Positions 1 through 32,000 of a stretch of DNA of 32,000 bases are shown here, in pieces (position 1 is the first letter of the stretch; each line of letters opens with the position of its first letter). The notes beneath the pieces were generated by a model, which searched no databases, was not told where the DNA came from, and saw only the letters and a program-made list of their open reading frames with translations. Where the stretch lies: the NCBI RefSeq assembly GCF_014518315.1, contig NZ_JACVEL010000008.1, positions 48,016-80,015 of the forward strand, written 5' to 3'. The DNA comes from Taishania pollutisoli (GTDB lineage: Bacteria; Bacteroidota; Bacteroidia; Flavobacteriales_D; Crocinitomicaceae). The translations under genes and the position numbers were made by a program.

Positions 1-71
1 ATTACCCGTTTGTGCCCGATACTTCATTTCTGCCTGTTATCTTTTAACTGAAATATACAATATTGTACATT

Positions 72-458
72 ATGACAACAGAAGAAAAAATCAAACAATC
101 GGAAACACGTATCTTTAAAGCTGTTTTTCCCAACACAACCAATCATTACGACACGCTGTTCGGTGGAACCGCCATGCAACTAATGGATGAAGTCGCATTT
201 ATTTCGGCTACCCGTTTTTCCCGTCAACGGATGGTAACTGTCAGCAGCGACCGGATTGACTTTAAACAGCCAATTCCTGCAGGTACCATTATTGAATTAG
301 TGGGCAAGGTGAGTTATCTGGGAAATACCAGTCTGAAGGTAAAAGTTGACATTTACGTAGAACAAATGTACCAGGAACAACGCGAAAAAGCGGTAAGCGG
401 AGAATTTACATTTGTTGCGGTGGATGAAGAAAAACGTCCGGTGTCCATCACCTTCTGA
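72..458 (+). CDS. acyl-CoA thioesterase (single hotdog fold, YciA-like)
   Basis: Track ORF 63..458 begins with TTG; the first ATG is at 72. The translation carries the YciA-type core (NHYDTLFGGTAMQLMDEVAF ... VTVSSDRIDFKQPIPAGTIIEL ... FTFVAVDEEKRP). Confidence 0.8.
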   Translation: MTTEEKIKQSETRIFKAVFPNTTNHYDTLFGGTAMQLMDEVAFISATRFSRQRMVTVSSDRIDFKQPIPAGTIIELVGKVSYLGNTSLKVKVDIYVEQMYQEQREKAVSGEFTFVAVDEEKRPVSITF

Positions 459-482
459 TCGTCCCCTGAAGCAAGATTTCCA

Positions 483-1865
483 TCACTTTGCGAGAATGGT
501 TACGTGCTCAACACGAATAAATTGTTCATGGATAATAGCTACCTGATAATTTCCCGGTAAAAGTCGTGATGTATCAAGTGTATTACTCCCTTCTTTCATT
601 TCAGAACGGAGCACCTGACGCCCGTTTACATCATACATTGAAAGAACAGCCTCTCCTGCGGGAAGTGTTACCACCATGTACGTTCCTGCGGGATTCGGAT
701 ATATGTGCAAAACCGGTTGCTCTGCATTATTCAGTGACAACTGGTTTCCTTCATTTCGCCAGATAATATTGCTAACCAACAAATCCATATCGCCGTCATT
801 ATCAAAATCGGCCGCTTCTACCAGACAATTCATAATGTCCGCATGAATGGGTTGTGACAGGGTAAACGAACTATCTGCATTCGTAATCGCCAGACTTGAG
901 AACTGTTCGAGAAAAAACTCATTCGAACCCGCGATAAAGACATCCGCGACACCGTCATTATCAAAGTCTGCCACATCTGCTGCAGAAGGCTCTCCGAACA
1001 CAGGGAAATTAGTTTGTACCTCTGTAAATGTTTCATCTCCGTTGTTGTAATAAATCGTTGTATAATTGGATGCACTTGTGCTATCAACTCCGGAAACAAA
1101 CAAATCGTCCCATCCATCCGCATTAAAATCAACCCAATCAATTGTCCCCCGACCACCGAAGAAATGATTGCCCGTCAAAACAAATTGTCCGTTTCCCGCA
1201 TTCTTATATAAATAAGTTCTCGAAAAATTCCCATCTCCCGTCAAACTCAAATCCGGAAGTCCGTCGTTGTTAAAATCACACCATTTCATTTCCCCGGAAG
1301 GCAATGCTTCAAACGATTGAGCTACAATTGAGAAATTCAGATTTCCTTCATTTTTGAACAGGATAACAGCTTCCGTAAAAACAGTATTGTACCCCGAAGC
1401 GACGATATCCAAAAAACCGTTGCCGTCAAAATCGGCCAGTGCAATGCTCCCTGTAGAAAGTCCCGGAAACGTATCAATTACACCAAATGTTCCGTCTCCG
1501 TTACTCACATAAATATTCAATTCCGGTTCTCCGCTTCCCAAATTCAGCCCGGATGCGATTAAATCCTGGAATCCGTCATTGTTTAAATCACCCCAGGCAA
1601 GGGCAGGCGTGTGCAACATCGGAAAAGAAGTAGCAACAGTGAATCCGCCCGGTGTATTTTTATACAGAACAAAAACATCCGTATCATGTATTGCCTGTGC
1701 AATGTAAGCGATATCTTTGCGTCCGTCACCATCGTAATCTCCCCAGGCAGCAGCTCCGTAAGCTCCTTTTTGAAGTGAATCCGCCTTTACGAAATGTTGT
1801 GCTTGCAAGTTCACCGGAACCAACAGCAGCACTAGTGCACATCTAATAAAACGATCTTTAATCAT
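483..1865 (-). CDS. secreted FG-GAP/VCBS repeat protein with T9SS C-terminal sorting domain
   Basis: Signal peptide (ALVLLLVPVNLQAQ). Seven D-x-[DN]-x-DG-x-x-D loops (GDYDGDGRKDI, GDLNNDGFQDL, ADFDGNGFLDI, CDFNNDGLPDL, VDFNADGWDDL, ADFDNDGVADV, ADFDNDGDMDL) suggest a 7-bladed propeller. The C-terminus LHIYPNPAG...LLPGNYQV fits the T9SS type-A tail pattern. Confidence 0.85.
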   Translation of the reverse strand: MIKDRFIRCALVLLLVPVNLQAQHFVKADSLQKGAYGAAAWGDYDGDGRKDIAYIAQAIHDTDVFVLYKNTPGGFTVATSFPMLHTPALAWGDLNNDGFQDLIASGLNLGSGEPELNIYVSNGDGTFGVIDTFPGLSTGSIALADFDGNGFLDIVASGYNTVFTEAVILFKNEGNLNFSIVAQSFEALPSGEMKWCDFNNDGLPDLSLTGDGNFSRTYLYKNAGNGQFVLTGNHFFGGRGTIDWVDFNADGWDDLFVSGVDSTSASNYTTIYYNNGDETFTEVQTNFPVFGEPSAADVADFDNDGVADVFIAGSNEFFLEQFSSLAITNADSSFTLSQPIHADIMNCLVEAADFDNDGDMDLLVSNIIWRNEGNQLSLNNAEQPVLHIYPNPAGTYMVVTLPAGEAVLSMYDVNGRQVLRSEMKEGSNTLDTSRLLPGNYQVAIIHEQFIRVEHVTILAK

Positions 1866-2030
1866 CTGATTAGTTTTGACATAAGACGTAATTCAACTCC
1901 TGAAAGTTGTATCTTATTTACATGGAATTTAATTTTCGCAAACACGCTCAGAGCTACCAACGGAAGATCAAAAAAACAGGACATTTTCAACATCATGACA
2001 TAATTGTTATATTCGCACAAAATTTAAATC

Positions 2031-3116
2031 ATGAAGTACGTAACTCTAAACGATAAACACATCGCATTAGGAGCTAAAATGGTTTCTTTTGCAGGATTCA
2101 ACATGCCCGTTCAATATGAAGGAGTCAACAGCGAACACGAAACAGTTCGCAACGGTGTAGGTGTATTTGATGTTTCTCACATGGGAGAGTTTTTAATAAC
2201 AGGTGACAAGGCATTGGAGTTGATCCAGAAAGTTGTTTCCAATGACGCGTCTAAACTGACAGACGGAAAAGCTCAATATGCATGTATGCCAAATGAAACC
2301 GGTGGAATTGTTGACGACTTGATTATTTACCGATTCAGCGCTGAAAAATATTTGTTGGTGGTCAATGCTTCCAATATTGAGAAAGATTGGAACTGGATCA
2401 GCAAATACAACGAAGCAATTGGTGCGGAAATGCGTAACTTATCAGATGATTATTCTCTGTTGGCAATCCAGGGTCCGAAAGCAGCAGAAGCAATGCAATC
2501 GTTGACAAGTGTAAAATTGGATGAAATCCCGTACTATAGTTTCGAGGTGGGTCCGTTTGCAGGTGTTGACTATGTAATCATTTCGGCGACGGGGTACACC
2601 GGAAGCGGTGGTTTTGAAGTGTATTGTAAAAACAGTGAAGTCGAGCAAATCTGGAACAAGGTATTTGAAGCAGGTGCACCTTTCGGAATCAAACCGATCG
2701 GGTTGGCAGCACGCGATACACTGCGTCTGGAAATGGGATTCTGCCTGTATGGAAATGACATTGATGACACCACTTCTCCGCTGGAAGCAGGATTGGGATG
2801 GGTAACAAAGTTCACAAAAGATTTTGTCAATTCAGATCAACTTCAAAAACAAAAAGAAGAAGGTGTCAGCAGAAAATTGGTTGCTTTTGAATTAGTTGAC
2901 AGAGGAATTCCGCGTCACGATTATGAAATCACGGACGGAAACGGAAAGGTGATCGGAAAGGTTACTTCGGGAACGATGTCTCCGAGTTTAAAACTGGGTA
3001 TCGGACTGGGATATGTTCCAACAGAATTGGCAGCATTGGATTCTGAAATTTTCATCAAAATCCGTGACAAGGAACTGAAAGCAAAAGTTGTAAAAGCTCC
3101 TTTCTATAAAAAATAA
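2031..3116 (+). CDS. gcvT: glycine cleavage system aminomethyltransferase (T protein)
   Basis: 361 aa with the full-length GcvT pattern ([18 protein letters not shown]...[11 protein letters not shown]...[18 protein letters not shown]). Confidence 0.95.
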
Positions 3117-3118
3117 AC

Positions 3119-4585
3119 ATGAAAAAAGCAGCTGTCATTGGTGCCGGTATCGGCGGGCTTGGTGCAGCTGTCCGCCTGGCAAAAGCCGGTTATGAAGTCA
3201 CCGTATTTGAAGCCAATGGCTTTGCGGGCGGGAAAATAAATTCAAGAACATTGGGTCCGTATCGTTTTGACATGGGCCCTTCTGTTTTTACATGTCCTGA
3301 ATACGTTAAAGAATTGTACGATTTGTGCGGAAAAGATTTCAGTGAATTCAAATACCGGAAACTTCCCGAAACATTCACCTATTTCTTTCCCGACGGTCAG
3401 CAATTTACACTTCCGAATAAGCGGGAAGAACTGTTAAATGTACTGGTCAACGAGTTGGGAGAAGACCCCAAAGCGATTGAAAAATACCTTCGGAAAGCAG
3501 GTAGGAACTACCGCCTTATCGCCCCCCTCTTCATTGAATCTTCCTTGCATAAGTGGGGACATCTGTTGAATAAAAACCTGTTGAAAGCGTTGTGGAACAT
3601 TCCTTCCTACAAGCTCAATTCAACAATGGACGAAGAGAACCGGAAGGCGTTTAAAAACCCGAAAACCGTACAATTGTTTAACCGTTTTGCGTCCTACAAC
3701 GGAAGTAGTCCGTTTGAAACACCTGCAATGCTGAATATGATTTCCCACCTGGAATTAAATGACGGGGCATATTTACCCGCCAACGGAATGGTTCAGATTG
3801 CAGATAAAATAAAGGAACTCGCTGAAGAGCAAGGTGTCCGGTTTGTTTTTAACACAAAGATTGACGAGATTGTCGTACACAATAAAAAAGCGGTCGGTGT
3901 ACGGTACGGCTCAACCGTTTTTGATGCTGATGTGGTATTCTCGAACATGGATATTGCTTACACCTACACGAAACTTTTACCGGGAGAGCAACATCCTGAA
4001 AAAATTTTAGCGCAGGAAAAATCAAGTTCCGCAGTTGTTTTTTACCTGGGGATCCGAAAAAAATTCAACCAGCTGGGAGTACACAATATCTTTTTCTCTG
4101 CTGATTATAAAGAAGAGTATCACCACATTTTTCATAAAAAAGAAATCTACAGTGATCCGACCATCTACCTCAATATTACTTCCAAGGAAGTTCCCGGTGA
4201 TGCACCTGTTGATGGTGAGAACTGGTTTTTGATGATCAATGCTCCCGTTAATGTCGGACAGGACTGGCAGGAATATACGCAACGGTTACGCACAGTAATG
4301 ATTGATAAAGTCAGCCGTTTTTTGGGCGAAGACATCCGTCCGTACATTGAGGTTGAAGATGTCATGAACCCGGTATTGATTGAAGAATGGTACAGTGGAA
4401 AGCAAGGCTCCATTTACGGGAACTCTTCCAACAGTAAATTCGCTGCGTTTTACCGGCATCCGAATTTTTCGAAGCAAATTAAACAGCTCTATTTCGTAGG
4501 TGTTACCGTGCATCCGGGAGGCGGTATTCCCCTGGCACTCAATTCCGCAAAAATCGCTGTGCGCTGCCTGTTGGAATCAAACTGA
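3119..4585 (+). CDS. phytoene desaturase-family FAD-dependent oxidoreductase (CrtI/CrtD-like)
   Basis: N-terminal Rossmann motif VIGAGIGGLGAAVRLAKAGYEVTVFEA..GGK. Length and C-terminal VGVTVHPGGGIPLAL are typical of the CrtI family. It starts 2 nt after the gcvT stop. No other carotenoid genes are in the window. Confidence 0.75.
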   Translation: MKKAAVIGAGIGGLGAAVRLAKAGYEVTVFEANGFAGGKINSRTLGPYRFDMGPSVFTCPEYVKELYDLCGKDFSEFKYRKLPETFTYFFPDGQQFTLPNKREELLNVLVNELGEDPKAIEKYLRKAGRNYRLIAPLFIESSLHKWGHLLNKNLLKALWNIPSYKLNSTMDEENRKAFKNPKTVQLFNRFASYNGSSPFETPAMLNMISHLELNDGAYLPANGMVQIADKIKELAEEQGVRFVFNTKIDEIVVHNKKAVGVRYGSTVFDADVVFSNMDIAYTYTKLLPGEQHPEKILAQEKSSSAVVFYLGIRKKFNQLGVHNIFFSADYKEEYHHIFHKKEIYSDPTIYLNITSKEVPGDAPVDGENWFLMINAPVNVGQDWQEYTQRLRTVMIDKVSRFLGEDIRPYIEVEDVMNPVLIEEWYSGKQGSIYGNSSNSKFAAFYRHPNFSKQIKQLYFVGVTVHPGGGIPLALNSAKIAVRCLLESN

Positions 4586-4638
4586 TTCCGCATCTCTTTT
4601 GCATTACGTATGGTTTACTCTACGATCAAAAAATTGTG

Positions 4639-4668
4639 AACAAGACGTGTAAAACTTGTTGCTTTTTT
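4639..4668 (+). terminator. weak possible terminator after the CrtI-family gene
   Basis: 6-bp AT-rich stem AACAAG (4639..4644) / CTTGTT (4655..4660), then GC plus T6 (4663..4668). Confidence 0.3.
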
Positions 4669-4692
4669 GGACCTCAATTAAAGTATATTAAC

Positions 4693-4700
4693 TAACTTTG
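4693..4700 (+). promoter_or_regulatory. Bacteroidota sigma-A -7 box (TAnnTTTG) upstream of the fur-family gene
   Basis: Exact TAACTTTG, 16 nt before the ATG at 4717. Confidence 0.5.
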
Positions 4701-4716
4701 CGCTTTACCAAGCGTT

Positions 4717-5160
4717 ATGAGCAATCAGGACATACAAGAAGTTGTAAAAAATATATTTTCAGCATACCTCGAACAAAACGGACACAGGAAAACACCTGAG
4801 CGGTTTGCGATCCTCGCGGAAATCTATAGTTACCCCGGCCACTTTGACGTAGAAACATTGTACATCAAAATGAAAAACCAGAATTACCGGGTTTCCAGGG
4901 CAACACTCTACAATACAATCGAATTACTTCTTGCCTGTAATTTAGTCCGAAAACATCAATTCGGAAAAAACATTGCTCAATTTGAGAAATCACATGGCAA
5001 CAAACAACACGATCATGTCGTTCTCACAGATACAGGCGAAGTCATTGAATTCTGCGATCCCCGGATTCAAACAATCAAATCCACGATTGAAGAAGTGTTT
5101 GGTGTAGAGATTCAGCACCATTCCCTGTATTTTTACGCTGTCAAGAAAAAAGAAGATTAA
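4717..5160 (+). CDS. Fur-family transcriptional regulator
   Basis: Winged-helix region (RFAILAEIYSYPGHFDVETLY...SRATLYNTIELL) followed by a QHDHVV metal-site remnant. No CxxC pairs are present. Confidence 0.75.
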   Translation: MSNQDIQEVVKNIFSAYLEQNGHRKTPERFAILAEIYSYPGHFDVETLYIKMKNQNYRVSRATLYNTIELLLACNLVRKHQFGKNIAQFEKSHGNKQHDHVVLTDTGEVIEFCDPRIQTIKSTIEEVFGVEIQHHSLYFYAVKKKED

Positions 5161-5167
5161 TCCTGTC

Positions 5168-5521
5168 ATGAGTTTTAGCGCGGAATTATCTGTAAAAGAT
5201 ACAGTTCTTATTGTTTCCCTCGAAGGAAAGGTATTGGAGGAATCTGTTCTGAAGCAGTTACTTTCCGATATTGACAGTCAACTGGGAGAAGTAAAAGGAA
5301 AACTGGTTATCAATATTGAAAAACTGGATTATATCAATTCAACCGGAATTAATTTTTTCATCAAAGCACTCACCAAGGCACGCGTTAAAAATGGTGATTT
5401 GATCCTGAGTGGCGCACAGGGAAGCGTATTAACAATTGTACAGGTCTCCAAAATGAACGAGGTCTTCACGATGACAGAAACAGTAGAAGAAGCATTAACA
5501 ATACATAACACAAAGAAATGA
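5168..5521 (+). CDS. STAS-domain protein (anti-sigma-factor antagonist-like)
   Basis: 117 aa with a SpoIIAA-like layout and the conserved L.YINSTGINFF segment (phosphorylatable Ser/Thr position). Its stop overlaps the purA start (ATGA). Confidence 0.75.
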   Translation: MSFSAELSVKDTVLIVSLEGKVLEESVLKQLLSDIDSQLGEVKGKLVINIEKLDYINSTGINFFIKALTKARVKNGDLILSGAQGSVLTIVQVSKMNEVFTMTETVEEALTIHNTKK

Positions 5522-6792
5522 AAGTAGATGTACTTTTAGGATTACAATGGGGCGACGAAGGAAAAGGAAAGATCGTTGACGTATTAACACCTCAGTATGA
5601 CATTATTGCGCGTTTCCAGGGGGGGCCAAACGCAGGTCACACACTTGAGTTTGAAGGAATCAAGCACGTATTGCATACCATTCCTTCCGGAATTTTCAGA
5701 AACGATGTGATCAACATCATCGGTAACGGTGTGGTGATCGATCCGGTCGTTTTTCAGAAAGAACTGGAAAAACTGGCTCCGTTCAACATTGACTACAAAA
5801 AGACACTGCTGGTCTCCAAAAAAGCGCATCTTATTTTGCCAACACACAAGTTACTGGATGCTGCTTCCGAGCACTCAAAAGGAAAAAATAAAATCGGCTC
5901 CACATTGAAAGGAATCGGTCCTACATACATGGATAAAACCGGAAGGAACGGTCTTCGTGTCGGAGACATTTTCTCCCCTAACTTTAAAGAAAAATACGAC
6001 GCATTGGTTGAAAAACACGAAGGAATGCTGAAGCACTTTGAAGGATTTGAGTATGACTTATCAGAACTCGAAAAACCATGGTTTGAAGGAATCGAAATAT
6101 TGCGCGGACTGACAGCTATTGACAGCGAACAATATATGAATACGGCATTAAAGTCCGGCAAGAAAATTCTCGCTGAAGGCGCACAGGGAACGTTATTAGA
6201 TGTTGATTTCGGAACGTATCCGTTTGTGACATCATCCAATACGGTGACAGCAGGTACGTGTACCGGGCTGGGAGTTGCTCCTACGAAAATCGGTAATGTG
6301 ATCGGTATTTTCAAAGCATACTGTACACGTGTGGGATCAGGACCTTTCCCTACGGAACTGGATGACGAGGTAGGTGAATTCATCCGCCAGGAAGGGCATG
6401 AATTTGGTGCAACAACAGGACGCCCGAGAAGAACGGGATGGATTGATCTCCCGGCATTGCGCTATGCGATCATGATCAACGGAGTAACGGAACTTTCAAT
6501 GATGAAAGCAGATGTCCTGGATAAGTTTGAAACAATCAAAGCCTGCACACACTACATCATCAACGGCGAAAAAATGGATTATTTCCCGTTCGACATCAAC
6601 GATGCGGAAGTAACGCCTGTATATGAAGAAATCAAAGGGTGGAATACAGACTTGACAAAATTGACTAATTTTGCCGACGCTCCGCAAGCATTGAAAGATT
6701 ACGTTACTTATTTGGAACGAAATTTGGAAGTGCCCGTAACAGTTGTTTCGGTAGGTCCGGACAGAACGCAAACATTGAATACAAAGAATTGA
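5518..6792 (+). CDS. purA: adenylosuccinate synthase
   Basis: N-terminal GLQWGDEGKGKIVD P-loop, GIGPTY, GTTGRPRR and other PurA signatures over the full 424 aa. Confidence 0.97.
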   Translation: MKVDVLLGLQWGDEGKGKIVDVLTPQYDIIARFQGGPNAGHTLEFEGIKHVLHTIPSGIFRNDVINIIGNGVVIDPVVFQKELEKLAPFNIDYKKTLLVSKKAHLILPTHKLLDAASEHSKGKNKIGSTLKGIGPTYMDKTGRNGLRVGDIFSPNFKEKYDALVEKHEGMLKHFEGFEYDLSELEKPWFEGIEILRGLTAIDSEQYMNTALKSGKKILAEGAQGTLLDVDFGTYPFVTSSNTVTAGTCTGLGVAPTKIGNVIGIFKAYCTRVGSGPFPTELDDEVGEFIRQEGHEFGATTGRPRRTGWIDLPALRYAIMINGVTELSMMKADVLDKFETIKACTHYIINGEKMDYFPFDINDAEVTPVYEEIKGWNTDLTKLTNFADAPQALKDYVTYLERNLEVPVTVVSVGPDRTQTLNTKN

Positions 6793-8513
6793 TTTCGATT
6801 GTTAACATATTCAGAAAATTTGCGCTTGTAATGAGCGCATTTTTTTTGTGTACTGCCATTTATGCTCAGTTCGGGGAATTACTCCCCGGTTCCAGCGCAT
6901 TGATATACGATGAAAAATCAGGTGTCCACAAACTGCTGGATGGTGCCAATTTTGTATACCAGGGAAATACCATGTATTGTGATTCAGCCTATTATTTTGA
7001 GAAAAACAGAACCATTCGCGCTTACGGAAATGTTCACATTCGTAAAACAGATAATGTCAACTTATTTTGCGATTCACTCTGTTATTATTCTTCCAACGGA
7101 TTGGCAACACTCTGGGGAAATGTAAGAGCGACTGATTCTCAATACCGGTTGACGACTGATTCCATGACATACAACACGAGAAATGAGCAGGGAATTTACC
7201 GGAACGGAGGGAAAATAGAAAACATGCTGAAACCGGAAGTGCTTACCAGCAAGATCGGCTACTTTTACCCCAACTCCAAAAACTTTTTCTTCCGTACCAA
7301 TGTCGTGTATACTTCTGACGAACTGCGTATGACAACCGATTCGCTACAATACAAATACCAGAAAAGCACCTGTTATTTTTACGGCCCGACCTGTATTGTA
7401 ACGGAAGATGCATTTATGGAAGGAGAACGGGGATGGTACAACATGGAAACAGAAGACGGTAGCCTGATTAAAAATGCGGTCATTGAACAGGAATCACGCA
7501 TTATAAAAGGCGACTCGTTGCTGTACGCCCCCAAATCAAAAATTGCCGAAGGGTTTTGTGATGTATTTATTCACGATACCAAAGACAGTATTGCATTTTA
7601 CGGACACTACGCCATTATGGATGATTCGTTGAAATATTCCCTGCTGACCGACGACGCGATGATCATCAAGTACCAAAAAGAAGATACCTTGCACATTCAC
7701 GCAGATACGCTCTACAACAAAAATGATTCACTTGATAACCGCGTGTTGACACTCGGGTATCATGGCGTCAAAATATTCAGCTCAAAAATACAGGGCATCG
7801 GAGACAGCCTTTCGTATGCAAAAGCTGACGGGTATATGGAACTCTATAAAAAACCTATTCTATGGGCTCAAAAAGGGGAACTGAAAGGAGATTCAATGCG
7901 GGTGTACATGAACGATTCAACCATTCATGAAGCACGAATCTGGGGAAAAGCAACCGGAGTAATGGAAATCGACTCCGGCAAGTATTACAACCAAATCGGG
8001 GGAACGGAAATGTTTGCCTATTTTGTTAAAAATGAACTAACGAGTGCAAAGGTGATCGGAAATGCACAAACCATCTACTTCCCCGAAGACGAAGATAAAA
8101 ATCCCCGTCTGCCGGACAGTATTCAACCGATCGATTCCACAAAAACAACGATCCCTGATTTGGACTTCACCTCCCCTTCTCCGATCGATTCGCTTCCTGT
8201 GTTCAATGAAACCGATTCAATGCAGGTGGAGCTGCAACCGACAGATACACTAACGATCAATGATACACTTACCGATTCACTTGCTCTGAAACAACCCGTA
8301 GTCATCAAACGAATGGGAATGAATCGTTTTTATGCTTCCGAAATCAAAATATACCTGGACAGCGGAGAAGTCATTGGTGTAACATACTACGAACAACCGG
8401 ATGGTGTCTTTTATCCAATGGATAAAATCAACAAGGAAGAACAATTCATTCAGCATTTTTCTACCAATTTTGCACTCCGTCCGAAATCGGTAGCAGATTT
8501 ACTGAAGGATTAG
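6789..8513 (+). CDS. OstA-like (LptD N-terminal domain-like) secreted protein
   Basis: Signal-peptide-like N-terminus (FRKFALVMSAFFLCTAIYAQ). Repeated beta-jellyroll-type segments (GNVHIRKTDNVNLFCDSLCY.., GNVRATDSQYRLTTDSMTYN) are typical of Bacteroidota OstA-like proteins. The start is uncertain: TTG at 6789 overlaps the purA stop, and ATG at 6831 is the alternative. Confidence 0.6.
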   Translation: MISIVNIFRKFALVMSAFFLCTAIYAQFGELLPGSSALIYDEKSGVHKLLDGANFVYQGNTMYCDSAYYFEKNRTIRAYGNVHIRKTDNVNLFCDSLCYYSSNGLATLWGNVRATDSQYRLTTDSMTYNTRNEQGIYRNGGKIENMLKPEVLTSKIGYFYPNSKNFFFRTNVVYTSDELRMTTDSLQYKYQKSTCYFYGPTCIVTEDAFMEGERGWYNMETEDGSLIKNAVIEQESRIIKGDSLLYAPKSKIAEGFCDVFIHDTKDSIAFYGHYAIMDDSLKYSLLTDDAMIIKYQKEDTLHIHADTLYNKNDSLDNRVLTLGYHGVKIFSSKIQGIGDSLSYAKADGYMELYKKPILWAQKGELKGDSMRVYMNDSTIHEARIWGKATGVMEIDSGKYYNQIGGTEMFAYFVKNELTSAKVIGNAQTIYFPEDEDKNPRLPDSIQPIDSTKTTIPDLDFTSPSPIDSLPVFNETDSMQVELQPTDTLTINDTLTDSLALKQPVVIKRMGMNRFYASEIKIYLDSGEVIGVTYYEQPDGVFYPMDKINKEEQFIQHFSTNFALRPKSVADLLKD

Positions 8514-8646
8514 AACTAAGTTTTTTTTTCCACGAGCATAATGTTCGAGTTTGTTGTGGAAGTTTTGGATTTTAATTTCCGTTCACAAACCAACAACTCT
8601 TCAAATCTGTGGTAAAGAAATCGGTTCTATTTGTTAGACGACGATC

Positions 8647-9546
8647 TTACTCCAAAAACGTTCCGTACCCTTTCAGGCGTTTATTCCAGTATTCGGAATT
8701 ATGAATTTCGGTAATGACAATTCCTTTGGAAGTACTTGCATGAATCATCACCGGAGCCTCTCCTTGTTCGGAAATAATCATTCCTACGTGGTTCACCCCG
8801 CTTCCGTTATCAAAAAATACCAGGTCTCCTTTCTGAACTTTATTTTCTTTCAGTTTTTTAGAATTGGTGTACTGATCTCCGGAGCGTCGCGGAAGGTTAA
8901 CTTTATATGCACTGAACACATAACTCGTAAACCCGGAACAGTCAAATCCAGCAGGTGTACTTCCTGTATAAACATACGGTTTCCCCAACTGTTGTTTAGC
9001 AAATTCAACAATTTCATCCCTGTTCTTCGAATCGAACGAAAACTCACGGACCACTTCTTCCGAAGGCTTCGGTTTTTCAATCGGTACTTCGTCATTGATC
9101 ACCGGTACTTGTTCAAATAATTCGGCTACAATCATCGATAATTGATCGGATTCTTTTTGGTTTCCCTCCCGTTTTAAGTCTCCGATACGGTTCAATAAAT
9201 CCTGCTTCAATGCCGCTACATCACTCAAATGATTCTCAATCACTTCTTGTCCGTCACTGGTTGACAGCAATTTCAGATACAATGCTTTCGCATCTTCCAG
9301 CGCATGAGGGCGCGTCCGTGCCCACTGTTTATTTTCCGTCAGTTGAAATGTACTCAACGCACGGTAAAATGCCGGCACTCTGGAATAATCATATTCAGGT
9401 TTATCCAGTAACTTCCCGGACTGTTTGTAAACTTTCAGGTAATGTCCCTGTGAATAATAAAGTTCCAAACGGTCAAAAGTCGGAGTTTGTGCACTTACTG
9501 TCCCACAAAATAATCCAATCAATCCAATCAACAACCAACGCGTCAT
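8647..9546 (-). CDS. C40-family (NlpC/P60) peptidoglycan peptidase
   Basis: Signal peptide. The C-terminal domain has the catalytic GFDCSGF motif and HVGMI histidine segment. Confidence 0.85.
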   Translation of the reverse strand: MTRWLLIGLIGLFCGTVSAQTPTFDRLELYYSQGHYLKVYKQSGKLLDKPEYDYSRVPAFYRALSTFQLTENKQWARTRPHALEDAKALYLKLLSTSDGQEVIENHLSDVAALKQDLLNRIGDLKREGNQKESDQLSMIVAELFEQVPVINDEVPIEKPKPSEEVVREFSFDSKNRDEIVEFAKQQLGKPYVYTGSTPAGFDCSGFTSYVFSAYKVNLPRRSGDQYTNSKKLKENKVQKGDLVFFDNGSGVNHVGMIISEQGEAPVMIHASTSKGIVITEIHNSEYWNKRLKGYGTFLE

Positions 9547-9770
9547 AATCTACTTTTTCTATACACGAAGAAACAATATTTTATGGCTTTTATTCCTGAC
9601 AACAGAGGAAAGTGGTTAACACCTGAATGTTAATTAACACGTGCTAACGGCAAATAACTGTCTGCAATGTTTACCAATTCCTGACACAAATGAATCCGGT
9701 TATTGACACTTTGTCAGTTTTTTTCCTGTGGTACAAAAATTGAAAAGAGGAATGCAAAAAAGTAATATTC

Positions 9771-11660
9771 ATGAGAACAGGACAAATAAATGTACAAACG
9801 GAAAACATCTTTCCGATCATCAAGAAATTTTTATACTCAGATCATGAGATTTTTTTACGGGAATTGGTTTCCAATGCAGTTGATGCATCGCAAAAGCTGA
9901 AATTCTTTGCTAAAAACGGAGAGTTTAAGGGAGAGCTGGGGAACCTGAAAGTGGAAGTAATTCTGAACAACGAAGAAAAAACGCTAACAATCCGGGATAA
10001 CGGGATTGGTATGACAGCGGAAGAAATTGATAGGTACATCAACCAGATCGCTTTTTCCGGAGCAGAAGAATTTGTTCAGAAATACAAAGGAAAAGAAGGT
10101 GCTGAAAACATTATCGGGCACTTCGGGCTTGGTTTTTATTCCGCATTCATGGTCGCTGAAAAAGTACAAATCCGAACAAAAAGCTTCAAAGACGGATCGC
10201 AGGCAGTACAATGGGAAAGCAACGGTTCGCCTGAATTTACCATTACAGATATTGAAAAAACAGACCGGGGAACAGACATCGTGTTGTACATCGCTGAAGA
10301 TTCACTCGAATTTTTGGAGAAAAACCGCATCAATGAGATTTTAACCCGTTATTGTAAATTCTTACCGGTTCCGGTTCTTTTCGGAACAAAAACAGAATAC
10401 ATCGATTCACCGGAGGGAGAAAAAGACGAGGACGGAAAAGTAAAACGTGTTGCTGTAGATGTTGACAATCAAATTAACAATACCACGCCGGCATGGACGA
10501 AAGCGCCGATTGATCTGAAACAGGAAGATTACGACAGTTTCTATCGTGAACTCTACCCGATGACATTTGAAAATCCGTTGTTTCACATCCACCTGAATGT
10601 TGATTATCCATTCAATTTGACCGGGATCCTATACTTTCCGAAAATCAAAGAAAATGTAGAGGTACAACGCAACAAAATCAATTTGTACTCCAACCAGGTA
10701 TTCATCACTGACAGTGTTGAAAACATTGTTCCCGAATTCCTGACATTACTGCATGGAGTGATCGACTCTCCGGATATTCCGTTAAACGTATCCCGCTCTT
10801 ATTTGCAAAGTGACGGAAACGTAAAGAAAATTTCTGCACACATTACAAAAAAAGTGGCAGATAAGCTGGCGGAAATGTTTAAAAATGACCGCGCGGATTT
10901 TGAATCAAAATGGGACGATCTGCAGGTATTTGTCCAATATGGAACCCTTTCTGAAGAAAAATTTGCAGAAAAAGCCAGAAATTTCAGCCTTGTAAAATCA
11001 ACAGATGGAAAGTATTATACAGTAGAGGAATACAAGGATAAAATTGCAACACTCCAAACAGATAAAGACGGAAAAATCGTTGTGTTATACACCAACAATC
11101 CCGAATTGCAATATGGTTTTGTGAAAAAGGCAAACGAAAGAGGATACGACGTACTGAGCTTTGAAAGTCCGCTGACACCTCACTGGATCAGTAAAATGGA
11201 ACAAACGTTTGAGAACCTTACATTCGCTCGTGTTGATGCAGATACGTTGGATAAACTCATCAAAAAAGACGAAGAAATTCCTTCAAAATTATCAAAAGAA
11301 GACGAAGAAAAGTTAAAACCGGTGTTTGAAGGAGCATTGAAGGAAAAAGAAAAATTCACGGTTCAGTTTGAAAGCATGAGTGCTTCCGAATCTCCTGTTA
11401 TCATTACACAACCTGAGTTTATACGTAGAATGATGGAACAACAGCGCATGGGCGGCGGCGGATTTTTCGGTGCTTTCCCGGAACGTTACAACATTGTTGT
11501 CAACAGTAATCACGAGAAAATTTCAGAAATTCTCGCAACGTCCGGAGAGGAACAAACGAAAAAGGTAAAACAGTTAACAGATCTGGCACTGCTTTCTCAG
11601 GGAATGCTGACAGGAGAAGCGTTAAATGCTTTTGTTGAACGCAGCATGGAACTGGTTTAA
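9771..11660 (+). CDS. htpG: molecular chaperone HtpG (Hsp90)
   Basis: The GHKL ATPase N-terminus (LYSDHEIFLRELVSNAVDA, IRDNGIGMT, IGHFGLGFYSAFMVA) and the 629-aa length match bacterial Hsp90. Confidence 0.97.
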   Translation: MRTGQINVQTENIFPIIKKFLYSDHEIFLRELVSNAVDASQKLKFFAKNGEFKGELGNLKVEVILNNEEKTLTIRDNGIGMTAEEIDRYINQIAFSGAEEFVQKYKGKEGAENIIGHFGLGFYSAFMVAEKVQIRTKSFKDGSQAVQWESNGSPEFTITDIEKTDRGTDIVLYIAEDSLEFLEKNRINEILTRYCKFLPVPVLFGTKTEYIDSPEGEKDEDGKVKRVAVDVDNQINNTTPAWTKAPIDLKQEDYDSFYRELYPMTFENPLFHIHLNVDYPFNLTGILYFPKIKENVEVQRNKINLYSNQVFITDSVENIVPEFLTLLHGVIDSPDIPLNVSRSYLQSDGNVKKISAHITKKVADKLAEMFKNDRADFESKWDDLQVFVQYGTLSEEKFAEKARNFSLVKSTDGKYYTVEEYKDKIATLQTDKDGKIVVLYTNNPELQYGFVKKANERGYDVLSFESPLTPHWISKMEQTFENLTFARVDADTLDKLIKKDEEIPSKLSKEDEEKLKPVFEGALKEKEKFTVQFESMSASESPVIITQPEFIRRMMEQQRMGGGGFFGAFPERYNIVVNSNHEKISEILATSGEEQTKKVKQLTDLALLSQGMLTGEALNAFVERSMELV

Positions 11661-11681
11661 CAGTCAACTGTATAGAAAAGC

Positions 11682-11714
11682 AAAGCCCTCGTGATATCAC
11701 GAGGGCTTTTTTTT
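11682..11714. terminator. bidirectional rho-independent terminator between convergent htpG and the 11760..12575 gene
   Basis: Perfect palindrome AAAGCCCTCGTGAT/ATCACGAGGGCTTT (11682..11709) with a GC-rich core. An A-rich run lies upstream and T8 lies at 11707..11714. Confidence 0.85.
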
Positions 11715-11759
11715 GATCAGTATATGGTGGTGGTATTTAAGCGCTTAATGGTCAATTCA

Positions 11760-12575
11760 TTATTTATTTTTTTCCTTTGTCAATGCTTCATCCCATGAGA
11801 AATTAAACGATTGAGACGGCAAATCGACAGCAACCGCTTCGGTGAATACATCTGTAAAATTCAGATTCATTTCTACTTTTTGCATATCGTTCAGGCTACC
11901 TCCCGGCATCCGTTCCCAATTGGCACTAAAGCTATCTGATCCTCCCGGAAATAACAAAATCGGATCTGTTTTCTTACCGTTTGCATATTCCTTTCCGTCC
12001 GGCATCAACACAGATATCTTAGACGGAGAAACAAAACCAATTTTCTTCCCTTTGTATTGAACATTGAATTTGGAAGTCGTTGCGCCTGTTTCTTTTTTGT
12101 ACCCTTTCAGTTCAACATAGAAATCGCCTGTCGAAAAATCATTTTTGCTTGGCGGGAATGTAAATCCCGGGGCAGCAAACTTTTCATCTGTTGGTACAAC
12201 ACGTTGAACTCCGTTTAGTTCAAATTTAAAGTCACGAACGTTATTATAACCACTTCCAAGAGCAACAATGGTCTTACTCTTTTTCTTATATGGTTCAACG
12301 ATGATGAATTTATCTTTTGGTGTAACTGTTGTACCGTTAATGGTAAAAACACACTTAGAAGCATCGAATAATAAAAACTCACTGCTGGTGTTTTCAATTT
12401 CCAACTTGAATTTGATCTCAGTTGCCAGACCTACGATATTCGAAATTTCAACCGAATAATTTTCTGCTGCTTGCTTTTGATTGGCGTAATAAATCTTTTC
12501 CTGCCCGAAGGAGAACATAGAAGTTAACAAAGCAGGAACAACAAACAGATAGGGTTTAAGTAATTTTCTTTTCAT
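11760..12575 (-). CDS. hypothetical secreted protein
   Basis: Long ORF with a signal peptide (MKRKLLKPYLFVVPALLTSMFSFGQE). The track start at 12581 is GTG; the first ATG is at 12575. I recognise no family. Confidence 0.6.
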   Translation of the reverse strand: MKRKLLKPYLFVVPALLTSMFSFGQEKIYYANQKQAAENYSVEISNIVGLATEIKFKLEIENTSSEFLLFDASKCVFTINGTTVTPKDKFIIVEPYKKKSKTIVALGSGYNNVRDFKFELNGVQRVVPTDEKFAAPGFTFPPSKNDFSTGDFYVELKGYKKETGATTSKFNVQYKGKKIGFVSPSKISVLMPDGKEYANGKKTDPILLFPGGSDSFSANWERMPGGSLNDMQKVEMNLNFTDVFTEAVAVDLPSQSFNFSWDEALTKEKNK

Positions 12576-12638
12576 TAGCACTAATAATTTATTTTAATTG
12601 AGAATGGAATTACAATATTTGTGCCATTAAATTTGATT

Positions 12639-13328
12639 CTAAATCATCCCTTCATCTGCAAAACTATAATATCCTGATTCGGATATAATTAAATGATCAA
12701 GAATATCGATATCAATCAATTTCCCGAACTCTTTGAGTTGTTGCGTTAGTTTTCGGTCCTGCTCGCTGGGGCTCAATCTTCCACTGGGATGATTGTGCGC
12801 GAGGATAATTCCGCTGGCATTCAACTCCAGGGCAGTTTTAAAAATAATCTTCCCGTCGGCGACAGTTCCGGAAATCCCTCCGATTGAAATTTGCTTTTTT
12901 TGCAGTACATAGTTCCCCCTGTTGAGATAAAGCACGTGAAATTCTTCGTGTTTCAAATCCTGCAAATCGTTGCTGAACAAATCAAAAGCGGACGGAGAGG
13001 AAGTTACTTTCATTCGGTTTCTGGGACCAACACACTGCCTTCGTTTTCCCAACTCAATGGCAGCACACAACTTAACTGCTTTTGCGGGACCGATTCCTCT
13101 GATTTTTTTTAGTTCGTTGATGTCCATTTTCCCGAAAAGATGGAGGTTGTTTTCATTTCTTTGCAACAATTCCTGGGCAACATCCAATGCTGAACGGGCG
13201 GAAGTTCCGGAACCTAATAAAATGGCAATGAGTTCTGCATCTGACAATGCTGATTTTCCCTTCAGGAGCATTTTCTCCCTCGGACGGTCATCTTCCGCCC
13301 AGTGTTTGATACTTCGGTTTAATTCCAT
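12639..13328 (-). CDS. radC: RadC-family JAB/MPN domain protein
   Basis: An HhH-type N-terminal part (IRGIGPAKAVKL) and a C-terminal JAMM motif (ILAHNHPSG...PSEQD). Confidence 0.9.
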   Translation of the reverse strand: MELNRSIKHWAEDDRPREKMLLKGKSALSDAELIAILLGSGTSARSALDVAQELLQRNENNLHLFGKMDINELKKIRGIGPAKAVKLCAAIELGKRRQCVGPRNRMKVTSSPSAFDLFSNDLQDLKHEEFHVLYLNRGNYVLQKKQISIGGISGTVADGKIIFKTALELNASGIILAHNHPSGRLSPSEQDRKLTQQLKEFGKLIDIDILDHLIISESGYYSFADEGMI

Positions 13329-13471
13329 AGATTAAAAGATAGGTTTACAACTAAAGGTACAAAAAAATTACCGGGAATCCTCCTCTTCGTCCACATTTTT
13401 AATCTTTTTTCTGATGTATGGATCTGTACTGGTTTTAATCGGGAAAATATGTCCTCACTGGTTTTATTGAT

Positions 13472-13479
13472 TAATTTTG
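13472..13479 (+). promoter_or_regulatory. -7 box (TAnnTTTG) upstream of the DUF457 hydrolase gene
   Basis: Exact TAATTTTG, 17 nt before the ATG at 13497. Confidence 0.45.
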
Positions 13480-13496
13480 TGTTTGAAATTTTTTGT

Positions 13497-14525
13497 ATGG
13501 ATTCGTTGACACAAATTGTACTCGGGGCTGCGGTCGGTGAAGCGGTCGGAGGGAAAAAAATGGGGATAAAAGCTGCATTCTGGGGTGCCATTGCAGGAAC
13601 GATTCCTGATTTGGATGTTTTTCTAAATGGTTTTTATCACCCGATAGAAGCGGCACTGGTTCACCGGGGATTTTCTCATTCGATTTTGTTTGCCGTTCTG
13701 TTTTCTCCTGTTTTTGCATGGATGTTGTTTCGTCTGTACAAACGAAAATACGAATACAAAACGTGGATACTGCTGTTTTTCTTTGGTATTGTAACACATC
13801 CGTTGCTGGATGTTTTCACAAATTACGGCACTTCATTGTTGTGGCCATCTCCCGAACGGTTATCCCTGGATTCTGTTTTTGTGATTGATCTGTTGTATAC
13901 GGTTCCGTTTTTGATCTGTGTTGTGGTTGCTATTTCGATGAAGCGAACATCTCTATGGCGCAATCGGGTTAACTGGATCGGGATTATTTATTCTTCGGGT
14001 TACCTGCTGTGGGGAGTTATTGCGAAATATACGATTGAAAACAAAGCAGATACTTATTTTGCTCAGTCAGGAGTCAGCGTTGATCGTAAAATGGTATCCG
14101 CAATGCCTGCAACGACGTTCTATTGGACCATTATCGGAGAAAACCGGGAAAATTATTATGTGACTTACAAATCCGTTTTTGGTGAATATAAAGCCACTGA
14201 CCTGGAAATCATTCCGAAAAATCATCAGTTACTCGATGAATTAAAATGGAAAAAAGGAGAAGAAGGATACCCTGAACTGTTAAAGTTTATTTCAAAAGGC
14301 TATTATACAATTGAACGGAAAGACTCGTTGTACAACTTCTATGATTTGAGGTTCGGAACGGCAACAAAGCTCACCAACGGTAAAGCAACTACCCCTGTTT
14401 TCGGATTTGGCTTGATTGTTGACAACGGAATTGTGGAAAAAACAGAACGGATCAGGAACAGAGGAGCATTTTCTATGCTTAACTTTGATGTCTATTGGAA
14501 CAATATATTTGCAAACTATGAATAA
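13497..14525 (+). CDS. membrane-bound metal-dependent hydrolase (DUF457/YdjM-like)
   Basis: The multi-TM N-terminal half starts MDSLTQIVLGAAVGEA and has an HRGFSHS motif. I chose ATG 13497 over 13449 because an exact TAATTTTG -7 box lies at 13472..13479, inside the longer ORF. Confidence 0.65.
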   Translation: MDSLTQIVLGAAVGEAVGGKKMGIKAAFWGAIAGTIPDLDVFLNGFYHPIEAALVHRGFSHSILFAVLFSPVFAWMLFRLYKRKYEYKTWILLFFFGIVTHPLLDVFTNYGTSLLWPSPERLSLDSVFVIDLLYTVPFLICVVVAISMKRTSLWRNRVNWIGIIYSSGYLLWGVIAKYTIENKADTYFAQSGVSVDRKMVSAMPATTFYWTIIGENRENYYVTYKSVFGEYKATDLEIIPKNHQLLDELKWKKGEEGYPELLKFISKGYYTIERKDSLYNFYDLRFGTATKLTNGKATTPVFGFGLIVDNGIVEKTERIRNRGAFSMLNFDVYWNNIFANYE

Positions 14526-15678
14526 ATTTTTCACCTTTTTTTTATTTGCGGGAATCTCATTCGTTTCCTGTACACAGAATGATGATCTGGTAGTCCAAAA
14601 ATTGCCAAAATCAAGCGAGACAAAACAACCGGCACCGCAAGAAAAAGCGGACACATTAACCATTGAAGATTATTTTTCAAATTCAAAAGTGATTGATGAG
14701 CGTGTTGATAAACTGTTTTCAAAACTGAGTGATGAAGAAAAAGTCGCGCAGTTAATCATGCCGGCCATGGGGCGACTGGGACAAACGGAAGAAGTGATCA
14801 TGAAGTTGGTAGCGGCAAAAAAGATCGGAGGAGTACTCATGCTCAACGGAACAAAAGAGCAATTTACAAAGTGGATTGCAGATATCAATGCAAAAAATGC
14901 TGAATTGGGTGTGCTGCCGTTCTTATACAGTGCAGATGCAGAACCGTCGTTGGTGAATAGAAAAATTACAGGTTCAACGGTAGTGAAGAAAGCAGCTGAA
15001 CTGACAACAGAAGAAGAAGTTCGTACAGTTGCCCAAACCATTTCCAAAGACCTGAATGAAATCGGCATCAACTACAATTTTGCTCCGGTTTCCGATATGG
15101 CATCCAATTCAACAGTCGGGTACCGTGGATTTGGAAAAGATCCGAAAAACATTGTACCATTCTCCTGGGCATTTATTGAAGAGTCGAGTAAAGCAAATAT
15201 TATTTCAACGGCAAAACACTTCCCGGGACATGGATTAGTATCCGGAGATACGCATAAGGCTTTACAAGTGATTGATGGAGAATTGAAAGAACTTGCTACG
15301 TTTAAGGAGTTAGCTGCGAAAAATGTTCCTTCCATTATGATCGGACATCTGGCTGTGAAAAATAACCCGAAGTACAATACCAATGGACTTCCTGCAACGG
15401 TTTCCCCGGTCATTGTGACGGATTTATTGCGCAAGGAATTGAATTACAAGGGACTGGTAGTAACCGATGCCATGAACATGGGAGGAGTAACGCAGGTTCC
15501 CAATGTAAATACAGCAGTGATTGAAGCAGGATGTGATATTTTATTGATGCCCCTGGATGCGGAAAAAGCACATACCGAGATTTTAAAGAAATACCAGGCT
15601 GATACTGCATTCAAAGCAAAAGCAGATGAGGCCGCTAAACGGGTAATCCGCATGAAATTGTGTCTGGGATTAATGTAA
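14518..15678 (+). CDS. nagZ: glycoside hydrolase family 3 beta-N-acetylhexosaminidase-like lipoprotein
   Basis: Lipoprotein-type signal (FLFAGISFVSC), the GH3 motifs KHFPGHG and GLVVTDAMNMGG, and a single-domain ~387-aa size. The start ATG at 14518 overlaps the upstream stop (ATGAATAA). The track ORF from 14416 is an upstream extension. Confidence 0.75.
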   Translation: MNKFFTFFLFAGISFVSCTQNDDLVVQKLPKSSETKQPAPQEKADTLTIEDYFSNSKVIDERVDKLFSKLSDEEKVAQLIMPAMGRLGQTEEVIMKLVAAKKIGGVLMLNGTKEQFTKWIADINAKNAELGVLPFLYSADAEPSLVNRKITGSTVVKKAAELTTEEEVRTVAQTISKDLNEIGINYNFAPVSDMASNSTVGYRGFGKDPKNIVPFSWAFIEESSKANIISTAKHFPGHGLVSGDTHKALQVIDGELKELATFKELAAKNVPSIMIGHLAVKNNPKYNTNGLPATVSPVIVTDLLRKELNYKGLVVTDAMNMGGVTQVPNVNTAVIEAGCDILLMPLDAEKAHTEILKKYQADTAFKAKADEAAKRVIRMKLCLGLM

Positions 15679-15723
15679 TTCGCGCTATCTGTAAATCAAC
15701 ACCAAATTAAATAATCGTTTCAA

Positions 15724-16338
15724 ATGAATGTGTCAACAACACTTTCAAGGTTCATTTTATTTTTCGTAATCGCTATCATTAGTTGTCGATTTACAAGTGC
15801 GCAAGATGAGACCGGAGAAAAAACACCCGGACCGTATTACATCAAAGATTTAAGTGGTACCATTCACCATTATGATAAAATCAAACTGATCATGAGTCGT
15901 TATCATTGCTATGAGGGTGAAGTGGTTGTGAAAATATACCCTTACAAAGAAGTTTTATCTGGTTTTACAGGTTTTGATGGCAGGCAATTTTTATTCGGAA
16001 ACATAAAAAAAGGTGCATTAGTAAAAGGAAGAAAAAAATATATGATAGAAGTGAATGATCATGGAAAAATGATCCTATCATATACAACAAGTAACGCCAC
16101 TGTTAGCTATTATGGTTCGTCAACAGCTTATTACGTTTGCATAAATAATAAAGTAACCCGTGTTCCGATCTTAGCAAAAAACATTTCGGGTTGGGAAAAT
16201 ATATTTACAGGTTGCCCTGGTTATGAATCGATTATTAAAGATTTCAACTCCAGGAAAATGGAAGAATATTGGGGAGTTCAAGAAATAATAAGTGCACTTT
16301 CTTCAGTTTATTATCGGGATTATTTCGAAGAATATTAA
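15724..16338 (+). CDS. hypothetical secreted protein
   Basis: 204-aa ORF with a signal peptide (FILFFVIAIISCRFTSAQ). It looks AT-rich compared with its neighbours. I recognise no family. Confidence 0.55.
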   Translation: MNVSTTLSRFILFFVIAIISCRFTSAQDETGEKTPGPYYIKDLSGTIHHYDKIKLIMSRYHCYEGEVVVKIYPYKEVLSGFTGFDGRQFLFGNIKKGALVKGRKKYMIEVNDHGKMILSYTTSNATVSYYGSSTAYYVCINNKVTRVPILAKNISGWENIFTGCPGYESIIKDFNSRKMEEYWGVQEIISALSSVYYRDYFEEY

Positions 16339-16379
16339 ACAGCAAGTAAGTTTTGCTATCTTTAATCTCAAAAATTAAA

Positions 16380-17153
16380 ATGGAAATCATTGTAACAAAT
16401 AATAAGGGGGTACGGACACTGAAACTCAACCGTCCGGCAGTATTTAATTCATTCAACCAGCAAATGGCGTTTGCTCTGCACAAGGAATTAGATGCTGCGG
16501 AACAGGATGCGACGGTGCGTGCAATTGTGCTCATCGGTGAAGGAAAAGCGTTTTGTGCAGGTCAGGATTTAGCAGAAGTAACAGATCCCAACGGACCGGA
16601 TTTACCCTCCATCGTAAAAGATCATTACAACCCGATTATTGAACGCATCAGAAACATCGAAAAGCCGGTAATCGGCGCTGTAAACGGTGTAGCGGCAGGT
16701 GCAGGTGCTAATATTGCGCTGGCATGTGATATGACCATTGCAAAGAAAAGTGCTGCATTCATCCAGGCTTTCTCAAAAATAGGTTTGATTCCGGATTCGG
16801 CAGGTACTTTCTTCTTACCCCGGATTATTGGTTTCCAAAAAGCTGCTGCTTTGATGATGACCGGAGACAAAGTTTCTGCTGACGAAGCAGTTTCCCTGAA
16901 CATGATTTACAAGGCTGTTGAGGATGATATTTTTGAAACAGAAGTATATGCATTAGCAGAAAAATTAGCACAAATGCCGACAAAAGGATTGGGATTGACC
17001 AAACGGGCACTCAACGCAAGCCTAACGAATAACTTGACGCAACAACTGGCTGTAGAGGGTGAATTACAAACCATTGCCGGACAAACATACGATTTCAACG
17101 AAGGAGTAAACGCATTTTTAGAAAAAAGAGCGCCTGTATTTAAAGGAGAATAA
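16380..17153 (+). CDS. paaG: enoyl-CoA hydratase/isomerase family protein, PaaG-like
   Basis: Crotonase fold with FCAGQDL and VNGVAAGAGANIALACD. End-to-end resemblance to E. coli PaaG, including the C-terminal EGVNAFLEKRAPVFKG. ATG at 16380 gives the usual MEIIV start. No other paa genes are in the window. Confidence 0.7.
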   Translation: MEIIVTNNKGVRTLKLNRPAVFNSFNQQMAFALHKELDAAEQDATVRAIVLIGEGKAFCAGQDLAEVTDPNGPDLPSIVKDHYNPIIERIRNIEKPVIGAVNGVAAGAGANIALACDMTIAKKSAAFIQAFSKIGLIPDSAGTFFLPRIIGFQKAAALMMTGDKVSADEAVSLNMIYKAVEDDIFETEVYALAEKLAQMPTKGLGLTKRALNASLTNNLTQQLAVEGELQTIAGQTYDFNEGVNAFLEKRAPVFKGE

Positions 17154-17177
17154 CGACCTCCATTCTGAAAGATAACT

Positions 17178-17214
17178 GCCGTAGCGACACACATGTTACT
17201 GCGGCTTTTTTGTT
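17178..17214 (+). terminator. probable rho-independent terminator after the paaG-like gene
   Basis: Stem GCCGTAG (17178..17184) / CTGCGGC (17199..17205), with one G-U pair and a 14-nt loop, followed by TTTTTTGTT. Confidence 0.5.
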
Positions 17215-17244
17215 GCAGTGAAATTGTTCATTGTAACAAACGAA

Positions 17245-18138
17245 ATGCATGATCGTTATAAAAAAAACTACATGAGAAACATTCCACTCCTCTTCCACCC
17301 TGTTTTTATTATCAGCCTGTGTGCATTACTTTTAAATGATTTTTACCTTAAATCTCATTATGGAAACATTCTTACTGGAAAACTATCCGATTTCTCCGGA
17401 CTGATTGTATTTCCAATCTTTTTTGCAGTTGTTTTTCCTTCATCAAAAAAATGGATTACTTTAGTTACTGCTAGTTTATTCCTACTCTGGAAGACACCTG
17501 TAGTAACCCCCATTATTGATTGGTTCAACACATATGCATTTTTTACAATAAACCGGGTGATTGACTACACAGATTACCTCGCACTGCTGATACTACCCAT
17601 GGCACATCGGATTATCAACACAGAAGAAAGAAACGAAACCAATCGTCATTTTATGACCACCGTACTACGATTCGGACTATTAGGAACAACCGGATTTGCA
17701 ATTTGTGCCACATCACAGGTACGCCACTTATGTAAAGACCCCATTCCTTCAGGAACGGTCTTCATCGGTAAGAAATATACAATCAAACAGAGCAAAGAGG
17801 CTGCCATTCAACAAATCAAATCAATGGGCTATGATGTAAAGCTGGTGACAAGTGAACATCCATGTTGGTATGACACCACTTTTTATTATCAAACGGATCA
17901 CATCATTGCAGAATTACCTTATGATTACCCTCCGGGATATTATAGTGAAAGAAAAACGGATACAATTGTCAATGTAAAATATAAACTGATTCCTGTCAAT
18001 GATAAAAAGGTTAAAATAGAAATCATCAACGTGACCTTAACAAAGAATGATTACATCCAAAACTGGCGTGTATTAAAAAATTTATCCGAGCGCTATGAAA
18101 CTGCTATCCGGGAAAATTTTGTCGAAAAAATGAAGTAA
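17245..18138 (+). CDS. hypothetical membrane protein (N-terminal TM bundle plus C-terminal soluble domain)
   Basis: Several hydrophobic helices (IPLLFHPVFIISLCALLL, GLIVFPIFFAVVF, ITLVTASLFLLW, LALLILPMA, FGLLGTTGFAICA) are followed by a ~130-aa hydrophilic domain. The track start 17218 is GTG; ATG candidates are at 17245 and 17272. Confidence 0.55.
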   Translation: MHDRYKKNYMRNIPLLFHPVFIISLCALLLNDFYLKSHYGNILTGKLSDFSGLIVFPIFFAVVFPSSKKWITLVTASLFLLWKTPVVTPIIDWFNTYAFFTINRVIDYTDYLALLILPMAHRIINTEERNETNRHFMTTVLRFGLLGTTGFAICATSQVRHLCKDPIPSGTVFIGKKYTIKQSKEAAIQQIKSMGYDVKLVTSEHPCWYDTTFYYQTDHIIAELPYDYPPGYYSERKTDTIVNVKYKLIPVNDKKVKIEIINVTLTKNDYIQNWRVLKNLSERYETAIRENFVEKMK

Positions 18139-18178
18139 CTATCTACATCCTTTTCCCCTGATAAAGCAAATCTTTTAC

Positions 18179-18186
18179 TAACTTTG
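18179..18186 (+). promoter_or_regulatory. -7 box (TAnnTTTG) upstream of pcm
   Basis: Exact TAACTTTG, only 4 nt before the ATG at 18191. Confidence 0.45.
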
Positions 18187-18190
18187 TAGC

Positions 18191-18835
18191 ATGCAGGATA
18201 CGTTCAAGCACAAAGGTATGAGAAGGCAGCTGATCAATGAGCTGCGGGAGAAGGGAATTGAAAACGAACAGATTTTAGAAGCATTTGACGCCATTCCACG
18301 TCATTTTTTCCTCGATTTGGTATTCGAACAACAAGCGTATAGTAATCAGGCGTTTCAAATTGGTGCCGGTCAAACCATTTCACATCCGTACACAGTTGCA
18401 TTTCAGACACATTTACTGGAGTTGAAAAAAGGTGAAAAAGTACTTGAAATCGGGACAGGATCCGGATTTCAGACCTGCATTTTATGCAAGTTGGGGGCAA
18501 AAGTATTTTCCATCGAACGGCAACGTGAATTGTTTCTGAAAGCAAAAAAAATCATTGAACATTTCAATTTCAATCCTCGGTTGGTATACGGTGACGGTTA
18601 TGCCGGACTTCCATTACTGGCTCCTTTCGATAAAGTACTTGTTACCTGTGGCGCTCCTGAAGTACCTGCCGCATTGATTGATCAACTCAAAGAAGGTGGC
18701 ATCATGGTTATTCCTGTCGGAGAAGGAAAAGACCAGGTCATGTTAAAGATCAAAAAACTTCCGGACGGAGAAGTCGACATTCAGCAATATGGTGTATTCA
18801 GTTTTGTACCCATGCTCGAAAATAAAGTAAAATAA
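18191..18835 (+). CDS. pcm: protein-L-isoaspartate O-methyltransferase
   Basis: Contains the SAM-binding motif VLEIGTGSGFQT and the family N-terminus (..AIPRHFF.. QTISHPYTVA). The start may instead be M10 at 18218. Confidence 0.9.
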   Translation: MQDTFKHKGMRRQLINELREKGIENEQILEAFDAIPRHFFLDLVFEQQAYSNQAFQIGAGQTISHPYTVAFQTHLLELKKGEKVLEIGTGSGFQTCILCKLGAKVFSIERQRELFLKAKKIIEHFNFNPRLVYGDGYAGLPLLAPFDKVLVTCGAPEVPAALIDQLKEGGIMVIPVGEGKDQVMLKIKKLPDGEVDIQQYGVFSFVPMLENKVK

Positions 18836-18853
18836 TAATTTTAATCCAATAGA

Positions 18854-19306
18854 ATGCAAGCAATCATCAAAACAAACAAAGGTGAAATGAAGGTGGATTT
18901 ATACACCGAAGATGCACCAAATACCGTAGCAAACTTTGCGAAACTGGCAAAAGACGGTTTTTACGACGGTTTGAAATGGCACCGCGTACTTCCGAATTTC
19001 GTAATTCAGGGAGGATGCCCGAATTCCCGCGACGGGGCAAGCGGAGTTCCCGGAACAGGAGGTCCTGGTTATAAAATCGATTGTGAATTGAAAGGTGGAA
19101 ACCAATACCACGACAGAGGAGTGCTTTCCATGGCACACGCAGGAAGAAATACAGGAGGTTCACAATTTTTTGTATGCCATTCCCGTGACAATACTGCTCA
19201 CCTGGACGGAAACCATACGTGTTTCGGAAAAGTGATTGAAGGAGTGGATGTAGTGGATGATATCCGTCAGGGAGATTCCATTGAAAGCATCACAATCATC
19301 GATTAA
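18854..19306 (+). CDS. cyclophilin-type peptidyl-prolyl cis-trans isomerase
   Basis: Cyclophilin signatures: HRVLPNFVIQGGCP, GVLSMAHAGRNTGGSQFFV and HLDGNHTCFGKV. Confidence 0.9.
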   Translation: MQAIIKTNKGEMKVDLYTEDAPNTVANFAKLAKDGFYDGLKWHRVLPNFVIQGGCPNSRDGASGVPGTGGPGYKIDCELKGGNQYHDRGVLSMAHAGRNTGGSQFFVCHSRDNTAHLDGNHTCFGKVIEGVDVVDDIRQGDSIESITIID

Positions 19307-19332
19307 ATAGAATCGCATTGACAATACAATCA

Positions 19333-19360
19333 GAGCCCTTGGAAACGAGGGCTTTCTCGT
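19333..19360 (+). terminator. possible terminator after the cyclophilin gene
   Basis: Stem AGCCCT (19334..19339) / AGGGCT (19348..19353) with an 8-nt loop, followed by the T-rich TTTCTCGTT. The stem is short. Confidence 0.35.
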
Positions 19361-19375
19361 TAAAGCAATAACAAC

Positions 19376-19864
19376 ATGAAAAACGGTAATATTCGCCCGG
19401 CAACAAAAGCTGATGCCCAAGTCATCGTAGAGTTGATCCGGCAACTGGCAGATTATGAAAAACTGTCCCATGAAGCAGTCATGACGCCCGAACTCATTGA
19501 GAAAAATGTGTTTGAAAATGGATATGCACATGTGTTGCTGGTTGAAGAAAATGAAGCAATCATCGGATTTGCGCTTTACTTTTTTAATTTTTCTACGTTT
19601 CTGGGAAAACCCGGATTATACCTGGAAGATCTTTTCATTGAACCGCAGCACCGAGGAAAAGGATATGGAAAACAACTACTGATCGAACTCGCACGGATTG
19701 CTGTTGAAAAAGAGTGCGGACGCATGGAATGGATTGTCCTCGACTGGAATACTCCTTCTATTGAATTTTACAAATCTTTGGGTGCTTTTCCGTTGGATGA
19801 ATGGGCGGTGTACCGACTTACTGAAGATAAAATGAGAATACTTGCGTCTGCTGACAGAAAATAA
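19376..19864 (+). CDS. GNAT-family N-acetyltransferase (diamine/spermidine acetyltransferase-like)
   Basis: Acetyl-CoA binding motif QHRGKGYGKQLL, SSAT-like overall layout, 162 aa. Confidence 0.8.
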   Translation: MKNGNIRPATKADAQVIVELIRQLADYEKLSHEAVMTPELIEKNVFENGYAHVLLVEENEAIIGFALYFFNFSTFLGKPGLYLEDLFIEPQHRGKGYGKQLLIELARIAVEKECGRMEWIVLDWNTPSIEFYKSLGAFPLDEWAVYRLTEDKMRILASADRK

Positions 19865-19901
19865 ATCTTACGAAAGCGTAAAATCCTCGCAACAAATACA
19901 C

Positions 19902-19909
19902 TAACTTTG
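19902..19909 (+). promoter_or_regulatory. -7 box (TAnnTTTG) upstream of the beta-helix T9SS gene
   Basis: Exact TAACTTTG, 39 nt before the ATG at 19949. Confidence 0.45.
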
Positions 19910-19948
19910 AAATAATCAAGGTGTTAATAAATTCACCCCGGTATTATT

Positions 19949-21841
19949 ATGAAAAAAATCAATGTGACGTTTTTACTACTGCTAGTAAGTTACCTGTCTG
20001 CTTTTTCACAACTTCCCGTTATCAATGGATGGACTCAATTCACCGTAAGTCCTGACACCCGAATTATTTATGTAAGTGATGTGGATGGAAATGATGCTAC
20101 TGCTGAATTTTATGCTCCGGGAGACAGTGAGGTTGGAAGTGATCCGTTTCTTCCATCCGGAACCGTTCAACCTTACAGAACCATCGACGCAGCAAAAGCA
20201 GCGCTTCGAGATGGGTTTCCTGACTGGATTTTATTGAAAAAAGGAGACGTATTCATCAATCAACATTTCGGCTTGATGAACATCAACGGAAAAAATGCTT
20301 CTGAACCAATGCTGATTGGAAGCTATGGCGTTTCTACTGAACGTCCGCGAATACTGACAGGAAGTGATAATCTGATTTCATTTACCGGAGCAGCTTCACA
20401 CATTGCTATTTCAGGATTGTACGCAGAACCACATACACGTGCAGGCAGCGACGAACCGAGTGCCATTAACATTCTCAATGCGCCCTTTCACTCATTTCTT
20501 GTTGAAGATTGTTATTTTAACCTGTTCTGTATTCACATTGTCGTACAGGATTACAGCGGTTCTTCCTCCTACAGTCACTCCGGATTTACAGTCCGAAGAA
20601 ACACCATTGTCAACGGATACCAAACCGGTGGCGGAGGCGGAGGTGTTTACATGCACCACATTGACAATATTCTTTTTGAAGAAAACCTGATTGATCACAA
20701 CGGTTGGAGTACAACGATTTCCGGAGCAGATGCAACAGGATTCAGCCACAACACCTATTTTCAATCCAGTTGCAGTAACCTGACATTTAAAGACAACATT
20801 GTTTCCCGTGCTTCGGCGGTAGGAATTGGTGCACGTTGTGGCGGAATTATTGAAAACAACCTGGCACTGTCCAATCCCCGCAACCTGTTTATAGGATCAT
20901 TTGATCCCTCTCAGATTAACTGGCCCACAGAAGGTGTGTCAGGAGAAGTAAAACACAATGTCATCCTCGGTGCGCGGATAGAGCCTTACGATCCCGGAAA
21001 CGGAATTACGATTGATCGGGTGCGGAATGTTGAAATCAGTGAAAATGTCGTTGCTCACTTTACGGAAACCGGAGCCTACAACACGGCTATTGGTCTGGAT
21101 CACATTGAAGATGTAGCGATCCGTCAAAACATTATTTACCGTTGGGGAAACAACCAGACATCAGGATTTGATTTTGCAGCGGGACTTCAATTCGGTACCA
21201 ATAAACAAGGCGTAATGCTCATTGATTCCAATGACATTCAGTTAGAAAATCCGCTGGCATATTGCGTCAATACCAATGGTTCTTTTTCCAATCTTACCTT
21301 TCGCGGTAACCGGTATCACAATGTTGTCAATGCACCTGACTGGTTTGCTGCCGGAAATTATACTTCCTGGGTAACAGCCAGTGGAGAAACGGGATCGTTA
21401 CAGTTGGATGTCACCTACCCGGATCCTGAACGGGATATTTCTACCTATTTGACAAGTATCGGAGAGACCGGCGGATTGGAAGAATTCATTACGTTGCGCA
21501 AACAGCTCAGTAAGAATAACTGGGATTCACGCTTTACCGCAATGACTGTAAACGATTATATCCGGGAAGGTTTTGGAGTAGCTTCGCTCAATACCGTATC
21601 ATTGGCTGCAATTTCTTCTCCGTCAGACATATTGCTATACCCGAATCCTGTTCAGGGAGGTGTTTTGACAATTGAATCAGCAGCTCCTGCATCCTATCTG
21701 ATTTGTGATCAGGTTGGTCGAACGGTTCAGTCAGGACAATTGGAAAAAGGAAAACAACACATTGACCTGACTGCACTTAAAAATGGTAGTTACCTCATCC
21801 GGATCAACGAGAAAAGCACACAGTTGATGATCAATCACTGA
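19949..21841 (+). CDS. secreted right-handed parallel beta-helix repeat protein with T9SS C-terminal sorting domain
   Basis: Signal peptide. Periodic xNxIxxN-type coils (FEENLIDHNGW, FKDNIVSRAS, IENNLALSN, VKHNVILGA, ISENVVAHF, IRQNIIYRWG). C-terminal LLYPNPVQGGVLTIES...LKNGSYLIRI tail. Confidence 0.75.
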   Translation: MKKINVTFLLLLVSYLSAFSQLPVINGWTQFTVSPDTRIIYVSDVDGNDATAEFYAPGDSEVGSDPFLPSGTVQPYRTIDAAKAALRDGFPDWILLKKGDVFINQHFGLMNINGKNASEPMLIGSYGVSTERPRILTGSDNLISFTGAASHIAISGLYAEPHTRAGSDEPSAINILNAPFHSFLVEDCYFNLFCIHIVVQDYSGSSSYSHSGFTVRRNTIVNGYQTGGGGGGVYMHHIDNILFEENLIDHNGWSTTISGADATGFSHNTYFQSSCSNLTFKDNIVSRASAVGIGARCGGIIENNLALSNPRNLFIGSFDPSQINWPTEGVSGEVKHNVILGARIEPYDPGNGITIDRVRNVEISENVVAHFTETGAYNTAIGLDHIEDVAIRQNIIYRWGNNQTSGFDFAAGLQFGTNKQGVMLIDSNDIQLENPLAYCVNTNGSFSNLTFRGNRYHNVVNAPDWFAAGNYTSWVTASGETGSLQLDVTYPDPERDISTYLTSIGETGGLEEFITLRKQLSKNNWDSRFTAMTVNDYIREGFGVASLNTVSLAAISSPSDILLYPNPVQGGVLTIESAAPASYLICDQVGRTVQSGQLEKGKQHIDLTALKNGSYLIRINEKSTQLMINH

Positions 21842-21954
21842 GAACTTCTTTCACAATTATTAAGATTTATCCTGTTGCAATGCATTACAATGTCGGTAGT
21901 TTTTTCTATTTTTAAGAAACAAAAGAACAACTTACATTTTTACATTTACAATAC

Positions 21955-22725
21955 ATGAAAACAAAAGAAGAAATCGTCAACAATTGGTTACCAAGATACA
22001 CAGGAGAAGAATTAGAGAATTTTGGTCAGTACATTTTACTGTGTAATTTTCACAATTACGTAGCTATTTTCGCAAAACAATTTGATGTTGAAATCAAAGG
22101 CATCGGAAAGCCGATGCAATGTGCAACAGCACACGGAATCACCATCATCAATTTTGGAATGGGTAGCGCCTCTGCGGCAACGTGTATGGATTTACTGTCT
22201 GCTATTCACCCGAAAGCAGTTTTATTTCTTGGGAAATGCGGCGGCTTGAAGAAAAAGAGTGAGGTCGGGGATTTAATTTTACCGATTGCAGCAATCAGAG
22301 GTGAAGGTGCCAGCTCGGATTACTTTCCACCGGAAGTCCCTGCTCTGCCCGCTTTTGCGTTGCAAAAAGCCATTTCAACAACCATTCGCGATCATGGAAG
22401 GGATTATTGGACAGGAACCTGTTACACCACCAACAGACGCGTTTGGGAACACGACGAAGATTTTAAGAATTACCTGAAAAAAATCCGTGCGATGGCAATT
22501 GACATGGAGACAGCAACGATTTTCAGCGTTGGCTTCTTCAATGAAATTCCTACAGGAGCATTGTTACTCGTATCCGATCAGCCGATGATCCCCGAAGGAG
22601 TGAAAACATCGGAAAGTGACAATAAAGTAACGGCTCATTTTGCAGAAGACCACGTTAAAATCGGAATTGACTCTCTGAAACAGCTGATTAACAACGGACA
22701 TACGGTCAAACACCTGAAATTCTAG
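21955..22725 (+). CDS. amn: AMP nucleosidase, short (catalytic-domain-only) form
   Basis: PNP/UDP-phosphorylase fold (ITIINFGMGSASAAT, FLGKCGGL, MAIDMETATIF). The N-terminus WLPRYTGEELENFGQYILLCNF is typical of Bacteroidota ~256-aa AMP nucleosidases. Confidence 0.75.
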   Translation: MKTKEEIVNNWLPRYTGEELENFGQYILLCNFHNYVAIFAKQFDVEIKGIGKPMQCATAHGITIINFGMGSASAATCMDLLSAIHPKAVLFLGKCGGLKKKSEVGDLILPIAAIRGEGASSDYFPPEVPALPAFALQKAISTTIRDHGRDYWTGTCYTTNRRVWEHDEDFKNYLKKIRAMAIDMETATIFSVGFFNEIPTGALLLVSDQPMIPEGVKTSESDNKVTAHFAEDHVKIGIDSLKQLINNGHTVKHLKF

Positions 22726-22758
22726 GCAGGTTCTGCGAATCGATTCGTGCCGGGGGAA

Positions 22759-23538
22759 TTAATTTCTATTGCGAATTTCATTCAACGCACCGTCCCACAG
22801 GTTAATACGTTGTTGCAGTGCCTGTATCACGGCCTGTTGTGCTTCTTCCCAATTGGAATCTGATTCACCGCACAAATTAGAAGTCATGTCCAGTGCCAAA
22901 TGACTGTGATGATCACCATCCACTTCGATGTGACGTTCCAGGTAATATTTGTAAATGGAGACACTTTCCGGGAATGTTTGTTCAATATCTTTTACGATGG
23001 AAATGAACATTTCAGGAATTAAGTCCTCGCGCCCGAATGTAAATACAGCCGACTGCAAATACGGTTTACCACTGTTTACCACTTCAAAAGTCGTGTTAAT
23101 GAAATCACGGATCGCCGGAGCTACATTTGCGGCTTCAAATGCTTGTTCAAAATCTCCGGTTTGTTTCATCACTTCCAAAAACGCTGTGATTTTTGTTGTA
23201 TCAGCACCACACTGTTGCATGGCTTCCAGGTACAACTCAAAATGGCTTTTACGGTTGCCTTCGTGATCCAGATCCGATTCTTCACCTGCAACGATTTCGT
23301 TGATCAGATAACGGGTGGTTCCATTACCAACGGGAAACCACGGAACGGTGGTACACGTCAGGTTGATTTGCAAAACTTTCAGTAAAGACATGAAATCCCA
23401 TACGGCAAATACATGGTATTCCATGAAAATCTTGAGGTCATCCAGACTTTTAACGGATGTATACAATTCGTGGTTAATAATCTGTTGTCGTAGTGGTTCG
23501 ATTGATTGATAAATCTGTTGTACGCGTTGTTCTGTCAT
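22759..23538 (-). CDS. DUF3050-like protein (heme-oxygenase-like helical fold)
   Basis: All-helical 259 aa. The N-terminal segment INHELYTSVKSLDDLKIFMEYHVFAVWDFMSLLK matches my memory of DUF3050. Several conserved-looking His/Glu clusters are present (HFELYLEAM, LERHIEVDGDHHSH). Confidence 0.55.
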   Translation of the reverse strand: MTEQRVQQIYQSIEPLRQQIINHELYTSVKSLDDLKIFMEYHVFAVWDFMSLLKVLQINLTCTTVPWFPVGNGTTRYLINEIVAGEESDLDHEGNRKSHFELYLEAMQQCGADTTKITAFLEVMKQTGDFEQAFEAANVAPAIRDFINTTFEVVNSGKPYLQSAVFTFGREDLIPEMFISIVKDIEQTFPESVSIYKYYLERHIEVDGDHHSHLALDMTSNLCGESDSNWEEAQQAVIQALQQRINLWDGALNEIRNRN

Positions 23539-23564
23539 AGTTCAACTAAAATCTGATAAGGGTG

Positions 23565-23572
23565 CAAAAGTA
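23565..23572 (-). promoter_or_regulatory. -7 box (TAnnTTTG) upstream of the DUF3050-like gene
   Basis: The plus strand reads CAAAAGTA, which is TACTTTTG on the minus strand, 26 nt before the start at 23538. Confidence 0.45.
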
Positions 23573-23630
23573 CATAATTACTGTGATACTTTCCTATCAA
23601 TCAGAGCAACATTCCCTTAAATAATATGCG

Positions 23631-24512
23631 TCAATAACTGGAAGTACTTCCCCCAATGTTTTCAACCGGATGCCAGGTTGTTTTCAACTCCATGCAATCC
23701 GTGATTTGATACAATCCCTGTGCGTCCGCTTTGCTCCAATCGGTCTGCATTTCGATCACGCGTTTCAAATTCAGCGCACTGCTTTTTCGCAGAGAAGCAT
23801 TCAGTTCTTTCGAATCCGATCCCAATACGATTGCGTTCACATCCATGTGTGTTCCCAAAACACTTGCAGGTTCGTCCGGTTTTCCTGTGAGAATATTCAC
23901 CACACCTCCGGGAACATCCGAAGAGTTGATCACTTCAGCAAACGTAACTGCACACAAGGGTAAGTTTTCAGCAGCGAGTACAACAACCGTATTTCCGCTC
24001 GCAATGACAGGAATTACCTGTGAAATTAAGCCAATCAGAGAAGTTGACTGATCCGCAATGATACCGATCACGCCCATTGGTTGATACACCGAAAAATTAA
24101 AATGTGATGATGTCACCGGATTCACGCTACCTGTCACCTGTGAAACTTTATCACACCATCCTGCATAATAAACCACACGATCGATACTTGCTTCCACTTC
24201 CTGCTGCGCCGCTTTTTGCGTGGATCCCTGCAATACCAGTTCTTCCACAAATTGTGCTTTTCTGCCTTCCAGCATTTCAGCTATGCGGTATAGGATCTGA
24301 CTTCTGTTGAAAGCTGCGCGCTCCGACCAGGATCCAAATGCTTTCCGGGCAGCAACCACCGCATTTTTTGCATCTTTTTTCGAACACAAACAGACATTAC
24401 CCAGTGGCTCCCCTTTTTTATTTAAAGGAACGTAATAACGACCTGATTCCGTTCTCGGAAATGCCCCTCCGATATAAATCTTATATGTTTTTATTATTTC
24501 CAAACGACTCAT
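23631..24512 (-). CDS. aldehyde dehydrogenase-like protein lacking the catalytic domain
   Basis: 293 aa. It aligns with the N-terminal cofactor-binding half of the neighbouring 488-aa ALDH (YIGG..., VVYYAGWCDK, GNTVVVL, PGGVVNILTG). It then jumps from the position of ELGG straight to the C-terminal tail. See the finding at 23631..24512. Confidence 0.8.
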   Translation of the reverse strand: MSRLEIIKTYKIYIGGAFPRTESGRYYVPLNKKGEPLGNVCLCSKKDAKNAVVAARKAFGSWSERAAFNRSQILYRIAEMLEGRKAQFVEELVLQGSTQKAAQQEVEASIDRVVYYAGWCDKVSQVTGSVNPVTSSHFNFSVYQPMGVIGIIADQSTSLIGLISQVIPVIASGNTVVVLAAENLPLCAVTFAEVINSSDVPGGVVNILTGKPDEPASVLGTHMDVNAIVLGSDSKELNASLRKSSALNLKRVIEMQTDWSKADAQGLYQITDCMELKTTWHPVENIGGSTSSY

Positions 24513-24514
24513 AG

Positions 24515-24684
24515 TTTTTAATTATCAAGTTTTTTAATTATCAATGCCTTGTAATTATCAATGCCTTGTAATTATCAATTATCAAAGGATTAATTATCAA
24601 AGGACGAGCCATACTGAAATTTCATTTCTGACATTTGATAATTGATAATTTAGTAATTGATAATTTAGTAATTGATCATTCAGT
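24515..24684. repeat. composite inverted-repeat block A (AATTATCAA copies, spacer, TTGATAATT copies)
   Basis: Exact AATTATCAA at 24520, 24536, 24553, 24570, 24577 and 24592. A 17-nt tandem TAATTATCAATGCCTTG lies at 24535..24579 (2.6 copies). Exact TTGATAATT at 24635, 24642 and 24657, with variant TTGATCATT at 24672. Segments 24570..24585 and 24635..24650 are perfectly complementary (16 bp). Confidence 0.9.
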
Positions 24685-24694
24685 ACTTATTCAT

Positions 24695-25096
24695 TCAACA
24701 TTTATAATTTTTACTTCTTTTCACATTTTCTTTCGTACGAATACTAATTGTTTTGATGATTTTAAGTAACTCCTCCGCTTCCTGACATAATGGTTGCAGT
24801 GTTTCTTTCTCTTCATCAATATATTCAATCAGTAATTCCATCCAATATATACTTTCATCACATTCTTTCTGGCAAATAGCCAGTTTATGTATAAAATCAG
24901 CTTTACTTTCTGCATTTTTCGCTTCTCTCATATTTGCTCCGACAGAAGTTGCAGATCGAAATAATTGATTTGTTATAATAAACTCTCTGTGCCTTTCTTT
25001 CAAATACTTACAGGTTCTTATCGTGTTTAATGCAAAATCGAAACTTCTTTCTTTTATATCTTTATTGAATTGACTCATAACGGGTTCCTTTTCCAT
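24695..25096 (-). CDS. four-helix-bundle protein (TIGR02436 / PF05635 '23S rRNA intervening sequence protein', Avd-related family)
   Basis: 133 aa. Family signature FRSATSVGANMREAKNAESKADFIHKLAICQKECDESIYWMELL. AT-rich. Flanked by repeat blocks. An alternative ATG is at 25078. Confidence 0.85.
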   Translation of the reverse strand: MEKEPVMSQFNKDIKERSFDFALNTIRTCKYLKERHREFIITNQLFRSATSVGANMREAKNAESKADFIHKLAICQKECDESIYWMELLIEYIDEEKETLQPLCQEAEELLKIIKTISIRTKENVKRSKNYKC

Positions 25097-25100
25097 TCAA

Positions 25101-25274
25101 GTTAATCAATAGTTTCTAATTATCAATGTCTTATGTTTATATTTTTTTAATTATCAATGGTTGAATTATCAGTTATCAATGGTTAAATTATCAAGTATTA
25201 AGACTGGTATCTCACTCCCACCACTTGATAATTGATAATTCAGTAATTGATAATTTAGTAATTGATCACTCAGT
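25101..25274. repeat. composite inverted-repeat block B (homologous to block A)
   Basis: Exact AATTATCAA at 25118, 25149 and 25186, with one-mismatch copies at 25101, 25164 and 25171. Exact TTGATAATT at 25225, 25232 and 25247, with variant TTGATCACT at 25262. Segment 25222..25274 matches 24632..24684 at 50 of 53 positions. Confidence 0.9.
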
Positions 25275-25276
25275 CT

Positions 25277-26734
25277 TTACTTCAAATACGCACTTAGCCC
25301 ATGCAATCCACCTTCTCTTCCGTATCCGCTTTCCTTGAATCCTCCGAACGGTGATGACGGATCAAAACGATTATAGGTGTTCCCCCAAACGACCCCTGCA
25401 TTTAACTTAGAAGTCAGGTTAAACAAACGGGAGCCTTTATCTGACCAAACTCCTGCTGCCAGTCCATACGGCGAATTATTTGCCTTTTGAATCACTTCAT
25501 CAACGGTACGGAATGTCTGAATCGTCAGTACGGGACCAAAAATTTCTTCCTGGGCAATGCGACTCGATTGTGCCACGTTTGTAAACAATGTTGGACGGCA
25601 ATAAAAACCATTCGCAGGAACCCTACATTCCGGTTGATACAGTTCTGCTCCTTCCTCCACTCCCAGTTGAATGTACTGATGAATTGTTTTTAATTGTTTC
25701 TCCGAATTAATTGCACCGATATCGGTGTTTTTGTCTAACGGATTCCCAACGATCAACGATTGCATCCGATCTTTGAGTTTACGCACAACTATATCAGCAA
25801 CATTTTCCTGAACAAACAAACGGGAGCCTGCACAGCAAACATGTCCCTGATTAAAGAAAATACCATTCACAATTCCTTCTACAGCCTGATCAATCGGTGC
25901 GTCATCCAGAATAATGTTGGCGGATTTCCCTCCCAGTTCCAATGTACATTTTTTGCCCATTTCCATTGCAATTTCGTGGATGCGTTTTCCAACAGGTGTT
26001 GATCCTGTAAAAGCAACTTTATCGACATCTTCGTGACGAACGATTGCTTCTCCGGTATCTCCATACCCGGTAACAATGTTTACAACCCCGTCAGGTAATC
26101 CTGCATCCCGGATCAATTCTGCCAGTTTCAATGCCGTCAACGGGGTGGTCTCAGCAGGTTTCAGTACCACTGTATTTCCACACGCTAACGCCGGTGCTAT
26201 TTTCCATGCAGCCATCAGCAACGGGAAATTCCACGGAATAATTTGCCCGGCAACTCCCAATGACTCTACTTTTCGGTTGGGAAATGCATATTCGAGTTTA
26301 TCCGCCCAACCCGCATAGTAGAAAAAGTGATTTGCAACCAGCGGAACATCTACATCACGGGATTCACGGATGGTTTTTCCTGCATCCAATGTTTCAATCA
26401 CAGCAAATTCACGCGCACGATCCTGAATCAATCGGGCAATACGAAACAGGTATTTTCCCCGTTCCTTACCAGACATATTCTTCCAGATCTCATTGTATGC
26501 CTTTCTTGCTGCTTTTACTGCTTTGTCCACATCTGTTTCATCTGCCTGCGCGATGGCAGCCAATACTTCTCCTGTTGCAGGATTAATGGTATCAAAATAT
26601 TTTCCGGAATGCGGTTTTACAAATTTACCTCCGATGAACAGATCATATTTTTTTTGAAGTTGAATGTGAGAGGTTCCTTCTAAAGAAGAAGAATAATTCC
26701 ATTCAATACCTTCTGTTTTTTTATTCTTTGCCAT
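25277..26734 (-). CDS. NAD(P)-dependent aldehyde dehydrogenase (full length)
   Basis: All canonical ALDH motifs are present: IIPWNFP, VVLKPAE, FTGST, LELGGKS, catalytic Cys in FFNQGHVCCAGSR, and EEIFGPV. The track start 26743 is TTG; the first ATG is at 26734, 12 nt after the deoC stop. Confidence 0.92.
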   Translation of the reverse strand: MAKNKKTEGIEWNYSSSLEGTSHIQLQKKYDLFIGGKFVKPHSGKYFDTINPATGEVLAAIAQADETDVDKAVKAARKAYNEIWKNMSGKERGKYLFRIARLIQDRAREFAVIETLDAGKTIRESRDVDVPLVANHFFYYAGWADKLEYAFPNRKVESLGVAGQIIPWNFPLLMAAWKIAPALACGNTVVLKPAETTPLTALKLAELIRDAGLPDGVVNIVTGYGDTGEAIVRHEDVDKVAFTGSTPVGKRIHEIAMEMGKKCTLELGGKSANIILDDAPIDQAVEGIVNGIFFNQGHVCCAGSRLFVQENVADIVVRKLKDRMQSLIVGNPLDKNTDIGAINSEKQLKTIHQYIQLGVEEGAELYQPECRVPANGFYCRPTLFTNVAQSSRIAQEEIFGPVLTIQTFRTVDEVIQKANNSPYGLAAGVWSDKGSRLFNLTSKLNAGVVWGNTYNRFDPSSPFGGFKESGYGREGGLHGLSAYLK

Positions 26735-26746
26735 ATCATTCAAGCA

Positions 26747-27667
26747 TTAATCGATTGAAAAATAATCCGTCGATTGATAGATTCCGGTTTCTTGTTTTAC
26801 AATTTGCATCAATACATCATTCGCCAGGCTGCTGGCTCCGAAGCGAAACCATTCATTGGTAAGCCACTTTCCACCCAATGTTTCGTTGACCATAACCAGG
26901 TTATGTAACGCCAATTTTGCATTGGAAATACCTCCGGCAGGTTTCATACCGATCATGATTCCTGTTTTATCGTAATAATCTTTGATGGCCATTAGCATGG
27001 TATAAGTTACCTGCATTGTAGCAGCCGGTTGGATTTTTCCTGTTGATGTTTTAATAAAATCAGCACCTGCATAAATGGCAATATCACTTGCCTTGCGCAC
27101 ATTATCCAACGTGACAAGTTCACCTGTTTCCAAAATTACTTTCAGTCGTGATTTTCCACATGCTTCTTTAATCGCAGCAATTTCATCAAACACGAAATTG
27201 TACTCGCCCGACAGAAATTTTCCGCGGGAAATAACCATGTCGATTTCATCCGCTCCGTTATCCAATGCCAGCTTCGTATCTGTCAGTTTGATATTCAAAT
27301 CCGCCTGACCAGAGGGAAATGCAGTTGACACAGATGCAATTTTAACCTCCGGATTTCGCAGAGATTCTCTTGCTACTTTCACCATTGACGGATACACACA
27401 AACAGCGGCAACTGTTGGTAATCCGGGATGTGAATCGTGAAGATGTTCTGCTTTGTAACACATCTGGCGTACTTTATTGGGGGTATCCTTTCCCTCCAAT
27501 GTTGTGAGATCAATCATATTGAGCGCCAACTTCAATCCTTGTAATTTAGACGCCCCTTTGAGACTGCGTGTCTGGAAACGCGCAACCCGCTCTTCCACTC
27601 CTACTTTATCCACTTTGGGTGATTGAGAAAAATCGATGGGTTCAGTTTTATTTACGGTACTTCTCAT
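26747..27667 (-). CDS. deoC: deoxyribose-phosphate aldolase (long form)
   Basis: Class I aldolase TIM barrel with the Schiff-base lysine motif ADFIKTSTGK and GMKPAGGI. The 306-aa long-form N-terminus is present. Confidence 0.88.
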   Translation of the reverse strand: MRSTVNKTEPIDFSQSPKVDKVGVEERVARFQTRSLKGASKLQGLKLALNMIDLTTLEGKDTPNKVRQMCYKAEHLHDSHPGLPTVAAVCVYPSMVKVARESLRNPEVKIASVSTAFPSGQADLNIKLTDTKLALDNGADEIDMVISRGKFLSGEYNFVFDEIAAIKEACGKSRLKVILETGELVTLDNVRKASDIAIYAGADFIKTSTGKIQPAATMQVTYTMLMAIKDYYDKTGIMIGMKPAGGISNAKLALHNLVMVNETLGGKWLTNEWFRFGASSLANDVLMQIVKQETGIYQSTDYFSID

Positions 27668-27802
27668 TCCGTTGATTAATTTTTGATAAAGATATATTTT
27701 TTTGGCAGAACCGCAATCATCATAGACGCAGAAAGGAAACAGGGGTATGTATTCGATCAGAATGAACGTTGAAAACAGTTAATTGTACAGGTAGGTATAA
27801 TC

Positions 27803-27860
27803 ATATCGTAATATCGTAATATCGTAATATCGTAATATCGTAATATCGTAATATCGTAAT
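27803..27860. repeat. perfect octanucleotide tandem repeat (ATATCGTA)x7 plus AT
   Basis: Counted directly: seven identical 8-nt units at 27803..27858, then AT. It lies in the divergent intergenic region between deoC (start 27667, minus) and the 27933 gene (plus). Confidence 0.95.
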
Positions 27861-27932
27861 AAAAGTATTCCTGATTTATGGAATTTTAATGATTATTCAT
27901 CTTATCAGAATGCAACACTTAAAGACGCAACC

Positions 27933-28658
27933 ATGAAAAAGAACAGAGTTACCTATATTCTTGATGTCCCGAAGCCGTGTCATGAAAACTGGAACACAAT
28001 GACACCAGATGACAAAGGAAGATTTTGTGCGCAATGCTCCAAAACCGTCATTGACTTTACCCGGATGAATGATCATCAAATTGTTCAGTTACTGGAAAAC
28101 TCTGATTCAAGAGTTTGTGGTCATGTAACGACAGATCAATTAAACAGAACGATCAGTTCAAACGAGCCGATTTTTCAACGAACATTTTACCCGCTCCCTC
28201 AATTATTATCCGGATTGTTGCTTTTAGGGTTACCTTCCTGCGATTTTGCGCAACAACAAATACCAGAACCAAAGCAACCACACCTCCTATTGGGAAAAGT
28301 CGTCCAACATCCGGAATACATAGAATCAAACAACAAAATAAAAGGGACAATAATTGATTCATTAACTTCCGAAGTGCTTCCAAACATCAAACTTCGGCTT
28401 TTTAATGATACTGTGATCATCGCTTCTACATATACGGACATTGATGGTAACTTTAACCTGGAGCTCCCCTCTGGAACACATGAAGATCTCCGGTTAGTTA
28501 TTCTTTCTCCTTACAATGAATACCCAGAGAAAATAATTCCCGTCAACAAGGCAATTGATGTGCCATGGGATAAAAAAATATACCTCACCCCCAGACCTGT
28601 TACACTGGAAGGTGAGGTAATTTATACAAAGCAGCCGAACGGAAAACGGAAAAAATAA
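27933..28658 (+). CDS. single-pass membrane protein: N-terminal Cys/His zinc-ribbon-like motif plus CarboxypepD_reg-like domain
   Basis: C16-H17...C32-x2-C35 (PCHENWNTM...RFCAQCSKTVIDFT). One hydrophobic segment (LPQLLSGLLLLGLPS). Then GTIIDSLTSEVLPNIKLRLF...TDIDGNFNLELP, typical of the carboxypeptidase regulatory-like fold. Confidence 0.6.
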   Translation: MKKNRVTYILDVPKPCHENWNTMTPDDKGRFCAQCSKTVIDFTRMNDHQIVQLLENSDSRVCGHVTTDQLNRTISSNEPIFQRTFYPLPQLLSGLLLLGLPSCDFAQQQIPEPKQPHLLLGKVVQHPEYIESNNKIKGTIIDSLTSEVLPNIKLRLFNDTVIIASTYTDIDGNFNLELPSGTHEDLRLVILSPYNEYPEKIIPVNKAIDVPWDKKIYLTPRPVTLEGEVIYTKQPNGKRKK

Positions 28659-28679
28659 ACAGGCAAATAAGTATTGTGT

Positions 28680-29150
28680 TTATTCGCCAAAACCTAAACC
28701 GTAATGGATGTAATAAGTAATTAGTGACGTATCCCCGCCTAATTTTAAGATACATCCTGATGAGGACCCGAAACTCCCACAAGGATTTATACCATAGTAT
28801 TCCTGATAGATAGCACCAGATGCAGGAATTGTATATGTCAGCACATGACTCCCAACGTTAAATATTAACTTTTTTGCTCCCACAACAACCCCTCGCCCAT
28901 CTGGAATTGTTACGCTTAAATTTTTAGTTTCATTGTAAGTAATATTATATGTAGGGCTTACAACAGTATATCCGGATCCTCCAGAAGTATAGTCAACTGC
29001 TAATGTTACTGTTACACACGTCTCCGTAGGAGATGCACCGTCAATATTTTTGACCGGGTAGCTTATTACCGTTTGTCCGTATGATATGGAAGTCATTGTG
29101 AGTAAAAAGAACATCCATCCAAAGGCTTTGTTTTTTAAGAATTGTTTCAT
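28680..29150 (-). CDS. hypothetical small secreted protein
   Basis: 156-aa ORF with a signal peptide (FGWMFFLLTMTSISYGQ), preceded by an exact -7 box at 29180..29187. I recognise no family. Confidence 0.55.
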   Translation of the reverse strand: MKQFLKNKAFGWMFFLLTMTSISYGQTVISYPVKNIDGASPTETCVTVTLAVDYTSGGSGYTVVSPTYNITYNETKNLSVTIPDGRGVVVGAKKLIFNVGSHVLTYTIPASGAIYQEYYGINPCGSFGSSSGCILKLGGDTSLITYYIHYGLGFGE

Positions 29151-29179
29151 AATACAACTATTTTAAAAATGAATATGTC

Positions 29180-29187
29180 CAAAATTA
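29180..29187 (-). promoter_or_regulatory. -7 box (TAnnTTTG) upstream of the 28680..29150 gene
   Basis: The plus strand reads CAAAATTA, which is TAATTTTG on the minus strand, 29 nt before the start at 29150. Confidence 0.45.
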
Positions 29188-29324
29188 TGGATTGTGTAGC
29201 ATTTGATCAATCCAGATTGTATAAGCGATTGTGTTTTGTGTATAGGTGTTCCTTTATTTTGTATAAAATGAACATACAGTTGCAAGTCCATCGAATCATC
29301 TGATTTCGAAATGCTATTCCCAAT

Positions 29325-29356
29325 AAAAAAAGCCTTCCGATTTCTCAGAAGGCTTT
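29325..29356 (-). terminator. rho-independent terminator downstream of the MORN-repeat gene
   Basis: Stem AAAGCCTTC (29329..29337) / GAAGGCTTT (29348..29356) with a 10-nt loop. On the minus strand it is followed by T7 (complement of A7 at 25..31 of this decade, 29325..29331). It lies 26 nt after the stop at 29382. Confidence 0.8.
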
Positions 29357-29381
29357 CCGTTTTTTTATATTCTGTTCGTAT

Positions 29382-30266
29382 TTAATTCAACTGTCCGTCA
29401 GAATGATAGACACCAGCCTTGAACACACGTACTTTCAGTAAAATTCCGTCGCGGTCGTATTCATATACTTTACCGTCGTGCAAACGTCCGTTCTTGAACT
29501 CTCCGTCTTGCCAAATTTCCTGATTGGCATTGTATACTTTGTTGTATCCGTTAGGTAAAAATTTAGCTCCTTTCGTATTCGGAGTTCCAACCGTAGGTGC
29601 CTGTTCTTTTGAAGCAGAAGGATCTTTTACTTTCACCGCAGGATTCACCATTTCTCGTTTTTCGGAGTTGACCATTTGTCCGCCATCGCCAAATTGCAGT
29701 ACTTCCTTTGTATCCCCATTCTCGTAGTACCTCACTGCTTTTCCTCTTGGAGAACCGTTTTCGGCCGTATATTCAAATTCTAACTGACCGTTGGGGTAAT
29801 AGTACTTGATTTTTCCTTCCTCATTTCCCTGCTCATTGTAAAACCCCTGGTAAGCCAGCGATCCGTCTGCATTATAACGGGTGAGTGAATCGATGAACTT
29901 CCCTTTTGTAAAGTTCCCTTTCTCAATTACAACTCCTTTCGGACTCAACTTAACGTATTCTCCTTCAGGCCTGTTGTTTTTGTATTCTCCTTTTAATTTA
30001 GGAGTAATACCGTCATTATAGTATTTAATCCAGGTTCCTTCTTTCCGGTCATCTTTATAATTACCTTCCTCGACTTTTCCTTCTACAGGAAACCCTTCAT
30101 TTGGTCTGTCTTTACCGAAAAATATCCACTTGCCTTGCTTCCGTCCCTCACTATCTTTTTGGTTGGTTTTACCATCCTGCTCATTTAAGACTCCTGAGAA
30201 AGACAATCCGCTATACAAGATTCCCGATAAAGTTAGTATAAGTATGCTTCGTAGTTCCATAGACAT
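29382..30266 (-). CDS. MORN-variant repeat protein (YwqK-like)
   Basis: Signal peptide, then repeated G.W..YY.NG....G.Y.....G units (GTWIKYYNDGITPKLKGEYKNNRPEGEY, GKIKYYYPNGQLEFEYT, GKAVRYYENGD). Confidence 0.75.
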   Translation of the reverse strand: MSMELRSILILTLSGILYSGLSFSGVLNEQDGKTNQKDSEGRKQGKWIFFGKDRPNEGFPVEGKVEEGNYKDDRKEGTWIKYYNDGITPKLKGEYKNNRPEGEYVKLSPKGVVIEKGNFTKGKFIDSLTRYNADGSLAYQGFYNEQGNEEGKIKYYYPNGQLEFEYTAENGSPRGKAVRYYENGDTKEVLQFGDGGQMVNSEKREMVNPAVKVKDPSASKEQAPTVGTPNTKGAKFLPNGYNKVYNANQEIWQDGEFKNGRLHDGKVYEYDRDGILLKVRVFKAGVYHSDGQLN

Positions 30267-30380
30267 TTGTTTTTAATATAAAAACGCATTGCTTTCTAAT
30301 CTAAAGATACGGATTAATTTTATCTCCGGATTTCTTTTCTGACCACTTTTCGATAAAAATGTTATTTTTTTCGATTAAAA

Positions 30381-31331
30381 TCAGTCTATTTTTGTAATAT
30401 CCACATTTTCAAGCATCACTGTAACCAATTCTTCTACAGCGTATTTTTCGTTCCATCCCCAATCCTGACGCGCCTGTGTGTCGTCGATTGAATCCGGCCA
30501 GGTATCTGCGATCGCCTGACGAAAATCGGGTTGATAGGAGATAGAGAAACCGGGCAAATGCTTTTTGATTTCCGTCGTCAGTTCTGCAGGAGTAAATGAG
30601 CAACCTGCAATATTGTATGCTGACCGCACTTTAATCTTTTCAGCAGGCGCATCCATCAGTTCAAGTGTTGCACGAATGGCGTCATCCATGTACATCATCG
30701 GAAGTCTGGTATCCTCCGAAAGAAAACAATCGTACGTACCACGTTTTTTTGCCTGGTAAAAAATATCAACCGCGTAATCCGTCGTTCCTCCTCCCGGCAG
30801 CGAAGTGTAGGAAATCAGTCCCGGATAGCGAATACTTCTCACATCCACTCCGAATTTGTTAAAGTAGTATTCACACCAACGCTCTCCCGTCTGCTTAGAA
30901 ATTCCATACACTGTAGACGGTTCCATCACGGTGTATTGCGGTGTCATGGACTTGGGAGTTGTCGGCCCGAAAACAGCAATGGAGCTTGGCCAAAAAATCT
31001 TCTTCAGGCACCCTTCTTTTCCTAAATCCAAAATGGTAAATAAACTTTCCATGTTCAGCTTCCATGCGAAGTCAGGATTTTTTTCGGCTGTCGCAGACAA
31101 CAATGCCGCCAGTAAGTATACTTCAGACACTCCGTTCTCTATGATATAATTTCTGACCAACGCCCGATCCAATACATCCATCTGAACATACGGACCATCT
31201 GCAAGTGCTTCCGAAGGATGTTCTTTGATATCCGCAGCAACGACAGTGTCGCTTCCTTTCTTTTGACGCAGCGCAAGAACCAATTCCGTTCCTATTTGTC
31301 CTCCTGCTCCGATTACAAGTGTTTTAGACAT
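30381..31331 (-). CDS. tdh: NAD-dependent epimerase/dehydratase-fold enzyme, probably SDR-type L-threonine 3-dehydrogenase
   Basis: Rossmann motif LVIGAGGQIGTEL, catalytic YGISK. The ~316-aa size and overall pattern resemble the UDP-glucose-epimerase-like threonine dehydrogenases. No kbl partner is in the window. Confidence 0.6.
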   Translation of the reverse strand: MSKTLVIGAGGQIGTELVLALRQKKGSDTVVAADIKEHPSEALADGPYVQMDVLDRALVRNYIIENGVSEVYLLAALLSATAEKNPDFAWKLNMESLFTILDLGKEGCLKKIFWPSSIAVFGPTTPKSMTPQYTVMEPSTVYGISKQTGERWCEYYFNKFGVDVRSIRYPGLISYTSLPGGGTTDYAVDIFYQAKKRGTYDCFLSEDTRLPMMYMDDAIRATLELMDAPAEKIKVRSAYNIAGCSFTPAELTTEIKKHLPGFSISYQPDFRQAIADTWPDSIDDTQARQDWGWNEKYAVEELVTVMLENVDITKID

Positions 31332-31453
31332 ATTTTCGATTTATTAGCTACTTATTACAAGGGGCGAATTTACAATTTTTAAAACAGGAAATCCTACCTT
31401 CCGACAGATAAAATTTTATTCCCTCGTTTTCAGTTCAACCCATGATAATTGAG

Positions 31454-31461
31454 TAATTTTG
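31454..31461 (+). promoter_or_regulatory. -7 box (TAnnTTTG) upstream of the MFS transporter gene
   Basis: Exact TAATTTTG, 7 nt before the ATG at 31469. It overlaps a solo copy of the TGATAATTNAGTAATT repeat unit. Confidence 0.4.
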
Positions 31462-31468
31462 TACCATC

Positions 31469-32000
31469 ATGTTCAGAGGGTATAGCAGGAATTTTTGGTT
31501 GTTGTCGGTGGGGGTACTATTTTTTATGACGAGTTTCAACTTACTCATTCCCGAACTGAACACCATGATGGAACGACTTGGCGCAGGAGATAAAAAAGGA
31601 CTTGTGTTTATCTTTTTTTCTATCACAGCAGCTATTTCACGACCTATTTCAGGAAAATTATCGGATACCATCGGTAGAAAAAAGGTGATGTACATCGGAA
31701 TTCTAATCGGAGCAATCACTTGTATTTTATACCCTTATATAGAAAGTATTCTATTGTTTCTTCTCTTGAGACTTGCACACGGTTTCAGTGCAGGGGTTCA
31801 TCCGACCGGAGCAACAGCAATGGTAACCGATCTGCTGCCTCCCAACAAACGGGGACAAGGGATGGGTATATGGGGAGTATTTGTCTCTGTCGGTTTCGGT
31901 TTCGGACAAATGATTTCTGCTGTGGTTATCAATCATCTCGGATATAACGCCTTATTTATTGTCGCATCAAGTTTTGCAGTCGTTTCAGGAATTTTACTGA
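31469..32000 (+). CDS. MFS transporter (5' part, runs off the window)
   Basis: Not in the ORF track because no stop is reached. My own translation from ATG 31469 is MFRGYSRNFWLLSVGVLFFMTSFNLLIPE...GKLSDTIGRKKVMYIGILIG...LRLAHGFSAGVHPTGATAMVTDLLPPNKRGQGMGIWG..., which contains the MFS motif A (G-x-L-S-D-x-x-GRK). An in-frame TAA lies at 31454. Confidence 0.8.
   Translation, partial: MFRGYSRNFWLLSVGVLFFMTSFNLLIPELNTMMERLGAGDKKGLVFIFFSITAAISRPISGKLSDTIGRKKVMYIGILIGAITCILYPYIESILLFLLLRLAHGFSAGVHPTGATAMVTDLLPPNKRGQGMGIWGVFVSVGFGFGQMISAVVINHLGYNALFIVASSFAVVSGILL

Follow-up and report, generated by a model that had tools for sequence, protein, structure and literature searches.

Inverted heptamer arrays around a four-helix-bundle gene in a deoC-ALDH operon: a putative IVS-type non-autonomous cassette

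How does a small gene of the four-helix-bundle (4HB) family come to lie inside a metabolic operon with a block of related repeats on either side, and what might those blocks do? The locus that raises these questions lies in a 32-kb window, by which we mean the whole stretch of DNA analyzed. Intervening sequences (IVSs) of 23S rRNA that carry an S23p ORF have been known since the early 1990s and occur in Leptospira, Coxiella burnetii, Brucella and Xanthomonas, and a very large family of stand-alone genes for a 'four helix bundle protein' is found in Bacteroidota and cyanobacteria. To our knowledge, IVSs, stand-alone 4HB genes and heptamer repeats have been known separately for decades and remain unexplained, and we know of no characterized member of the 4HB family other than Avd, the accessory protein of diversity-generating retroelements (DGRs).

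Genes and repeat blocks of the locus

The cassette is surrounded by genes for deoC, ALDH, ALDH-like, DUF3050 and PNP_UDP_1 proteins. A co-oriented string on the minus strand begins with deoC (26747..27667; TIGR00126, E 1.5e-53) and continues with a full-length ALDH gene (25277..26743, probable ATG at 26734; PF00171, E 4e-168), which forms the upstream flank of the insertion. The downstream flank is an ALDH-like gene on the same strand (23631..24512) whose 293-aa product represents the N-terminal half of the ALDH fold, covering PF00171 positions 16-232 of 461. This product has thousands of homologs of ~293 aa and is 100% identical to a protein of Crocinitomicaceae bacterium CZZ-1. These profile matches bear out the identities given to deoC, ALDH and the ALDH-like gene in an earlier reading made without database searches (the sequence-only reading).

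An interval of 764 nt separates the ALDH stop from the ALDH-like ATG. It is occupied, again on the minus strand, by an upstream repeat block (25101..25274) that follows the ALDH stop and precedes the 4HB ATG, the 133-aa 4HB gene itself (24695..25096, with a second in-frame ATG at 25078 as an alternative start) and a downstream repeat block (24515..24684) in the spacer from the 4HB stop to the ALDH-like ATG. The gaps between blocks and adjacent codons are 2, 4, 10 and 2 nt, as had been claimed, and the ORF was correctly described as AT-rich, with a G+C content of 0.25-0.32 over 24500-25300 vs 0.42-0.49 in the flanking genes. The cassette has no second ORF, and no transposase, reverse transcriptase or integrase adjoins it in the window. 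Neither a reverse transcriptase nor a TR/VR repeat pair was present among the genes and repeats near the 4HB gene, the whole window not having been scanned for reverse transcriptases; no repeats other than the heptamer blocks were seen. An Rfam scan of 23500-26000 with E up to 1 returned no rRNA or other family, only one chance snoRNA match.

Assignment of the 133-aa ORF to the four-helix-bundle family, originally made by eye, was substantiated by an HMM search, which matched both PF05635 (E 3e-20, 72.7 bits, cut-off 33.8) and TIGR02436 (E 2e-26, 92.4 bits, cut-off 24). A relative with a solved four-helix-bundle structure, PDB 2RLD, matched over residues 13-122 (E 1.9e-23), and PADLOC and PHROGs scans of the protein gave zero matches. 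The dN/dS of the gene against its orthologs is 0.06-0.21, and by this comparison the 4HB protein is shown to be under purifying selection and to have been kept for long.

The motif AATTATCAA has 16 exact matches in the window vs 1.0 expected (the largest number in a shuffle was 3), and 15 of the 16 fall in the two spacers (24515-24684 and 25101-25274), at the positions originally reported. A supposed one-mismatch copy at 25101 (GTTAATCAA) turned out to contain three mismatches. According to Tandem Repeats Finder (TRF), TTGATAA is repeated with period 7 at 24635-24680 and at 25225-25266, and both blocks also contain a tandem of period 15 (24639-24685 and 25229-25274). TRF further detected a period of 17 nt at 24519-24579 and one of 22 nt at 25151-25193, and copies of TGATAATTNAGTAAT, a 15-nt unit, are found at 24643, 24658, 25233 and 25248. 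Thus, the repeat itself is real, but by TRF the 9-mer unit proposed for it gives way to a degenerate tandem heptamer, TGATAAT, with 7-nt units interspersed with 8- to 10-nt units. The upstream and downstream blocks repeat one another in direct orientation, with 83% identity over 77 nt, and are the only two such blocks within the 32 kb.

Judged from the repeats and predicted folds, each block would form a long, interrupted hairpin in sense RNA, which upholds the claim that its arms can pair. In the upstream block, an ATTATCA-type 5' arm (~25225-25270) and a loop (~25195-25224) precede a TGATAAT-type 3' arm (25101-25194) that ends 4 nt before the 4HB ATG, and the predicted stability is -39.2 kcal/mol (z -4.3). 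The downstream block has the same layout, with an ATTATCA-type 5' arm at ~24635-24687, a loop at ~24601-24634 and a TGATAAT-type 3' arm at 24515-24600 that contains the 17-nt tandem and ends 2 nt before the ALDH-like ATG (-37.3 kcal/mol, z -3.8); here the perfect pairing reported earlier was confirmed as 16-17 bp between 24570-24586 and 24634-24650. For each block, 0 of 200 shuffles were as stable, and both hairpins were retained when the whole 791-nt region was folded. Complementarity between the upstream and the downstream block is also present.

The ALDH/ALDH-like junction in related genomes

The order deoC-ALDH-ALDH-like is kept in every relative examined. In three of these relatives, the site is empty, with the ALDH stop lying 1, 2 or 16 nt from the ALDH-like ATG and with neither the 4HB gene, the repeats nor a solo hairpin at the junction. 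These empty orthologous sites uphold the proposal that a self-contained hairpin-ORF-hairpin cassette has been inserted into the deoC-ALDH operon, and the absence of the blocks along with the ORF from these three junctions argues against ordinary local intergenic structure. As far as can be judged by comparison of orthologous loci, then, the cassette is shown to be inserted precisely where two cistrons meet that in its absence are separated by 1-16 nt, and in the same direction as these cistrons. The same junction is filled in diverged Fluviicola-like genomes whose 4HB proteins are 68-95% identical, indicating that the insertion is old. The arrays change quickly, since spacers of 153, 175 and 212 nt are found beside an identical 4HB protein. 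The exact 9-mer is kept at the locus across ~30% divergence of the 4HB protein, in differing arrangements.

In one relative, L001, the loops of the two blocks are also homologous, and its 4HB gene differs from that of the window by a synonymous divergence of 0.089, far below the 0.34-0.76 of the flanking genes. No target-site duplication was found beyond the arrays, and a direct repeat of at least 12 nt outside the arrays was present in only 1 of 56 loci; very short duplications are beyond the power of this search.

Heptamer arrays at other 4HB genes

We also considered 68 metagenome loci picked by the 4HB protein only, representing one sub-family defined by two peptide patterns, and counted as adjacent any period-7 array within 150 nt of the 4HB ORF. 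Within this distance there were 84 period-7 arrays (4.03 per kb), vs 27 elsewhere in the same loci (0.089 per kb), a 45-fold difference in density, and periods of 5, 6 and 8-11 were essentially absent. An adjacent array was detected in 55 of the 68 loci, the other 13 having none by the criteria used; upstream arrays, present in 34 of 68, lie at a median of ~3 nt from the ATG, and the median spacers around the 4HB genes of this set are ~30-40 nt. The arrays have a fixed polarity, TGAnnnn units facing the ATG upstream and nnnnTCA units following the stop downstream, with TGA in the sense strand of 30/40 upstream arrays and TCA in that of 35/44 downstream arrays (Fisher p 4.6e-12). Every reading frame meets a stop in 35 of the 40 upstream arrays when these are read in sense, and in 39 of the 44 downstream arrays when these are read in antisense. 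The heptamer itself varies from locus to locus (e.g., TGATTAG, TGAATTA, TGGGAGA and TAAGAGT) within the same architecture. For the 68 loci of this one sub-family, these comparisons mark inverted heptamer arrays as a family-wide hallmark of the 4HB genes.

The two flanks of a locus pair with each other better than flanks of different loci do (median -34.8 vs -24.6 kcal/mol, p 3.7e-9), and long-range complementarity clearly exceeds background in only 18 of 64 loci. The predicted stems were not more stable in sense than in antisense RNA (means -36.5 vs -38.8 kcal/mol; the difference ran the other way, with p 0.07), and there is therefore no G-U signature favoring an RNA-level over a DNA-level role. 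The upstream neighbor is co-oriented with the 4HB gene in 60 of 62 loci, and neighbors are non-homologous in most pairs of loci whose 4HB proteins are 65-79% identical.

Similar arrangements are found well beyond these loci. The pattern (AATTGAC/AATTGAT)n ... (RTCAATT)n surrounds a 4HB gene in three of four further phyla (cyanobacteria, Anaerolineae and Hydrogenedentes), with G+C-rich surroundings in the latter two, and in four of six IMG/VR contigs, whereas a Desulfobacterales cassette has a different upstream unit, TGGATAA. In these four phyla, the cassettes often lie between hsdS and hsdR. By comparison across these genomes, 4HB cassettes are shown to occupy many unrelated operons in several phyla.

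The sequence-only reading would have been weakened had the repeat been confined to this locus, but a search beyond the window found the motif elsewhere. Hairpins with the motif occur in other intergenic regions of two other Fluviicola MAGs, between convergent genes at L045 and divergent genes at L046, without a 4HB gene. Its suggested co-occurrence with 4HB genes was upheld only in part, in that some arrays do adjoin such genes but the motif is not exclusive to them; with only 5 of 120 TTGATAA arrays from genomes having a 4HB gene beside them, we dropped the idea that every such array marks one. A Pfam scan of 111 small ORFs neighboring TTGATAA arrays revealed no missed divergent 4HB members. 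For free arrays, the rule that TGA points forward before a start codon was not supported, as their 3' side faced a start in 39 cases and a stop in 52; the orientation of free TTGANAA arrays to genes is inconsistent. Free arrays with the same unit are found near 4HB loci, and elsewhere a gene of the Fur family has a single TTGATAA array beside it. The free arrays and hairpins, mostly without a 4HB gene, may have functions of their own.

Explanations and known systems

We favor, with a probability of about 0.6, the interpretation that the insert in the window is a mobile but non-autonomous cassette of the IVS type, and that stems formed by its inverted heptamer arrays are processed out of the operon RNA, both the processing and the mobility mechanism being inferred. 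The complementary arrays would pair in the operon transcript, forming two local hairpins in the window and, at many other loci, one long stem enclosing the 4HB ORF, and RNase III would cut these stems as in the 23S rRNA IVSs with the same ORF family. Such cleavage could let the insert reside in an operon or an rRNA without destruction of the flanking RNAs, while the arrays would supply three-frame stops on the incoming side. Spread would probably occur via the arrays, either by homologous recombination with similar dispersed arrays or hairpins or through an unknown trans-acting enzyme. Mobility of the cassette is supported by the comparative data, although it has not been demonstrated. RNase III-type processing is inferred from the precedent of the Coxiella IVS (PMC4990558) and has likewise not been demonstrated, there being no RNA data for mRNA-embedded cassettes.

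It is possible, although we consider it doubtful, that the arrays act at the DNA level only, a foldback-like non-autonomous element using them as terminal inverted repeats or for recombination; in one variant of this idea, a circle of the 4HB gene and one hairpin recombines into a solo hairpin to give hairpin-ORF-hairpin, and the reverse reaction is excision. The direct repetition of the window's blocks, the homologous loops in L001 and the solo hairpins with the same motif in Fluviicola genomes fit such a scheme, as do the occurrence of cassettes in unrelated contexts, their passage across phyla along with the arrays and the lack of sense/antisense asymmetry in stem stability. The low synonymous divergence of the 4HB gene from that of L001 would also be expected from recent exchange. 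However, no solo hairpin is left at the empty sites, neither a target-site duplication nor a linked recombinase was found, and co-orientation together with TGA-inward polarity fits a constraint at the level of the transcript, not recombination sites alone. Action at the DNA level is in any case compatible with the IVS-type interpretation and does not exclude it. We regard as unlikely, yet cannot exclude, that the arrays are binding sites of a pentameric Avd-like 4HB protein, serving autoregulation and perhaps action in trans on free arrays. Protein similarity does track the type of flanking heptamer (rho -0.15, a value that 3 of 500 permutations attained), and pairs at least 70% identical share a unit in 56% of cases vs ~10% background, but this correlation is confounded by common descent, and the AATTGAY unit flanks proteins only 34-41% identical to that of the window while closer relatives carry other units. 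The related Avd is essential for DGR retrohoming (PMC10053308), and heptamer arrays of unknown function have been recorded in phyla rich in the 4HB family (PMC4679880). Free arrays with a matching unit near 4HB loci and the retention of the exact 9-mer while its arrangement shifts would also suit a binding site; there are, however, no binding data, and binding of the 4HB protein to the arrays has not been demonstrated, nor do free TTGANAA arrays have a consistent orientation to genes.

The two remaining explanations do without any special tie to the 4HB gene. A merely accidental proximity of the 4HB gene to ordinary intergenic hairpins of REP type in this genome, serving as terminators or as stabilizers of mRNA, is suggested by the Fluviicola hairpins at L045 and L046, but it is very improbable given that the empty junctions lack hairpin and gene alike, that period-7 arrays with strict polarity are so strongly enriched beside 4HB ORFs and that arrays accompany the gene into G+C-rich genomes. 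The heptamer TGATAAT is also a half-site of the 7-1-7 Fur box, and the arrays could be read as a Fur-box-like operator, as a sigma-70-like TTGATA-N18-GATAAT promoter (11 matches vs 5.1 expected) or as a phase-variable simple-sequence switch. The array next to a Fur-family gene and the difference in array length between near-identical strains are in keeping with these possibilities, to which we give hardly any credence. Promoters of Bacteroidota have a consensus other than the sigma-70-like one, and the arrays lie outside ORFs. Moreover, homologous cassettes carry unrelated heptamers in the same architecture, so resemblance to a Fur box or to -35/-10 elements is not the property that matters, and both readings were set aside.

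These data link rRNA IVSs, stand-alone 4HB genes and the heptamer repeats of the same phyla: the genes lie almost always co-directionally in foreign operons between inward-facing, stop-containing arrays, the cassette is gained or lost at exact cistron junctions, and the arrays cross phyla with the gene. The IVS-type interpretation provides a testable model of how a gene could live harmlessly inside rRNA and mRNA operons, sets the element boundaries that any search for the mobility mechanism requires and suggests a nucleic acid with which proteins of the 4HB family might interact. More tentatively, PF05635 genes with inverted heptamer arrays might constitute an unrecognized class of non-autonomous mobile cassette, with 23S IVSs as its rRNA-borne subset and with a 4HB protein that, like Avd, binds the arrays or helps to copy them. 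If true, this would connect the unexplained heptamer repeats of cyanobacteria, Bacteroidota and Beggiatoaceae to the 4HB gene family. For annotation, it matters that the cassettes split operons, including those of type I restriction-modification, and that the arrays are particularly prone to variation in assembly and length. Our literature search, in which subscription journals were thinly covered, found no paper tying 4HB/PF05635 genes to heptamer arrays generally, and a prior description remains possible.

Among known mobile elements, REP/BIME sequences and MITEs are likewise short, dispersed imperfect palindromes without a transposase of their own that are tolerated in operons, but the arms at 4HB genes are tandem heptamers that vary by locus and bracket a conserved protein gene, and they lack an identified RAYT or parent IS. 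Integron cassettes similarly combine a promoterless ORF with a structured, variable inverted repeat, are co-directional and are transcribed from the host; 4HB cassettes differ in having no integrase, attI or cassette array, in lying at dispersed intercistronic junctions and in having heptamer arrays on both sides of the ORF. Unlike a classical transposon or IS, the 4HB cassette has neither its own transposase nor a detected target-site duplication. PF05635 resembles Avd (PMC10053308), a homologous small four-helix-bundle protein, but the 4HB gene of the window stands alone in a metabolic operon with no RT or TR/VR nearby. TAACTGA intergenic heptamer repeats were described in Beggiatoaceae, cyanobacteria and Bacteroidetes by MacGregor (2015; PMC4679880), who cites Mrazek (2007) for long simple sequence repeats and treats the arrays as free-standing regulatory repeats without mention of 4HB/IVS genes or of gene-bracketing inverted pairs. 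The two kinds of array share an intergenic location, the period of 7, a TGA-containing unit, three-frame stops, the same phyla, a frequent position just before a start codon and indels in 7-nt steps between strains, whereas those flanking 4HB genes are tied to one gene family and have a fixed polarity.

The closest parallel is with 23S IVSs, which have in common with the window cassette a PF05635 ORF co-oriented with the host RNA, complementary sequences that bound this ORF and form a stem in the host transcript (predicted only, for the window) and a sporadic distribution suggesting horizontal transfer. In the window, by contrast, the host RNA comes from an operon of protein-coding genes, whereas an IVS replaces the loop of helix 25 or 45 inside a 23S (or 16S) rRNA gene; there is one local hairpin per side instead of a single enclosing stem, and excision, which in IVSs is by RNase III without religation, has not been shown. 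The Coxiella burnetii IVS has two to three tandem GACAGAT heptamers (= TGACAGA) directly before its S23p ORF, their copy number differs among strains, and the 5' cut by RNase III has been mapped to the first of them (PMC4990558). The window cassette likewise has tandem heptamers just before its S23p/4HB ORF, but whereas the Coxiella ORF is reportedly in decay and probably goes untranslated, the 4HB protein of the window is under purifying selection.

Repeat blocks around the four-helix-bundle gene

The minus-strand ORF at 25096->24695 encodes a four-helix-bundle (4HB) protein of family PF05635/TIGR02436, related to PDB 2RLD according to profile and structure-database matches, confirming the assignment made in the sequence-only reading. 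That reading had also described the ORF region as AT-rich, and the G+C content of the cassette (the 4HB gene and both flanking repeat blocks) is in fact 0.25-0.32, compared to 0.42-0.49 in the flanks. The window contains 16 copies of AATTATCAA where 1.0 would be expected, 15 of them inside the two spacers (24515-24684 and 25101-25274), and the two blocks are direct repeats (83% identity across 77 nt), each containing inverted arms. Period-7 TTGATAA arrays were detected by TRF at 24635-24680 and 25225-25266, together with one period-15 array in each block, a period-17 array at 24519-24579 and a period-22 array at 25151-25193. Repeat counts, spacers, block homology and inverted arms were all as initially described; the sole error found concerns position 25101, where the supposed near-copy carries three mismatches. 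Folding of the blocks as sense (minus-strand) RNA gave predicted energies of -39.2 and -37.3 kcal/mol (z about -4), and both predicted hairpins were kept when the full 791 nt was folded.

Two other repeats in the window were observed. Between deoC and the divergently oriented plus-strand gene that starts at 27933, the intergenic region contains a perfect tandem array of the 8-nt unit ATATCGTA (7.4 copies, 27803-27861), whose sequence is unrelated to that of the heptamer blocks. A lone exact copy of the 15-nt unit TGATAATTGAGTAAT is present at 31443-31457, in the divergent promoter region upstream of a transporter gene starting near 31470, and shares bases with a TAnnTTTG-like Bacteroidota -7 box; this copy could be due to chance or could be an isolated member of the repeat family.

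Filled and empty deoC-ALDH-ALDH-like junctions

Strain CZZ-1 has a protein with 100% identity to the ALDH-like protein, and the source of the window is a Fluviicola-like Crocinitomicaceae bacterium. BLASTP homologues of the 4HB protein with 95%, 74% and 70% identity are all encoded at deoC-ALDH-4HB-ALDH-like loci with varying outer flanks, and their spacers (38-212 nt) retain AATTATCAA/TTGATAATT units. In three strains whose 4HB proteins are identical, the downstream spacer measures 153, 175 and 212 nt, implying that the arrays expand and contract quickly. In three relatives whose ALDH-like proteins are 70-72% identical, the ALDH stop codon and ALDH-like ATG are separated by 2, 1 and 16 nt, and neither a 4HB gene nor repeats were found at this junction. 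These empty sites imply that the 522-764 nt inserts are placed precisely where two cistrons otherwise nearly touch, supporting the initial proposal of a cassette inserted into an operon; judged from orthologous sequences, the insertion is old. The 4HB gene is under purifying selection, as indicated by dN/dS values of 0.06-0.21. In a neighbor-joining tree of deoC+ALDH+ALDH-like, a clean split between filled and empty loci was recovered in only 25/300 bootstraps, and the filled locus L007 clustered with two empty loci in 230/300. A single branch does not separate the two classes, implying either more than one gain or precise loss.

Several further observations concern this locus. At the same junction in L213 (3000-3430), the 4HB ORF appears to have lost its canonical start codon before helix 1 and the flanking heptamer arrays are largely gone; the copy is probably decaying. 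Between the window and locus L001, synonymous divergence is 0.089 in the 4HB gene (24695-25096 versus L001 4001-4402) and 0.34-0.76 in deoC, ALDH and ALDH-like, suggesting either that lineages exchanged the cassette recently or that its silent sites are strongly constrained. The conserved 293-aa ALDH-like protein (23631-24512) lacks the C-terminal half of the ALDH fold and consists of the N-terminal half alone, and its gene always lies downstream of full-length ALDH (25277-26743) and deoC, 1-16 nt from ALDH in L208, L211 and L212, where the cassette is absent; the two look like an uncharacterised two-gene ALDH pair.

Heptamer arrays beside 4HB genes in other genomes

The motif was also found in other genomes. 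A scan for three TTGATAATT copies separated by short gaps, covering a single genome from each GTDB species, matched at least 120 stretches in Bacteroidota, cyanobacteria, Ignavibacteria, Desulfonema, Planctomycetota and others, the majority of those listed being plain (TTGATAA)n arrays. The suggested co-occurrence with PF05635 genes held in part: among the matches listed, this was the sole recurrent neighbour family, but only 5 adjoin a 4HB gene, all 5 with AATTGAN-family arrays on both sides. Same-motif hairpins without a 4HB gene were found in two Fluviicola MAGs, one between divergent and one between convergent genes. Since arrays and hairpins mostly occur without the gene, the arrays are a wider phenomenon, inside which 4HB genes live. 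Separately, the 4HB gene of L100 (3469-4354) lies between very long arrays of 31 and 34 units in direct, not inverted, orientation, and the Candidatus Spongiihabitans chromosome (L040) is unusually array-dense, with seven separate TTGANAA-type arrays among small ORFs in 8 kb.

We then considered 80 metagenome loci picked solely for the resemblance of their 4HB proteins to the query (40-60% identity, a single sub-family), with ORFs and neighbours called by simple rules and ORF bounds set automatically in 68. In these 68 loci, the 150 nt on either side of the 4HB ORF hold 84 period-7 arrays (4.03 per kb), compared to 27 elsewhere (0.089 per kb); close to the ORF there are essentially no arrays of periods 5, 6 and 8-11. 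An array is adjacent in 55/68 loci, and the arrays abut the ATG, with a median gap of about 3 nt, as well as the stop codon. The unit varies by locus (TGATTAG, TGAATTA, TGAATTG, TGGGAGA, TAAGAGT, TGACAAT and others), and its polarity is fixed, with sense-strand TGA in 30/40 upstream arrays and the complement TCA in 35/44 downstream (Fisher p 4.6e-12). Upstream arrays are C-poor, with stops in all three frames in 35/40, and downstream arrays are G-poor. Predicted pairing is stronger between flanks of the same locus than of different loci (median -34.8 versus -24.6 kcal/mol, p 3.7e-9), falling below the control's 5th percentile in 18/64 loci. The upstream neighbour is co-oriented at 60/62 loci and both neighbours at 44/68, with median spacers of about 30-40 nt.

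Most 4HB pairs that are 65-79% identical lie beside non-homologous genes, yet such pairs tend to have their heptamer type in common. In this metagenome sample the neighbours represent 151 Pfam families, among which subunits of type I restriction-modification systems recur most. A second protein search, seeded by a cyanobacterial 4HB member, identified relatives 70-85% identical in cyanobacteria, Anaerolineae, Desulfobacterales and Hydrogenedentes. Heptamer arrays flank the gene in all four contexts fetched, as (AATTGAC/AATTGAT)n upstream and (RTCAATT)n downstream in three; the upstream unit of the Desulfobacterales locus is TGGATAA. The surroundings can be G+C-rich. The cyanobacterial and Anaerolineae cassettes sit exactly between hsdS and hsdR, and the Desulfobacterales 4HB gene lies upstream of a helicase-domain (DEAD/ResIII) gene (L221-L225; e.g., L222 2001-2354 and L223 1636-1989). 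The same flanking pattern occurs in 4/6 IMG/VR matches. A search for target-site duplications at cassettes found none, and no recombinase was linked to the cassette. In L142 (about 480-1100), a second copy of roughly the final 50 nt of the hsdS-like gene preceding the cassette appears to follow directly downstream of it, possibly the footprint of recombination within conserved hsdS ends; such a duplicated gene end was not observed as a general feature across cassette loci.

Possible mechanisms and relation to intervening sequences

The PF05635 family takes its name from ORFs inside 23S rRNA intervening sequences (IVSs), which have inverted repeats at their borders and are removed by RNase III. 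We conclude that the finding is real and rate the locus as an IVS-type element in mRNA operons. At the level of sequence, the data show exact insertion at a cistron junction with long retention under purifying selection, and a family-wide array architecture and polarity in unrelated operons of several phyla. In the absence of expression data, it can only be inferred that the arrays pair within the host transcript and that RNase III might cut them by analogy with rRNA IVSs, which would allow the cassette to be tolerated inside operons. All-frame stops may shield the cassette from incoming translation, and spread could proceed via array-to-array homology or an unknown trans factor.

The predicted stems are no more stable in sense than in antisense, which speaks against the RNA reading and leaves a purely DNA-level role, with the arrays serving as recombination sites, as a serious alternative. 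The correlation between 4HB protein and heptamer type would also fit binding of the arrays by the 4HB protein, for which there are no binding data, but this correlation is confounded by descent. The unrelated heptamers at homologous cassettes and the absence of a hairpin from empty sites weigh against reading the blocks as Fur boxes, promoters or plain REP elements.

The broad pattern behind the IVS-type reading, which ties together stand-alone 4HB genes, heptamer simple-sequence repeats and rRNA intervening sequences, is apparently undescribed; we found no paper on a general 4HB-heptamer association, with incomplete coverage of the literature. Arrays of the heptamer TAACTGA, described from Beggiatoaceae, cyanobacteria and Bacteroidetes and often located just 5' of start codons, carry three-frame stops and have no known function (MacGregor 2015, PMC4679880); the 4HB family is unmentioned in that work. 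In the Coxiella burnetii 23S IVS, 2-3 tandem heptamers GACAGAT directly precede the PF05635 ORF, in a copy number that differs among strains, and RNase III cleavage on the 5' side has been mapped to the first of them (PMC4990558); rotated, this unit reads TGACAGA and obeys the TGA rule of the cassette arrays.
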